From a virus: a stretch of 64,000 nucleotides of DNA. The notes below the pieces were generated by a model. That model was given only the letters and a program-made list of their open reading frames with translations. It was not told where the DNA came from and made no database searches. Shown one piece after another: positions 1-64,000 of this stretch. Location of the stretch: positions 1-64,000 of the IMG/VR virus record IMGVR_UViG_3300031758_000004; one strand, written 5' to 3'. Made by a program: the position numbers and the translations under genes. Positions within the stretch are counted from its first letter, which is position 1. Every line of letters begins with the position of its first letter.

Positions 1-145
1 TGACTCCCACTTGTACCAGATGTTCCATCATTTCCATTTAATCCAGAAATTCCGGAAGTACCAGATGTTCCATCATTTCCATTTATTCCAGAAGTTCCAG
101 AAGTGCCTTGACTCCCACTCGTACCAGATGTTCCATTAGATCCAG
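1..145 (-). repeat. Gly-Thr-Ser/Asn triplet coding repeats
   Basis: Repeated (ga)tgttcc / gtacc / gaagttcc units encoding GTSG/NGTS. Confidence 0.8.
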
Positions 146-3089
146 TTGGTCCTATCTGTGTGTACATAACCTGAGTAAATGTAGAAATCACACTAGGTAT
201 AGCAGGAATTATAGGTGATATACTTGATGGTAAATATTGAATTGATACTAAACTACTATCAGAATGCCACCACAATTCGACAGTATCATTTGGGTTTATT
301 GAAGTTCCAACATAATTTACAGTTGCTACTGTATAACCATACTCATTTGAATTTTTTCTAGCCGGTATATAAAATCTAGTTGTGCTATCTGGATAATCTA
401 ATCCATTATATTTTAACCATATATCAGCATAGTGGATATCAGCATCTGTATTTTGTAGTTGGATAGAATATATCATAGTGTATGTTCCTGGATTTTCAAT
501 CACCACACTACCTGTACCTGATAAGGAAAATCCAACTGATCCTGAATTAGTGTTAATACCCACTATTTGAGCAACACCAGGAGTAATAAATGGCTGAGTC
601 GTAAGATCAAGAAAGTTACCATAATAACCTAGTGCACCACCAACACCATTTACACCACTTGTTCCATTCAAACCTGATGTACCGGATGTTCCTGAAGTAC
701 CCACCCCCGAAGTTCCTGAAGTACCACTACCACCACCTGGATTAGTTGTTTGATAATATGTATTTCCACTATCATCAACAACCATATATTTAGTTAAACT
801 TGATGTTGATCCAATTCCTGTTATCGTTAAGTTATGTGTATTTGTTCTACCTTGACCAGTTACACTAAATGTAACACCATCAACACCACTTTGAACTTCA
901 AATACATTATCGGTTTCTAATGAACTTCCTCTTTTGATTGTAACAGCTCCTAAAGTAGAGTTAGTTACTATTTCTGGTGTAGATGAGTTATCATAAGCTT
1001 GTTGTAATGTAGTTGTTGATATACCACCAGATCCACCTAAGATCTCACCAAACTTAGAAACAAAATTAAATCTTGCCTGTGTGGGATCTGATAAGTTTGA
1101 AGCATTTTTATTAACAGATAAAATACCTATAAGAATACCATTATCTCTATTATTTGGATACTCAACATATAATTCTTCTTGTGCTGCTGAAATCGCTTCA
1201 GATAAAGATCCATATACTGTTTGACCATATTGAACTCTTACCAATCCAGTTGGGAATAAATATATTCTTTGATTTGTTGACGAACCATTACCACCACCTA
1301 CTACACTAATAACACCACCATTATCATAATGAGTAGGATCTATAAATGTTGTATTAGAAAATGTACCACCTATTTGAGTTCTATATTGAAAAGTTACCGG
1401 AGATTGACCACTAATATTAATACTATTTGGATTTAATTCATTATTAGTCCAATTTATACCATTACCCCAAAGAATACCAGTTGATGTATTAAACTCTAAA
1501 GTTGTACTATGAGCGGATGGTATAATTCCTTGATTTATTAATTTGATTGGTGACCATAAATCTCTCAATGCGGACATTGGTGATACATCATAATCAACAG
1601 TATTATTTACATTTAAAATGGTTTGTCTATCAGGGTGTACAACTTTACCTAAGAAGATATTTTGTCTTCTTTCTTGTGCTGTTGGAAATGTACCTTGTAA
1701 ATGTAATGAAGAACTAGCTGTTAATAAAACATAAGTACTATCAAATGTGTTTAAGTAAGGTGTTGTTATACTTGTAGTTCCACCATAAGTAATTTGTAAA
1801 ACTGTTGGTTTAATAGAATATGTACCTGTATTAGTTATAATCCAACCAGAAGCACTACCCACTGTAAATGTTGTACTACTAGTTTTAACAAGTCCCGAAT
1901 AATTATAAACACCTGTTGATATGACATTACCTTCTAATATATTTCTCTGTATATCAGTAAGAGATAAATTGATATCCTCATTATTAATTTCAACTTGTAG
2001 AGTTCCAATTGTTGAACTATTATTTGTAATATAACCAATTTGGTTAGTTCTTGATGAAAAATCTAATGTACTTGATGAGTTTATAAAACTACCTGGTGTT
2101 GTATCAGATAAATAAAGAATATCACCAATCGAATAAGCTGATAAATCAAGTCCCGATAAGATACCAGATGATATGGCAATACCCTCAGACGCAATTGGAA
2201 TATCAATATAAGCCAGACCAATTACTTGTTGATTTCCAACACCATTAGCAATTGACAAAGAGACACTGGGAATACCACTATATGATGACTGTATTTTAAG
2301 AGCAGATCCCTTAGGTATAATTGAACCAGTATTATTATAAACTCGGATAAATTGTTTAGTTTGTGGGTGATTAACTAACCAATTTAATCCATTACTTTCA
2401 ACAGTAAGAGTATCATAGAATGCTAAATTATATGACGATAGATTATCAATTAGCTGAGAAGAAGTTGTTTTTATTGTTATTATACCAGTTCCGGTATTTT
2501 TTATAATGAATCCTTTCCCTGAAAAACCTATTGCTGTCGGTAAAGTAATATCAAAAGTTCCATTAGCCTCAATATAGTGATCTGTATTGGATACCGAGTA
2601 GGTTGATGTTATATAAGCATAATTAGTAGAAACACTTGTACCTGATGTTCCTGAAGTGCCATTAGATCCAGAAGTCCCTGAAGTTCCATTTGTACCTGAA
2701 GTTCCATTTGTACCTGATGTTCCATTTATCCCTGATGTTCCGGAAGTTCCTGATAAACCAATTAACATTTGTTGCCAATGAGATGTATCTATATCAGGTG
2801 ATGACCAAGGAGCTGAACCAGTTAAATCAGAAATACATAAGTAAGCATTTCCATTATATGTAACAAAATCATAGTAGAAATACATCATCATCGAATCCCA
2901 TTCTCCTTGGAATAACATAGATGTTCCTTGTGGTCCTGTCGGACCTTGTGGACCAACAGAAGATGTACCACTTCCTAAATCTAAAAGATTTCCAAAACCA
3001 TCATAATATAAATCCGGTGTACCATGTACTACTTGAACCAATCTACCATATGTTCCGGAGACGGTTGCACCAGTAAAATCATAACTCAT
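1..3089 (-). CDS. Tail-fibre-like protein with Gly-Thr-Ser/Asn triplet repeats (runs off window start, >1029 aa)
   Basis: ATG at 3089 behind TAATATATA (3095-3103, minus strand). Hand translation starts MSYDFTGATVSGTYGRLVQ..GPQGPTGPQG..GTSGTSGINGTSGTNGTSG. The same frame reads GTSGTSGS at positions 1-26. Absent from the ORF track, presumably because its stop lies outside the window; not every codon was checked. Confidence 0.75.
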   Translation of the reverse strand, partial: MSYDFTGATVSGTYGRLVQVVHGTPDLYYDGFGNLLDLGSGTSSVGPQGPTGPQGTSMLFQGEWDSMMMYFYYDFVTYNGNAYLCISDLTGSAPWSSPDIDTSHWQQMLIGLSGTSGTSGINGTSGTNGTSGTNGTSGTSGSNGTSGTSGTSVSTNYAYITSTYSVSNTDHYIEANGTFDITLPTAIGFSGKGFIIKNTGTGIITIKTTSSQLIDNLSSYNLAFYDTLTVESNGLNWLVNHPQTKQFIRVYNNTGSIIPKGSALKIQSSYSGIPSVSLSIANGVGNQQVIGLAYIDIPIASEGIAISSGILSGLDLSAYSIGDILYLSDTTPGSFINSSSTLDFSSRTNQIGYITNNSSTIGTLQVEINNEDINLSLTDIQRNILEGNVISTGVYNYSGLVKTSSTTFTVGSASGWIITNTGTYSIKPTVLQITYGGTTSITTPYLNTFDSTYVLLTASSSLHLQGTFPTAQERRQNIFLGKVVHPDRQTILNVNNTVDYDVSPMSALRDLWSPIKLINQGIIPSAHSTTLEFNTSTGILWGNGINWTNNELNPNSINISGQSPVTFQYRTQIGGTFSNTTFIDPTHYDNGGVISVVGGGNGSSTNQRIYLFPTGLVRVQYGQTVYGSLSEAISAAQEELYVEYPNNRDNGILIGILSVNKNASNLSDPTQARFNFVSKFGEILGGSGGISTTTLQQAYDNSSTPEIVTNSTLGAVTIKRGSSLETDNVFEVQSGVDGVTFSVTGQGRTNTHNLTITGIGSTSSLTKYMVVDDSGNTYYQTTNPGGGSGTSGTSGVGTSGTSGTSGLNGTSGVNGVGGALGYYGNFLDLTTQPFITPGVAQIVGINTNSGSVGFSLSGTGSVVIENPGTYTMIYSIQLQNTDADIHYADIWLKYNGLDYPDSTTRFYIPARKNSNEYGYTVATVNYVGTSINPNDTVELWWHSDSSLVSIQYLPSSISPIIPAIPSVISTFTQVMYTQIGPTGSNGTSGTSGSQGTSGTSGINGNDGTSGTSGISGLNGNDGTSGTSGS
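2638..2755 (-). repeat. Gly-Thr-Ser/Asn triplet coding repeats
   Basis: cctgatgttcc / cctgaagttccatttgta units encoding GTSGTNGTSG. Confidence 0.85.
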
Positions 3090-3158
3090 AGTAGTATATA
3101 TTAAGTAACATGTGTCCAAACATGAATTATTTAATATATAACAGAAATAAAATTTTAT

Positions 3159-3569
3159 ATGCCTTTAATTTACTCACCTTTATTAAACCAAGATGTAAAC
3201 TGGAGTGATTTGGAATATTCAGTTGGTAAAAAGTATTTAAAATGGGAAGAGGTAAATTTAAAATGGGAAAATGTTGAATTAACTTGGGATGAAGTTTTTA
3301 TTTTATTAGAAGTGGTATCACGCCGAGTGAGTGGTGGTGGAAGTGGATATCCACATAAAGGAGAATATGAAAAAAATAATCCATGGAGGCAACTAAATAA
3401 GGATTTAGGTAGAGAAAATACCGATAAAATAATAAAATTATATTGTAGAGTTAGAGGTATTGAATATGAAAAAATAAAAAATCCGAGAGAAGATATAAAA
3501 GTAACAATAAACGAGTTTGATCGTTTTTTAAACGATTCAATTAATATAAAAGTTGATTTTCAAAAATAA
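3159..3569 (+). CDS. Hypothetical protein (likely late/virion-associated)
   Basis: 136-aa ORF behind TAATATATA (3132-3140). Confidence 0.7.
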   Translation: MPLIYSPLLNQDVNWSDLEYSVGKKYLKWEEVNLKWENVELTWDEVFILLEVVSRRVSGGGSGYPHKGEYEKNNPWRQLNKDLGRENTDKIIKLYCRVRGIEYEKIKNPREDIKVTINEFDRFLNDSINIKVDFQK

Positions 3570-3579
3570 TATATAAATT

Positions 3580-4266
3580 ATGGAAGATAATGATGTTTTT
3601 AGATTTGAAGATTTTCTAGGTGGTAATAAAATGGAAGATCTTAAAAAGATGAAGTCAAATCTATTAAAAGAAGGTTTGTTTTCAGATAGATATGAAGATG
3701 ATGAGGTTGATGAAGATAAAGAAATATTTACAAATATCAACGACGCCGCCGATGATGAAGATGAAATTGATCAAAGCTTAAATCCTTATAATAACTACAA
3801 TAGTGAGGAAGAACAAGAACAAGATGATTATTCATTTGATAATTCTTCAGAAGAGGAAGATTTGGAAGAAAATAACGAAAGTTATAATGATGAAGATTCA
3901 TATGTGTTATACAAAGATAAATCTGAAGAATTTATTTGTGATATAGCAATTGAAGGTGTAAGTCAAAAAGATACAGAAGTTAGATTAGTAATTGAATCAG
4001 CTGATTGGAATCTTATGTTTAAAGGTGAGGTTAAAAACGGTAAATGTATCATTCCTATTAAGAAATTAAGCCTTTTTAATGAAGGACAAAGAGGTAATAT
4101 AAAACTAGAAGTAAATGCTGATGGTAACTTATTCACACCTTGGAAAGATGAATTTATTGTTAAAGTATCTAAAAAGGTAACAGTTAATCTAAATGAAAAT
4201 AAAAAAATACGACCAATTAAAAAAGAAACTGGTGTAAAAGTAAAAGTAAACAAAAAGAGACCATAA
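3580..4266 (+). CDS. Hypothetical protein with acidic N-terminal half
   Basis: 228 aa, D/E-rich; TAATATATA at 3567-3575 overlaps the upstream stop. Confidence 0.75.
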   Translation: MEDNDVFRFEDFLGGNKMEDLKKMKSNLLKEGLFSDRYEDDEVDEDKEIFTNINDAADDEDEIDQSLNPYNNYNSEEEQEQDDYSFDNSSEEEDLEENNESYNDEDSYVLYKDKSEEFICDIAIEGVSQKDTEVRLVIESADWNLMFKGEVKNGKCIIPIKKLSLFNEGQRGNIKLEVNADGNLFTPWKDEFIVKVSKKVTVNLNENKKIRPIKKETGVKVKVNKKRP

Positions 4267-4279
4267 AGGTCTCTTTTTT
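4252..4279. terminator. Bidirectional intrinsic terminator
   Basis: aaaaagagacc-ataaa-ggtctcttttt between convergent genes. Confidence 0.85.
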
Positions 4280-4281
4280 AT

Positions 4282-6600
4282 TTAAAAATTAAATTGTGGT
4301 AAAACATCTTCATCCAAGTTTGGCACTCTTATTAAACCAGAATTCATTATTGTGTCAATAACCATTTTACCAGTAATTGACTTAGTACATTCAAACTGTC
4401 TTTCAGTACCTTTATGATCCGGACACCAATTCCAATCACCAGCATCTAATCTATATCTATTGTAACAACCATTACAAACTGAATCATTGAAAATTCTAAA
4501 TACATTCTCACCTTCAAATTCAGAGATTGGTTTACTAAATCCTGATATCAAGAATGTTGGGACTCCTATTGTCCAAGATACCCAACTCAAACCAGAACCA
4601 ACTCCTATAAAAAACTCACAAGATAACATTGTTTCCATTAGTTTCTCCATTGATCCCTCTGGTAATTTCACACATCCTTCTGGATGTTTATTACCCATAT
4701 AATTATCACCTTCTTTAGAAAGAATCATAACTTCATATCCACTAGCCTTCAAAAAATAAACAACTTCCTGCCATCCAGTTGGATTATTCCAGTATTTAGT
4801 TTGTGCAGTTGAGTGAATTGCTATACCAACTCTTTTCTTTTTTTCTACTTTTGGTAAGTTAATTTTAGCTCTGACATATTCAAAATCCAAACCTAGTATA
4901 TCAGCTGATGTTTTTCCAAGTGGAATTTCTTTAAAATCTGTTGGATTTTTATCAAACTGTACAGTATTATCCTCATTATAAAACCAACCAATATTATACA
5001 TAGCATAGATGTGATTCACCACTGATCCCGGTTCAACAAATTCAATTTCTGGATAAGTTTCCTTAAATAGGTGATTCCAGAAAGTTGAACATATAACCTC
5101 ACAATTCCATTTTTTTCTAAATTCATCAACATATGGAAACCAAGCCAATGTATCGCCAATTGATCTCGATTCTAATGTTATAAAAACTCTCTTACCCGTA
5201 GCATCATACTTTTTATCATAGATTAATTCTTCACCATCCCAGACTTTACATGTGTACTCTTCAAAATACTTCTTATTTGTTTTTGTCCACATATTACTAC
5301 CAATGGTTGTTGAATATTCACAAAACCCCTTTGAATTCCAGAATTCAACTTTAAATTGTTTATTCAATTTTGACTTAACTTCAATATAAGCACCTCCAAT
5401 ATAATGATTTAAAATACTAACATCCTCATATTTTGGATTGATATTGATATCAGATTTTTCTATATTATCATAGAAATTTAAAAGTTTTTCCTCAAAATTT
5501 GAATTACTATTACTAATTAAATTATGAATTTTATCAACTTCATTTAAATCCTTCACACAATGAAACCCGAAGATATTATTTTTATCATATGGAAATCTAG
5601 ATTGAAATGGATATCCTTTACCGTGTTTATTCATATCAACTGGTAACTCATACCCATCATATTTATATTCTAAAAAGAATTTAACATCATTTGAATTAGA
5701 AACATTTATAAAGAACCAAAACATTTTAGGTATTATATTATTCTTCCATAGAATGCAATTGAATAATATTTCATCATGTAAAAACTCTTTCTCACAAATA
5801 GTCTCAACTTCTTCTAAATCACAAACAGACTTCCATTCTTCAAATATTGATTTATGTGTTTGATTAAAAATAACAACATTTGTTAAACAATATGGTGATG
5901 TTTGTTTATCAACTCCCAATAATTTTCTTGTTAAATCGCCAGGTGTATAGGCACCATTAACAAAAGTATAATCCCAACATCCTCTTTGTAAAATTGGACC
6001 ATCCGTTATGTATTTAGCATATTCAAAAATTTCAGATATATTATCTCTTACTTGAATATCAGAATCTAAAAATACATAGTCCTTATATCCTCTAGAAATA
6101 GCATCTAAAAATGCTGTCGGTTTTGTAAATTGTATATAATGCGGATTGTTAAGATCTCTACTAATATCAATTTTAATATTTTTTATTCGATTATTATTAT
6201 ACATGGTTTCATAACCAATTGTATAATGAAGTATATCTATATTAGTTAATTTAACTAATTGATTAATTAATTTTATAGTTAAGTCTTCATACTTTTTATT
6301 AGAAACCAAAACAAAACATTTTGATCTATCATTTATAACTTGATCATAAATTAATCTATCATTTGAATAAATTTTTAAGAAATACTCTTTATCACCCCAA
6401 GTTGATCTGAAATCTTTATTCATAATAAAAAATGATTTTTTATTATCAACATCTTCTTTGTTTGGTATGATATTAGTTTTTTCAAAAATTAAATCATCGA
6501 AAAATATATTTTTCAAATTAATTAAACAATTTTCAAAAAATTTATCAGTGTTATTTTTTATTTCTAAAAAATCACCATTTATTTTAACATCAAAACTCAT
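4282..6600 (-). CDS. Two-domain glycosyltransferase: N-terminal DxD GT-A domain plus C-terminal TibC/AAH-like (autotransporter O-heptosyltransferase-like) GT-B domain
   Basis: FLDSDIQV motif; SRSIGDTLAWFPYVDEFRKK, FFIGVGSGLSW and the Cys cluster CNGC..WC..C. Likely start MSFDVK at 6600. Confidence 0.7.
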   Translation of the reverse strand: MSFDVKINGDFLEIKNNTDKFFENCLINLKNIFFDDLIFEKTNIIPNKEDVDNKKSFFIMNKDFRSTWGDKEYFLKIYSNDRLIYDQVINDRSKCFVLVSNKKYEDLTIKLINQLVKLTNIDILHYTIGYETMYNNNRIKNIKIDISRDLNNPHYIQFTKPTAFLDAISRGYKDYVFLDSDIQVRDNISEIFEYAKYITDGPILQRGCWDYTFVNGAYTPGDLTRKLLGVDKQTSPYCLTNVVIFNQTHKSIFEEWKSVCDLEEVETICEKEFLHDEILFNCILWKNNIIPKMFWFFINVSNSNDVKFFLEYKYDGYELPVDMNKHGKGYPFQSRFPYDKNNIFGFHCVKDLNEVDKIHNLISNSNSNFEEKLLNFYDNIEKSDININPKYEDVSILNHYIGGAYIEVKSKLNKQFKVEFWNSKGFCEYSTTIGSNMWTKTNKKYFEEYTCKVWDGEELIYDKKYDATGKRVFITLESRSIGDTLAWFPYVDEFRKKWNCEVICSTFWNHLFKETYPEIEFVEPGSVVNHIYAMYNIGWFYNEDNTVQFDKNPTDFKEIPLGKTSADILGLDFEYVRAKINLPKVEKKKRVGIAIHSTAQTKYWNNPTGWQEVVYFLKASGYEVMILSKEGDNYMGNKHPEGCVKLPEGSMEKLMETMLSCEFFIGVGSGLSWVSWTIGVPTFLISGFSKPISEFEGENVFRIFNDSVCNGCYNRYRLDAGDWNWCPDHKGTERQFECTKSITGKMVIDTIMNSGLIRVPNLDEDVLPQFNF

Positions 6601-6607
6601 AAATATA

Positions 6608-8185
6608 TTATATTTTTTCGGCGTAAATAACACCCATTTTATTTTCTATTATATAATTACCACAATTATGACTCCATTTTGATAATTTAAATTTAAATCC
6701 ACAATATGTTAGTTTCTCTAAAATACTCATAGCTCTATAATTATCATTATTGTGATATTCTATTATAATTCTTTTTATCTTTTTAAGGTTTTCATTTGTT
6801 ATAGTTTCAAAGAAATCATACTCAGCACCTTCAATATCAACCTTCATCAAATCTATCTCACTCTCATCAATAAATTCTTCAATTAGTTTATTCGGTGTTA
6901 TAGATTGAACTCTAACTTCTTTTCTCTCCATATCATTTCCATTAGCATCAGTATGATATAAAGAAGAAACAACCGAACCTATACCTGGACTTGTATAAAA
7001 TACAATTTCACCATCAACTGATGAAATTGCCTTATCTATAATTCTTATTTTAGAATTCTTACTCCACATTCTATTTAGAATATCTACATTTGATTGGTCT
7101 GCTTCTATCATATATGTTTTTATATCTCTCTCAATAAAAGATATACTCGACATACCATAATTTGCACCAATGTCAACATAATTATTAATTTCATCAATGT
7201 TAAAACTAAATAAATCATAGATACTCATATCATTAAAGTCGGAAAACTCATTGAACTTAACTTCAGTATCTTTAATTAATTTAAACTTATTAGAAAGTGG
7301 ATGCTTTAAGTCAAAATCTTTTATTAAAATATTTTTTCTAATAACTTGATTTTCTAAGTATATTTCTAAGTAAAACCCATTTACTGACTTATTAATATTT
7401 AAACTAAATGGTGGTATAAACCAAAAAATTAAATTCTGTTTTAAATCAAAATCTCTATTCAAATAAATACAGATATCGGTATAATAGTCAAATATTCTAA
7501 AGTGAACATTGTTCATATCTTCACTATTATTCATAATAAAGAATTTTGTTTCTTCAGGAGAATACCAAAAATCTATTTTATTGTAGTTATAAAAACAAAG
7601 ATCTATCTTATTTTGACCATAAAATTCATATTTATCACTAAACGAATATATTTTATCTAAAACATTATTATTTCTAAAATTAGCCTCCCAACAGTTTTCT
7701 AAAACTGTGTTTACTAAAAACATTTCTTCAATGCTTCGGAAAAATGTTATATTTGTAAGTAAAAAATCTATATTAGTAAAGAATGAATTTGTACAAATGA
7801 TATTAGTTCCCCAATTACAAGAAACAAATTGATATCCATCTATATTCCATTTTTTAAACTCATTAACATCAACTATTTCAACATCATAAGTTATCTTATA
7901 AGTATAATTAATTGATTGATCTTTTAAATGTTTTAAACAAATTTCAATTAAATTACTTTCTGCAACACCGTGTGAATATTTTCTATCATCAACAATATTT
8001 TTTTGTTGATAAAAATAAAAGTCACACATTTCCTGAATGTTTTTATCTAAAGGTGAGTGACTTGCTAAAACTAAGTAATAATTTTCTCTACTAATAGTTT
8101 TTAAATTCTCTATAAGTAAATTCAAACCTTCATCTGATGTATGAAAGTATGTAATGATAAATCCTATTTTAGTGTCTGTCTTCAT
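6608..8185 (-). CDS. Protein with C-terminal FkbM-family SAM methyltransferase domain
   Basis: YVDIGANYGMSS, LMKVDIEGAEYD, IIIEYH. Confidence 0.8.
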   Translation of the reverse strand: MKTDTKIGFIITYFHTSDEGLNLLIENLKTISRENYYLVLASHSPLDKNIQEMCDFYFYQQKNIVDDRKYSHGVAESNLIEICLKHLKDQSINYTYKITYDVEIVDVNEFKKWNIDGYQFVSCNWGTNIICTNSFFTNIDFLLTNITFFRSIEEMFLVNTVLENCWEANFRNNNVLDKIYSFSDKYEFYGQNKIDLCFYNYNKIDFWYSPEETKFFIMNNSEDMNNVHFRIFDYYTDICIYLNRDFDLKQNLIFWFIPPFSLNINKSVNGFYLEIYLENQVIRKNILIKDFDLKHPLSNKFKLIKDTEVKFNEFSDFNDMSIYDLFSFNIDEINNYVDIGANYGMSSISFIERDIKTYMIEADQSNVDILNRMWSKNSKIRIIDKAISSVDGEIVFYTSPGIGSVVSSLYHTDANGNDMERKEVRVQSITPNKLIEEFIDESEIDLMKVDIEGAEYDFFETITNENLKKIKRIIIEYHNNDNYRAMSILEKLTYCGFKFKLSKWSHNCGNYIIENKMGVIYAEKI

Positions 8186-9812
8186 TGTATATTTTATCTA
8201 ATATTGAGTAACCAGCCGATTGTTTTGTTGGTGGTACTTCAAAAATTCCTGTTTTATATTGATCTAAATTCTCAACAAATAATAAATCAGATACATTCCA
8301 CTTAGCAGTTTGATACATTTTATCAATTATACCAAAACTTCTTCTTGGTATTAAATAAGCATGAGCTCCATAAAATTTATTAACTGTCCAATAATCATTA
8401 TATTTGTCAATTATATGTGAGTTATTATGATAACCAAAAGAAAACATCAATAAATCCGTTTTATTTAGAACATCACAAGCAAATTTAACCTTACTCATAA
8501 ACTCATTCATATCAATATCAATAACAGCATCACATTCAAATATGAAAATGAAATCCGAATCTGAGTTCATACCTCTATAAAAAGCGTCTTTATGTGCCAA
8601 ATAACAACCATAATGACCTGGTGTTAATTTACCACCTGGTTCCATACTTATTTTTTCCGGATATTGACAACTATCAGATGGAGGCAATTCAGTCCATCTT
8701 TTATTCACACAAGGAAAATAATCAATACCATAATCTTTTAATTTAGTTAAAGATATCATTGATTTTACTTCTCTATCGGTATCAATATCTGTTAACATAT
8801 GATAAGCAGATATTTTATATTCTTTATAATTATCTTCTACTTTCTCTTTATTATCTATAATAAACTCTTCTAATTTTAATGAATCTTTAATTAACTTTAC
8901 GTTATAATCAAAGTCATTTGTCAAAAATTCAACATTTTCATATTTAGAAAACTCACCTTTGTAATTAGATAAGTTATACATTAAAACACTCATATTATTG
9001 GATAATGCTTCGATAACAGATAATGGTCTATTTTCTAATTTAGATGTAAATAAGAAAAGATCCATACAAGAATAAAACTTGTGTAAATCACTTCGTTCAT
9101 CCCATAATGTGCAATTCTCAGGTCTATTATTAACTAATGGTCTCCAATATTCCTCAAAATTCCCAGCCATATTACCAAAGAAATGAAAATGAACTTTTTG
9201 ATCTAACATCATTTTAGCATATTCAAAGATTTCTGATTGATTTTTATTACTATTAAATAAACCAACGTTCATAACATGTTTATAACTTGGATCTAATCCA
9301 AGATCAATAAGTTTTTTATTTCTAAACTCACTGTTATCAACATCCATTGGTATTACTTCTGGTTTAGTTGAAATAGAATTATATTGAATCATATTTATAT
9401 CAGAAACAAACATAGTTCTATCTGGAAGATATTTCTTATCATCTTTATTAAATAAAGTACCATGTGTTGTTTCAGTTATAACATAATTATAACCACTTCT
9501 CATATCAATATAAATTGACTTTAGTATAGAATCATCGATAAATGTTTCAGGAAATTCTTCAAAATGTATTATATCTGGATTAATTACATCAATTAGATTA
9601 AATATATTTTTTTTATCATAAAGAGTAATTAATTTATCACCCAATATATCTTTAATTCTATTTTTTTGAATAACCAATCTACCACCAGTTATATCATCCC
9701 ACTCTACTAAGTAAACATCAAATTTTTTAACTAAAATCTCTATTTTTTTAAGTAAAAATTGTGGTAAACCACCAGTGGATAAATGCGGAGTAATTAATAA
9801 TAATTTCTTCAT
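8169..9812 (-). CDS. GT4-like glycosyltransferase fused to a GT25-like domain
   Basis: PHLSTGGLPQ, LFLFTSKLENRPLSVIEAL; C-terminal GCYLAH, FECDA. Likely start MKKLLLI at 9812. Confidence 0.7.
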   Translation of the reverse strand: MKKLLLITPHLSTGGLPQFLLKKIEILVKKFDVYLVEWDDITGGRLVIQKNRIKDILGDKLITLYDKKNIFNLIDVINPDIIHFEEFPETFIDDSILKSIYIDMRSGYNYVITETTHGTLFNKDDKKYLPDRTMFVSDINMIQYNSISTKPEVIPMDVDNSEFRNKKLIDLGLDPSYKHVMNVGLFNSNKNQSEIFEYAKMMLDQKVHFHFFGNMAGNFEEYWRPLVNNRPENCTLWDERSDLHKFYSCMDLFLFTSKLENRPLSVIEALSNNMSVLMYNLSNYKGEFSKYENVEFLTNDFDYNVKLIKDSLKLEEFIIDNKEKVEDNYKEYKISAYHMLTDIDTDREVKSMISLTKLKDYGIDYFPCVNKRWTELPPSDSCQYPEKISMEPGGKLTPGHYGCYLAHKDAFYRGMNSDSDFIFIFECDAVIDIDMNEFMSKVKFACDVLNKTDLLMFSFGYHNNSHIIDKYNDYWTVNKFYGAHAYLIPRRSFGIIDKMYQTAKWNVSDLLFVENLDQYKTGIFEVPPTKQSAGYSILDKIYNEDRH

Positions 9813-9886
9813 ACTACATTTTATATTTTTTATATATAAGTAAGTTTGGATAAAAACAAAAATCAAAACAAAAAGTATAAAAAAAT

Positions 9887-11209
9887 ATGAGTAATTTAAA
9901 AACACTTAATGATTTAGAAAATACAGAATTACTTAACTCTATGTTTAGTAATGATATAACCGTATTCGAAGATATTCAAGGAAGTAAAATATGGGTTAAT
10001 TGGAATGGTAAAGATTTTACTATAAAAGCAAAATCAATTAATAGTGATTCTATTAATCTAATTGATTTAGCTATGCAAAATTATTATAACCCAGCTATAA
10101 AATACTTAGATTCACTAGATAATAGAGTTAAATCACTTTTAAATAAAAAATGGTGGTTTTGTTTTGAGTACTTTCCTGATAATCAACCAGCAAATATAGA
10201 ATATGATAAACTTCCAAAAAATGGATTAGTATTAACATCTATTTATAAAAGTGGTAAATATGAGTTTAATATCGAAGAGATTGATGAATATTCTAGATTG
10301 ATGAATGTTGATATGATACCGGTTATATTTCAGGGTAAATTAACAGAGAGAATGATTGAGGCTATAAAGTATTTTTTAAACACAAGTGAAGAAGATTTAG
10401 AATATGTTTTTGGTGATAAGTCTTTTGCCTTTTTCTTTTATAAAATATTAAATCCACTCTCGGAAAATTCTTTTTTAATGCTTGATGAATTTCAAGAAAA
10501 TTTAGAAAAGCTAATTGTTAGAATAGATAGTAAAGATATATCATTTCAATTACTAAATCCACTATATAAAAGAGTAAGTAGTGATAAGTCAACTGACTAT
10601 GTGGAAATATACTCATTAATCTTAATTAACTTTTTGAATTTTTGTCAATCTTTAAATTTAGAAGATATTAAACTAAAAGGTACTAAAAAAGATGAGATTT
10701 ATATTTATCTAATTTGTAAGTTGTACAATTTTTATTTAGATGAAGTTAAAGATGACTTAGTAAATTTTGAGTTTATAATACCGGAATTTTTTGATAAAGA
10801 AAAATTTAAAATAAATAAAGAATTAATTCCAAACAAGATGACTAAAGAATATTTAGAATTAGATTCTAAACTTGAATATATCTTTAAAATAATTCTTGGT
10901 TCATTTAATAAGAAAAGAAAAAAACCAATTGGAGTTTTTACTGAAAATACGGTTAAGTTATTCAACTTATTTGTTGATGATATTGATAAGTATATTGATA
11001 GATACTTGAATAAGATACATGAAGTTGAGTTAACAAGATCTGGTCTTTTAGACTTTGATGAGTTTTTTGATATTCAATATGAAACAGATGCTGAAGGAGA
11101 AGTTTATCCAGATGTATTTGATGAAATACAAAAAGGATCAGAAGATAAAAAGAAAAAAGGTAAAGGTGGTAAAATAACATCAATAGTTGATGAGAAAGGA
11201 GTTAAGTAA
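9887..11209 (+). CDS. Hypothetical protein, possibly a degenerate ligase/nucleotidyltransferase fold
   Basis: 440 aa; VFEDIQGSKIWV resembles ligase motif I (EKxDGS) without the Lys. Confidence 0.45.
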   Translation: MSNLKTLNDLENTELLNSMFSNDITVFEDIQGSKIWVNWNGKDFTIKAKSINSDSINLIDLAMQNYYNPAIKYLDSLDNRVKSLLNKKWWFCFEYFPDNQPANIEYDKLPKNGLVLTSIYKSGKYEFNIEEIDEYSRLMNVDMIPVIFQGKLTERMIEAIKYFLNTSEEDLEYVFGDKSFAFFFYKILNPLSENSFLMLDEFQENLEKLIVRIDSKDISFQLLNPLYKRVSSDKSTDYVEIYSLILINFLNFCQSLNLEDIKLKGTKKDEIYIYLICKLYNFYLDEVKDDLVNFEFIIPEFFDKEKFKINKELIPNKMTKEYLELDSKLEYIFKIILGSFNKKRKKPIGVFTENTVKLFNLFVDDIDKYIDRYLNKIHEVELTRSGLLDFDEFFDIQYETDAEGEVYPDVFDEIQKGSEDKKKKGKGGKITSIVDEKGVK

Positions 11210-11382
11210 TGAGTATAAAAATGAAATCTGTTGAGGTGAGCACTAAAGCATTAAAAGCTGAATGGAGTGTTGAAATGGTGACAGATTTAAGTCATCATTA
11301 TGGTATTGATGATAATTTTTTAGAAGGTATTTTAAGATCCGAAATTAGAAGAAATAAGATAAAGAAAATTTTTAAAAAGTAG
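11209..11382 (+). CDS. 57-aa protein resembling an internal segment of gp23-type major capsid protein
   Basis: Hand translation MSIKMKSVEVSTKALKAEWSVEMVTDLSHHYGIDDNFLEGILRSEIRRNKIKKIFKK; TAATG coupling to the upstream gene. Confidence 0.65.
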   Translation: MSIKMKSVEVSTKALKAEWSVEMVTDLSHHYGIDDNFLEGILRSEIRRNKIKKIFKK

Positions 11383-11392
11383 AACTAAAATC

Positions 11393-12646
11393 ATGATACA
11401 TGATATAATATCTATGAATTTAGAAGTCTTAGAAATTGAGGATAAAAAATTTCACTCAACTATCAGAAAAAAACTTGAAACTAAAAAATCAAGTTTACAA
11501 TTCTTACCAACTATCTTAGAAGAATTATCTGAAAATAAAAATTTTGAGTACAAAGGTGTAAAATTAAAATCATCTTATATAGTTGATATAATACACAATC
11601 TTATTTTAAAATATTATTTTAAAAAAGAGAATAAATTTAACTTAATGTCAACTATCCTAAAAGATAAGTATGGATATCTTTATAATTATTATATTGGATA
11701 TTTAGTAGATAATAATATACTAGAAATGATCTCCAATTACCAAGCTGGTAGAAATGCTAGAGTTTATAAAATAAATGATAAAGTTCTAAAAGGTAAAATA
11801 AATCGATATAGAAATTCGGATAATATTTTACTTAAAAAGTATCGAAATAATGTTTGTCAAATTGAAGAAGATGGTATTAAAAACAAACTTATAGATGATG
11901 ATATCAAAACGAAGTTAGTAGATGATCTTTTTTATATTGATATTCAATTTGATAGATCAATATTTTATTTAGATAATTTAAAAGATAATGATAGTGATAT
12001 TTATAATAGAAATAAATATTCAGTAGAGTGTATAAATGATAAACACATATTCTATCATTTTGATAATTATGGTAGAATGCACACAAATTTCACAATTTTA
12101 AAATCATTCATTAGAAAAAACTGTTTACTGATAGATGGTGAAGAAACTTGTGAAATTGATATCAACAACAGCCAACCTCTTTTTTTAACAAAAATAATTT
12201 CCGATAGTAACTCAAAATGGGTTAGAAGTGATGAGTTTGAATTATTCAAATATTTAACCATAAATGGTAAATATTATCAATATGTAATGGATCATTTAAA
12301 AACTACTGATAAAGGAATGGTTAAAGAAATGACTTACCGAGTTCTTTTTGGTAAGAATGCTTCCAATAGTAAAGCAGATAAAGTATTTTCTGAATTATTT
12401 CCATCAATACATTATTTTATAAAACTTTATAAAAAAGAAAAAGGTGATTATAAAATTCTATCATATGAATTACAAAGAGCAGAATCTAATTTAATTTTTA
12501 ATAAAATCATAAGAGATATAATGATTTTTTACCCTGAAGTAAAATTAGTTACTGTACATGATAGTATAATTATTCCTAAAAAATATAAAGAACCTATCGA
12601 AACAATTTTCAAAACCAAATTATTTGAAGAATTTAATATTTTATAA
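11393..12646 (+). CDS. PolA-superfamily palm-domain protein of unknown function
   Basis: YGRMHT..EIDINNSQP (motif A-like), KEMTYRVLFG (motif B-like), TVHDSII (motif C-like). Confidence 0.55.
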   Translation: MIHDIISMNLEVLEIEDKKFHSTIRKKLETKKSSLQFLPTILEELSENKNFEYKGVKLKSSYIVDIIHNLILKYYFKKENKFNLMSTILKDKYGYLYNYYIGYLVDNNILEMISNYQAGRNARVYKINDKVLKGKINRYRNSDNILLKKYRNNVCQIEEDGIKNKLIDDDIKTKLVDDLFYIDIQFDRSIFYLDNLKDNDSDIYNRNKYSVECINDKHIFYHFDNYGRMHTNFTILKSFIRKNCLLIDGEETCEIDINNSQPLFLTKIISDSNSKWVRSDEFELFKYLTINGKYYQYVMDHLKTTDKGMVKEMTYRVLFGKNASNSKADKVFSELFPSIHYFIKLYKKEKGDYKILSYELQRAESNLIFNKIIRDIMIFYPEVKLVTVHDSIIIPKKYKEPIETIFKTKLFEEFNIL

Positions 12647-12681
12647 TTAATATATAACTATAAGATATTAATATATAAAAT

Positions 12682-13215
12682 ATGAACGGATTAGAAAGTG
12701 TACAATCTTCATATATAATTCTATCAGCTGATAGATTAAACGAAATGATTTCTGTTCTTTATTCAAAAGAATATCAAATCTTACCTATACAAGGTTATTA
12801 TAAAGGTAACTTTGAAGATTCTGTTATTGCTTGGGGACCAGATAATGATTCTTTAAGAAGAGATGCTATTTTCTTATTAGATCATTTTAATCAAGATTGC
12901 GCAATTGTAAAATACCAAGGAGATTCAAATGCTAAAAAAGTTTTCTTTGATGGTTCTGAACAACCACTGGGTTTACTTATGTATAATACCGATTCGGAAA
13001 ATAAATCATATTTACACAATGGTGTATCATTTTCGTTCGTAGAAGCAAAAAGATATTGGGTTCCAAAAACTATGGATGATTTAAAAGTTGGAATGATTGT
13101 TGAATACATGAACAACAATAAGTGGTATGAAAAAAAGATACAAAACCCAAAAGACGAATGGGATAGAATGTATAAATTACTACTTAAATATGATAAATTA
13201 AGAGTACCAGCATAA
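12682..13215 (+). CDS. Hypothetical protein
   Basis: 177-aa ORF behind tandem TAATATATA (12648, 12669). Confidence 0.7.
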   Translation: MNGLESVQSSYIILSADRLNEMISVLYSKEYQILPIQGYYKGNFEDSVIAWGPDNDSLRRDAIFLLDHFNQDCAIVKYQGDSNAKKVFFDGSEQPLGLLMYNTDSENKSYLHNGVSFSFVEAKRYWVPKTMDDLKVGMIVEYMNNNKWYEKKIQNPKDEWDRMYKLLLKYDKLRVPA

Positions 13216-13243
13216 AAAAAGACATCTTATAGATGTCTTTTTT
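13214..13243. terminator. Bidirectional intrinsic terminator
   Basis: aaaaaaagacatct-tat-agatgtcttttt. Confidence 0.85.
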
Positions 13244-13246
13244 ATT

Positions 13247-13963
13247 TTATATAACTTTAAAACTACAATATTGTCTCTCCCAATTTGGTGTTTCTTTTAA
13301 GAAATATCTACCATTTCCCTCATCAAGAATACAAATAATTCCACTTTGATCTGTATTGTTTGTTCTAAAAACAATCACTTTATCAGGATCAATTGAATAA
13401 TCAACAAAGTGTTGAAGACCTGTATTAGATAACATATCTAAACAATCCACCATTTTATAAAAAACATTCTTTCCTAATATAACAGTTTTAGCAGGACCTA
13501 TTCTACCTTCAACAGCAATTAAGTTGGAAGCCATCATTACTTTAGAAATAAACTTTCTATTATCAGATCCATCTGGTGAGTTTGATAAAGTTAAATCTAA
13601 ATTAACAGGTGAATTCAAATTCAAGTTTGATTTGTCAATAAAGTCGATAATTTCATCATAAAGACTATCTTCTGATATATATCTTTTTGATTGAATACTC
13701 ATACTATAAACTTGTGGGGCTATAACACCACCAAAAGATAACTCATCTCTTAATGTCTGATCAGGAACTATATCCACTAAATCTTCTTCATTAGCCTCAT
13801 CAAGAACAACATCAATTGCGATGTTTCTTCTTTCCATTTTTTTCTTCAATCTTTCTTCTTCAGTTTCATACACAAAATCAATATAATTGACTTGTATTTG
13901 AGGTAGTGTATTTTTCTCCTCTTTAAAGTTTGAAATTATTTTTATTTTATCAAAAGTTGTCAT
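13247..13963 (-). CDS. Hypothetical protein with a gp23/major-capsid-like segment
   Basis: RKFISKVMMASNLIAVEGRIGPAKTVIL and FVDYSIDPDKVIVFR..QSGI resemble the gp23 A-domain region. Confidence 0.5.
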   Translation of the reverse strand: MTTFDKIKIISNFKEEKNTLPQIQVNYIDFVYETEEERLKKKMERRNIAIDVVLDEANEEDLVDIVPDQTLRDELSFGGVIAPQVYSMSIQSKRYISEDSLYDEIIDFIDKSNLNLNSPVNLDLTLSNSPDGSDNRKFISKVMMASNLIAVEGRIGPAKTVILGKNVFYKMVDCLDMLSNTGLQHFVDYSIDPDKVIVFRTNNTDQSGIICILDEGNGRYFLKETPNWERQYCSFKVI

Positions 13964-13996
13964 ATTTATTGTCTTATTTTTTTAATATATAACTTT

Positions 13997-14914
13997 ATGG
14001 ATGATAAGTTTTACAACTTTATAAAAAAGGCAAATGATGTGCATAACAATTTTTATAATTATGATAGAGTAAATTACATAAACGCGAAAACGAAGATACT
14101 AATTGGATGTCCTATACATGGATATTTTGAACAATTACCATATAATCATTTAATTGGTAAGGGTTGTAAAAAATGTGCAATTGATAAAAATAAAAAATCA
14201 TTCAGTAAAAGTTTGTCCAAATTCATTGATCAATCAAATAAAGTTCATAATAACTTCTACAATTATGATCAAGTAGAATATATTAATGATGGTACGAAAG
14301 TTCATATATCTTGTCCTATACATGGATATTTTGACCAAACCCCAAATAAACATCTTAGAGGACAAGGATGTCCTAGATGTAAAATACAAAAAACTAAAAA
14401 TACTAACATTAAAAAATACTCACAATTTTTCCCTAGCAAAGCGAATAATACACATGGTGTTCTATATGATTATTCGAAGTTAAATTATATAAATGCTAAA
14501 ACACCAGTGGAAATAATTTGCCCAAAACATGGATCATTTAAACAAATGCCATCAAATCACTTAGATGGTAAGGGTTGTCCAAAATGTAATCAATCTAGAG
14601 GTGAGAATAGAATAGAGAGATTTCTAATAAAAAATAATATAACATACGAAACACAGAAAAAATTTGATGATTGTATAAAAAATAAAAAATTATCATTTGA
14701 CTTTTGGTTATCAGATAAAAATATTTTAATCGAATATGATGGTATACAACACTTCAAACCACTGGGATTTCAAGGTGGAATGGATAAGTTAAAATACACA
14801 ATAGAATGTGATAAAATAAAAGATGAATATTGTAAATCTAAAAATATTCATCTTTTAAGAATTTCATATAAAGATTTTAATAAAATTGAAGATATTTTAT
14901 TAAATAATATTTAA
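13997..14914 (+). mobile_element. Free-standing homing-endonuclease-like gene (CPxHG..GCPxC repeats plus Vsr/DUF559-like nuclease)
   Basis: Three YDY..CPxHG..HL.G.GC repeats; IEYDGIQH; TAATATATA at 13983. Confidence 0.8.
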
Positions 14915-15669
14915 AAATTATCATATTTATTTTTCATTCCAATTTTTGGAGAACTAGTCATGATTTGTTTACTCAATTCTTCTCTTGTTAATGACTTCAA
15001 TTTCGATAACAATTGTAAATTTCTCTGATACCACTTCATGTCAATTTTTTCTTTATCGTGATAAAGATGGTAACATCTTCCCGGTTGTTCATACCACGTT
15101 AAAAAGTTCTCCACCTTAACAGTTTGAAAGTCATCTTCACCTCCCCAAGAAATAAAGTCTTCGTTCCACCCTGCGATTTTTTTAATAGCATCCGTTCTAA
15201 ACATAGTTATACCTCCGGAGATGTTGATTTTTTGAATATCATTTTCACCCCTACCTGGTCTATCAATTTTTAACATCTCTTCTAATTGAAATCCACTTTC
15301 TTGTGGGTTTAAATCAACAACAGAATTATAAGGACTAACCATCTCAAACTGTTCTAATGATTTCAAACCACTTATAAATAGTTCAGGGTTCATTATCAAA
15401 TCACAGTCTGTAAAAACCGTAACTTTTGAATTAACGTGTTTTAAACCAACATTAAATCCCCAAGAACGGTTGAATGGCATTTTTGATTTTGTAAAGATAT
15501 GTTTTCCTGGAAAGTTTAAATGACCAATTTTAGAATGTGTATCTTGTTCAACTATTATTAATTCTACATTAGAAAATCCAGTTATCCACTCCAGTATTCT
15601 TTTTAGATTGTTCCATCTCTGTATATTGTGTCTGTATAAAATTATACAGCTAAAACTATATGAATTCAT
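14911..15669 (-). CDS. Glycosyltransferase (GT2/GT7-like)
   Basis: FNRSWGFNVG, FTDCD, GWNEDFISWGGEDD. Confidence 0.8.
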   Translation of the reverse strand: MNSYSFSCIILYRHNIQRWNNLKRILEWITGFSNVELIIVEQDTHSKIGHLNFPGKHIFTKSKMPFNRSWGFNVGLKHVNSKVTVFTDCDLIMNPELFISGLKSLEQFEMVSPYNSVVDLNPQESGFQLEEMLKIDRPGRGENDIQKINISGGITMFRTDAIKKIAGWNEDFISWGGEDDFQTVKVENFLTWYEQPGRCYHLYHDKEKIDMKWYQRNLQLLSKLKSLTREELSKQIMTSSPKIGMKNKYDNF

Positions 15670-15703
15670 ATATAATTTTTTTTCTTTTTATAGAAAATTT
15701 TAG

Positions 15704-15711
15704 TATCTTTG
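15704..15711 (+). promoter_or_regulatory. Bacteroidota-type -7 element TAnnTTTG
   Basis: tatctttg 22 nt upstream of ATG 15734; no clear -33 element. Confidence 0.45.
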
Positions 15712-15733
15712 TTTAATATAAAGTATAATATTT

Positions 15734-16138
15734 ATGAATATAGTTGGTTGGAGAGAATTATTTCATTTTGTGGATCTTGGATTGGTTAATGTACCTGCTA
15801 AAATCGACACAGGTGCTTACAGTAATGTCTTACATTGTGACGAGATAGAGGAATTAGAAGGTAAATTACATTTTAGAATAGGCGATAAAAACTTCGTCTA
15901 TGAAAAATTCAAAACAATAAATGTTAAAAGTTCATTTGGTCATGAACAAGAACGTTATGCAATTCCCACAAGTGTTATTTTAGGAAATACTCCATATAAA
16001 TTATATGTTTCACTAAACAATCGTGATAATATGCAATATCCTATGTTAATAGGAAGAAGATTTCTACAAAAGTTCAACTTTATTGTTGATGTTAATAAAG
16101 AATGTTTAAATATAAATGATTTTTTTAAAAAAGTATAA
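15734..16138 (+). CDS. Retropepsin-like aspartic protease (RimK-associated 'ATP-dependent Zn protease' type)
   Basis: AKIDTGAYS, PMLIGRRFL. Confidence 0.75.
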   Translation: MNIVGWRELFHFVDLGLVNVPAKIDTGAYSNVLHCDEIEELEGKLHFRIGDKNFVYEKFKTINVKSSFGHEQERYAIPTSVILGNTPYKLYVSLNNRDNMQYPMLIGRRFLQKFNFIVDVNKECLNINDFFKKV

Positions 16139-16673
16139 TTTCTTTACTGGGACACCTAATCATATTTCCAGTGTACTCTTAGAAGTTGTTAACTTCCTTG
16201 AAGTTGATAATTATAATTATGTACTTTTCGCACCTAACAAAGAGAAAAGTTGTGGTCTTATATACGGACTACATAGTTGTATATTATTTAACAACTTTGA
16301 AGAGTTTGAAGAGTTAGTAAACGATAAGTCAAATCTATTTCGAGTTAACTTAATTGTAATTGATCTTTATCAATATAAAAGTCACCAAGTAACAAACTTC
16401 TTAAAAGTCATAGAAAAATTAGATTATAAATTCATTATAATTGCTAAAGAATATCACTACAAATCAACTGATGATGTAAATGATTTTCATGTTGAAATAA
16501 AATATAATCTTGATCCAAATATCACAACACCTACAAGTTTCAATGCCAATAGAAATTTACAATCTAAATTCATTAAAGATAATATCAATGGATGGACAAC
16601 CGAATTAGACAAATTGAAAGGTGCTTACATAAGAGATAAGAAAATTGATTCATTATTTGATGATGAAAAATAA
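16116..16673 (+). CDS. Hypothetical protein with C-terminal IRDKKIDSLF motif
   Basis: 185-aa ORF. Confidence 0.7.
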   Translation: MIFLKKYNFFTGTPNHISSVLLEVVNFLEVDNYNYVLFAPNKEKSCGLIYGLHSCILFNNFEEFEELVNDKSNLFRVNLIVIDLYQYKSHQVTNFLKVIEKLDYKFIIIAKEYHYKSTDDVNDFHVEIKYNLDPNITTPTSFNANRNLQSKFIKDNINGWTTELDKLKGAYIRDKKIDSLFDDEK

Positions 16674-16684
16674 GTTATTTAGAA

Positions 16685-16716
16685 TTTGTCTAAATAAAAT
16701 AAAATACGTATATTTG
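16685..16716 (+). promoter_or_regulatory. Bacteroidota-type housekeeping promoter
   Basis: TTTG (16685-88), 20-nt spacer, TATATTTG (16709-16); matches the established TTTG-N19-21-TAnnTTTG consensus. Confidence 0.7.
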
Positions 16717-16749
16717 TATATAATTAAACAATAATATATCTTCAATAAA

Positions 16750-17934
16750 ATGAGAATTACTAAAAAGTTTTTACAACTAACAAGGTTTACTTACCCACAC
16801 GGAACCGAGTTAGGTTTATTAAACAATCTACCAAAGGGATATCAAGAAGACGGTTTAGGAAACTACTATTTAGTTATTGGTGATAAACCAACAACTATGT
16901 TTACATGCCACTTAGATACAGCTGATAAAGCTCAGAAAAAGGTAAATCACGTATTTAATGGTAATATGATTGGTACAGATGGTACTTCTATCTTAGGTGC
17001 TGATGATAAAGCTGGTATGACTGTTATTTCCTATATGATATCAAAAGGAGTTCCAGGTCTTTACTACTTCTTTATTGGTGAAGAAGTTGGTTGTATTGGT
17101 TCAGGTAGATTAGCAAGAGAGTGGAAAAATACTGAGTTTTCAAAACATATCAACAAGTGTGTTAGTTTTGATAGACGTGGTACAACTTCAATTATTACTT
17201 ATCAAATGTTTGGTAGATGTTGTTCTGAAACATTCGCTGTTGAATTAGCAAAACGAATGAATGTTACAAACAACTCGATGAATATGAGACCAGATAGTAC
17301 TGGTATCTTAACAGACTCGGCTAAGTTTATGGACTTAATTCCAGAGTGTACTAATATTTCTGTTGGTTATTATGATGAACATACCACAAGAGAACGTCAA
17401 GATATTGAATACTTAAAAAGATTATGTAAAACAGTTTGTGAAATTGACTGGGAGACTTTACCAATTGAAAGAGATCAAAACAACTACGATGATGGTTGGA
17501 ATGATGATGATGGTTGGGGCTTTTGGGGAGGCGGAGGCGTTGGATATGGAGGTGGATCTTCATATTCTTCTCATAAGTCCAAAAAATATGTTTCTTCTAA
17601 TCCTAATTGGAGTACTGATTTTTTTACTCACGTTTATTTAAACGGTTCTGAAAAGAAAGTTTATTTACACAAAAAACAAATTGAGTTAGAAAAGAAAATG
17701 ATTCATAGTTGGTTATCAAATCAAATTGACTCATTTGATTTTGTAGAGATTATTTGGAATGGTCACTCACTTTACTCTGAGTCAGCATCAGGTAGAATTG
17801 AGTATGTTGGTAGTAGAAGTGATTTAATTGAACACTTACCAGAACTAAAAACAGTTCCTATGGAAGCAATATCTGAAACTATTCAGTTAGTAGAAGAAGA
17901 TGATTATGGATTTGATTTTGAAGATATGTATTAA
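16750..17934 (+). CDS. M20/M28-family metallopeptidase-like protein
   Basis: HLDT, GADDKAG, EEVGC and a distal His (YYDEH). Confidence 0.75.
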   Translation: MRITKKFLQLTRFTYPHGTELGLLNNLPKGYQEDGLGNYYLVIGDKPTTMFTCHLDTADKAQKKVNHVFNGNMIGTDGTSILGADDKAGMTVISYMISKGVPGLYYFFIGEEVGCIGSGRLAREWKNTEFSKHINKCVSFDRRGTTSIITYQMFGRCCSETFAVELAKRMNVTNNSMNMRPDSTGILTDSAKFMDLIPECTNISVGYYDEHTTRERQDIEYLKRLCKTVCEIDWETLPIERDQNNYDDGWNDDDGWGFWGGGGVGYGGGSSYSSHKSKKYVSSNPNWSTDFFTHVYLNGSEKKVYLHKKQIELEKKMIHSWLSNQIDSFDFVEIIWNGHSLYSESASGRIEYVGSRSDLIEHLPELKTVPMEAISETIQLVEEDDYGFDFEDMY

Positions 17935-17935
17935 T

Positions 17936-17967
17936 AAAAAAACCTCAGTTAAACTGAGGTTTTTTTT
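17936..17967. terminator. Bidirectional intrinsic terminator
   Basis: aaaaaaacctcagtt-a-aactgaggttttttt. Confidence 0.85.
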
Positions 17968-18157
17968 ATCCTAGAATGATACCAGGTGATTTGTATCCTG
18001 CTTGAGAAACGATCTCTAACATTTGAGTAGATGTTAATTCCTTTGAATTCCAACCTCTTTTTCTTGAGTATTCATTGATGAATTTTTCTCTTAAAAGATT
18101 CATTTCTTCTACTGGAATAGTTTCATTCTTAATCATTTTAAGGTTTTTATCTTCCAT
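17966..18157 (-). CDS. Small hypothetical protein
   Basis: 63 aa; TAATATATA on the minus strand upstream. Confidence 0.6.
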   Translation of the reverse strand: MEDKNLKMIKNETIPVEEMNLLREKFINEYSRKRGWNSKELTSTQMLEIVSQAGYKSPGIILG

Positions 18158-18190
18158 ATTTTTTAATTATTTTTGATTATATATTAAAAT

Positions 18191-18198
18191 TATATTTG
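18191..18198 (+). promoter_or_regulatory. Bacteroidota-type -7 element
   Basis: TATATTTG 14 nt before ATG 18213; a second copy at 18918-18925 precedes ATG 18931. Confidence 0.5.
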
Positions 18199-18212
18199 TA
18201 TATTTATAAATT

Positions 18213-18452
18213 ATGAGTTTAACTATTTGGGATGAAGTAAATACTCCTGCTGGTAAGGGTATATTAACTTCTGTTACAACACCAGGAAATGGTCTTTATA
18301 TCGATTATGATAGTGCCAGATGTTCTGTTTATTATCAAAAAAGAGTTGAATACCAAGGAGGTCTTTGGATATCAAGAGAATGGAATTATAAAGAAATATT
18401 AGATTTAAATAAAGACCTAATAAGAGATAATAAATTAAATAAAATTTTATGA
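18213..18452 (+). CDS. Small protein with C-terminal IRDNKLNKIL motif
   Basis: 79-aa ORF. Confidence 0.7.
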   Translation: MSLTIWDEVNTPAGKGILTSVTTPGNGLYIDYDSARCSVYYQKRVEYQGGLWISREWNYKEILDLNKDLIRDNKLNKIL

Positions 18453-18838
18453 TAACAATTACAATAAGCTTATTCCAATTACTTGGAGTCTTGGCTATTT
18501 TTTCATATAACTTTTATATGATTAAAAAAGGTAAATCAATTTTATATGATTTATCTACTGGTGTTAAATGCTATAACTGTAAATCCGAAACTGGACATCA
18601 AAGGAATACAATAGAAGATATTTCAAACACAAATAACTTCAAATTATGTAAAAGTTGTGAGAGAGACCAGAAATTAGATAACCTCGTAAATAAATTTAAA
18701 TTTGATAAGATTAAGTTTAAGAAATTTGCTTTGAGTGATAAATTCAATAAAAAATTAATTTTTTACTTTTTAGGTTATATTGCTTTTTGTATTTTAATTG
18801 ACGTTTTTCTCTCTTATTTTTTCAAATTAATTTCATGA
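18449..18838 (+). CDS. Small membrane/zinc-finger protein
   Basis: Two hydrophobic segments flank CYNC..CKSC; ERDQKLDNL motif. Confidence 0.6.
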   Translation: MITITISLFQLLGVLAIFSYNFYMIKKGKSILYDLSTGVKCYNCKSETGHQRNTIEDISNTNNFKLCKSCERDQKLDNLVNKFKFDKIKFKKFALSDKFNKKLIFYFLGYIAFCILIDVFLSYFFKLIS

Positions 18839-18930
18839 CAAAGACTTTGAATTTATGTTCTTTAGTATTTTCTTTATTTACTTTATATAGAACAAAGCTT
18901 ACAATGGAATAATTTATTATATTTGTAATT

Positions 18931-19407
18931 ATGTTTGAAATAATTGGTAAAATAGAATTTGATCCTGTAAACGTGACTAAAAAACACGATAAGCAATCCT
19001 CATGGAAAAAAGTTGCTATGGTTAGATTTCAAAATAATGATGATACCTATGCTTATTATTCTTGGTTCTTAAAAAAAAGATTTAATTTAGTATTAAATAA
19101 ACCAATTCGAGGAACACACTTAACAATTATCAATGATATTGTTGATGATGAATTGTATATGATGAGTAGAGAGTTATTTCATGGTAAAGAAATAAAAATA
19201 CAATACGATCCATCTGATATAAGATCTAATAAAAAAGGTCACTGGTGGTTAAAAGCTTATTGTGATGATGCTCATAATATAAGAACTGTTATGGGATTAG
19301 ATCCTAAGCCTTATTTTGGTCTACACATTACAATTGGTTTGGCAACACACTTACAATTAGAACACTCTAAATATATTACTGATCAATGTATAAGGTTTGA
19401 TTTATAA
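18931..19407 (+). CDS. Hypothetical protein, possibly 2H-phosphoesterase-like
   Basis: Two HxT motifs (GTHLTI, GLHITI). Confidence 0.5.
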   Translation: MFEIIGKIEFDPVNVTKKHDKQSSWKKVAMVRFQNNDDTYAYYSWFLKKRFNLVLNKPIRGTHLTIINDIVDDELYMMSRELFHGKEIKIQYDPSDIRSNKKGHWWLKAYCDDAHNIRTVMGLDPKPYFGLHITIGLATHLQLEHSKYITDQCIRFDL

Positions 19408-19423
19408 TTTTAATATATACTAA

Positions 19424-20353
19424 ATGAAGTATATAAAAAAGTATAAATTATTTGAAAGTGTTTCTGATTATATAGAGTATTATCTAAATGTATTAGAAAC
19501 TGATGATGAGGAAATTAAATATATTTTAATAGATCTTATCGATTTAGGATATACAACATCCTATGATATAGCGTTTATGGGAGCTGATGGTAAACTAAGA
19601 GTAAATAAGAATAGTAGTGAGGTTAAACCAAGATTAATTTTAAAATTAAAGGCGCCGAGTAATATAAATGTTCAAAGAACTAAATATACAAATACAAAAT
19701 TACTTAGTTCTTTAACTAATACAACTAATCACATCATTAGTACTTTTGATGATAAATGTGATATTTATTATATGTTTGGTGGTGGTAGTTGGGATATAAC
19801 TTATGTATTTGAATTTCCTATTGAGAAGGATGATACTAAATTGAAATTCAATATAAATGACTTAAAAGAAATACTTATTAACTCATTTGTAAGTGATGAT
19901 GATTATTCTATGGAATTATCAAACTCAGAAAATGGATTTTCTAAAATTTCATTAAATCTCAATGATCGAAAATCAAAGTCGGAAGAATTATTAAATATAA
20001 TAACTAGAGAGAAGGAAAAGGATTTAGATTATGTTTCAAATGAAGAAGAGTCTATTGATATAATAAAAAAAACACTTATGAACTTTATTAAAAATCTTGA
20101 ATTAAAGTATAATATAAAATTTGAATTTGAGAGTTTAAAGAATAAAAGATTAGAAGATATCAAAACTCAACAATATATCAGAAATGCTATAATCTATTAT
20201 TATAAAAATGGTGATAAGATTGAGTTTATAAACTTAGGATATGAATCATCATTTAATGAATATAAAACAAGTATCAAAAGTGGATTTTTTAAAAAACGTG
20301 ATATTTGGATCGGTTTGGAAGATAAAATAAAAGTTGATTTTAAATTAGCATGA
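19424..20353 (+). CDS. Putative internal head protein (CTS-like N-terminus)
   Basis: MKYIKKYKLFES; TAATATATA at 19411. Confidence 0.6.
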   Translation: MKYIKKYKLFESVSDYIEYYLNVLETDDEEIKYILIDLIDLGYTTSYDIAFMGADGKLRVNKNSSEVKPRLILKLKAPSNINVQRTKYTNTKLLSSLTNTTNHIISTFDDKCDIYYMFGGGSWDITYVFEFPIEKDDTKLKFNINDLKEILINSFVSDDDYSMELSNSENGFSKISLNLNDRKSKSEELLNIITREKEKDLDYVSNEEESIDIIKKTLMNFIKNLELKYNIKFEFESLKNKRLEDIKTQQYIRNAIIYYYKNGDKIEFINLGYESSFNEYKTSIKSGFFKKRDIWIGLEDKIKVDFKLA

Positions 20354-20781
20354 AAATAAAGAAATTTAACGAAAATTTAAGTGATGATATCTTTGATGAT
20401 GAAGATAACTTAAAATATATTTTAACAGAGTTTTCTGATATTGGATTTAATTACGATATCAAATACACACTTTTTTATACAAAACCAAATGGTCAACTTG
20501 ACTGGTTAGGTGATATTAAAGAAAAGGATTTTTCTAAATATAGAGGTGTGAATGAACAAGTGTGTGCTTATCTAATTCAATTTGAAGAACTTTTTGAATC
20601 CGAAGTTGCTACTACTTATACTGATACGAGAGTTGGATTTTCAATACCTGATGATAGATACTTTCTTTTCCAAGAAAAAATAAAATATATTAAAGGAGTT
20701 ATTGAAAGAATGGGTTACGTATTTTCTATGTCAATTAGACAAAGTGGTTATTTTGAATTTCTTATTTTAGAGAAAAAATGA
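20350..20781 (+). CDS. Putative internal head protein (CTS-like N-terminus)
   Basis: MKIKKFNENL; shares the LKYILxEFxDxG pattern with the upstream gene. Confidence 0.6.
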   Translation: MKIKKFNENLSDDIFDDEDNLKYILTEFSDIGFNYDIKYTLFYTKPNGQLDWLGDIKEKDFSKYRGVNEQVCAYLIQFEELFESEVATTYTDTRVGFSIPDDRYFLFQEKIKYIKGVIERMGYVFSMSIRQSGYFEFLILEKK

Positions 20782-21188
20782 TTGTAATTTTTACAGATAT
20801 TGATGGTGTACTAAATCCTCATTGGAAAAAGAAGTGGGATAAAAAGGCGATTGCTTGTTATAATCGTTTATGTAAAGAGTTTGATCTTAAACCAGTAATA
20901 ACTTCTACCTGGAGATTAAATCATACAAAAGAAGAACTACAAAATGTTTTTACTAGTCAAGGAATTGATATAGAAATATTTGATTATACACCTCATATAG
21001 ATCAACAAGACAGAGGATTAGAAATAAAAGATTGGTTATCAAAAAATAAAGTTGATAATTATGTTGTTATTGATGATAGAGTATTTGATATAGAACCACA
21101 CGTTGATAATGTTATTAAATGTAGAAGTTGGATTGGTTTAACCGAAGAAGAATGTGATATAATAAGAAATATTTTAAGTCATGAGTGA
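20778..21188 (+). CDS. HAD-family phosphatase (Swiss-Army-Knife RNA-repair-like type)
   Basis: FTDIDGVLN, ITSTWR, VVIDD. Confidence 0.75.
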   Translation: MIVIFTDIDGVLNPHWKKKWDKKAIACYNRLCKEFDLKPVITSTWRLNHTKEELQNVFTSQGIDIEIFDYTPHIDQQDRGLEIKDWLSKNKVDNYVVIDDRVFDIEPHVDNVIKCRSWIGLTEEECDIIRNILSHE

Positions 21189-21339
21189 TGATTTTTTCAA
21201 TAGTTTTAAAAAGCCAGAACCAAAACACGAACATAAAATAAAAGTGGTTCATTTTAAAAAAGAACCTTATGATATTTATATTGGTAGATTACCTAATGGT
21301 TTCAAACTTATTCAAGACCTTTTTATAGAATGGTTCTAA
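21181..21339 (+). pseudogene. Truncated DUF4326-like ORF (52 aa)
   Basis: Hand translation includes VVHFKKEPYDIYIGR, then ends early. Confidence 0.45.
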
Positions 21340-21361
21340 GACAATTTAAATTAGAACTATT

Positions 21362-22144
21362 ATGCCAGAATATGTAGAAGTTAAGATAATGTCGGAATTT
21401 ATAAATGATAAAGTTTCTGATAAAAAATTCAACAAGTTTTTTCACGTAGAAAAAGGTAATATACCAAGAGAAGATAATTTTATTACAGATTTTAAAGTAA
21501 ATAGTAATTCAAATGGTAAAGAATTATTAGTTTATTTATATCATGATGTTACATGTTTTTCCTTTTCTGTCTTTATGGGAATGTCCGGAAATTGGAAGTT
21601 TGTACCAACTAATAAATGGAATGAAACAAAATTTGTTAGAATGCGTCTTGATACAACTGATGGTTGGTCTTTACTACTTTATGGTGGGTATATGGGACCT
21701 AAATATAAATTAGGTGGCTTTGGTGGTGTTAAAAGAGGTCCAGATCCTTTAAAAGAAAAGGATAAATTTAAGAAATTGGTTTTAGATAATATTGGTTGTA
21801 AAGCTTTTGATAAACAACTTGGCGAATCATTATTAAATCAAAAATACTTTAATGGAATAGGAGCTTATTTATTAGCTGAGATTATTGGTCGATTGGATTA
21901 CAATCCTCGTCGTACAATAAATCAATTAAATAATAAAGAATTAGAAGATCTTTTTGATATGATTATTAGGTGTTTTGAAGAATCGTATAGTTTTGGTGGT
22001 GGTGAGATAAAAGATTGGCAAAATCCATTTGGTGAAAATCGAATAAATGAATGGCTAAAGTTTTATGGTAATAAGGAAACTTGCTATAAAGAAAAATTTG
22101 GAACTAGGAATATATGGATTCAAAAAAAATGGATAATTACTTAG
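21362..22144 (+). CDS. Fpg/Nei-family DNA glycosylase
   Basis: N-terminal PEYVEV, MGMSG, H2TH LLNQKYFNGIGAYLLAEI. Confidence 0.8.
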   Translation: MPEYVEVKIMSEFINDKVSDKKFNKFFHVEKGNIPREDNFITDFKVNSNSNGKELLVYLYHDVTCFSFSVFMGMSGNWKFVPTNKWNETKFVRMRLDTTDGWSLLLYGGYMGPKYKLGGFGGVKRGPDPLKEKDKFKKLVLDNIGCKAFDKQLGESLLNQKYFNGIGAYLLAEIIGRLDYNPRRTINQLNNKELEDLFDMIIRCFEESYSFGGGEIKDWQNPFGENRINEWLKFYGNKETCYKEKFGTRNIWIQKKWIIT

Positions 22145-22189
22145 GATGAACAATTCTTTTTATATATACTTAAAATAACTTTAAGAATT

Positions 22190-23047
22190 ATGAAAAAGTA
22201 TTATGTTTATACACTAAGCCACAATGATATAATTTTTTATGTAGGTAAGGGTACTAAGAATAGAATGTATGTTCATGAACAAAGAGCAATAAAAGGAATC
22301 AAATCTAATAATAATTCAGCTCTTTTTAATAAAATAAATGAAATATTAAAATTAGATCAAAAAATTGAATATACTAAAATTTTTGAAACTGATGATGAAC
22401 TCGAAGCATATAGAATTGAATATGAAAAAATTGATGAAATTGGCTTAGATAATTTATGTAACCTAACAAAAGACTATTTAAAAACCTCCGTATCGGATAT
22501 GGTTAAAATTGGACTTAAAAAATCAGAAAAATGGAAGGAAGCTATTGAAAATAAAAAAAGTGATGAGACTAGAGAATATTATAGAATTATAAATACTGGT
22601 GAGAAAAATCCTAGATATGGTAAAAAAAATACCAATGGACATATGGAATGTATAAAAAAATCCTTAATAGGTGTTCCAAAATCATTAGAACATAGAGATA
22701 AAATATCAAAGGCATTAACTGGTATAAAAAGAAGTGATGAATATAAAAATAAATTATCTGAGTCACTTAGAAATTCTGAAAAATTAAAAGAAGTCACACA
22801 ATCCATTGAATTTAGAAATAAACATAAATACAACACAACTAAAAGACATGAAGAGTTAATAACTTACTATTTTGAATACAATGGTAATATTATAATACAT
22901 AAAGGTGGTTTAAAAAATATGGCAGATAAATATGAAATAACCTTTTATAATCTAAAAAGATTAAGATACGGAATAATTACAGAGTATAAAGGATGGAAGT
23001 TCATATCAATGGATAATAAATCCACCATTAAAAACAATGAAGTTTAA
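22190..23047 (+). mobile_element. Free-standing GIY-YIG homing endonuclease with NUMOD3-like repeats
   Basis: YYVYTL..FYVGKG..R; NPRYGKK, HRDKISKAL. Confidence 0.8.
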
Positions 23048-23082
23048 TTAGAAACTTTTGTCATTATAATAAATAAAATAGT

Positions 23083-23604
23083 ATGTTTGATAAAGATATA
23101 AACCTAATTATAGGAAGTAATTCCTTAGGGAAAACTTTTCTACTAAGAGATATAGTTGGATGTTTATATAACAGTAATATAATTTTCTTAGAAATTGATG
23201 GTACTAATTCACGATTCAAAGTAGAAAAATTAAAACATCTTTTCCTAAAAGTTTCCAATATAAAATCCAATTTACAATCAGATTTAATGATTATGGATAT
23301 GATTGATGAAATGGTAATTAAGAATAAAATAGATTATATTATAGTTGATGATATTGATTTTTTCAGTAGTGAAATATCTAAGAGAATATTGAATATAAAA
23401 ACAAAAAAGATACTTACCGTTACTAATCTTACTTTCAATAATGGTGGTTTCCCTAAAGAGAAAATTAAATTATTTTCAATACACCGACTGCCTGGATTAA
23501 ATCAAACTTTTGTATCAGTGGATGGTAATGTATATGAGATATCAAACTTTATTAAAACTATAAATAGAGATGAAAAAATAAATAAATTATTAGATGAAAA
23601 GTAA
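23083..23604 (+). CDS. P-loop-like protein with C-terminal NRDEKINKLL motif
   Basis: IIGSNSLGKT, IIVDDID. Confidence 0.55.
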   Translation: MFDKDINLIIGSNSLGKTFLLRDIVGCLYNSNIIFLEIDGTNSRFKVEKLKHLFLKVSNIKSNLQSDLMIMDMIDEMVIKNKIDYIIVDDIDFFSSEISKRILNIKTKKILTVTNLTFNNGGFPKEKIKLFSIHRLPGLNQTFVSVDGNVYEISNFIKTINRDEKINKLLDEK

Positions 23605-23767
23605 TATAAACGATGGATTGGATCCTAATAATCCAGCACATGAAATAATTATCAGAATTAATAACAGAAATGAGGAGTTATATGGTAAATACCACGGTGA
23701 TTGTGGTTTATTTGAACAATTTTGTTATTGTAAAAAAGAAAAGTTAGGTAATGAACAAAGCAGATAA
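23594..23767 (+). CDS. Small hypothetical protein (57 aa)
   Basis: Hand-read ORF MKSNINDGLDPNNPAH.. overlapping both neighbours. Confidence 0.4.
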   Translation: MKSNINDGLDPNNPAHEIIIRINNRNEELYGKYHGDCGLFEQFCYCKKEKLGNEQSR

Positions 23768-24581
23768 ATATTATATTGAAAATCTTAATAAGATATTAAG
23801 TGAAGGTTCTTGGGATGAAAATCCAAGACCAGTTTGGTCAGATGGTAAACCAGCTCATACAAAATTCATTACTGGAGTATTTGAAGAATATGACCTTTCT
23901 AAAGGTGAGTTTCCAATTACCACATTAAGAAATACTGCAATCAAAACTGGAATTAGAGAAGTTCTTTGGATTTATCAAAAACAAACTAGTTCATTAGAGA
24001 TTGCTCGTGAATTAGGAGTTAATTGGTGGGAAGAATGGAATATTGGTGATGAAACAATTGGTCAACGATATGGCGCTACTATCAATAGATATGATTTGAT
24101 GAATCAACTTTTATATGGTTTAAAAAATGACCCTTTTGGTAGAAGACACATTATTAATATGTTTCAATATTCTGATTTGAAAGAAACTAAAGGATTACAT
24201 CCTTGTGCTTATGAAACACTTTGGTCTGTAAGAAAAGTAGATGGTGAATATTATTTAGATATGACTTTAACTCAAAGATCAAATGACTATGTAATGGCTG
24301 GATACATAAATAAGATACAATATGTTGCTCTTCAGATGATGGTTGCTAGTCATTGTGGGTATAAAGTTGGTAAGTTCTGTCATTTAGTTCAAAATTTACA
24401 CGTTTATGATAGACACATGGATTCTGTAAAAGAGATTTTAGAAAGAAAACCTTTAGATATAAATCCAAAAATTTCATTAGTTCAAAAAGATAATTTTTAT
24501 GATTATACAGTTGATGACTTTATCATAGAAGGAATTGAGGGAATTCAAAAGTTAAGTCAGAAATTAGAAATAGCTGTTTAA
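23751..24581 (+). CDS. thyA: Thymidylate synthase
   Basis: GQRYG, LHPCAY catalytic Cys, QRSNDY..N, HVYDRH. Confidence 0.92.
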   Translation: MNKADKYYIENLNKILSEGSWDENPRPVWSDGKPAHTKFITGVFEEYDLSKGEFPITTLRNTAIKTGIREVLWIYQKQTSSLEIARELGVNWWEEWNIGDETIGQRYGATINRYDLMNQLLYGLKNDPFGRRHIINMFQYSDLKETKGLHPCAYETLWSVRKVDGEYYLDMTLTQRSNDYVMAGYINKIQYVALQMMVASHCGYKVGKFCHLVQNLHVYDRHMDSVKEILERKPLDINPKISLVQKDNFYDYTVDDFIIEGIEGIQKLSQKLEIAV

Positions 24582-24626
24582 ACTTATTATATTATATCCT
24601 ATATAAATAAAAAATATTTTTCTAAA

Positions 24627-25142
24627 ATGTCAGAAAATAAAGAATATACAATGAACGAGCTTAATGATGGTAAAACATTATATGAGTTTATACAAGAACA
24701 ACTAGCAGATGTAGATACAGATGAATTATCAGACGATGTCAGTGATGAAGTTCAAATTGAAATATCTCCTGAAAAAATATATTTTTGGACTAGAGTTTAT
24801 TTAAAAGATGAAAATCCTAATATAGAAATTGGTGATTATGTTACTCTAACATATACTACCTCCGGTGAAAAATTAAAAACGCAATTCTTCGCTTATGGTA
24901 AAACAGGTCTTGAAAGAAATCACGATGATGAATTAATTAATTACAATTCAGAAGATGATAAAAAAGTTTTATGTTTAATGGTTGAAGAAAAAGTTGTTAA
25001 TGAAAGTGAAGACATTCCATTTATCAGAACACTCTTTAAATTAGGAAGACATTACGAATATCAATTAGTAAAGAGAGATGAATTGCAATTTGTTGTAGAG
25101 AAAAATGGTATAATTTTAGACTATTTTGATTGCGATTTTTAA
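24627..25142 (+). CDS. Hypothetical protein
   Basis: 171-aa acidic ORF. Confidence 0.7.
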   Translation: MSENKEYTMNELNDGKTLYEFIQEQLADVDTDELSDDVSDEVQIEISPEKIYFWTRVYLKDENPNIEIGDYVTLTYTTSGEKLKTQFFAYGKTGLERNHDDELINYNSEDDKKVLCLMVEEKVVNESEDIPFIRTLFKLGRHYEYQLVKRDELQFVVEKNGIILDYFDCDF

Positions 25143-25170
25143 TTTTCTTTTTTTTTTCATAGTTTAATTT

Positions 25171-25195
25171 CCCACACCAAAAGTGTGGGTTTTTT
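25171..25195 (+). terminator. Intrinsic terminator
   Basis: cccacac-caaaa-gtgtggg followed by a T-tract. Confidence 0.8.
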
Positions 25196-25261
25196 ATTTT
25201 AAAAAATTTAAACCATGTTGTAAATCATGAATATAACACATGTAAAAAATAATTTAATAAA

Positions 25262-26788
25262 ATGCTTATTGAAACACAATATTTGACAAATACGAAGAAA
25301 TTAGTTTGTAGTTATGTAGATAAAACCGGTGATATAAAACTTAAATATTATGACTGGGATAATCCAGTTAAATACGTTACTTGTGAGGAGAATGATCCTC
25401 AAAAACATCCAACTTATAAATCTTGGGATGGTAAATCAGTAAAATTGGTTCAAGTTGAGAGACCTGATAGATACGCAATCTATGAGTATTTAGACGCACT
25501 TCCAAAAGAAGAACAAGATGAGTTGTTTGAGTTTAACCTACCAAAGATTTACTTTATAGATATTGAAACTGAAATTATTGATGGTTTTCCTGAAGCTGCT
25601 GATATTAAAGATCAGCAAGGTAATGTTATACAAGAAGGAGCAGCTACTCAAGTTCTTTCAATATCAATTGTTTATGACGATAAAATTATCTTATTAGGTT
25701 TAAAGGATATGCCTGAAGATATGCAAGAACGTATAAGAACTAACACAAATAAATACTTTAAGAAATTTAATTCAGATTATAAGTTTAAGTATGTTAAGTA
25801 TGATGATGAGTTTGATATGTTATATGCTTTCTTTCATAAAATGGTTCCTAAAATGCCACTTTTAACTGGATGGAACTTCTTGAACTATGACTGGTTGTAT
25901 TTAGTAAACCGTTCTAGAAAAATATCCAAATGGATGAATGGTAAAGAATATAGAATCAATCCAAATGAATCATCGCCTTTAAAAAGATTGAATAAAATGT
26001 GGGGAACTGATTTTGAGGTACCAGCACATAGAATGATCTTTGATTACATGCAATTATATGAAATTTGTGATACTTCAATCAAGGTAAAAGAGTCATCATC
26101 ATTAGACTTTGTTTCTCAGAAATTAGTTGGTGTTGATAAAATTAAATATACAGGATCATTACAAAAACTTTATGAGGATGATTTTGAAACTTTTATGTAT
26201 TATAACGCTGTCGATAGTGTCTTAGTACAAAAAATTCACGAAGCAAGAAACTATATCTCTATTGTTTATGCGATCTCTTCATTATCGAGAATTAGAATTG
26301 TTGATGTTGTTTCTCAAATGAATAATGCTTTAGCTTCTTTAGCAATCACAGAAGGAGTTTTAAGAAATCGATTTAGAGAAATGGATAATATAGTTCTTTT
26401 CAAAGACGAAAAGGGAGATGGTGAATCAACTATTGCAGGTGGATGGGTTAAAGATCCAGTAGTCGGAATGAACAGATGGTGTGTTACTTATGATTTCAGC
26501 TCACTTTATCCCACAACACAACGTCAGTTTTACATAGCCCCTGAAAACTTCGTTGGTGTTCAATCAAGTAGAGATAAAACTATGTGTGAAAATGGTAGAG
26601 AAATTGATTTAAATAATCATGTGTTATGTGTAAATGGTGTAGTTTTCGAGAAAAGGTTATCACCCACACTCAAGATGTTGGAAGATATATATGCCGATAG
26701 AAAATATAATAAAAATATCATGATGAGCAAAAAGGAAGAGCTTAAAAAAGTACTTGATATGATCAAAGAATTGGAAAATGATATTTAA
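25262..26788 (+). CDS. Family B DNA polymerase, N-terminal fragment (gp43A-like)
   Basis: ExoI FIDIETE, ExoII GWNFLNYD, ExoIII YNAVD, motif A YDFSSLYP. Ends after RKYNK; no motif B NSxYG or motif C DTDS. Confidence 0.88.
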   Translation: MLIETQYLTNTKKLVCSYVDKTGDIKLKYYDWDNPVKYVTCEENDPQKHPTYKSWDGKSVKLVQVERPDRYAIYEYLDALPKEEQDELFEFNLPKIYFIDIETEIIDGFPEAADIKDQQGNVIQEGAATQVLSISIVYDDKIILLGLKDMPEDMQERIRTNTNKYFKKFNSDYKFKYVKYDDEFDMLYAFFHKMVPKMPLLTGWNFLNYDWLYLVNRSRKISKWMNGKEYRINPNESSPLKRLNKMWGTDFEVPAHRMIFDYMQLYEICDTSIKVKESSSLDFVSQKLVGVDKIKYTGSLQKLYEDDFETFMYYNAVDSVLVQKIHEARNYISIVYAISSLSRIRIVDVVSQMNNALASLAITEGVLRNRFREMDNIVLFKDEKGDGESTIAGGWVKDPVVGMNRWCVTYDFSSLYPTTQRQFYIAPENFVGVQSSRDKTMCENGREIDLNNHVLCVNGVVFEKRLSPTLKMLEDIYADRKYNKNIMMSKKEELKKVLDMIKELENDI

Positions 26789-26798
26789 TATATAATTA

Positions 26799-27767
26799 AT
26801 GGCTATTAAAATAGATAAAGATGAAATTTATAAAAGACTTAAATTAAAACACCCAGAATATACATTTGATATGAGTGATTATTTAAACACACATTCAAAA
26901 ATAAAAACGATCTGTGATAAAGGTCATGAATCTATACAAACTGTTAAGAATTTATTAAAAGGACATGGATGTAATACTTGTGGTAATAATAGATCTTCAG
27001 AAAAACAAAAGTCGAATTTTGATGATGTTCTAAAAAAGTTTAGAAGTAAACATGGTGATAAATACGACTATTCTGATTTTGTTTATAAAAAAAATAGAAT
27101 AAATTCCACTATAAACTGCCCTGAGCACGGACCTTTTCAACAATCAGCTTGGTCACATATGAATGGAAATGGGTGTGCATCTTGTTCAAATAATAAAAAA
27201 TTAGATACTGAAAATTTTATAAAAAGAGCAAAGAGTGTACACACTATTAATTATGATTATTCAAACGTAGAATATGTTAACATGAAAACACCGGTTACTA
27301 TAATATGTCCAAAACATGGACCTTTCACTCAAGTACCAGCTACTCATGTTATATCAGGATCCGGATGTCCTGTGTGCTCACAATCATATGGAGAGAGATT
27401 AATTGAACTTTTCTTAAATAAAAATAAAATAAGTTATGTGAGACAGAAGAAGTTCAAAGAGTGTTCTTATAAACAATTACTACCTTTTGACTTTTTCTTA
27501 CCTGAATATAACACTTGTATAGAATTTAATGGAATACAGCATTATCAACCAGTTGAGTTATTTGGTGGCGAACCTAATTACAAACTTACTATATTAAGAG
27601 ATAGTATAAAACAAAAGTTTTGTGATGATAATAGTATTAAACTGATTATAATTAAACAAGATAGAAAACATATAGATAAAAAGGATGTTAATCTACAAAT
27701 AGAGAATATAATAAATATATTGAATATCAAGGAATCATTTAAGATTTTTAAAATTCAAAGATTATAA
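26799..27767 (+). mobile_element. Free-standing homing-endonuclease-like gene (CPxHG repeats plus Vsr/DUF559-like nuclease)
   Basis: KHGDKYDY..CPEHG..GCASC repeats; IEFNGIQH. Confidence 0.8.
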
Positions 27768-27778
27768 ACTATAAAATG

Positions 27779-27802
27779 AAACCACTCAATCGAGTGGTTT
27801 TA
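27779..27802. terminator. Bidirectional intrinsic terminator
   Basis: aaaccactc-aatc-gagtggtttt. Confidence 0.8.
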
Positions 27803-28465
27803 TACTTTTACGTATTTTATATCAAAATGAGGTAATTTTTCAGTAATTACTTTTCTAGCTTTTTTGATATACTTTGAATTATCATCATAAAAAATAGCTT
27901 TTTTAAATCCAGTTTCTTCAATTAATTGAACTATTTTATGACCTTTCCATTCACCTGCATTTCTATGATTTAAACTTGGGTACATATGTAAACCATATTT
28001 TGGTTTACTAAATCCTAAATCTTTAAGAGATTTTAAAATTTTATCTCTGATTATTTCTGGTCTAGCTGTTACAATACATTTATTTTCAACAGAATCATAA
28101 AGATCTTTTAAACTTTTAACCTCTTTTGGTAAACTATCATCTGATAGTGAAAACTCATTTGGTGGTAATAGATAAACTCTTAAACCTTTTCTTACCCAAT
28201 ACTTTGAATTCGATGGTATTTCTAATTGATTATTAGGATCTTCAAAATAAATTCTCCCATCTAAATATTTTAATAAATTTTTATCTACATCGATTTCATT
28301 TATACACTTATTGACTAACTCTTCAACACTAACATCTTCCTTTAAGTAGGGAATTGCTAACTCCTCAAATTCAGGAGTTTCAACTAATGTATCGTCAAAA
28401 TCAAAAATATATAAAATATCTTGATTGACGATACCTTTGAATTCAAAAAACTTTTTAATCTTCAT
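27800..28465 (-). CDS. HAD-superfamily phosphatase with CTS-like N-terminus
   Basis: Likely start MKIKKFFEF at 28465; FDFDDTL, VTAR, FYDD. Confidence 0.7.
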   Translation of the reverse strand: MKIKKFFEFKGIVNQDILYIFDFDDTLVETPEFEELAIPYLKEDVSVEELVNKCINEIDVDKNLLKYLDGRIYFEDPNNQLEIPSNSKYWVRKGLRVYLLPPNEFSLSDDSLPKEVKSLKDLYDSVENKCIVTARPEIIRDKILKSLKDLGFSKPKYGLHMYPSLNHRNAGEWKGHKIVQLIEETGFKKAIFYDDNSKYIKKARKVITEKLPHFDIKYVKV

Positions 28466-28637
28466 AAAAAAATATCTCATTTAGAAGTGATTTTATACCA
28501 TCTCCAAAATGTTCAATACACATAGTATATATTTCTTCTGAAAATTCATATCCTTCAATAATTAAAGAATTGACATATTCTTTTACATCTTCTGATGTTG
28601 TGTATATGTTAAAATCATCATAATCTAGTAAATACAT
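28455..28637 (-). CDS. Small hypothetical protein
   Basis: 60-aa acidic ORF. Confidence 0.55.
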   Translation of the reverse strand: MYLLDYDDFNIYTTSEDVKEYVNSLIIEGYEFSEEIYTMCIEHFGDGIKSLLNEIFFYED

Positions 28638-28696
28638 AAGGGAAAAAAGTTTATTTTTCTTATATATTTACTAAAAAATATAAAAAACCTCTTTTT

Positions 28697-29674
28697 TTAA
28701 ACATTTTTTATAAGATTTACGAATTCTTTGAAACTTTTAATACTTTCATTTAAAATTTCATCTAAAATAGAATTTAACTTAGAGTAATCCTTGTATGATA
28801 TTCTAAATAATTTTATATTGTTATTTTTACAATAATCATTTTTACTTATATCTCTCAATTTCTGATTGTTAAACTCCGCATCACCTCCAAATCTCACTCT
28901 TGGTTCAAAATGTTGAATACCATCATATTCAATACATATATTTTTTAATGGTAAAAAGAAATCCATCTTTAATTTAGTTCCAGGTATTATTCTTTGTTCT
29001 TCAAATTTTATATTTTTAGATATAAGAAAATTTCTTATAAATTTCTCACCCTTTGATATTATATTTCTATAACAAACAGGACATCCTTGTCCAGATAAAT
29101 GTTTATCAGGTCTTTGTTTAAATTCACCATGATCAGGACATATTATAATAGATGCTTCTCTATTATTTATATACTCAAATTTTGAATAATCATATTTATT
29201 TTGGTGTATTATATTAGATCTTTCTGTAAATATATCTCTTGTTAATTTATTTTTACCACACAAATTACATCCTTGATTTTGTCTTAAATGATTATTTAAT
29301 CTTTTAGAGAAAAAGCCATGTACCGGACATATTATATCACTTATAACAGCAGTTTGCCCTGTTCCATTTATTTTGCATTTAGAATAATCATAATCATACA
29401 TTTTTTCCAATCTATCAATAATTGTTTTATCATCTAACTTGTTTAATTTTTTAACTCCCGTTAATTTCTCCGCAATTTTCAATTGTGAACACTTTTTACA
29501 ACCATTTCCATTCATATGTGATTTAGGTATTTGTTCAAAATAACCATGTATCGGGCATTTAATTTTAACAGGTGTGTATTGATTTATATAATTAACATTA
29601 TCATAATTAAATTTATCACCATGTTTATCTTTTGATCTATCTATAAACTCTTCATATGTTATCTTTTTTGGCAT
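28697..29674 (-). mobile_element. Free-standing homing-endonuclease-like gene (CPxHG repeats plus Vsr/DUF559-like nuclease)
   Basis: Likely start MPKKITYEEF at 29674 behind TAATATATA (29697-29705, minus strand); IEYDGIQH. Confidence 0.8.
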
Positions 29675-29714
29675 AAACTTTAATAAAACTTTATCATATA
29701 TATTAAAAAAAAGT

Positions 29715-31382
29715 ATGTCACTTAAAAAAGATTTAGCAAAATTTAAACCAAGAAAAGAACAGAAGGAAGCATTGGAATTTATAGATTCGGAATATAATAA
29801 AAATAAACTAAACAAGTTCTATCTACTTAATCTACCAGTTGGTACGGGTAAATCTTACTTAGCCTTAATGATTGCAGACTGGTATAAAAAGAATGTAAGT
29901 AAATTCGCAAGAGTTGATGTTATCACTAACAGTAAAATTCTACAAGACCAATACTCAGAAACTTACGAATCAATTTCTGATTTAAAGGGTAAAGAGAATT
30001 ATGAATGTGAATCTTATTCTTGTTCTTGTGCTCAAGGTGGTGAGTTTAATAGACTTAATAAAACAACTTGTGAATCTTGTCCATATACAAACGCTAGAGA
30101 GAACTATATTAGTGGTGGAATCTCTTTAACAAACTTTTATCTTTATATTCTTTATGCGATTTATAATCAAAAGTTAATGGAATCAAGAGGAGCTAGAGTT
30201 TTAATTGTTGATGAGTGTCATGAATTTGATGATGTTATGTCTGACTTTATCTCCATTAAGATAACTGAGACAATAGTTAAGAGGTTTAAATTTTCAAATG
30301 AATATGAGATTTTGAAAAAGTTAAAAGCTGTGAATACTATTCAATCATATGTTGATTTTCTTTCATATTTTAATGGTGAAATTTTAGATACCGTTGAGGG
30401 AATGGAGAAAGGAATGGTTAATACAAAAAGAGATGTTAAATCTGATAAAAGAGATTTGAAAATCTCAAAAGTTTTAAATAGTAAAAATAGTGACGTTAAG
30501 TTAATGAACTTAGTTACAGATTTAAAACAATACCAATTAAAAATAGAAGTATTCTTAAAAGAATATAAGGAAAATCCAAATAACTGGGTATTGGAATCTA
30601 ATTGGAATGAAAAAGCTAGACAAAAAGAATTATCCTTAGAACCAATTTGGTCTTTTGATTACTTAGATAAGTATGTTTTTGCTCACTATGATATGGTTTT
30701 TCTTATGTCTGGAACTATTTTAGATAAGAACTTATTTTGTAATCTAAACGGATTAGATGTTAGTAAAGCTGTTTACTATTCAATTGGATCTCCTTTTCCA
30801 TTAAAGAATAGACCTATTTTTTATATGCCATTGGGTAAGATGTCATTTAAAACAAAAGAAGAAACTTTTAAAAGATATATTCCTTATATACAGAAATTAT
30901 TAGATAAATATAAAGGTAAAAAAGGAGTTATACACACAAATTCTTTTGAACTGGCTAAATGGATTGAAGATTCAATTAAAGATCCAAGACTTATTTTCCA
31001 CGATTCATCTAATAAAGATGAGGTTTTGAAAATGCACTTTGAAAGTACAGAACCAACTGTTATTGTTAGTCCTTCAATGGATACAGGCGTTAGTTTTGAT
31101 AATGATAAAGCCCGTTTTCAAATTATTGCTAAAATTCCTTATCCTTCTTTAGCATCTCAGAAAAACAAAATGAGACAAGTCAATAATCCGGATTGGTATA
31201 GTTGGAAGACCTGTGCTGGGTTAGTACAAATGACTGGTAGACCAGTTAGATCTATAACTGATTATGCTGATACTATTGTATTAGATGGTGGATTTGGTGA
31301 TGTTATAAAACACTCTTCTCATTTTTTACCAGATTGGATTCAAGAGGCAATCAAAAGAGTAAATGTTAAAATAGACGCATAA
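29715..31382 (+). CDS. DinG/XPD-like SF2 helicase
   Basis: LPVGTGKS, IVDECH, MSGT, SPSMDTGVSF, QMTGRPVRS; Cys cluster CESYSCSC..CESC. Confidence 0.85.
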   Translation: MSLKKDLAKFKPRKEQKEALEFIDSEYNKNKLNKFYLLNLPVGTGKSYLALMIADWYKKNVSKFARVDVITNSKILQDQYSETYESISDLKGKENYECESYSCSCAQGGEFNRLNKTTCESCPYTNARENYISGGISLTNFYLYILYAIYNQKLMESRGARVLIVDECHEFDDVMSDFISIKITETIVKRFKFSNEYEILKKLKAVNTIQSYVDFLSYFNGEILDTVEGMEKGMVNTKRDVKSDKRDLKISKVLNSKNSDVKLMNLVTDLKQYQLKIEVFLKEYKENPNNWVLESNWNEKARQKELSLEPIWSFDYLDKYVFAHYDMVFLMSGTILDKNLFCNLNGLDVSKAVYYSIGSPFPLKNRPIFYMPLGKMSFKTKEETFKRYIPYIQKLLDKYKGKKGVIHTNSFELAKWIEDSIKDPRLIFHDSSNKDEVLKMHFESTEPTVIVSPSMDTGVSFDNDKARFQIIAKIPYPSLASQKNKMRQVNNPDWYSWKTCAGLVQMTGRPVRSITDYADTIVLDGGFGDVIKHSSHFLPDWIQEAIKRVNVKIDA

Positions 31383-31410
31383 AAAAACTCACCAATTTGG
31401 TGAGTTTTTT
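31381..31410. terminator. Bidirectional intrinsic terminator
   Basis: aaaaaaactcacc-aattt-ggtgagtttttt. Confidence 0.85.
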
Positions 31411-31435
31411 GTTTATAATTCGATGATACGTCAAA

Positions 31436-32059
31436 TTATTTCTTTTTATTTTTAGCTTCTTTAGCTGCTTTTTTCATTGGCTCTTTTTTATCACCATCTT
31501 TATCTAAATCTAAGAAATCTGGTTTAGCACCTTTTTTACCACCTTTTTTCTCATCTTTATCCTCTTTTTTACCTTCTTTCTCAGCTTTCTTTTTATCTAA
31601 ATAAGCTTTGAAACCAGCATTCATTTTTTCATTGAAACCTTTGAAAGACTCAACATAAGTATCTTCTTCAAAATTTTCATCCTCATCTTCGTCTTCATCA
31701 GAACCAAAATCTTCGTGAGAATACTCATCTTCTTCGTGAGAAAAATCTTCTTCGTCTTCATGACCAAAATCTTCGTGAGAATACTCATCCTCTTCATCGT
31801 TACACGGTTCACATTCTTCTTCATCAGAACCAAAATTATCAAATGATGAAATTCTTGATCCACCTAATGATGAATCTTCTTCATCACCCCAATTTTCTTC
31901 ATCATGATTAAATTCATCACCTTCTTCTTCGTCATGACCATAGAAATCATCTTCGTGACCGAAATCACCTTCTTCTTCATCATGACCATAGAAATCATCT
32001 TCTCTTTCAATTTCAGATTCAGGGTTGAAAAATTCATTAATTTTCTTTATAAATCTCAT
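31436..32059 (-). CDS. Highly acidic repeat protein with basic tail (internal head/scaffold-like)
   Basis: MRFIKKINEFF; EDDFYGHDEEEGD x2 and EDEYSHEDFG repeats; C-terminal DFLDLDKDGDKKE. Confidence 0.6.
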   Translation of the reverse strand: MRFIKKINEFFNPESEIEREDDFYGHDEEEGDFGHEDDFYGHDEEEGDEFNHDEENWGDEEDSSLGGSRISSFDNFGSDEEECEPCNDEEDEYSHEDFGHEDEEDFSHEEDEYSHEDFGSDEDEDEDENFEEDTYVESFKGFNEKMNAGFKAYLDKKKAEKEGKKEDKDEKKGGKKGAKPDFLDLDKDGDKKEPMKKAAKEAKNKKK

Positions 32060-32128
32060 TTTATACGTTTTATTTTTAATTATATATTATTTTTTAAAAA
32101 CCGTTTTTTTACTTTTTATATATACATT

Positions 32129-33181
32129 ATGAAAGTTTTTAATTATTCAGAATTCTTGTTAGAAGAAGCAGGTGAAAGACTTAAAGGTCTATTTAAGTTA
32201 TCCAGAGAAGTTAAACATAAATTAAATATAATTATCAATAATTTTGATGATTCAGTGGGTAAAGCTTTGTTAGAATTAGATAGAAGTGAACAAGAAATGA
32301 CTTATATAAATCTACATAGTGAAGATAAAATACTTTATGTTCCAATGGATAAAGTCAAATCTTTTTTTGATAATCCAAGTGTTAATAGATTTGTTAAAAA
32401 ACAAAATCTAAATGATTTAATTAGAATTTACGAATTTAAACCAGATCCAGGAAAACTATATAATTATTATTTTGATACAAAGTTATCATTTACTGAGATT
32501 TATGTTGGTAGATTTGTTAAAAAATTATTAGGTGATACATTTAGTGATAAAGATATATCACTATTTGTGGAAAGATGGGTATCAACAAATACAAGTGGAA
32601 CTTTTCAAATATGGGGAACTGATAAAGTATTAGATGCTTATTGTACAGGTAATTATGAAGAATACTTGGGATCAACTTTAGACCATTCTTGTATGAATGA
32701 TGATCATTCTGTTAATTTTTATAGAGCTTGTCCAGGAGTTAAAATATTGGTACTACTTGATGATCAAGAATCTATAAAGGGTAGAGCTCTTCTTTGGGAA
32801 ACAACTTCTGGTAAAAAATTAATGGATAGAGTTTATTATAATACAGAGGCTGATTATCAAAAGTTTATGAAGTGGGCTATAGATAATGACTATTATACAA
32901 GAAGCAAGACTAGTAATTCAATTGACGCTTTTCATTGGAAAGGAAGTCCGTTAGTAGTTACACTAAAAGAAAAAGTAGTTTTTCCTAATATAGATGAATA
33001 TAGAAATGAAGATTTTCCATATTTAGATACATTTTGTTATTCACAAGGTGGTTTTGGTATGAATTATGAACCATCTGAACCTGGTAAATATTATAAACTT
33101 CAAGAAACGGATGGAACGGTTGAAGAGTTTTTTAATATTGATCCAAGTCAAAGAGATATGACACAAGATGATAATTGGTAA
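32129..33181 (+). CDS. Conserved phage protein with CTS-like N-terminus
   Basis: Likely start MKVFNYSEFLLEEA at 32129; SCM..GRALLW..MDRVY..FPYLDTF. Confidence 0.65.
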   Translation: MKVFNYSEFLLEEAGERLKGLFKLSREVKHKLNIIINNFDDSVGKALLELDRSEQEMTYINLHSEDKILYVPMDKVKSFFDNPSVNRFVKKQNLNDLIRIYEFKPDPGKLYNYYFDTKLSFTEIYVGRFVKKLLGDTFSDKDISLFVERWVSTNTSGTFQIWGTDKVLDAYCTGNYEEYLGSTLDHSCMNDDHSVNFYRACPGVKILVLLDDQESIKGRALLWETTSGKKLMDRVYYNTEADYQKFMKWAIDNDYYTRSKTSNSIDAFHWKGSPLVVTLKEKVVFPNIDEYRNEDFPYLDTFCYSQGGFGMNYEPSEPGKYYKLQETDGTVEEFFNIDPSQRDMTQDDNW

Positions 33182-33202
33182 TCTAAAATTAATATATAAT
33201 AT

Positions 33203-34006
33203 ATGAAAATTAAAAGATATAACGATATTGTAGTTGACTCAATGGTTGAACATTTTATACAATCACTTGAAATGGTAACAGAATCAGATGAAACTGAAAA
33301 TGAAGATTATAAAAGTGTACTAAGAAAAATAGTAAGTGATTTAAATCTTAATTTTAGATTAATTGGGACATTTGGATTTGGAATTGGTGCTTTTATGCCA
33401 ATTATACTTAATATAATGAAAAATGCAAGTTTATCACAAGTTGAAATAACAAAAGAAACAGTAGTTTTATTAGCATTAACATCACTTTCAATTATTTATT
33501 TAGAAGAAAAGAAAACTAAATCACCTAAAGAAGAGGTTGAAATGACAAAGGATTCGAAATCTATGCTTGAGGAATTGAGAATGAGAGGTATTGGTGATGG
33601 AATTGTTAAAAAAGTTATTAAATGTTTGAAATCAGTAACAGGTGTTTTTAAAATATTTGGTAAACACGTTGGTGCTGTTATTGGTGGTATTATAGATATG
33701 TTTGCTTATGGTGCTATGTTAGCTCCTATTTGTGTTTCATTAGCTGATATAATCAATAAATATAAACTTAACTTAGACACAATGCCTGAAAACTTTCTAA
33801 TGTTAGCTAGTGGTGTTGCGACTATTGTTGCTAAACACACAATAGCTCATGTTATTAAAAAATTAAAAAGTAAATTAAAACTTCCAAAGAAAATTGAAGA
33901 TAAAATAGAAGATGAAGTGGAAGAAATGGAAGAACCGACTATACAAAAGACACTAGGAAATAGTCGTTTAGGATCTGAAATAATAAATGATAATAAAAAT
34001 AAGTAA
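33203..34006 (+). CDS. Hypothetical protein with hydrophobic segments
   Basis: 267 aa; TAATATATA at 33190; MKIKRYND start. Confidence 0.65.
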   Translation: MKIKRYNDIVVDSMVEHFIQSLEMVTESDETENEDYKSVLRKIVSDLNLNFRLIGTFGFGIGAFMPIILNIMKNASLSQVEITKETVVLLALTSLSIIYLEEKKTKSPKEEVEMTKDSKSMLEELRMRGIGDGIVKKVIKCLKSVTGVFKIFGKHVGAVIGGIIDMFAYGAMLAPICVSLADIINKYKLNLDTMPENFLMLASGVATIVAKHTIAHVIKKLKSKLKLPKKIEDKIEDEVEEMEEPTIQKTLGNSRLGSEIINDNKNK

Positions 34007-34011
34007 AAATG

Positions 34012-34038
34012 AAAATCCTTAATATAAGGATTTTTTTT
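34012..34038 (+). terminator. Intrinsic terminator
   Basis: aaaatcctta-ata-taaggattttttt. Confidence 0.75.
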
Positions 34039-34095
34039 ATTTAAACAAAGATTAGTTTATTTATATAATTCATGATTAAAAAATAATTATTATAA

Positions 34096-34824
34096 ATGAC
34101 TACTCCACAATTAGAGAAAGTATATTTTAATTACATTTTAAAGAACAAGAAATATTTTGAGATAGTAAAGGCTTATTTTTTTAGAAATTCGGAAATTCAA
34201 TTTGTTTACGGCGTAATTAGAGAATATATGTTGAAAGGTTCGGATGTTGAAATCCCAACTCCGAGACAAATTTTAGACATGGTTAACCTTCAAGATAAAG
34301 AAGGTATGATAACCAAAGAGATTTTAAAATCAATTCTTCAAGTTAATCTTGATGAATATGATGAGAAAAACTTTATAGAACCAAACTTTAATGGTTGGGT
34401 TTTAGCAAATCGATTAAAAACTGGTACAGTAGATATCATCGATGAAACTAGAAATCTAGATTCAATATCTGACTTTGATAAAGCAGTCGAAGCTGCTAAT
34501 AGAATTAAAGGTATTGTTGATGAGATGTCATCAACTAGATTTGTACAAGATGATGATATGGGTTCAGATTTTGATGAGGCTGAAAATCACGTACAAGATT
34601 CCTCAAAATTTAAAGTTAAATGTGGATTCGAAACCATTGACCATATGCTAGGTGGTGGATGGGATATTTCTACATTAAATGTAATAATGGCTGAAACTAA
34701 CAACGGAAAATGTTGTTCTTTTGATACGGTGATAAAAGTTAGAGATAAGAATAATGGTAATGTTTCAAATGTTGATTTTGGAACATTCTTTGCCAAAGTT
34801 AGTCAGTGGGGTGTTGATATTTAA
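34096..34824 (+). CDS. dnaB: gp41/DnaB helicase N-terminal fragment fused to split-intein N-part
   Basis: CGFETIDHMLGGG..LNVIMAETNNGK, then CCSFDTVIKVRD (intein block A). Confidence 0.88.
   Translation: MTTPQLEKVYFNYILKNKKYFEIVKAYFFRNSEIQFVYGVIREYMLKGSDVEIPTPRQILDMVNLQDKEGMITKEILKSILQVNLDEYDEKNFIEPNFNGWVLANRLKTGTVDIIDETRNLDSISDFDKAVEAANRIKGIVDEMSSTRFVQDDDMGSDFDEAENHVQDSSKFKVKCGFETIDHMLGGGWDISTLNVIMAETNNGKCCSFDTVIKVRDKNNGNVSNVDFGTFFAKVSQWGVDI
34711..34821 (+). other. Split intein IntN, 37 aa (atypically short)
   Basis: Cys1 immediately after the Walker A GK; ends at stop 34822-24. Confidence 0.8.
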
Positions 34825-34847
34825 TATATAAAAATAAAATATTAAGT

Positions 34848-36029
34848 ATGAATGCAGATGCTAAAAAAAGATATAAGGATATAGAATTTCCTTACACTTG
34901 TCCTATTAGTAATAGAATATTTGAGAGTTCACAGGGTTTATCTTGTTATGTTACAAAAACATTGAAAATGAATCATGAAGAGTATTATGATACTTATATA
35001 AATCACAGAGACAATTCTTGTTTCTTTTGTGGTAGTAAAGGTAAGTTTATTTCTATATCAAAGGGATATAGAAATTTATGTGAGAGTCAAGAGTGTGTTA
35101 AAAAATCATTTAACTCTCATAGTGTAGAGGGATTCATGTATAGAAATATGCTTTCTAGAGAAGAAGCTGAAGTTCAATTTAAAATAGAAAATGAAAGGCA
35201 GTTGAAAGAAAGGATTGAATCACAAAATAAATTAAGAAAAATAGATAAAAATTGGGACAAAAAAAGAAGTAGAAACTGTAAGTATTTTTGGATTGAGAAG
35301 GGATATTCTGAAAAGAATGCTATTTTAAAAGCAAAAGAGGTTATGGATGAAATTCATTTAAAAACCTCTATTAAATTAAAATCAAATCCTGAAAAATATG
35401 CACATAAATATCCAACGAAAAAGGAGTACTATTTAAAAAGAGGTTTTAGTGAAGAGGAGGCTATTGAAAAGATATCTGAAATACAAAATAGATTTTCGTT
35501 ACAAAAATGTATTGAAAAATATGGCAAAGAAGATGGTAAAATAGTTTTTGAAGAGAGACAGAGGAAATGGATCGAAACAATAGATTCAAAAACAGAAGAG
35601 GAGAAAATAGAAATTAATAGAAAAAAATTATTTAATAATGGTGGATATTCTAAAATTTCACAAAATCTTTTCTGGAGTATTTATGAGAACTTTAAAAATA
35701 ACAAAATTAATTTTGAAGAGTTAAACTCAGAAACCATTAGATATGATAAAATAAATAAAAGACATTATAGATTTGATTATGTTGATCATAGTAAAAAGAA
35801 ATGTATTGAATTTAATGGTGATTATTGGCACTGTAACCCTGATAAGTATAATGAGAGCTTTATACATCCTATATTGAAAGTAACATCAAAAGAAATTTGG
35901 AAAAAAGATATTGATAAAATCAATTGGTTTAGAAAAAGGGGTTATGAAGTTTTTATTGTTTGGGAATCTGAATATAGAAAAAACCCGAAACAAACCGTAG
36001 AAAAATGTATAAAATTTATTAATGAATAA
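34848..36029 (+). mobile_element. Free-standing Vsr-like homing endonuclease
   Basis: C-terminal CIEFNGDYWHCNP..VFIVWESE; sits between the intein halves. Confidence 0.8.
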
Positions 36030-36471
36030 TTTAGATAATTTTGAAGTAATAGAAGCAGATAGTCTATTAGAAGGTAAGTATGATAGACCGCTTTATGATA
36101 AATTCATCGAAGCATATGAGGTGGATAATTTTGAGGTATTGACCCCAAATGGATGGGTTAATATAGAGGGTATTGGTAAAACAATAAAATTTGAAGAATT
36201 TGAAATTATTACCTCCGGTGGTAAAAATTTAATATGCGCTGACAAACATCTATTATATAGATGTGATAATATGGACTTTTCATCAAAAAAATGTGATTTG
36301 ACAGAGATATATTGTGAGAAATTAGAATTGGGTAATTTTATAATGACAAAAGATGGACCGGAGCAAATTATGAATATATCAAAAACCGGAAAAAATTCAC
36401 ATATGTATGATTTACAACTATCAGAGGGTTCTAATAAACAGTATTATATAAATGATATTCTTAGTCACAAT
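36022..36471 (+). other. Split intein IntC, 150 aa, containing blocks B, F and G
   Basis: Ends His-Asn (36466-71); Ser+1 at 36472. Confidence 0.8.
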
Positions 36472-37191
36472 TCTCTTTGGATGCAAAATTTTGCCGTTAA
36501 ATCAGCAAATATGGGACACAATGTTCTTTATATCACTCTTGAAATGAGTGAGCGTAAAGTTATGAAGAGATTAGGTGCTATGAGGTTAAAAATTCCTATT
36601 AATGATTATGATAATCAATCTAAGGATGTTGAATTGATTAAATCTAAGATAGATGCTCTCAAACGAATAGAAGGTGGTGTTGATTTATTTGAAAATAAAG
36701 TTGGTAAAATTATAACTAAATTCTGGGCAGCCGGAACAGCAACTGTTAATGACTTTGATAATTATATTCAAAGATTAAAAGAAAAGAGAGGTATAAAAAT
36801 CGACCTAATTATAGTTGATTATATTACATTGATTGCTGCTAATAAAGGATCTAATGCTGATAATCTTTATACTAAGGGTAAACACTTAGCAGAGGGATTA
36901 AGAGCAATGGGAGCAAAATATATGTGTCCTGTTATAACTGGTGTGCAGGTTGCTAAAGATGCTTGGAACTCATCCGATATTACATTAGAAGCCGTACCTG
37001 AGTCAAAAGCAATAGCAGAGACTGCTGACACCTTCTTTGCTATCATCCGTACAGAAGAAATGAAAAGACAAAACTTATATAGATTTAAACTACTTAAACA
37101 AAGAGATGGTGATTTCTTAAAATCACAGATTAGATTGAGTTTAAATCCAGTTTATTTAACACTAGAAAACGATCAGTTTTTAGATCAATAA
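36022..37191 (+). CDS. dnaB: Split-intein C-part fused to gp41/DnaB helicase C-terminal fragment
   Basis: VLTPNGW, LICADKH (block B), MYDLQL..ILSHN|SLWMQ; then YITLEMSE, IIVDYI, VITGVQ, ESKAIAETAD. Confidence 0.88.
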   Translation: MNNLDNFEVIEADSLLEGKYDRPLYDKFIEAYEVDNFEVLTPNGWVNIEGIGKTIKFEEFEIITSGGKNLICADKHLLYRCDNMDFSSKKCDLTEIYCEKLELGNFIMTKDGPEQIMNISKTGKNSHMYDLQLSEGSNKQYYINDILSHNSLWMQNFAVKSANMGHNVLYITLEMSERKVMKRLGAMRLKIPINDYDNQSKDVELIKSKIDALKRIEGGVDLFENKVGKIITKFWAAGTATVNDFDNYIQRLKEKRGIKIDLIIVDYITLIAANKGSNADNLYTKGKHLAEGLRAMGAKYMCPVITGVQVAKDAWNSSDITLEAVPESKAIAETADTFFAIIRTEEMKRQNLYRFKLLKQRDGDFLKSQIRLSLNPVYLTLENDQFLDQ

Positions 37192-37245
37192 GAAACAAAG
37201 ATAATAAAAAATTATATAAAACAATACAAAAAATAAAAAAAATCT

Positions 37246-38196
37246 ATGGCTAAAAAAGTTAGAGATGATGAAGAAGATTTCGATGATGAATTAGATAATG
37301 AAGTCGGTGATGAAATTATTGATGATTTAGACGATGAAGAAGATTTTGATGATGAATCAAAATCAGATTCTGATCTGAATTTAGACGATGATGACAATTT
37401 AGATATTTTGATTGAAATTGACGATGATGATTTAAATTTGATGGATGATGAGAAAAAAAGTTCAGAGGATGAAGATGATATAGTTCTTTCTAAACATAAA
37501 ATCGAAGGTAAACATTCATTAAAATATGATTCTATTTTTAAGGGTAAAAAAGAAGATCCTTTAAGTGAAGATGATATGGATGGATTTGCTTTTTATCATA
37601 AAGAAAGCATCGAAGTTGATAAATCATCAAACTACTATTTTGAATCTATTGATAATGAAAATTATATTAGAACAAAATTGGTTAAAGAAAGAGTTTATGC
37701 CGTTTTAACGGAACATACATCTCTTAATTTCATGAATAATCGAAGAAAACCTTCAAGATCAGATTTTAATCAATATTATACCTTATTGAAAAGAAATTTA
37801 GAAAGTGAAAGTTTTACTAATATAGAATTGTTTAATGAGTTAGCAGTTTATTTTTCAGATAATCTATTTAATATGTTTAAATTATTAGATAATAAATGGC
37901 GTAATTTGATAATAAAAGAATTACAAGAACATATTGGTAAAAACGCAAATTCTAAACAAGTTATGAATAGAAATATTTATGTTGGAACCGAAATAGAATT
38001 CATGTGGCATGATGAGTTTGGTGATGATAAATTAATTACTGGAGTTGTTTTAGAAACTAACTACGATGATTCAATGTTTAGAGTTGATTCTTATGAAAAT
38101 ATCTATGATATTCATATCAGTATTATAACAAAAATCTTAAATAACACAAAATTTAAGTATAATTTAAATAAACTTAACAACATTGATTTTTTATAA
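37246..38196 (+). CDS. Hypothetical protein with acidic N-terminus
   Basis: 316 aa. Confidence 0.7.
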   Translation: MAKKVRDDEEDFDDELDNEVGDEIIDDLDDEEDFDDESKSDSDLNLDDDDNLDILIEIDDDDLNLMDDEKKSSEDEDDIVLSKHKIEGKHSLKYDSIFKGKKEDPLSEDDMDGFAFYHKESIEVDKSSNYYFESIDNENYIRTKLVKERVYAVLTEHTSLNFMNNRRKPSRSDFNQYYTLLKRNLESESFTNIELFNELAVYFSDNLFNMFKLLDNKWRNLIIKELQEHIGKNANSKQVMNRNIYVGTEIEFMWHDEFGDDKLITGVVLETNYDDSMFRVDSYENIYDIHISIITKILNNTKFKYNLNKLNNIDFL

Positions 38197-38283
38197 AATG
38201 AGCTATAAAAAATCAAAAAATTTTAAAGGTTTAATATTTTAAATAAAAAAACGATGAAATATATAAAAAACAAAAATTAAAAT

Positions 38284-39906
38284 ATGAGCATGATAAAAGT
38301 CACAAAAAGAAATGGTAAGAAAGAAACCGTTAATTTCAATAAGATTGTTGATCGTATAACACAACAAACTTATGGATTAGATCAAAAGTGGATAGCACCG
38401 TTTGAGATCGCACAAAAAGTTATTGAAGGTATTACACCAGATATTAAAACTTCTGTGTTAGATCAATTGGCAATGGAAACTGCGGCTTCTCTTACAACAA
38501 AACACCCAGATTACTCAGTTTTAGCAGCAAGAATCGCTATTACTTCTTTACATAAAGAAACTAAAAAGAGCTTTTCAGAAACAGTTAAAGATTTATATAA
38601 CTATGTAGATCCAATGACAGAGAAACATTCTCCAATTGTTTCTTTGGATTTTTACAACATTGTTAAAAAACACGCTGATGATTTAGATTCAGCTATTGTA
38701 CACTCAAGAGATCATAACTTTGATTACTTTGGTTACAAAACTTTAGAGAAATCTTACTTATTAAAAATTAATGGTAAAGTTGCTGAAAGACCTCAGTATA
38801 TGTATATGAGAACAGCACTTCAAATTTGGGGTGAAAACTTAGAAAAAGTAATTAAAACTTATAACGAATTATCAGAAGGTTATTATACTCACGCAACACC
38901 AACATTATTCAACTCTGGAACAGGTAGACCACAATTATCTTCTTGTTTCTTATTAGATACTGAATCAGATTCTATTGATGGTATTTTTAACACATTAAAA
39001 GAAGCTGCTCAAATCTCTAAAAACGCGGGTGGTATTGGTATCTCTTTTAACAAAGTAAGAGCTAAAGGAACTTATATTGCTGGTACAAACGGTACTTCAA
39101 ATGGTATTATTCCTTTCTTAAAAATCTATAATGAGACAGCGAGAGCGGTAGACCAAGGTGGTGGTAAACGTAAAGGATCAATTGCTATTTATATGGAACC
39201 ATGGCACGCTGATATTATGGACTTCTTAGATTTAAGAAAGAACCAAGGTAAAGATGAAATTAGAGCTCGTGACCTTTTCTTAGCAATGTGGATGAACGAC
39301 TTGTTTATGGAAAGAGTTGAGTTAGATGCTGATTGGTCATTAATGTGTCCTCACGAATGTACTGGATTGAATGAAACTTATGGTGAAGAATTTAACAAAC
39401 TTTATACTTCTTATGAAGCGGCTGGAAAAGCTAAAAGAGTTGTTAAAGCAAGAGAAGTTTGGAATAAAATATTAGAATCTCAAATTGAAACTGGTACACC
39501 ATACTTATTATACAAAGATTCAATCAATGAGAAATCAAATCAATCAAATATTGGAATGATACACTCATCTAATCTATGTTTAGATGGAGATACTTTAGTT
39601 AAGTGTAGAGTTGAAGGTGTAGAGAAAGAATTTGATATGGTCACAATAGATCTTATGTTTAAGAATGGTAAGAAAATAGAAGTTCTTTCTAGAGACTTAG
39701 AAACAGGAATTGATGAGTGGTGTTTGGTTGAAAACTCTGGTATAACCAATCATAATGCGGAAACTATCAAAGTAACAGATGAAAGTGGGAATTACATAAT
39801 CTGTACAGAGGATCATCAAGTTTGGACTCAAAATAGAGGATATGTTAGAGCTGGTGATTTAGAAGAAAATGATATTTTATTATTAAATGAAAAAGAACTT
39901 GTTTAA
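38284..39906 (+). CDS. nrdA: Class Ia ribonucleotide reductase alpha, N-fragment plus IntN
   Basis: ATP cone VTKRNG, ATPTLFNSG, LSSCFL, QGGGKRKG, SSNL|CLDGDT. Confidence 0.92.
   Translation: MSMIKVTKRNGKKETVNFNKIVDRITQQTYGLDQKWIAPFEIAQKVIEGITPDIKTSVLDQLAMETAASLTTKHPDYSVLAARIAITSLHKETKKSFSETVKDLYNYVDPMTEKHSPIVSLDFYNIVKKHADDLDSAIVHSRDHNFDYFGYKTLEKSYLLKINGKVAERPQYMYMRTALQIWGENLEKVIKTYNELSEGYYTHATPTLFNSGTGRPQLSSCFLLDTESDSIDGIFNTLKEAAQISKNAGGIGISFNKVRAKGTYIAGTNGTSNGIIPFLKIYNETARAVDQGGGKRKGSIAIYMEPWHADIMDFLDLRKNQGKDEIRARDLFLAMWMNDLFMERVELDADWSLMCPHECTGLNETYGEEFNKLYTSYEAAGKAKRVVKAREVWNKILESQIETGTPYLLYKDSINEKSNQSNIGMIHSSNLCLDGDTLVKCRVEGVEKEFDMVTIDLMFKNGKKIEVLSRDLETGIDEWCLVENSGITNHNAETIKVTDESGNYIICTEDHQVWTQNRGYVRAGDLEENDILLLNEKELV
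39577..39903 (+). other. Split intein IntN, 109 aa
   Basis: CLDGDTLV (block A), ICTEDHQV (block B), YVRAGDLEEND. Confidence 0.88.
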
Positions 39907-40786
39907 TTATGAGGATTTTATAACAGATAACATAGATAATACATCCTTTATCTATGTTTATCTGGATCCTAGAAAATCAGGAGACTATAAATATGGTGAA
40001 TATGAATTTAATCATGAACCTTTTTATGTTGGTGCTTCTAGTGGTAAAACTATACATGATCGAAAAGTTCGACATTTACAATACGCGAAAAACGATAAGG
40101 ATATAACAAATAATAATTACAAAAAGAATATAATAAAGAGTATATTATCAGATAAATTAGAACCAATTATATTGAAATATATTGATGGTATGAGTATATC
40201 AGATGCCTTTTTTAAGGAAAAAGATATGATACTAATCATTGGTAATAGATATGATAAGTCAGGACCTCTAGTTAATATATCAAAAGGAGGAGATGGTGGT
40301 GATAACTTTACTAATAATCCAAGAAAAGAGGAGATAAGAGAAAAGCATAGAAGAAATGCTTTAGGATCGAATAATAATATGTATGGTCTTCCTTTAGAAG
40401 AATATCCATCACATAAAGCAAAGTTGAGAGGAGAACATTGGAATATGGGTAGAACCGCGTCAATATCAACAAGAGAAAAGCTATCCAAACAAAGAAGTGG
40501 ATCTGGTAATAGTAGAGCTAAAAAAACTTTACTTTTTGATAAAGACTTCAATATAATTAGAGAATTTGATTATTGTTTTGATGTATCTAATTATATTAAC
40601 TCATCAAATAGGTCGGTTTCCAAGACCGCAAGTACAAATTCAAAAGAGGAAATGTATCCATATCATACAACAAAAGGTTATTATATAATCTATAAGGATG
40701 ATTGGGAAAATAAATTTAAGAATAAAGAAAATGAAATTAGAGAATATCTAAAGACATTTAAGAAAAATAAAAATCAATTTTCATAA
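39887..40786 (+). mobile_element. Free-standing GIY-YIG-like homing endonuclease
   Basis: FIYVYLDPR..FYVG..R, LVNISKGGDGG, NNMYG. Confidence 0.8.
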
Positions 40787-40803
40787 AAAATAAAAAAAAT
40801 ATT

Positions 40804-40899
40804 ATGATCAAAATCGAAAAAGTAAAAAATAGACCAGTTTATGACATTACTGTGAATAAAAATCACAACTTTTATGCTAATAATATATTAGTACATAAC
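40804..40899 (+). other. Split intein IntC, 32 aa
   Basis: Blocks F and G ending His-Asn; Cys+1 at 40900. Confidence 0.88.
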
Positions 40900-42165
40900 T
40901 GTGCTGAAATAGTTGAAGCGACAGGCGTTACTAAAACGCAAAAAGCTATTTTAGAAAATAAAGAGTTATTAGAGAAATTAGGGTTAGGTGAATTCTGGGG
41001 TCAAGAAGAAGTAAATGAAACAGCAGTTTGTAACTTAGCTTCTTTAGCACTTCCTAAGTTTATCAATAAGAATAAAACTTATAATTTTAATAAACTTTAT
41101 GATATTGCTTATGATGCGATTGTTAACTTAAATAATGTTATTGATGTTAACTTTTATCCATCACCATCAGCTAAATTTTCTAACTTATGTCATAGACCAG
41201 TTGGTTTAGGTGTTCAAGGATTAGCAGATGTTTTCTTTCAATTAGGATTACCATATGAATCTGAAGAGGCTAAACAATTAAATAAAGATATTTTTGAAAC
41301 TATCTATTACGCTTCAATTAAAGCTTCTTGTGATTTAGCTAAAGTACAAGGCACTTACGCAACTTATGAAGGTTCACCTATTTCACAAGGTAAATTCCAA
41401 TTTGATTTATGGGGAACTAAACCTAGTAAAAGATGGGATTGGGATAAATTAAGAGAAGAAGTTAAGAAGTATGGTGTTAGAAACTCTTTAACAACTTGTA
41501 TCATGCCAACAGCATCAACAGCTTCTATCTTAGGTAATGAAGCATCTTGTGAAGCTCAAACTTCAAATATGTACACAAGAAGTGTTCTTTCAGGAACTTT
41601 CATTATGGTAAATAAATATTTAGTTAAAGAATTAGTTAAGTTAGGATTATGGAATGAAAATTTAAGAAAGAAAATTATTGCTGAGAATGGTTCGGTTCAA
41701 AATGTACCTGAAGTACCAACTAACTTGAAAGAAATCTTTAAAACTGTTTATGAGATTAAACAAAGAGATGTTATCGAGATGGCTGCTGATAGAGGAGCGT
41801 TTATTGACCAAACTCAATCAATGAATATTTTTATGGATTCTCCAAACTTTGCTAAGTTGACAGCGATGCACTTCTATGGATGGGGTAGAAGAAACTTAAT
41901 GACCAATGAAAATGGTGAAGTTATTATCCCACAAGGAGAAAATATTCAAGTTATTTACGATTCAGAAGGTAAAGCAAGATGTTATAAAGATAAGAGATAC
42001 ACATTAAAAACTGGTATTTATTATTTAAGAAATAAATCAGCGGCAGACGCAGTTAAATTCACTGTACAACAAGATACGGCTAAGAAAACTGTTGAAGAAC
42101 AAATGGCTGAAATCTCGTGTAGCTTAGATTCAGATCCTGGTGAATGCATGGCATGCGGCTCGTGA
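40804..42165 (+). CDS. nrdA: IntC plus ribonucleotide reductase alpha C-fragment
   Basis: MIKIEK..VYDITV..NFYANNILVHN|CAEI; VCNLAS, GLGVQG, MPTASTA, DQTQSMN, terminal CMACGS. Confidence 0.92.
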   Translation: MIKIEKVKNRPVYDITVNKNHNFYANNILVHNCAEIVEATGVTKTQKAILENKELLEKLGLGEFWGQEEVNETAVCNLASLALPKFINKNKTYNFNKLYDIAYDAIVNLNNVIDVNFYPSPSAKFSNLCHRPVGLGVQGLADVFFQLGLPYESEEAKQLNKDIFETIYYASIKASCDLAKVQGTYATYEGSPISQGKFQFDLWGTKPSKRWDWDKLREEVKKYGVRNSLTTCIMPTASTASILGNEASCEAQTSNMYTRSVLSGTFIMVNKYLVKELVKLGLWNENLRKKIIAENGSVQNVPEVPTNLKEIFKTVYEIKQRDVIEMAADRGAFIDQTQSMNIFMDSPNFAKLTAMHFYGWGRRNLMTNENGEVIIPQGENIQVIYDSEGKARCYKDKRYTLKTGIYYLRNKSAADAVKFTVQQDTAKKTVEEQMAEISCSLDSDPGECMACGS

Positions 42166-42192
42166 TATATAACTGATTATCAAATACTTATA

Positions 42193-42225
42193 AATGGTGA
42201 GAGTTTACTTTCGCCATTTTTTTTT
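42193..42225 (+). terminator. Intrinsic terminator after nrdA
   Basis: aaatggtgagag-ttta-ctttcgccattttttttt. Confidence 0.8.
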
Positions 42226-42358
42226 CTATAAAAATAAATCTCTTTTAACGTCTCTATTTATTTTACTACAAAGTGGTTGTAAGTTGGTATAGTGATTTAA
42301 TCTAATAACATCCTCTTCTGTTTCAGATGATGGTATTCATTACTTCTTTAGCTTTCAT
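42226..42358 (-). pseudogene. Relic: short MKAKEVMN start joined out of frame to an HNH endonuclease C-terminus
   Basis: Minus strand reads MKAKEVMNTII* in one frame and ETEEDVIRLNHYTNLQPLCSKINRDVKRD in another; the latter is near-identical to the end of HNH 60459-61238. Confidence 0.7.
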
Positions 42359-42476
42359 ATTTTATATATTAAATTTGATTTGTACATTTTTGTACATTTT
42401 CTGTATAAAATCCACACTTTTTCGATTGTAATTTTAATTACACATATATAATCATATTAAAAAAATTAAAACTTTT

Positions 42477-42507
42477 TTTGGTAATTAAAATAAAAGATGT
42501 ATATTTG
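42477..42507 (+). promoter_or_regulatory. Bacteroidota-type housekeeping promoter upstream of the RNA/Ro locus
   Basis: TTTG (42477-80), 19-nt spacer, TATATTTG (42500-07). Confidence 0.7.
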
Positions 42508-42598
42508 TAAAAGATTTCTGACTGAGATTTAACAAATGAAAATCTTTTAAAGAAATTTTAAACTTTTTAAAATATAAATATAAAATAAAAACAAAATT

Positions 42599-42673
42599 AC
42601 CGTAGTTAGAGAAAAGGTTACTTCGCAATTTTTAGGATAATTTCAAAACACACCTTATCTCAATTTTCTCGGT
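42599..42673 (+). ncRNA. Putative Y RNA-like RNA 1 (~75 nt)
   Basis: Ends pair (ACCG/CGGU, GAGA-AAGGU/ACCUU-UCUC) around UACUUCG; located upstream of the Ro/TROVE gene. Confidence 0.65.
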
Positions 42674-42682
42674 CATTATTAA

Positions 42683-42914
42683 AACAGACATAGCAATAGC
42701 TCTGAGATACTTCGAACTATAAATAACAATTCAGATCGAAAAGTGTCAAAAGCGACAGCTACGACTACCAAGAAGGTATATTCTCTGGAATATTCTGAGG
42801 TGAAAAAGTCCGTTAGTCTTCACGTTACGGAGACGAGTGGAATGGTCACTACAACCATTGATAGAGTTTCGGGAGAATTCTCTATGACGCTTAGGCTAAA
42901 CTTTCTTGTCTGTT
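42683..42914 (+). ncRNA. Putative Y RNA-like RNA 2 (~230 nt, multi-hairpin)
   Basis: AACAGACA/UGUCUGUU and UAGC-CUGAG/CUUAG-GCUA terminal stems, UACUUCG motif, internal hairpins; GC-richer than its flanks. Confidence 0.65.
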
Positions 42915-42923
42915 ACTTATTAT

Positions 42924-42967
42924 AATGACCAGGATATACAAATGTATAGTTCTGGTCATTTTTTTTT
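42924..42967 (+). terminator. Intrinsic terminator after the RNAs
   Basis: aatgaccagga-tatac-aaat-gtata-gttctggtcatt followed by a T-tract. Confidence 0.8.
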
Positions 42968-43014
42968 GTAGAAATTAAAGAAATTAAAAATATTAAAATA
43001 AAATTAAAGAAATT

Positions 43015-43485
43015 ATGGCTAGATTTAACGCAACATTACCTAAACAAAAGACCTTAACTAATAACTTAGCAGGAGGTCAAGCTTATTCACAATCTGATGA
43101 ATTAGCATTAGTATCATTTTTACTAACATCATTTGTTAGTGATCAATTTTATAGATCATCTGATCAATCTTTGAATGAGTTGAAAAAACTTTTAATCAAA
43201 GTTGATCCTGTTTTTGCCGCTAAAGCAGCTATTTATGCCAGAGATAAGTTTGGTATGAGATCTGTTGCACATGCTTTAGCAGGTGAGTTAGCAAAGTATT
43301 TATCTGGAAAAGATTTTGCTAAGAATTTCTATGATAAAATAGTTGTTAGACCTGATGATATGATGGAGATATTAGCTTATTATAATACAAATTGTGGGAC
43401 TAAAATTCCTAACTCTATTAAAAAGGGATTCGCAAAATCATTTGATAGATTTGATGGTTATCAGTTGTCTAAATGGAAAAAATGA
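43015..43485 (+). CDS. Ro60/Rsr (TROVE) protein, N-terminal fragment
   Basis: NNLAGGQAY, FYRS, AAIYARDKFGMRS, VVRPDD, SIKKGFA..FDGYQLSK. Confidence 0.85.
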   Translation: MARFNATLPKQKTLTNNLAGGQAYSQSDELALVSFLLTSFVSDQFYRSSDQSLNELKKLLIKVDPVFAAKAAIYARDKFGMRSVAHALAGELAKYLSGKDFAKNFYDKIVVRPDDMMEILAYYNTNCGTKIPNSIKKGFAKSFDRFDGYQLSKWKK

Positions 43486-43520
43486 TATTTGAAAAATAAT
43501 ATATACTTAAAAAGTATATT

Positions 43521-44195
43521 ATGAGTTTTTTTATTTCAAAAGAAGATTTGGAGTATTTATATTTTGTGGAAAATTTATCTTACTCTAAAATTGAAAAAAA
43601 ATTAAACTTAAATCGAGGTGTTATATATCACTGGTTTAAAAAATATGAAATTAAACCAAGAAACTACTCAGATGCTGGTAAAGGTAGAAAATTTACAGAT
43701 GAACATAAGAAAAAAATTTCATTTTCAAATTCCAAGCCACATACCGAAGAGAGAAAAAAAAATATATCAAATTCACACTTAGGTAAAAATTTAACAGATG
43801 AGCATAAAGATAAAATAAGAAGTAAATTTATAGGACTTAGACCTGGATTTAAACACCCTATGTGGAAAGGAGGTAGATCCACATTTAGAAATAGATTACA
43901 ACAATCATCTCTATATAAGGAATGGAGAAAATCTATATATGATCGTGACTTATATAAATGTCAAATTTGTAATAGTGGTGGTAAATTAAATTCACATCAT
44001 ATTATAAAGTTCTCAAAGATTGTAGAGGATTACAATCTTTTAAAATACGAAGATTACATCATGTGTAATTTTCTTTGGGATATAGATAATGGAATTACAT
44101 TATGTGAAAAATGTCACCATAGTATAAAAGGTATAGAGGAAAAATTTGAAGAAAAATTTAAAAGTATAATTTATGAAAAAAAGAAAAATGTATAA
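43521..44195 (+). mobile_element. Free-standing HNH endonuclease inserted in the Ro60 gene
   Basis: N-terminal HTH, NUMOD3-like repeats, CQIC..SHHI..NGITLCEKCH; own TAATATATA at 43497. Confidence 0.85.
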
Positions 44196-45147
44196 ATTAG
44201 TTGACGTTGTTAACTTAGTACACCCAGTGCCAACAGAGAAAAACTCTGAAGCACTTAACTTATTAATCAATGATAAGTTAAAAAACACTGATACTTGGGA
44301 AGCTAAGTTATCAGCAGCTGGTCAATCAGCTGAGAACTCAGAAGATTTGGCACAATTAAAGGCTGATGCTTGGACAGAGTTAATCTCTACAAGAAAATTG
44401 GGTTACTTTGCTCTTTTAAGAAACTTGAGAAACATTGTCTCTCAAGCTCCACAATCTGTTACTGCGGCTTGTGAAATGTTGGTTGATGAAAAATTAATCA
44501 AAAAGAGTAGAGTTTTACCATTCAGATTCTCTACAGCTTATGAAGAAATCTCTAAGCTTCCTTCAAACAAGGAAACAAGACAAGTGTTAGTTGCTATCAA
44601 CAACGCTCTTGAAGTTTCAGTACAAAATGTACCAAAGTTTGAAGGTGAAACATTACTTGTAATGGACGTATCTGGATCTATGAGTGGTAGACCATCAGAA
44701 ATTGCGAGTTTATTCGGAGCAATTATTGCGAAAGCAAATAACTGTGACGTTATGACTTTCTCTACAAGTGCTAATTATAAGACTTACAATCCATTGGATT
44801 CTGTAATGACAATAAGAAGCTCTTTTAGATACTCTGGTGGTGGTACTAACTTTAAGTCTATCTTCCAAAATGCTAATAAGGCTTATGATAACATCGTTAT
44901 TTTAAGTGATATGCAAGGTTGGATTGGTTATACATCACCAAGTGCTGAGTTTAACCAATATAAGAAAAGATTTGGGGCTAATCCTTCAGTATTCTCTTGG
45001 GATCTTGCTGGGTATGGTACTTTACAACTACCTGAAAATGGTGTTTACTGTTTGGCTGGTTTTTCTGATAAAGTTTTTGATGTAATTGAATTACTAAAAA
45101 CTGACAGAAATGCGTTAGTAAACGAAATTAAATCCATTGAGATTTAA
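44173..45147 (+). CDS. Ro60/Rsr (TROVE plus vWA) protein, C-terminal fragment
   Basis: KLVDVVNLVHP, TWE..LS, ALLRNLRN, RVLPFRF, MIDAS DVSGSM, GGTNF, LSDMQ. The start may be ATG 44188, overlapping the HNH stop. Confidence 0.85.
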   Translation: MKKRKMYKLVDVVNLVHPVPTEKNSEALNLLINDKLKNTDTWEAKLSAAGQSAENSEDLAQLKADAWTELISTRKLGYFALLRNLRNIVSQAPQSVTAACEMLVDEKLIKKSRVLPFRFSTAYEEISKLPSNKETRQVLVAINNALEVSVQNVPKFEGETLLVMDVSGSMSGRPSEIASLFGAIIAKANNCDVMTFSTSANYKTYNPLDSVMTIRSSFRYSGGGTNFKSIFQNANKAYDNIVILSDMQGWIGYTSPSAEFNQYKKRFGANPSVFSWDLAGYGTLQLPENGVYCLAGFSDKVFDVIELLKTDRNALVNEIKSIEI

Positions 45148-45151
45148 TAAC

Positions 45152-45182
45152 AAAAAACCCACTCATTTGAGTGGGTTTTTTT
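45152..45182. terminator. Bidirectional intrinsic terminator
   Basis: aaaaaacccactc-attt-gagtgggttttttt. Confidence 0.85.
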
Positions 45183-45945
45183 ATTTCCATATATTTTCTA
45201 AATTTATTCTAGAGGTTATTTCAATAACTTTATCTCCTTTTTTGAGTGTGTATTTATGTAATCCTAAGAATTTATTTATTATACTATCAACTTTATATTT
45301 TTCATCATCATCTAAATCATTATTAAATATTTGAATTAGATTATCTATTTCATCATAAGTTAAAAAGTCTTTGTTACCAACAAAATAAACAAAGTTATAA
45401 TTATATTCATTATACTTTTCAGCACCCGGTTCATAAGATTTATCTATTAGAAATTGAGTTATTGAGTTTTCAACGCCTAATGATGGTAATGTAAATTTAT
45501 ATCCATCAATTAAAAACTCTTTTAATTCATTATTCCAATTTTTATTTAGATGTTTAAAATTAAAATAGTTAAAATTTTTTGATTCAAAATCAACAACGTG
45601 ATCTTCACCAAATTCATCAAAGTAGAAAATTTTAATCTTTTTATTCTTTGTAAATTTTACTATTTCAAAAAATAAGAAAATAACATCAATACTTTTTATA
45701 TACTCAAATGTATAACTATCTGGTATAATAATATTCTTCTTAACGATCTTCTTAACTTTTCTAAGAACTACACTTAAATCATCTATTACAAAGCCCATCT
45801 CATAGTCTTTTATATCTTTATCATTTGCTTTTTTGATAAAGACTTTAAAGTCATTATTATAAAAATAACCTTGTGATGGTAAGATACTTAAATCTATTTC
45901 TTTCTTTTTGGAAAAGATATTCTTTATAAAATCAATTATTCTCAT
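45181..45945 (-). CDS. Possible baseplate hub-related protein
   Basis: LPSQGYFY motif as in gp26-like proteins; likely start MRIIDF. Confidence 0.4.
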   Translation of the reverse strand: MRIIDFIKNIFSKKKEIDLSILPSQGYFYNNDFKVFIKKANDKDIKDYEMGFVIDDLSVVLRKVKKIVKKNIIIPDSYTFEYIKSIDVIFLFFEIVKFTKNKKIKIFYFDEFGEDHVVDFESKNFNYFNFKHLNKNWNNELKEFLIDGYKFTLPSLGVENSITQFLIDKSYEPGAEKYNEYNYNFVYFVGNKDFLTYDEIDNLIQIFNNDLDDDEKYKVDSIINKFLGLHKYTLKKGDKVIEITSRINLENIWK

Positions 45946-45996
45946 AAAATATATATATTTTTTTAGAGAGCTCATGTCAAGTTTATATATACAACT

Positions 45997-46716
45997 ATGT
46001 TAGTTCATGATGATTGCTTTAACTATATATCTAATTTAAAAGATAAATCAATTAGTTTGATATTAACAGATCCACCTTATCAAATATCCAAGTCATCAAA
46101 TTTTAAAAACTATTCAGATAAAGCTAATTCTGATATAATAACAAAGTATGGTAGTCACTCTATTGACTTTGGTGAATGGGATAAAGAAGAAATTAACTGG
46201 GATCTCTTATTTAAAGAATATTTTAGAATATTAAAAGATGGTGGTACTCTAATATTCTTTTTTGATATATGGAAGTCAACTATTATAAAAGAAATAGCCG
46301 ATAAGTATAAATTCAAACAAGCAAGAGTTTGTCAATGGCAAAAAACCAATCCAGTTCCTATAAATTCTAAAGTTAATTATCTTTCAAATGCTAACGAATA
46401 TTTTTTCACTTTTGTAAAAGGTAAGAAACCTACTTTTAACTCCGAGTATGATAATGGTGTTTATAGATATCCAATTTGTCATGGAAAAGAAAGATTGGAT
46501 CACCCAACTCAAAAGCCACTTAGTTTAATACAAGATTTAGTTAAAAAACACTCTAATGAAGGTGATTTGGTGTTGGATACTTTTGCTGGATCTGGTACAA
46601 CCGGTGAAGCCTGTCAAATTTTAAATAGAAAATATATTTTAATTGAAAAGGATGAAAATTATTTTTTATTGATAAAAAATAGGTTAGGAGAAAACAAAAC
46701 AGAAATAAATACATAA
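45997..46716 (+). CDS. DNA N6-adenine/N4-cytosine methyltransferase (beta class)
   Basis: ILTDPPY, HPTQKP, DTFAGSGTT. Confidence 0.9.
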   Translation: MLVHDDCFNYISNLKDKSISLILTDPPYQISKSSNFKNYSDKANSDIITKYGSHSIDFGEWDKEEINWDLLFKEYFRILKDGGTLIFFFDIWKSTIIKEIADKYKFKQARVCQWQKTNPVPINSKVNYLSNANEYFFTFVKGKKPTFNSEYDNGVYRYPICHGKERLDHPTQKPLSLIQDLVKKHSNEGDLVLDTFAGSGTTGEACQILNRKYILIEKDENYFLLIKNRLGENKTEINT

Positions 46717-46738
46717 AATAAAAAAATAATAAAGTAAT

Positions 46739-47140
46739 ATGTCTATTAAAATAAAAAATTCAGAATTATCAAGTGAAACAATATCAGCATTAAATACATT
46801 AATTGATACTGATATCAACGCTACTTGCGCATTTAGATTAACTAGAATTATCAAAGAATTATCTTCTATTGTTGAAGATAAAGCAAAATTAGAAAAAAGA
46901 TTAATCGAGAAATATACTGATCGTGATGAAAATGGACAACCTACTAAAGTATATAACCAAGATGGTCAAGAAGTAGAAGGTGCTGTTAATTTAACAAATC
47001 CAGAAGCATTTCAAAATGAAATGAATGACTTTTTAGAGTTGGAAAATGAAATTCCTTATGATAAAATAAATTTTGAAGATCTTAAATTGGAGACTGCTAA
47101 GGTAAAAGATTTAATAACATTAGAGTTTTTATTTAATTAA
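46739..47140 (+). CDS. Conserved phage hypothetical protein
   Basis: 133-aa helical ORF. Confidence 0.7.
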   Translation: MSIKIKNSELSSETISALNTLIDTDINATCAFRLTRIIKELSSIVEDKAKLEKRLIEKYTDRDENGQPTKVYNQDGQEVEGAVNLTNPEAFQNEMNDFLELENEIPYDKINFEDLKLETAKVKDLITLEFLFN

Positions 47141-47159
47141 AATTAAATTTTCTAAAATA

Positions 47160-47189
47160 TAAAGTCCGATGTTAAATCGGACTTTTTTT
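47160..47189 (+). terminator. Intrinsic terminator
   Basis: aaagtccgat-gttaa-atcggactttttt. Confidence 0.85.
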
Positions 47190-47220
47190 ATTTAATATAT
47201 ACAAAAAAAGAATATATTAA

Positions 47221-48843
47221 ATGCCTGCTACATATAGTGTAAACATCGGTACTGAGTATGAAGCTTCGAGACTTCCAGATATATTAAGTGTACTAAAAAA
47301 TATTCCAGATAATACACACAAACTTATATCACCTAAAGATGTTAGAGATGCTTTTTTATCAACTTGGGCGAATTCACCAATTAAACAAACCACCACAACT
47401 GCTGGAACTGAATATATTGGTATAGATTCTGGTAATCCATCTAATCGTGATATAAAGCAAAAAATTTATTTAGGTAAAAGACAATTTGGTGGTAGTGATA
47501 TTTTAAATCCTACATTATTAAACAATACTAATAATGATATTTATATTTTTAATACAAAACCTGATACATCTACACAGAGTAATACTAGAATTGCAATTTT
47601 AGCAGGTACCAATTCATCTTTATATACACAAGCCCCTTATATAGAAAGTATTAGTGATGGAACAAAATTTGATTTTGAGTTTAGAAATCCATCAATTAAT
47701 AGTGGTTCAATTAACATCTATAGCTCAACTGGTAGAGTTTCTATCAACGGTATAATTTTTCCAACTGTTGCTGAATCATCCGCTTCTGCTTCAAATGGTA
47801 AAGTATTGAGATATTATGGTACTTATCCTAATGGTAGTTTAAGATGGGATAATACAAATGTTAGTATTGCTACTATTGGTAGTCCAGGAAGTCCAACAAA
47901 TATTTATGGTAGTACCGTTAGTTTAAATGGATACTCTTTAGAGTTTATAAATAATACAATAGTGCCAAGTAAAGTTGGTGGTATTGCAGTTGGAACATCT
48001 TTCTCATCAAACTCTTTTTATAATGGTAGTGGTTATCAAAATTGGCCTATTAGTGAAGTGTTGAGAAATTTATTATTTCCTTATATACCACCTCATATCT
48101 CAGTTGAGGCTATAAATACATCTAGTTTAAATAGTTATGCTGAAGTTGGAACAACCGCAACTTTAAACTTAAAATATAATCTTACAATATATCCAAGAGA
48201 AAGTAGTGAGTATGTTAGAGATTATTATGTAATTTCAAATGAGCCAAGTCCAATTGGAACAACTTTATACCCATTGGGTCAACCATATTGTGGTTTATCT
48301 TTTTCAACATCATTACCTGGTACAACATTTAGTGGAACGGTTAGTATATCTAAAAGTAGAGCAACATATGGAACCGTTAGCTTTGGTTTTCAAGTTTCTG
48401 ATAGAGATGGTTTTACAGCATCATCTTATCCTTATGGATTTAGTCATAGTGCTACTGCTTCATTTACCTATATTTACCCTATATTTTATGGTTTTACAAA
48501 TTCTGTTATTACAACAAATAGTTCGATATTTACAAGTGGAGTTACAACAATTTCAAAATTATTGCAACCATATCCAGGGGTAACTAATTCAGTTACATTT
48601 AATTCTACCGGTAGTGGATACTTTTATTTTTGTTTTCCAACAGCTTATTTTAATACCGTTGTATCTAGAATAAAGGATCCTAATGGATTTATATTATATA
48701 ATGGTGATTTATCTTCATCATTCTTTACTTATAGTACTGGATTATCAAACGCTAATTATGCTACTCCAACTAATTACACTGTTTGGAGAACAGTAGCTAC
48801 TTGTAGTTACTCACAAAATGGATCATTTGAATTTAAATTTTAA
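47221..48843 (+). CDS. Virion structural protein (Ser/Thr-rich), paralog of the next gene
   Basis: TAATATATA at 47193; shares KLISPK..RD..LS.W, GID.GNP, KIYLGKR and YP.FYG with 48846-50384. Confidence 0.65.
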   Translation: MPATYSVNIGTEYEASRLPDILSVLKNIPDNTHKLISPKDVRDAFLSTWANSPIKQTTTTAGTEYIGIDSGNPSNRDIKQKIYLGKRQFGGSDILNPTLLNNTNNDIYIFNTKPDTSTQSNTRIAILAGTNSSLYTQAPYIESISDGTKFDFEFRNPSINSGSINIYSSTGRVSINGIIFPTVAESSASASNGKVLRYYGTYPNGSLRWDNTNVSIATIGSPGSPTNIYGSTVSLNGYSLEFINNTIVPSKVGGIAVGTSFSSNSFYNGSGYQNWPISEVLRNLLFPYIPPHISVEAINTSSLNSYAEVGTTATLNLKYNLTIYPRESSEYVRDYYVISNEPSPIGTTLYPLGQPYCGLSFSTSLPGTTFSGTVSISKSRATYGTVSFGFQVSDRDGFTASSYPYGFSHSATASFTYIYPIFYGFTNSVITTNSSIFTSGVTTISKLLQPYPGVTNSVTFNSTGSGYFYFCFPTAYFNTVVSRIKDPNGFILYNGDLSSSFFTYSTGLSNANYATPTNYTVWRTVATCSYSQNGSFEFKF

Positions 48844-48845
48844 TT

Positions 48846-50384
48846 ATGGCAGGTACTTATAGTAAATATGATTCAACTTCTTACTACTCATTGAGTAGTG
48901 TTTTAGTATTGTCTGATTCAGGAACACAATCATATTCTTTTGGTAATAACTATGTTTATACTAACTTATTTGATAATGAGGATAAATTAATTTCACCAAA
49001 AATGTTGAGAGACTCTATATTATCAATATGGGACACAACACCATTTAAAGAGACAAGTGCTAGTGGTTCATATTATATTGGTATAGATACAGGAAATCCA
49101 AATGAAGATTTAACAAAAAAAATATATTTAGGTAAAAGGTATTATAGTAATGGTACCTATTCAACTACTGAAATAATGAATAATGATTTGTTGAGTAGTG
49201 AAGTGGATCTTTTCTTATTCAATACTAAGAAGGATTCTATAACACAATTACAAACTAAAATCGTTATTTTATCTGGTACAAACTCATCAATATACACTAA
49301 ATCACCATACATATCAAGTGATTATGTTGTTGGTACAACAGCTTCAAAATTAACTTTGAATTTAATAAATTCAAGTGGTGATATATCTTTATTATCACGT
49401 GGTATAGATCCATATACTGGCTTAAATACCAATTCTGGAGGTACTGTTTCTATTAATAATATTATTTACCCTACTATACAACAATCAACTGATGAGCAAA
49501 CAACCGATGGGTTAGATGGTAAGATACTAACATGGTTTAACGGAGGACTTACTTGGTCAAAAATTGAAGTTACTAATACTGATTGGGCTGGTGTCACTGG
49601 TTCTGAACTTAATTTATATGGTAATCCTGCTAATTTAAATGGTTATTCACTTGACTTTACTGATCATAGAATGGTTCCAATTAAAATCGGTGATATAGAA
49701 CCTGGATCTACTTTTTCAAAAAATAGTCTTTCCGATTTACTTAGTAGAATAATTTATGAATATCAAGCACCTGAATGTGATCTTGTATTAAAAACTAATA
49801 AATATTTAGAAGTAGGAACTTCACCAAAAATATTTTTAGATTATACTATCTATAAAAGAACAAATGATTTACTACCTACATTATTTACTAATATGATACC
49901 TAGTAGTTATGCTCCTATTTCTAGTCCTTATTCATTTAAAATAAATGGTGAAATAGAAGGAGCTGTTATAACACCATTACAAGCAACAACATCAACATTT
50001 ACTATGACTGTCAATGATGGATTAAATAGTAATAGTATAACAAAATCAGTTGTTGGTGTTTATCCTTATTTTTATGGATTTAGTACATTTAGTTCAATAA
50101 CAATAGCCAATTTATCCAGTTTAACTAAAAAAATTGAACCTAAAGAGGATAAAAGTTATGATATAACAGGTATTGGAAACTTCTTTTTTATATATGATAA
50201 AGATTATGGTACACTATCAAATATTTATAATAGTTATGGTGCTACTATATCAGCTTCGTTTTCATATACAACTAAAGTACTTTCATCACCAGATGGTTAC
50301 TGGCAATCAAAAGAATTTTATGTTTATAAGTGGGAGAGTGTTGAAATTGGACCTCCTTCAGAAATTTTCCAATTTGGATATTAA
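48846..50384 (+). CDS. Virion structural protein, paralog of the previous gene
   Basis: Shared motifs as above. Confidence 0.65.
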   Translation: MAGTYSKYDSTSYYSLSSVLVLSDSGTQSYSFGNNYVYTNLFDNEDKLISPKMLRDSILSIWDTTPFKETSASGSYYIGIDTGNPNEDLTKKIYLGKRYYSNGTYSTTEIMNNDLLSSEVDLFLFNTKKDSITQLQTKIVILSGTNSSIYTKSPYISSDYVVGTTASKLTLNLINSSGDISLLSRGIDPYTGLNTNSGGTVSINNIIYPTIQQSTDEQTTDGLDGKILTWFNGGLTWSKIEVTNTDWAGVTGSELNLYGNPANLNGYSLDFTDHRMVPIKIGDIEPGSTFSKNSLSDLLSRIIYEYQAPECDLVLKTNKYLEVGTSPKIFLDYTIYKRTNDLLPTLFTNMIPSSYAPISSPYSFKINGEIEGAVITPLQATTSTFTMTVNDGLNSNSITKSVVGVYPYFYGFSTFSSITIANLSSLTKKIEPKEDKSYDITGIGNFFFIYDKDYGTLSNIYNSYGATISASFSYTTKVLSSPDGYWQSKEFYVYKWESVEIGPPSEIFQFGY

Positions 50385-50402
50385 AAATTTTATATATAGT
50401 TT

Positions 50403-52493
50403 ATGGCAATAGAAATTATAGATGGTTTTAAACTTAGTTCACCTAGACCAATAGATGATAGAATTGTAGCATCAGGATCAAATGCAAGAGATGCTATAGT
50501 ATATAAATATGAGGGCTTGAGAGTATTTGATACTAGTGAGGGAGTACCTTATGTTTGGGTAAATAATGGATGGAAGAAAGAAAATTCAACAGGTTTATCA
50601 GTTCCGACTACTATTATACCTACATTTACCGAAACAACTACATATAGACTGGGTCAGGTTTTAAAGGTTTTAAATTCTAATAACTTTCTTACTAATAGTA
50701 ATATGTTTGAGATTGAATACACAACACCAGCTGGTGTGATTACTGGTAAAACTATTGCTATAAATCATAACAATGCTAGCTCTGTTACATCTACTGCTAA
50801 GTTGGATGTATCTGGTACTATTAAAGCTACTTCATTTTCTGGAAATGGTGCTAATATTACAAATATAGTTCCTAGTAATTTTGATACATCCTCTTCTAAA
50901 ATTGTATTATCTCAAATTCAACCAGGAACTGCTGATTATATATTAAGAACAAATTCGGCTGGTAGTGCTCTTGAGTGGGTTGCTTCATCAGCTTTGTCTA
51001 GTGGTATTAGTATTAGCTCGGTTTCTACGAGTGGTGGTAGTTCAAATAACATACACTATCTTACTTCAGTACCCGATAATCAACCATCACAAAGTTCTTT
51101 ACTTATTTATAACCAAAGTGCTACACAAAGGATTGGTATTATACCATCAACTGGTCAAATATTGGTTAAATCAACATCATCACCTTCATCTCCACCTTAT
51201 TCATTTATTAATAATTTATCAAGTGGTATTTACTTATCTTCTACAAACCAAGTATCTATTTCAACATCAGGAAATCAAAGATTGGAGGTTGATTCTTCTT
51301 ATGTTAGAGTTCCATCCGGAAGTAGTAAATCTTCTTTAGGTTTAAGATTTGGTGGTACTGGTACAACATTTAATATATCTAATTATGGATTATATCAAGC
51401 TAGTACTTATATCAGTACAGTTGTTAATAGTGATGAGGTTCTTAGAGTTTTTACTAGTGGTTCATCACAAGGTTCTGGTTCTGTTAGAATTTATGGAAAT
51501 GGGGGTCTTTTAAGTTTGTTTGGTAGATCACAAGGAGGTTCTGATACTACTGCTGGTGGTACTTATATACAATTTTATAGAACTGGTGGATTAGACACAA
51601 CATTAACTCCAACTAGATCAGCTTATTTAGGATTTGGAAATTCTAACAATAGTACTTTTAACATCTATAATGAAATAACAAACAACTACATTCAACTTTC
51701 GAGTCTTGGCCAAACTCTAATATATTCTAATATCTCTAATGGGTATGGAACTCAAATAAAAAATAATGGAACATCACTTGCTTATGGCGTTTTAATAACT
51801 GCTAGATTTACAACATCTGAACTTTCTAGTAGTCGAACAATCACCAGATTTGATGTGGAAGATGGTTCAAATACTTATACAGCTGCTTATGTGAATTCTC
51901 AGGGTGTTCAATTGTGGGGATATACTGGAGTAGCACAGACACCAACCGTGTCTGGTACTATTACAAAACCATCACTGTGTTTTAATAATAGTACTTCAAC
52001 TGGTCTTTATTCAAGTGATCCGGGTGTGATTGGTTTTACCTCTCTTGGTGTTAAAAAAATGGAGATAAATAATCAAGGTGTGATGATTGGTAGAGTTAAT
52101 AATATCGTCAGTAATCATACATCCGGGTATATTGTATTTGTTAGAAATTCGAGTGGTGGTGGATTTGGTTACTATGGTACTCAAAAAGGTGGAGTGATTG
52201 CTGTAACTGATGTATCTGGAATCGGTAGTAGTTTTTCAACCACATCTGGTTGGATAACAGTTCGCATAACCTTCGCTTCTGGTACATTTACGGGTGGTCC
52301 TGATGATAACGTTGTTGTTTCCAATTTTGGTTTACAAGATACACATCCTAATATACTCTATTATTGTCAACATATATCGGGTAAAGTTATTGATTCCAGT
52401 ACTCTTGAAATAAGAATGCAATTTCAACCTTTGGCATCAGGTGGGTACACAATAAGGCTATGTTTTATGGTTGAATCGGTAGTCAATCCGTAG
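50403..52493 (+). CDS. Tail fibre/spike-like protein
   Basis: S/T/G-rich beta-repeat character; IDGF..PIDDR..YEGL.V N-terminus. Confidence 0.55.
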   Translation: MAIEIIDGFKLSSPRPIDDRIVASGSNARDAIVYKYEGLRVFDTSEGVPYVWVNNGWKKENSTGLSVPTTIIPTFTETTTYRLGQVLKVLNSNNFLTNSNMFEIEYTTPAGVITGKTIAINHNNASSVTSTAKLDVSGTIKATSFSGNGANITNIVPSNFDTSSSKIVLSQIQPGTADYILRTNSAGSALEWVASSALSSGISISSVSTSGGSSNNIHYLTSVPDNQPSQSSLLIYNQSATQRIGIIPSTGQILVKSTSSPSSPPYSFINNLSSGIYLSSTNQVSISTSGNQRLEVDSSYVRVPSGSSKSSLGLRFGGTGTTFNISNYGLYQASTYISTVVNSDEVLRVFTSGSSQGSGSVRIYGNGGLLSLFGRSQGGSDTTAGGTYIQFYRTGGLDTTLTPTRSAYLGFGNSNNSTFNIYNEITNNYIQLSSLGQTLIYSNISNGYGTQIKNNGTSLAYGVLITARFTTSELSSSRTITRFDVEDGSNTYTAAYVNSQGVQLWGYTGVAQTPTVSGTITKPSLCFNNSTSTGLYSSDPGVIGFTSLGVKKMEINNQGVMIGRVNNIVSNHTSGYIVFVRNSSGGGFGYYGTQKGGVIAVTDVSGIGSSFSTTSGWITVRITFASGTFTGGPDDNVVVSNFGLQDTHPNILYYCQHISGKVIDSSTLEIRMQFQPLASGGYTIRLCFMVESVVNP

Positions 52494-52514
52494 GTAATCT
52501 AATTGAACTACTAT

Positions 52515-53213
52515 TTAAACTTCCCTTTCGAACCACCAATTGAAGTAAATATAATTATCACCTACAAGGTTGTAAGTTTCATCACCATGTCTTACTATGA
52601 TTTTATCAGGGTGTGATCTTACAACCTCTATTTCTAAACCTTTATCCATGATTAGTTGTTTTCCAGTTTCAATTGAATAACAAATAATTTCATCATTTAT
52701 AAGTTTATATGTTCCTGGTTCTGGTTTTAACCACTCTTTGATAGTTTTAATTATCAATCCCTTTATTTTAATAACCCATTCTTTTGCTTGGTATAAATCA
52801 TAGTCTTTAAAAACTTCTGATTCTAGTTCAGCATTTGGACTAAAAATATTTTCAATAACCCCCCAATATTCTTTTTCACCAATTATAAAAGTTAAATAAA
52901 CATTATAATAAATATTATGAGATTTTAAAATTCTAAGTATTTTCATACTTTTTATATCTTGATCTTCAAGTGCTAATTTACCTCTTAGTTGAGCATAAGC
53001 ATTTGAACCTGATAATTTAAACATAATATCATTTATTCTAGCCATTGCTTGTCTAATAGCATCTTGGTTTTTATCAAACGCATTTAAAGATAATTTTGGA
53101 TCATCAACACCTGATATAGACCCAGCTGATGTCTCAGCACCAAATCTTTGAAGATTGAATTCGGTAAAACTTTCATTAAATTTTTCAAATTTTTTTATTA
53201 TTCTATTAGACAT
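52515..53213 (-). CDS. Hypothetical protein with CTS-like N-terminus
   Basis: MSNRIIKKFEKFNESF. Confidence 0.6.
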   Translation of the reverse strand: MSNRIIKKFEKFNESFTEFNLQRFGAETSAGSISGVDDPKLSLNAFDKNQDAIRQAMARINDIMFKLSGSNAYAQLRGKLALEDQDIKSMKILRILKSHNIYYNVYLTFIIGEKEYWGVIENIFSPNAELESEVFKDYDLYQAKEWVIKIKGLIIKTIKEWLKPEPGTYKLINDEIICYSIETGKQLIMDKGLEIEVVRSHPDKIIVRHGDETYNLVGDNYIYFNWWFEREV

Positions 53214-54102
53214 TATCTTCTATTTTATTTTTTATATCATCTTTATAAGATATTCTTATTAGTTTGATATTATTAGAATTACAATAATTTGATTTTATCA
53301 AATCTCTTCTCTTTTGTATTTTAAAACTTTCTTGACCACCATAAAAATCAATAGGTTTGAAGTGTTGTTCACCATCGTATTCTATACAAATATTTAATTT
53401 AGGTAAATAAAAATCGAATCTTAATTCTTTTTTATAAAAACATTCTTTAAATGAGTGTTGACTTATATATTCTATATTATTAAATTCTAATATTCTTCTA
53501 ATCTCTCTTTCTCCTTTAGATTCTTGACATTTTGGACAACCAACTCCACTTAAATGTGAATGTGGCATTTGTTTGAATTTTCCATGTTTCAAACATATTA
53601 TATCAACTTTCTTATTCATGTTGATATACTCAACTAATTTATAGTCATATTTTTTCAAATGTATATTATTTGACCTTTCTATAAAAGTTTCAGTTGTTAT
53701 TTTTTTACATTTTGGACAATCTTGTCCTTTTAGATGATTATTAGGTGTTTGTTCAAATTCACCATGTTTTCTACATATTATTTTAACCTTTATCTTACTA
53801 CCTTTATAATCCACTTTTGAATAATCATACTTATCACCATTTAATAAGATAAAGTCATTAATTATATCTTTATTATTCTTTTTATTAAAATGTTTATCTG
53901 AGCATTCCGGACAATCTTGACCTCTTAAATGATTATTAGGTGTTTGTTCAAAAATACCATGAAATTTACATATTATTTTAACTTTAACTTTGTTATTAAC
54001 ATAAGATACTAATGAATAATCATACTCATCACCTCTTTTTGTGATACAATCTTCAATAAATGATTTAGTATTTTTCTTTTTAGTATTTCTTTGAATTGAC
54101 AT
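53206..54102 (-). mobile_element. Free-standing homing-endonuclease-like gene (CxxHG repeats plus Vsr/DUF559-like nuclease)
   Basis: GDKYDY..ICRKHGEFEQTP..CP.C repeats; IEYDGEQH. Confidence 0.8.
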
Positions 54103-54105
54103 ATT

Positions 54106-54117
54106 TAATATATATTA
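54106..54117. promoter_or_regulatory. Palindromic, bidirectional TAATATATATTA (putative late promoter)
   Basis: Lies between the divergent starts 54102(-) and 54137(+). Confidence 0.6.
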
Positions 54118-54136
54118 AAATTTAATTATTGAAAAT

Positions 54137-54454
54137 ATGAGAATTAAGAGATTTTTTGAAAATGAACAAGTTGAACTATCTAACGAAAGAGTAGATGAGA
54201 TTATCAATGAAGTTGAAGACTTTTTAGATGTTTTAAATGAAAAAAATAAATATTTAGAGTCATTAATAATTGAATTAAATAACTATAAAAATCTATCAGA
54301 TAAAGGAAATGATCAAATAGATGATTCTATAGCTTCTTTAGAGCTCGTTAAAAAAGATTTAGATAATACATTTGATAAGCTAGACACAACTTTAAGTAAC
54401 TTAAATTCATATAAAGATGAAGGTAGAAAATACCTTTATATAGAAAAGAAATAA
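54137..54454 (+). CDS. Coiled-coil protein with CTS-like N-terminus
   Basis: MRIKRFFENE. Confidence 0.6.
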   Translation: MRIKRFFENEQVELSNERVDEIINEVEDFLDVLNEKNKYLESLIIELNNYKNLSDKGNDQIDDSIASLELVKKDLDNTFDKLDTTLSNLNSYKDEGRKYLYIEKK

Positions 54455-54457
54455 ATT

Positions 54458-54616
54458 ATGTTTGTAGCTCCCGATCCTAATACAATTGTACTTGGTGGTC
54501 CTGGTTCCAGGTTAAATCCATATAGTCATTGGTTCCAACCATTTCAAATCACTCGTCATAAAATGAGAAAGAAAAAAATTGAAAAAATATATGGAATTAG
54601 TAGGAAAGAAAAGTAA
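54458..54616 (+). CDS. Small protein (52 aa) with MRKKKIEKIY motif
   Basis: Hand-read ORF between two genes. Confidence 0.45.
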   Translation: MFVAPDPNTIVLGGPGSRLNPYSHWFQPFQITRHKMRKKKIEKIYGISRKEK

Positions 54617-54848
54617 TTTAGAACCTGGTTATGTTTTTGCTCCGTATATAATACAAACATCTAATCCTATAATTGATGGTAGTTTAAAACAGAATATTAG
54701 AAGGGTGAAAATAAATAAAGTTTATAACCTTAATAGAGAAATAAAAGATAGTCAATTTTCACCAAAAATGGCAGTTAAATCAAGATATTCTGTTACAAGT
54801 GTAAATAGTAATTATTTTGGAAAGATTGAAATAAAAAACCCACTTTAA
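54591..54848 (+). CDS. Small protein resembling the C-terminus of gp23-type major capsid protein
   Basis: LVGKK..EPGYVFAPY..FSPKMAVKSRY..VNSNYFGKI. Confidence 0.6.
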   Translation: MELVGKKSNLEPGYVFAPYIIQTSNPIIDGSLKQNIRRVKINKVYNLNREIKDSQFSPKMAVKSRYSVTSVNSNYFGKIEIKNPL

Positions 54849-54858
54849 AAGTGGGTTT
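54833..54858. terminator. Bidirectional intrinsic terminator
   Basis: aaaaaacccactt-taa-aagtgggttt. Confidence 0.8.
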
Positions 54859-54864
54859 AATTAT

Positions 54865-55227
54865 CTATATAAAGTAATATAAGACTAATTTAACAAAATT
54901 TCTATCATCTCTTAAAAGTCTATTAATGTCGATAGAGATTTTTTCTGGATGAAATCCTCTAACTTCGGTTGACTCGATATCTTCTAGATGTAAACCTTCA
55001 CCTAATGTTAAGTACTCATTAACTTCAGATATTACATCTTTAATATCAATAGAGTTAAAGACTCTAATTCCATCAGAGTTTTTTGTTATCTCAATAATAA
55101 GGTAGTTATCTTTGTTATCAACCTTTGTTTTGAAATCAAATTTTTCTAATTTATATAAAATTCTTTCTAAGTTAGACTTAACTGGATCTAATTCATAACT
55201 CTCATTAAACCTTCTCAAATATTTCAT
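54865..55227 (-). CDS. Putative internal head protein (CTS-like N-terminus)
   Basis: MKYLRRFNESY. Confidence 0.6.
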   Translation of the reverse strand: MKYLRRFNESYELDPVKSNLERILYKLEKFDFKTKVDNKDNYLIIEITKNSDGIRVFNSIDIKDVISEVNEYLTLGEGLHLEDIESTEVRGFHPEKISIDINRLLRDDRNFVKLVLYYFI

Positions 55228-55814
55228 TATTTAGTATATTTTAATTTGTAAAGTGTTTTATAAAGAAGAACTACAATATCATCAATAATACTATGTAAAT
55301 GAGTATCTTCCTCATTAATACATTTTCTCTCAACTTTAATAAAAGTAGCTAATTCATTGAAATATTCAATAGTATCTTTAGAAGCGGTTTCTTTTGTATC
55401 AATTACATCATATTCTTCAATAATACCATATTGACCTTGATATGCCTCTATCGTATCATCAATTAATTCCAAAACATCTTCATAATAATCACCAAGCGCT
55501 GTATGTTTAGCATGTGAACCCATATCACCTTTAACTTGTAAGTGATAAATATGTGCCATTTCTCTACTTTCAAATAATTTAGAGAAGAATTTACCCGGAT
55601 TTGAACCTTCGCCTAAGAATTGTTTTGGTTCTTCTTCACTTTGTGCCTGAGCTTGAGCCTGTGATTGTGCCTGAGATTGACTTTGAGCACCTTGACCTTG
55701 TAACATTTTTACAAGTTCATCTTTAGATAATTCATCATAATTTGTTGGAAGATTTGCGTCTTCGTTGAATTTTCTAAGTTTTGATTTCTTTTGTATATCA
55801 GAAAACCTTTTCAT
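55227..55814 (-). CDS. Ferritin/Dps-like four-helix protein with CTS-like N-terminus
   Basis: AHIYHL..H.ALGDYYE..ID..IEAYQG; KLRKFNED; QAQS repeat linker. Confidence 0.55.
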   Translation of the reverse strand: MKRFSDIQKKSKLRKFNEDANLPTNYDELSKDELVKMLQGQGAQSQSQAQSQAQAQAQSEEEPKQFLGEGSNPGKFFSKLFESREMAHIYHLQVKGDMGSHAKHTALGDYYEDVLELIDDTIEAYQGQYGIIEEYDVIDTKETASKDTIEYFNELATFIKVERKCINEEDTHLHSIIDDIVVLLYKTLYKLKYTK

Positions 55815-55901
55815 AATAATATTTTAATTTTTAATTATATATTAAAAAGATAAAACTGAAAATTTCATTTTAATATATAACCTATAAAAATATTTTTTAC
55901 T

Positions 55902-56078
55902 ATGAAATACATCAATAAGTATATTAAAATGTTTGAAAACGAGGTTTTAGAAAGACCGGTTGTTAAAGAACAAACAAAAACAGCTACTGAAAAAGATGTT
56001 GTTGATAGATTAGAAAGAATCTATAAAGAACTTTCAAAAGAAGAAAAAAATGAAATCGATTCTTATTTCCAAAAATAA
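55902..56078 (+). CDS. Small protein (58 aa) with CTS-like N-terminus
   Basis: Hand-read MKYINKYIKMFENE.. behind TAATATATA at 55871. Confidence 0.6.
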   Translation: MKYINKYIKMFENEVLERPVVKEQTKTATEKDVVDRLERIYKELSKEEKNEIDSYFQK

Positions 56079-56086
56079 TTAAAATT

Positions 56087-59000
56087 ATGAAATTAAAATT
56101 AAAAGACTTTTCACAATTTTTTGAAGAAGCTGATATTAAAAAGAACATCGGTCTTCCGAAAGATTTTACATCAAGAGCTGAAGAAGAAGCAACTAAAAAT
56201 TTAGGTATTAATATAGATCAACCAACTCGAAGTAGATTGATGGAATATGCTGATAAAGCTGATCAACTAATGGGTAGATCTATTCCAAAAAATCAGATTG
56301 AAGAGAAATATACTCAATTGGAAAACTTAGCAAAAAAAGTTATTGAGACTGAATATAAAGCAGTATTTGAGTTTCTACCAATTGAATTAGATATTAGACT
56401 AATCAGACCAGGTGAATCTGTTATGGGTGAAATGCCTGAATTGGGAAAAAAACAAGAACAACCTGGTGTTAGACCTGATTATAAAGAAGAAGAATCTCAA
56501 TCCGATGAAGAACAATCTGATGAAACTCAGTCACAATCTCAATCACAAGAAGACGACGATTTCTTTAGTTTTTTTGGAGGTGATGACGAAGAACAAGAAT
56601 CTAATGAAGAGGAAGATTTAGAAAATATTATTGAGCCAGAAGTAACTAATAAAGATGTCGCTATGGCTGTTGATAAAACACAAATCTTAAATATGATTAC
56701 TCAAGGTGCTGGTAAAGCAACCAAAGATATAATCAAGTTTTCTGAATTAATTTCCTCTGAATTAAAAAACATTTTAGGTGATAATTCTGGTGAGATTTTA
56801 AAATTATGGGGTCTTATATCAGATGAAGCTGATAAAGGTGACTGGACAACTCCTATACACATTAAATCAAATCTATTTAAAGATAATCCAGGTGGAATTG
56901 CAGGGGCTGTTAGAGTTTTGTGGGAAAGTAAAAACATATCATATGAATTAGAATTATTAAAAGAAAATTCTAATTATAGTAAAATTGTTGTTAAAGCATT
57001 TGGAGTTGATTTTCCTATGTTGATACATGAGGCTGTAAAAGGTATCTATATGATTTTACAATCACCAGCTATTAAAAAGAATAAGGAATTAGCTGAGGAA
57101 ATTAAAATGGCTACTTCTTCTTATATGGACGAAGCTTCTGATTTTAGATATGGACCATTAGCTCAAAAGATGTTTAGAGATTTTATTTATCATTGTAAAG
57201 ACGCTGATAGATATCCAAATATGGTTGAGAGAGTTTTATACTTTTTAGCAATGGATATTGATAATAATGGTAAATTTACGGATGAACAATTTTTGGAAAT
57301 AACAAAGAGTTTATTTTCTTCTTTTAATAAAGTCGTTGAAGGTGGTAAAATAGAGTTTACTATTAATGAAGAAAGATTTGTTGAATCGATTGCTAGAACT
57401 AAAATCGAAGAATTGATTAAAGAAGAAGTTGATTTTGAAGAAGAAATGGAAAGAATGGAAAGAGAAAAAGATCTTAAATCTGCTCTTCCTTCCGAAAACG
57501 AGCCAAAACAACCAGAGACAACGGTTGATGATGAAGAGGATGAAATTGAAAAATTAAAAAGAGCTACAGCTCAAAGAGAACAAGATTATAGTAATATGTC
57601 ACCAAGAGAAATCCAAGAGTTAATTGATGATGCTTTAGATAGTGGTGATTATGAAAAAGTTAAGTTTCTTTCTCAATTCTTAAAAGAAGGTAAAGAAATC
57701 TATTTAAGAGAAATAGAGATGTTGAATGAAAGAATTAAAATCAGAGAGAAATCAAAATTGATTAAATCCGAATTTATCTTAAATGAGAATTTAGATAAGG
57801 CTAAAAAGTTTATGAAAGATACTTATATCTTAACAACTGCGGCTAATAAAATTGGTTTAGAAAACTTATTTGATCAATCAACTTCTGATAAAATGAAACT
57901 AGAGTTAGGAAGAGGTGAGAAGAAAATACTTACACCTAATGACTTTACTTTAGTTGATTCTGAGAAAAGAAAAGAGTTATCAGGTGTGATGAGAACTATT
58001 CCGGTAAATGATGATAAATTAAGAGAGTTAATTACAACCCCTGAATTTAAATCAATTCGTGAAATAAAAACAACGGTTGATGGTAAAGAATATCAGTTGG
58101 ATAGAGATAATATTGGTTGGTTATTTAATTTTGTTTATTTCTATTACGCTGAGAATATATCATTAGAAGATTTAACAAACTTATATCAACAATTAATTGA
58201 GAATAAAGATATTCTTAATTTATTAGATAAACCTTTTGATTTAAACTTTATTGATATTAAAATACCAAATAATAATGAGAAATTAATTGACTCATTGAAT
58301 AAATTACCTGCTCAAAGAGCTTACAAGAGATTAGAGTCTGACTTACCACCACACCTAAAAAGAGATTTAAAAGATTCTCCTAATTATATCAAGGATCAAT
58401 TCAGAGATTTAGCCTCTTCTTTTAGTGAATTAGATCCAGAATTATATAAAGGTTTCTGGGGTCAGATGATGATGGATGATAGAGAAGGTTCGAAAACATT
58501 TGGTAAGGTTGTTTTTAGAAGTCCTATATCAAGATTTAAGACAATTATTGAGTTAATACAAAATGCGAATGGTTATCTTAACTCTTGTGGTAATGGTTCA
58601 TTTGATGAATTCTATAAAAAATTACAAGCTTGTAATATGAAATGGGGAGCATCTGGAGCAAAAGAAGTTTTCTTTGAAAAAGGAATTTTAATTTTAGAAG
58701 TTGCTTCTTATGAGGCTAATAGAATGCTAAATGGTCATACAACACACTGTATTGTTACAAGCCGTGGACAATGGGATGGTTATGTAAATAGCACAAATGG
58801 ACGATTAACTTATGAAAATAAACAATATTATATTTATAACTTTAATTTACCATCAACAAATAATATGTGGACAATTGGTGTAACAATTCAACCAAATTCA
58901 AGAAACTATATTAGAGCAGCTCATAATAAAACAGATGGTAATGTTGCTTCAAGACTAGTTGATATATTAAGAGACTGGGGTAAAGAATACGATATTAATG

Positions 59001-59890
59001 CTGATGCTGAAAAGAAAGCTAAAGAATTAGGAGCATCTGATTCTGATATTTCTAGTTATGGTCCAGTATTCGCTTTAATGAGACCACTTTCAAGTGAGGA
59101 ATTAGAAAGAAGAAGAAAATCAAGAGAAGCTGAAATTGAAATTACTAAACCTGGTAAAACAATTAAAGACTTAGAGGAATATGTTAAGAAATGGGGAGCT
59201 AGTATCAACCACCTTGATTATTCAACTAAGAAATGTGCTCTTGATTGGGCTGTCCAAGAAGATGATTTAGAGAAAGCTAAGTATATACTTGAAATGGGTG
59301 CTGATCCAAATGTTAGACAAATTAATGTTAATGGTCAGATGGTTCCTGATAAGAAAACAGCAGTTATTAATGGTGCTAAATCATTAGATATGATTAAGTT
59401 ATTGATTTCACACCAATCAATTGTAACACCAGTAGTTTATGAAACTATCAGTGGTGATATAAATGCGGTTGAGTTCCTATTGGATAATAATGTTGATCCT
59501 AATTTTGAAAATTCACTACCGGTTAGAAGATCTTGTAGAGGTTCATTTGATGACGCTAATTACAAAAGAACTGGTGACAGAGGTGAGAGTTACTTAACAA
59601 CATTTGAATTACTTGTTAAGAGAAATGTTAAGCTAACAGATTCAAGAGGAAGAATGATGGTTCTTAAATGGGCTTCTGAATACGCGAGATTGGATATTTT
59701 AGAATATTGTGCTAATATGGGAATTGAGTTTGGATGGATTCAAGCTTATACTTGGGCATATAACTCAAGAAAATTAAATAATAATGATCTTAAAGAATTA
59801 GCAGACTTCATAATACCTTATATTGAGAAATATGAACCTGAACAATGGAAAGAAACTTCTAAAGATAAAAAATGGCATTTAAGTTTATGA
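56087..59890 (+). CDS. 1267-aa multidomain protein with CTS-like N-terminus, UVR-like motif and C-terminal ankyrin-like repeats
   Basis: MKLKLKDFSQFFEEA; IDDALDSGDYEKVKFL; ALDWAVQEDDLEKAKYILEMGADPN; AVEFLLDNNVDPN. Confidence 0.6.
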   Translation: MKLKLKDFSQFFEEADIKKNIGLPKDFTSRAEEEATKNLGINIDQPTRSRLMEYADKADQLMGRSIPKNQIEEKYTQLENLAKKVIETEYKAVFEFLPIELDIRLIRPGESVMGEMPELGKKQEQPGVRPDYKEEESQSDEEQSDETQSQSQSQEDDDFFSFFGGDDEEQESNEEEDLENIIEPEVTNKDVAMAVDKTQILNMITQGAGKATKDIIKFSELISSELKNILGDNSGEILKLWGLISDEADKGDWTTPIHIKSNLFKDNPGGIAGAVRVLWESKNISYELELLKENSNYSKIVVKAFGVDFPMLIHEAVKGIYMILQSPAIKKNKELAEEIKMATSSYMDEASDFRYGPLAQKMFRDFIYHCKDADRYPNMVERVLYFLAMDIDNNGKFTDEQFLEITKSLFSSFNKVVEGGKIEFTINEERFVESIARTKIEELIKEEVDFEEEMERMEREKDLKSALPSENEPKQPETTVDDEEDEIEKLKRATAQREQDYSNMSPREIQELIDDALDSGDYEKVKFLSQFLKEGKEIYLREIEMLNERIKIREKSKLIKSEFILNENLDKAKKFMKDTYILTTAANKIGLENLFDQSTSDKMKLELGRGEKKILTPNDFTLVDSEKRKELSGVMRTIPVNDDKLRELITTPEFKSIREIKTTVDGKEYQLDRDNIGWLFNFVYFYYAENISLEDLTNLYQQLIENKDILNLLDKPFDLNFIDIKIPNNNEKLIDSLNKLPAQRAYKRLESDLPPHLKRDLKDSPNYIKDQFRDLASSFSELDPELYKGFWGQMMMDDREGSKTFGKVVFRSPISRFKTIIELIQNANGYLNSCGNGSFDEFYKKLQACNMKWGASGAKEVFFEKGILILEVASYEANRMLNGHTTHCIVTSRGQWDGYVNSTNGRLTYENKQYYIYNFNLPSTNNMWTIGVTIQPNSRNYIRAAHNKTDGNVASRLVDILRDWGKEYDINADAEKKAKELGASDSDISSYGPVFALMRPLSSEELERRRKSREAEIEITKPGKTIKDLEEYVKKWGASINHLDYSTKKCALDWAVQEDDLEKAKYILEMGADPNVRQINVNGQMVPDKKTAVINGAKSLDMIKLLISHQSIVTPVVYETISGDINAVEFLLDNNVDPNFENSLPVRRSCRGSFDDANYKRTGDRGESYLTTFELLVKRNVKLTDSRGRMMVLKWASEYARLDILEYCANMGIEFGWIQAYTWAYNSRKLNNNDLKELADFIIPYIEKYEPEQWKETSKDKKWHLSL

Positions 59891-60396
59891 AACATTTAAA
59901 AGAATTTAATCAATGGTTTACATCATCATCAACTGGTGGTGATGTAAATCTTGAATATACAAGTAAAGATAAGATTTACTATAATAGTCACAAAGTTACC
60001 TTAACTCATAATGGTAGAAGTGTTGAAGTAACCGCAAAATTTGATACCGGTGCTAAGTCATCAAGTATTGATTTTGGTGTTGCTGAGAAATTGGGTATAT
60101 CAAAAGAGTTATTAGAAAAATGTAAAGAATTAGAAAAAATTGATAGTATACCACTTACTGTTGGTAAACTTGAGAAAAGTAAAATAGAGTTTTTCTATAC
60201 TAATAAACTTAAAAAAGAATTCCCAGGTGATATATCTTATGTTAAGATAGTTAAATCTTCATCAGGTGTTTCTATTAGAGCTTTTGTTCCAGTACAATTA
60301 AGTTATAATGGTAGAGTAATAAAAACTAATGTTAACCTAAGAAATAGAAAAGGTCTTACTTGTGAGATGTTGGTTGGATTAGACGATATGTTATAA
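59887..60396 (+). CDS. Retropepsin-like aspartic protease with CTS-like N-terminus
   Basis: MKHLKEFNQWF; AKFDTGAKSSSID; RKGLTCEMLVG. Confidence 0.7.
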   Translation: MKHLKEFNQWFTSSSTGGDVNLEYTSKDKIYYNSHKVTLTHNGRSVEVTAKFDTGAKSSSIDFGVAEKLGISKELLEKCKELEKIDSIPLTVGKLEKSKIEFFYTNKLKKEFPGDISYVKIVKSSSGVSIRAFVPVQLSYNGRVIKTNVNLRNRKGLTCEMLVGLDDML

Positions 60397-60458
60397 AAAA
60401 AGTCACTCAATTAGAGTATTTGAAAACATTTCCATTTTAGTAAACTAATATATAGTTT

Positions 60459-61238
60459 ATGGAAAAAGAATGTAGTAAATGTAAAGAAATGAAAGATATA
60501 ACTGATTTTTATAAGAAGAAAAATGGTTATAGAAGTATTTGTAAAAAATGTCATAATGATCAATCAAAATTATATCATGAGATAAATAAAGATGTTATAA
60601 AACAATATAAAAAGGATTGGAGAAATAAAAATATTGATTCAATTTTAGAAAAAGATCAAATACGAAGAAATAATCTCACACAAGAGGATAAATTAAAAAT
60701 ATCCGAGTATAATAAAAAATGGAGAGATGAAAACGAAGATGAACAAAAGTTAAAAAAACAAGAATACTATCAAAACAACAGAGAAGAGTTTTTACTAAAA
60801 TCCAAAAAATATAGAGAGAATAACAAAGATAAAATAAAAGATTATCAATCTAATTATAAAAATATAAAAAATTACAAAAGAAGAGAAAGATTAAAAACTG
60901 ATATTTTATTTTCATTGGAAAAAAGTATAAGAAATTACATATATGAATGCTTTAAAAAAAATGGTTATAAAAAATCATCAAGAACCTATAATATATTAGG
61001 ATGCTCTTTTGAAGAATTAAAATTACATTTAGAGGCAAAATTTGAAGATTGGATGACATGGGAGAATAGAGGATTGTATAATGGTGAATTGAATTATGGT
61101 TGGGATATAGATCATATAATACCATTATCCACAGCAGAAACAGAGGAGGATATAATTAAACTAAATCACTATACAAACCTACAACCCCTATGTAGCTACA
61201 CTAATAGATATATCAAGAGAGACCACTTAGATATTTGA
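60459..61238 (+). mobile_element. Free-standing HNH endonuclease
   Basis: CSKC..CKKC N-terminus; WDIDHIIPLS..LNHYTNLQPL; TAATATATA at 60446. Confidence 0.85.
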
Positions 61239-61932
61239 ATATGATAAAACTATCACAAATATCCTCGTATGGTTTCGGAATAGTCGATAAACCTATAATA
61301 TCATCTTTAACTAACTTACAATGTTTAGACCAAAAATCGTTCCAATTACTATTTTCTATTATTGATAAAAAAACATCAGATTTTGTGAATTTTCCACCCG
61401 CTATACCTATATTATTTCTCCATTCTTCTTTTATCGTTTTCTTTTTCTTACCAACCTCTGTTATGATTGGTTTGTAAGTTAATTTACAAGATTCCAACTT
61501 TAAAGACGATGGTGAAAGAACTAAAATATCTTTTGTTATCCTATCAAACAATTTTTTTCTTAAAAGTGTTGAGAATGTAACAAGGTCTATTAAGTCACCA
61601 ACTTGAGCACCAAAGTTATAACCTTCGATACCAACTTTAGTTGGTTTTTTGATGTCTATATTTTCTAAAATATCTTCAATGATTTGATCAGTTATTTTAT
61701 CATAGTCTTTTAATTTTACCAATTCACCTTCTGAATAGTCTTTAAAATCTCTATATTCAACATACTTATAACTAACATATTGTTCAGCTAACTTAAACCA
61801 TTTAGTCATTCCTTTCTTACCCATCACTTTACTTTCTCTACAATAGTTGTAAATTTTGAATGTATTTCCAGAACTTACCACTAGTGCTGTTGATATAAGT
61901 GAGGGGTCTATTGCTACTATATTATACTCCAT
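61213..61932 (-). CDS. RuvC-like Holliday junction resolvase/nuclease
   Basis: VAIDPSL, IEGY, terminal DICDS; likely start MEYNIV. Confidence 0.65.
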   Translation of the reverse strand: MEYNIVAIDPSLISTALVVSSGNTFKIYNYCRESKVMGKKGMTKWFKLAEQYVSYKYVEYRDFKDYSEGELVKLKDYDKITDQIIEDILENIDIKKPTKVGIEGYNFGAQVGDLIDLVTFSTLLRKKLFDRITKDILVLSPSSLKLESCKLTYKPIITEVGKKKKTIKEEWRNNIGIAGGKFTKSDVFLSIIENSNWNDFWSKHCKLVKDDIIGLSTIPKPYEDICDSFIIFKYLSGLS

Positions 61933-61981
61933 GTGAATATATATCAAAAAATATGTCTTCTATTTTTTAATATATATTACT

Positions 61982-62470
61982 ATGAAATATTTAATGAATT
62001 TTATTATGATGAATGAAAGTATTGAAGGCTATTCTATTGATAAAAGAATGGATAGTGATGATTTTTTAGTTAATTATGAATTTACTGATTTAAATGATAA
62101 TAGATATTTAGTACAATTCAAGAATGATACTGTTGGTCCAAAGTCTAATCCAGTTTTAGGTAAATGTTATGAATTAACATATTATGTTTGGGATGAGGAA
62201 ATCAACAATTGGAATGTTAATAAGTTAGTAAACACAAATCTTTATAAAGTTTTAGTTACGGTATTTGGAACAATACTAAATGACTTTATTAAAAGAAAAC
62301 CTTGGGTCACAAGAATTAGATTTGAGGGACTAGCAAAAGAACAAGAAAGAGAATATGTTACACAAAGAACGAAAGCTTATTTAAGACATTTAAGAAACAA
62401 TCCAGTTCCAAACTTTAGTGTTGAGAATTTTGGAAATAATAGAATAACACTAATAAAAAATAAAATTTAA
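61982..62470 (+). CDS. Hypothetical protein with CTS-like N-terminus
   Basis: MKYLMNFIMMNES; TAATATATA at 61968. Confidence 0.6.
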   Translation: MKYLMNFIMMNESIEGYSIDKRMDSDDFLVNYEFTDLNDNRYLVQFKNDTVGPKSNPVLGKCYELTYYVWDEEINNWNVNKLVNTNLYKVLVTVFGTILNDFIKRKPWVTRIRFEGLAKEQEREYVTQRTKAYLRHLRNNPVPNFSVENFGNNRITLIKNKI

Positions 62471-62472
62471 AC

Positions 62473-62844
62473 ATGAACCGTCCAGAAGTAAGAATAGTTC
62501 AAAATCAAGAGATTGAAACTAATCAAAATCCTAACATTGATAATTGGGAAGCTGAACAATTATTAAGAAAGTATGGATATAAACCGGAAAATTCCAATAC
62601 TTTTCAACAACCTGAACAAATTGAACAACCTGGGATGACATTTGAGGAAATGATTGCTCAAGAAGAAAATAGAAGAAATCAAGAACGAATGAGAATGGAA
62701 CAACAAATGAGAGGTCCTAAACCAGTTTCATTTGATGGTAGAAATGGTTATTATTCACAAACTTCATATGGTACTGATAGTGATTCTGGATTTTCATTCA
62801 AGATTGAAGTTACTAGTGATATGAATATTCCTAAAAATTACTAA
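62473..62844 (+). CDS. Hypothetical protein
   Basis: 123 aa, Q/E/N-rich. Confidence 0.65.
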   Translation: MNRPEVRIVQNQEIETNQNPNIDNWEAEQLLRKYGYKPENSNTFQQPEQIEQPGMTFEEMIAQEENRRNQERMRMEQQMRGPKPVSFDGRNGYYSQTSYGTDSDSGFSFKIEVTSDMNIPKNY

Positions 62845-63194
62845 TTTAATATCTGACTTAATTTTAATTCTCTTAATAACTGAATTAGTATAGGAGATGT
62901 TCTGAATGGAAAATAGTGATTTGGGACTTCTTCATTTAAAAACTTTTTAAAGTTTAAAATTATTGTAGTTTCTTTATAATCTGATTTTGATAAATCAAAG
63001 TGGTAAATTCCCTTTTTAAAAGACTCTTGTAGATGTGATAACGAACACAAGTCATAAAATCCGTTAATAAATCCAAACCATTTTTTCATAAGATATTCTA
63101 AATCATTATTGAATTCATATTCAGATAACTCATTTTCATTTAGTATTTTTAATACCAAATAGTTTTTATCACTTAATGTTATTTTATTATCCAT
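62841..63194 (-). CDS. Hypothetical protein with C-terminal LRELKLSQIL motif
   Basis: 117 aa. Confidence 0.65.
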   Translation of the reverse strand: MDNKITLSDKNYLVLKILNENELSEYEFNNDLEYLMKKWFGFINGFYDLCSLSHLQESFKKGIYHFDLSKSDYKETTIILNFKKFLNEEVPNHYFPFRTSPILIQLLRELKLSQILN

Positions 63195-63973
63195 TCTCTA
63201 CTATTATATAATTCATTTGGTATGGCAACAAAATCTAAACACAGACCAGATACGGTTTGAAAAGATATGCCTTCATTAAATCTTTTAGTAAAATAACCAT
63301 AATCATTTAATAAATTAACTACACTATTTTCATCCTCACCGTAATTTTGTAATTGATCTTCTTCGATTTCTATATAAATTATAGGACGATTTTTCATTAT
63401 AGTTTCTTTAGCACCCAATAAAACTCTTTTTTCATAACCTTGTACATCTATCTTAATTATAGATATATTTTCTATATTATAAGAATCTAATTTATGTAGT
63501 TGAACTAATTCATAATTTTCTTCAACACCAACATGAATATTTCCGAAATTAACAGGACCTTTATCAAAGTAATTGGGTTTTTCTATACTTATAAAACCCT
63601 CATTATCACCTAATGCTACATTAAAACAATGTACATTATCTAATCCATTGAAAAAAACATTTCCGCATAATTGATAGTAAATAATTCTTTGTGGTTCAAA
63701 TGAAAAGACTTTTCCATTATCACCAACTAAATTTGCAAATTCCACAGTTATTTGTCCATTATTTGCACCAATATCAACTACATTTGATCCAGATATATCT
63801 AAGTTGTTATCAACCAAAAATTGATATATCCAAGGTTCGTATAAGGTATTATTAAGAAGAGTTGATGTTACTGCATTATCATTCGGAAATAATAAATACC
63901 TTTTTTCTAAATTATCTCTTTTATTTGATATTGCTTCTATTCTAAATGTTGATTTCATTTGAATTTTATTCAA
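63179..63973 (-). CDS. FkbM-family methyltransferase
   Basis: VVDIGANNG, FEPQ, IKIDVQGYE. Confidence 0.88.
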   Translation of the reverse strand: MNKIQMKSTFRIEAISNKRDNLEKRYLLFPNDNAVTSTLLNNTLYEPWIYQFLVDNNLDISGSNVVDIGANNGQITVEFANLVGDNGKVFSFEPQRIIYYQLCGNVFFNGLDNVHCFNVALGDNEGFISIEKPNYFDKGPVNFGNIHVGVEENYELVQLHKLDSYNIENISIIKIDVQGYEKRVLLGAKETIMKNRPIIYIEIEEDQLQNYGEDENSVVNLLNDYGYFTKRFNEGISFQTVSGLCLDFVAIPNELYNSREWIIK

Positions 63974-64000
63974 ATAAGTAGGTTTGTTTTAAAAAAGGAT

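What the first reader, a model, noticed from the sequence alone, without database searches (positions are those of the whole stretch)
43015..45147. Ro60/TROVE gene split by an HNH gene with no intron or intein: candidate two-chain Ro
Seen: the N-half ends YQLSKWKK*, and the C-half resumes (M)YKLVDVVNLVHP, with its ATG overlapping the HNH stop. Intact TROVE proteins read roughly YQLxKY-(short loop)-KLVDVVNLVHP, so almost nothing is lost. Both halves are frameshift-free. There is no room for a group I core and no intein motifs. Known: Aeh1 nrdA is split by mobE and works as two polypeptides. Inference: the Ro ring reassembles from two chains, or the insertion toggles the Ro/Y RNA system.
Basis: partly seen in the sequence, partly recalled or inferred. 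Interest (0 to 1): 0.8.

Follow-up and report, generated by a model that had tools for sequence, protein, structure and literature searches.

The report
Phage Ro60 gene split by homing endonuclease
A large uncultured lake phage carries its Ro60 RNA-binding ring protein as two separate genes, cut in a surface loop by a mobile HNH endonuclease gene; the same cut recurs in dozens of related phages with both halves well preserved, so the ring is probably built from two chains, a known kind of gene splitting seen here for the first time in Ro60.

Summary
The Ro60/TROVE N-half (43015-43485, 156 aa), an intact HNH endonuclease gene (43521-44195) and the C-half (44173-45147, 324 aa) lie in a row. About 180 intact relatives read YQLAKY[KR]GxxKx[VFY]KLVD at the break. 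The window reads ...KWKK* and MKKRKMYKLVD..., so nothing of substance is lost.

I found no intron, intein or Rfam match. In an AlphaFold model of the closest intact relative, the break falls in a 9-residue loop between two helices.

New points:
- The split is not unique. There are 27 clusters of 154-157-aa N-halves, at least 12 clusters of C-half-only ORFs and 22 clusters of the HNH. I read eight other split loci as DNA.
- The HNH spreads by homing. The window's N-half head and C-half body are about 93% identical to an intact relative (L118). The segment of about 43263-44203 belongs to a haplotype found only in split alleles.
- That haplotype has diverged deeply under purifying selection (omega 0.03-0.2). 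The window's halves keep 90 of 92 family-conserved residues. Two loci have lost the HNH yet keep both halves open.

Best reading: a two-chain Ro (about 0.65), a new member of the Aeh1 nrdA/mobE "genes-in-pieces" kind. Assembly of the two chains is inferred, not shown. The scan has noted this stretch before in another window.

The parts
42600..42965 (+). Conserved structured non-coding RNA region (candidate Y-like RNAs) ending in a hairpin plus T-run, directly upstream of the Ro N-half. This is context for the Ro system.
   Evidence: The region is conserved in 15 of 17 upstream regions aligned, from intact and split loci alike. RNAalifold gives a multibranch fold with 6 compensatory pairs plus a terminator hairpin. 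There is no Rfam match.
43015..43485 (+). Ro60/TROVE N-half ORF, 156 aa, ends KWKK then TGA.
   Evidence: It aligns to phage phiLo Ro60 (9L5Y) residues 18-168. There are 27 database clusters of the same 154-157-aa form.
43015..43262 (+). Resident part of the N-half (codons 1 to about 83), about 92% nucleotide identity to the intact allele L118.
   Evidence: Sliding identity. Maximum-likelihood breakpoint at nt 248, with mismatch rate 0.08 to its left and 0.33 to its right.
43263..44203 (+). Imported tract: the co-converted N-tail (codons about 84-156), a 35-nt spacer, the HNH gene, and the C-half leader.
   Evidence: Breakpoints. The N-tail forms a clade made only of split alleles (9 of 9, support 0.935). 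Its haplotype (12-residue loop NCGxKIPNS, KW[KR]) is found in 27 of 27 split N-halves, in none of the closely related intact proteins among the 122 from the fetched loci (a few distant ones share single features), and in none of the 106 closest intact database proteins.
43486..43520 (+). Spacer carrying TAATATATAC (43497-43506), a candidate phage promoter for the HNH gene and the C-half.
   Evidence: The motif is enriched in the window (45 matches against 24 +/- 5 expected) and lies 10-25 nt upstream of several ORF starts, including the endonuclease genes at the PolB and DnaB breaks.
43521..44195 (+). Free-standing HNH homing endonuclease gene, 224 aa, with NUMOD3 repeats and the CxxC...HH...N...CxxCH motif.
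   Evidence: Pfam and PHROG phrog_8446. 22 full-length clusters all keep the motif. Omega is 0.12-0.27 between copies.
44173..45147 (+). Ro60 C-half ORF, 324 aa (rest of the HEAT ring plus the vWA domain). Its start overlaps the HNH ORF by 23 nt.
   Evidence: It aligns to 9L5Y residues 217-491 and to 1YVP. It is 93% identical in protein to intact L118. The MIDAS residues are kept.
45152..45182 (.). Terminator hairpin (CCCACTC / GAGTGGG) flanked by an A-run and a T-run. It closes the three-gene unit.
   Evidence: Read directly from the sequence. It aligns to terminator stems of Rfam leader families. No terminator-like site was found between the halves.

Best explanation
A free-standing HNH homing endonuclease gene sits inside the Ro60 (TROVE plus vWA) gene of a large phage, in the DNA that encodes a surface loop between two HEAT-repeat helices. 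The cassette supplies the stop codon of the N-half (KWKK*) and, inside its own 3' end in another frame, the start codon and Lys-rich leader of the C-half (MKKRKM). The gene is therefore expressed as two polypeptides of 156 and 324 aa, probably from one transcript, with C-half translation coupled to the HNH ORF.

The element spreads between related phages by cutting intact Ro alleles. Repair then copies in the HNH gene together with about 220 nt of upstream N-half sequence and about 30 nt downstream. Shown here: the anatomy, the recurrence, the mosaic structure, the selection signatures, and the loop position in a model. Inferred: the two chains reassemble non-covalently into a working Ro ring, held at the cut and at the ring closure where the N-terminus meets the C-terminal helix and vWA domain. 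This would let the phage tolerate the parasite, and the gene can stay in two pieces after the endonuclease decays.
For: 1. Anatomy and loop position. In the AF2 model of the intact sister L118 (pLDDT 84.8, pTM 0.80), the break falls in loop 158-166 between helices 152-157 and 167-174. The model matches solved Ro60 structures (TM up to 0.77).
2. Recurrence. There are 27 N-half clusters of 154-157 aa, at least 12 C-half-only clusters of 320-325 aa (11 of them beginning MKK[RI]KM and one called from the inner ATG), and 22 HNH clusters whose contig lengths pair them with N-half clusters. Eight further split loci were read as DNA, and all their halves are open.
3. Homing with co-conversion. Identity profiles and breakpoints support it. 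The N-tail is monophyletic for split alleles, while the N-head and C-body are polyphyletic and each sits next to an intact sister.
4. Selection in the split state. The N-tail haplotype occurs only in split alleles, yet has omega 0.03-0.2 with dS >= 0.8. This compares with intact-intact controls at 0.11-0.15 for similarly diverged pairs (0.04 for one very close pair).
5. No excess change on the window branch. It has 2-5 amino-acid against 21-30 synonymous unique changes; its intact sister has 6-9 against 18-31.
6. Conserved residues. 90 of 92 columns that are >=95% conserved in intact proteins are kept, within the intact range.
7. HNH loss. L119 and L117 have lost the HNH down to 100-nt and 50-nt remnants but keep the N stop, the C start and open halves. 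L124 has two extra genes between the halves.
8. Precedent. Aeh1 NrdA split by mobE is active as two chains (PMC3045599).
9. Same window. The PolB, DnaB and NrdA genes are also fractured by endonuclease genes.
Against: No protein-level evidence of association exists, and I could not run a heterodimer model. Each split allele has a close intact sister (87-95% protein identity in the C-body). Invasions are therefore fairly recent, and most conservation outside the N-tail could predate the split. One lineage (L039) shows a possible excess of amino-acid changes (N:S about 1 against 0.2-0.4; p = 0.03 with one outgroup and 0.34 with another). Split alleles are a minority, 9 of about 190 loci fetched. 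L117 and L119 share an identical 125-nt junction although their N-halves differ at dS 0.9. The population therefore recombines, and vertical descent in the split state cannot be assumed.
Confidence: 0.65

Rival explanations
1. Recent gene disruption. The HNH gene has simply knocked out Ro in these phages. The halves look healthy only because invasions are young and the element keeps moving into fresh intact alleles, while old split alleles die out.
For: Every split allele has a close intact sister. Ro is likely non-essential for a phage, and intact alleles far outnumber split ones. L039 hints at relaxed constraint.
Against: The N-tail that always travels with the endonuclease has diverged to saturation at synonymous sites but has omega 0.03-0.2, and it is never seen in intact alleles. 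HNH-less derivatives keep both ORFs and the conserved start. No broken half was seen among 9 N-halves and 7 complete C-halves. 90 of 92 conserved residues are kept.
Confidence: 0.22
2. The halves are each kept for separate jobs and do not reassemble. For example, the vWA-containing C-half might act alone and the N-half might be an RNA-binding or regulatory fragment.
For: Both ORFs are under constraint. In L124 they lie 1.6 kb apart with unrelated genes between them.
Against: The cut lies in the middle of a continuous HEAT-repeat ring. In solved Ro60 structures the N-terminus packs against the C-terminal helix and vWA domain (PMC12135203), so isolated halves would expose large hydrophobic surfaces. 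Residues conserved in intact rings stay conserved in both halves.
Confidence: 0.07
3. The two ORFs are rejoined at the RNA or translation level, by a cryptic self-splicing intron, by trans-splicing, or by ribosomal bypass. Bypass is suggested by the exactly 50-nt gap in L117, which recalls T4 gene 60.
For: The N and C ORFs of the window share a frame. L117 has a 50-nt gap between the N stop and the C start. Group I introns with HNH ORFs are common in phages (established knowledge).
Against: Rfam finds no intron family at E<=10 in the window, or at gathering score in five split loci. Only 35 nt of the insert is non-coding. The 50-100-nt remnants in L117 and L119 are too short for a ribozyme core. 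The frames of the two halves differ in L117 and L119. The start codon and leader of the C-half are conserved, which a spliced product would not need. A 687-nt gap is far beyond any known bypass.
Confidence: 0.04

Closest known systems
Aeromonas phage Aeh1 nrdA split by the free-standing HNH endonuclease gene mobE ('genes in pieces'; Crona et al. 2011, PMC3045599)
   Same: A free-standing HNH homing endonuclease gene sits inside a conserved phage gene with no intron or intein. The cassette creates the stop of the first piece and the start of the second, leaving short new tails on both polypeptides. The product is proposed here, and shown there, to work as two chains.
   Different: The target is a non-enzymatic RNA-binding ring (Ro60), not an essential enzyme. 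The new tails are only 1-2 and about 4-6 residues and are Lys-rich. Dozens of natural split alleles are seen, with a mapped co-conversion tract and HNH-less descendants. Function is not tested here.
Intronless homing by T4-type free-standing endonucleases (Seg and Mob families; review PMC2988022; mobE trans-homing PMC2790892; nuclease genes at exchange boundaries PMC10448857)
   Same: The element spreads by cleaving endonuclease-lacking genomes and is copied in together with flanking DNA, which produces mosaic alleles.
   Different: These elements usually lie between genes. Here the element lies within a coding region, and a protein-coding flank of about 73 codons travels with it as a distinct haplotype.
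Fractured genes with split inteins and an endonuclease gene between the halves (Dassa et al. 2009, PMC2677866); present in this same window in nrdA
   Same: The order is N-fragment, endonuclease gene, C-fragment on one strand.
   Different: The Ro halves carry no IntN or IntC blocks and abut native Ro sequence directly. By contrast, the window's NrdA pieces show intein-splicing matches at the break.
Phage and bacterial Ro60 with Y-like RNAs (Thermus phage phiLo phiRo60, PDB 9L5Y/9KOP, PMC12135203; Chen et al. 2014, PMC4201824)
   Same: TROVE HEAT ring plus vWA domain with MIDAS residues, and a conserved structured RNA gene just upstream.
   Different: All described Ro60 proteins are single chains. 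The upstream RNA here matches no Rfam family.

Membership tests
Ro60 / TROVE family | TROVE (HEAT-repeat ring) sequence signature | tested here: met
   PF05731 matches both halves above its cut-off (29.2 and 45.9 bits against 23). phrog_850 positions 1-131 and 161-464 of 476 are covered.
Ro60 / TROVE family | C-terminal vWA domain with MIDAS residues (DxSxS, T, D) | tested here: met
   vWA Pfam matches were all just below their curated cut-offs. DVSGSM, GGGTNF and LSDMQG are present, and the invariant columns D323, S325, S327, T383 and D404 are kept.
Ro60 / TROVE family | Closed ring fold like solved Ro60 | tested here: met
   Met for the intact sister L118, which is 93% identical to the window's C-half. 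The AF2 model matches 9nfa, 1yvp, 9kop and 2nvo at E 1e-16 to 1e-12, with TM up to 0.77. Not tested for the two-chain form.
Ro60 / TROVE family | Binds a Y RNA or misfolded RNA | not testable with these tools
   Only a conserved structured RNA upstream was seen.
HNH homing endonuclease (free-standing) | HNH catalytic motif with zinc-binding cysteines | tested here: met
   The motif CQIC...NSHH...DNGITLCEKCH is present. The Pfam HNH and HNH_2 matches are sub-threshold, but PHROG phrog_8446 matches at E 1e-20.
HNH homing endonuclease (free-standing) | Mobility: the same gene at the same site in otherwise divergent genomes, with co-converted flanks | tested here: met
HNH homing endonuclease (free-standing) | Site-specific cleavage of the endonuclease-lacking allele | not testable with these tools
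   Inferred only. The asymmetric tract suggests a cut site upstream of the insertion point.
Genes-in-pieces (functional two-chain product after endonuclease-gene insertion) | Gene interrupted by a free-standing endonuclease gene without an intron or intein | tested here: met
Genes-in-pieces (functional two-chain product after endonuclease-gene insertion) | Both pieces maintained by selection | tested here: met
   The caveat is that part of the signal may predate each invasion.
Genes-in-pieces (functional two-chain product after endonuclease-gene insertion) | The pieces assemble into an active protein | not testable with these tools
   No multimer modelling or biochemistry was available.
Group I intron with endonuclease ORF | Ribozyme core (P3-P9) | tested here: not met
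   No Intron_gpI match at E<=10. Only 35 nt of the insert is non-coding.
Intein or split intein | N- and C-terminal splicing blocks flanking the break | tested here: not met
   The halves end and begin in native Ro loop sequence, and Pfam finds no intein match, unlike the NrdA pieces in the same window.

The most novel reading that the evidence does not exclude
Endonuclease-driven permanent gene fission. The HNH cassette converts single-chain Ro60 into a stable two-subunit ring. The split outlives the endonuclease: HNH-less alleles L117 and L119 persist, and L124 has unrelated genes between the halves. The Lys-rich tails donated by the cassette (KK and MKKRK) sit beside the region where Y RNA binds the ring, and they contribute to assembly or RNA contact, as the mobE-derived tails do in Aeh1 NrdA.
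Probability: 0.4. Interest if true: 0.65.

Novelty: new member of a known kind. Interest (0 to 1): 0.5.

Why it matters
This would be the first Ro60 known to be made from two chains. It marks a natural split site, in a loop next to the helices that contact Y RNA in solved structures, which could be used for split-Ro engineering and assembly studies. It is also an unusually well-sampled natural record of the life cycle of a free-standing homing endonuclease inside a coding region. The record covers invasion of several lineages, a protein-coding flank that hitch-hikes as its own haplotype, decay of the endonuclease, and survival of the fission. Only a handful of 'genes-in-pieces' cases are known, and one (Aeh1 NrdA) has been tested.

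Tried and rejected
The genomic context of the 27 database N-halves could therefore only be inferred from matching contig lengths and from loci fetched by the search for related loci.
- Rfam scans for introns and Y RNAs found nothing in the window or in five split loci. There are no tRNAs in the window.
- The intein and split-intein readings were rejected by direct alignment.
- My first reading was an ancient single split followed by vertical divergence. I rejected it after the mosaic and tree analyses. This also weakens plain pairwise dN/dS between split alleles, so I relied on the N-tail clade and on relative-rate tests against intact sisters.
- Only one copy of this HNH is present in the 135.8-kb record.
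- The phage GenBank collection holds only one related, unannotated 635-kb genome, and it carries an intact allele.
- A literature search for TROVE together with homing endonuclease found nothing relevant.
- The terminator scan missed the obvious hairpin at 45158-45182. I read it from the sequence instead.
- A heterodimer fold could not be run because the tool takes single chains only.

Full report
**What is there**

The window lies in a 135.8-kb IMG/VR virus record. It is related to unannotated huge-phage genomes such as LR745206, 635 kb. Three + strand ORFs lie in a row:
- 43015-43485: 156 aa, ending YQLSKWKK*.
- 43521-44195: 224 aa.
- 44173-45147: 324 aa, beginning MKKRKMYKLVDVVNLVHP.

Pfam places TROVE on the first and third ORFs and a vWA domain on the third. 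It places NUMOD3 plus HNH on the middle ORF. PHROGs agrees: phrog_850 'RNA-binding protein' covers positions 1-131 and 161-464 of 476, and phrog_8446 is an HNH endonuclease family. The insert is lower in G+C (0.23-0.28) than the C-half that follows it (0.34-0.37); the N-half is 0.28-0.31. A strong hairpin plus T-run follows the C-half at 45158-45182. No terminator-like site lies between the halves.

**Is anything lost?**

About 180 intact relatives were fetched from viral and metagenome contigs. All read YQLAKY[KR]-GxxKx[VFY]-KLVD[IV]VNLVHP in one frame. Aligned from both sides, the window's N-half covers the loop through KYK plus one residue. The C-half covers it from about its second residue (MKKR-KMY-KLVD against KGEN-KEV-KLVD). 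The loop is replaced, not deleted.

The ATG at 44173 and the leader MK[KVI]xK[ML] are present in every split allele. That start lies inside the last 23 nt of the HNH ORF, in another frame. The HNH tail ...YEKKKNV* is conserved as well.

**No intron, intein or bypass**

- Only 35 nt of the insert is non-coding.
- Rfam found no intron family at E<=10 in 42000-45400, and nothing at gathering score in the window or in five split loci.
- There are no intein blocks. In the same window, the two NrdA pieces do carry intein-splicing matches around a GIY-YIG gene.
- Derivatives with only 50-100 nt between the halves (L117, L119) cannot hold a ribozyme, and their halves lie in different frames.

**Structure**

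An AlphaFold2 model was made of the closest intact relative (L118, with 66 aligned sequences). Its mean pLDDT is 84.8 and its pTM is 0.80. The break falls in a 9-residue loop (158-166) between helices 152-157 and 167-174. The model matches solved Ro60 rings 9nfa, 1yvp, 9kop and 2nvo, with TM up to 0.77.

By sequence, the N-half aligns to Thermus phage phiRo60 residues 18-168 and the C-half to residues 217-491. In that structure the HEAT domain is residues 25-306 plus 478-492. [quoted passage not shown] I infer that the N-half would be held by the C-half on both of its ends. Two distant intact relatives (L074, L076) carry an in-frame insertion of about 70 residues just after the loop, so this part of the ring tolerates change.

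**The split is widespread**

- A search of 5.8 billion proteins found 27 clusters of stand-alone N-halves. They are 154-157 aa long, 67-98% identical to the window's, and all stop within two residues of the same point.
- Among the 120 best C-half matches, 12 clusters are C-half-only (320-325 aa). Eleven begin MKK[RI]KM and one was called from the inner ATG.
- The HNH has 22 full-length clusters (50-100% identity), all with the CxxC...HH...N...CxxCH motif.
- I read eight other split loci as DNA:
  - L039, L120, L121 and L122: N-half, HNH, C-half.
  - L124: the HNH plus a ferredoxin-like gene and a small ORF between the halves.
  - L119 and L117: the HNH is reduced to 100-nt and 50-nt remnants.
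  - L038: the N-half only, at a contig end.
- All 9 N-halves and all 7 complete C-halves are open.

**It spreads by homing**

- In its first 80 or so codons, the window's N-half is about 92-94% identical in nucleotides to the intact allele L118. Beyond that it is only 64-71% identical to L118. There it is closest to the split allele L119 (79-87%).
- The window's C-half is 93% identical in protein to L118, and at most 74% identical to other split alleles.
- Likelihood breakpoints place the imported tract at about 43263-44203. L122/L056 and L039/L158 have upstream breakpoints at codons 88 and 91, and L119/L057 at codon 49. Downstream tracts are 30-90 nt in WIN, L122 and L119; for L039/L158 the strongest change-point in the C-half lay instead near its 3' end (codon 305).
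- In trees, the N-tail (codons 93-156) unites all 9 split alleles in an exclusive clade (support 0.935). In the N-head and C-body trees they are scattered, each next to an intact sister.
- The N-tail haplotype has a 12-residue NCGxKIPNS loop where close intact alleles have 16 residues with KFP, and KW[KR] in place of KY[KR]. It occurs in 27 of 27 split N-halves. None of the closely related intact proteins among the 122 from the loci carries it, though a few distant ones share single features (4 have KW, 5 have KIP, 3 have a 12-residue loop). None of the 106 closest intact database proteins carries it.
- The long upstream tract and short downstream tract suggest that the enzyme cuts upstream of its insertion point, as T4 Seg and Mob enzymes do. 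This is inference.

**Are the halves functional?**

Because invasions are independent, similarity between split alleles outside the tract says little. Four lines of evidence remain.

1. The N-tail travels only with the endonuclease and has diverged to synonymous saturation (pS 0.5-0.83). Its omega is 0.03-0.2. Intact-intact controls give 0.11-0.15 for similarly diverged pairs (0.04 for one very close pair), and the HNH itself gives 0.12-0.27. Protein-level constraint on a dead fragment is not expected.
2. Relative-rate tests against intact sisters show no excess change on the window branch: 2-5 amino-acid and 21-30 synonymous unique changes, against 6-9 and 18-31 for L118. L122 and L119 show none either. 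L039 may be somewhat relaxed.
3. The window's halves keep 90 of 92 columns that are >=95% conserved in 66 diverse intact proteins. Intact sequences themselves miss 1.65 on average.
4. The HNH-less alleles keep the stop codon, the start codon, the leader and open halves.

Weaknesses of this case:
- Each split allele has a close intact sister.
- L117 and L119 share an identical 125-nt junction while their N-halves differ at dS 0.9. Recombination therefore blurs histories.
- No assembly data exist.

I put the two-chain Ro at about 0.65, a recent knock-out at about 0.22, separate functions for the halves at about 0.07, and rejoining at the RNA or translation level at about 0.04.

**Comparison with what is known**

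The closest case is Aeh1 nrdA split by mobE. There, tails created by the insertion are needed for activity (PMC3045599). This is the same kind of event in a new protein, with much shorter tails and a far larger natural sample. I found no paper linking TROVE or Ro60 with homing endonucleases. Jumbo-phage TROVE proteins are known (PMC7824862), and one phage Ro60 has been solved (PMC12135203). I therefore file this as a new member of a known kind.

**Earlier notes of this scan**

One search shows that the scan had already noted this stretch in another window. It had also flagged the upstream Y-like RNAs and the other fractured genes. I checked those two points in part.

Noticed in passing
window 42600-42965 (+): A conserved structured non-coding region lies directly upstream of Ro in nearly all relatives, intact and split. 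It has repeated TACTTCG boxes, a multibranch fold with 6 compensatory pairs, and a terminator hairpin. It matches no Rfam family. It is a candidate Y-like RNA or RNAs.
   Followed up: partly
window 25262-27767, 34096-37191, 38284-42165: Three more genes in the window are broken by endonuclease genes. PolB stops after profile position 150 of 453 and is followed by a DUF723/treble-clef ORF. A DnaB C-terminal piece follows two unassigned ORFs. NrdA is in two pieces with intein-splicing matches around a GIY-YIG ORF.
   Followed up: partly
window 43497-43506, 26786-26795, 34822-34831 and others: The motif TAATATATA[AC] is enriched (45 matches against 24 expected) and lies 10-25 nt upstream of many ORF starts. 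These include the endonuclease genes at the Ro, PolB and DnaB breaks, where it is preceded by GATATTT. It is a candidate phage promoter carried at the 5' edge of each endonuclease cassette.
   Followed up: partly
L124:4754-5578: In one split allele, a ferredoxin-like gene (phrog_3704) and a 62-aa ORF lie between the HNH gene and the Ro C-half, so the halves are 1.6 kb apart.
   Followed up: partly
L117:1199-1330 and L119:1070-1200: Two HNH-less split alleles share a 125-nt identical junction (HNH tail remnant plus C-half leader), although their N-halves differ at dS about 0.9. This suggests recent transfer of a defunct junction, perhaps by trans-homing or ordinary recombination.
   Followed up: no
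L074:4001-5674 and L076:4001-5596: These distant intact Ro relatives carry an in-frame insertion of about 70 residues, predicted to be helical, just downstream of the loop where the HNH splits the gene.
   Followed up: no
window 45181-45975 (-) and 45997-46716 (+): A 264-aa ORF with no Pfam match and an N6/N4 DNA methylase (PF01555) follow the Ro locus.
   Followed up: no
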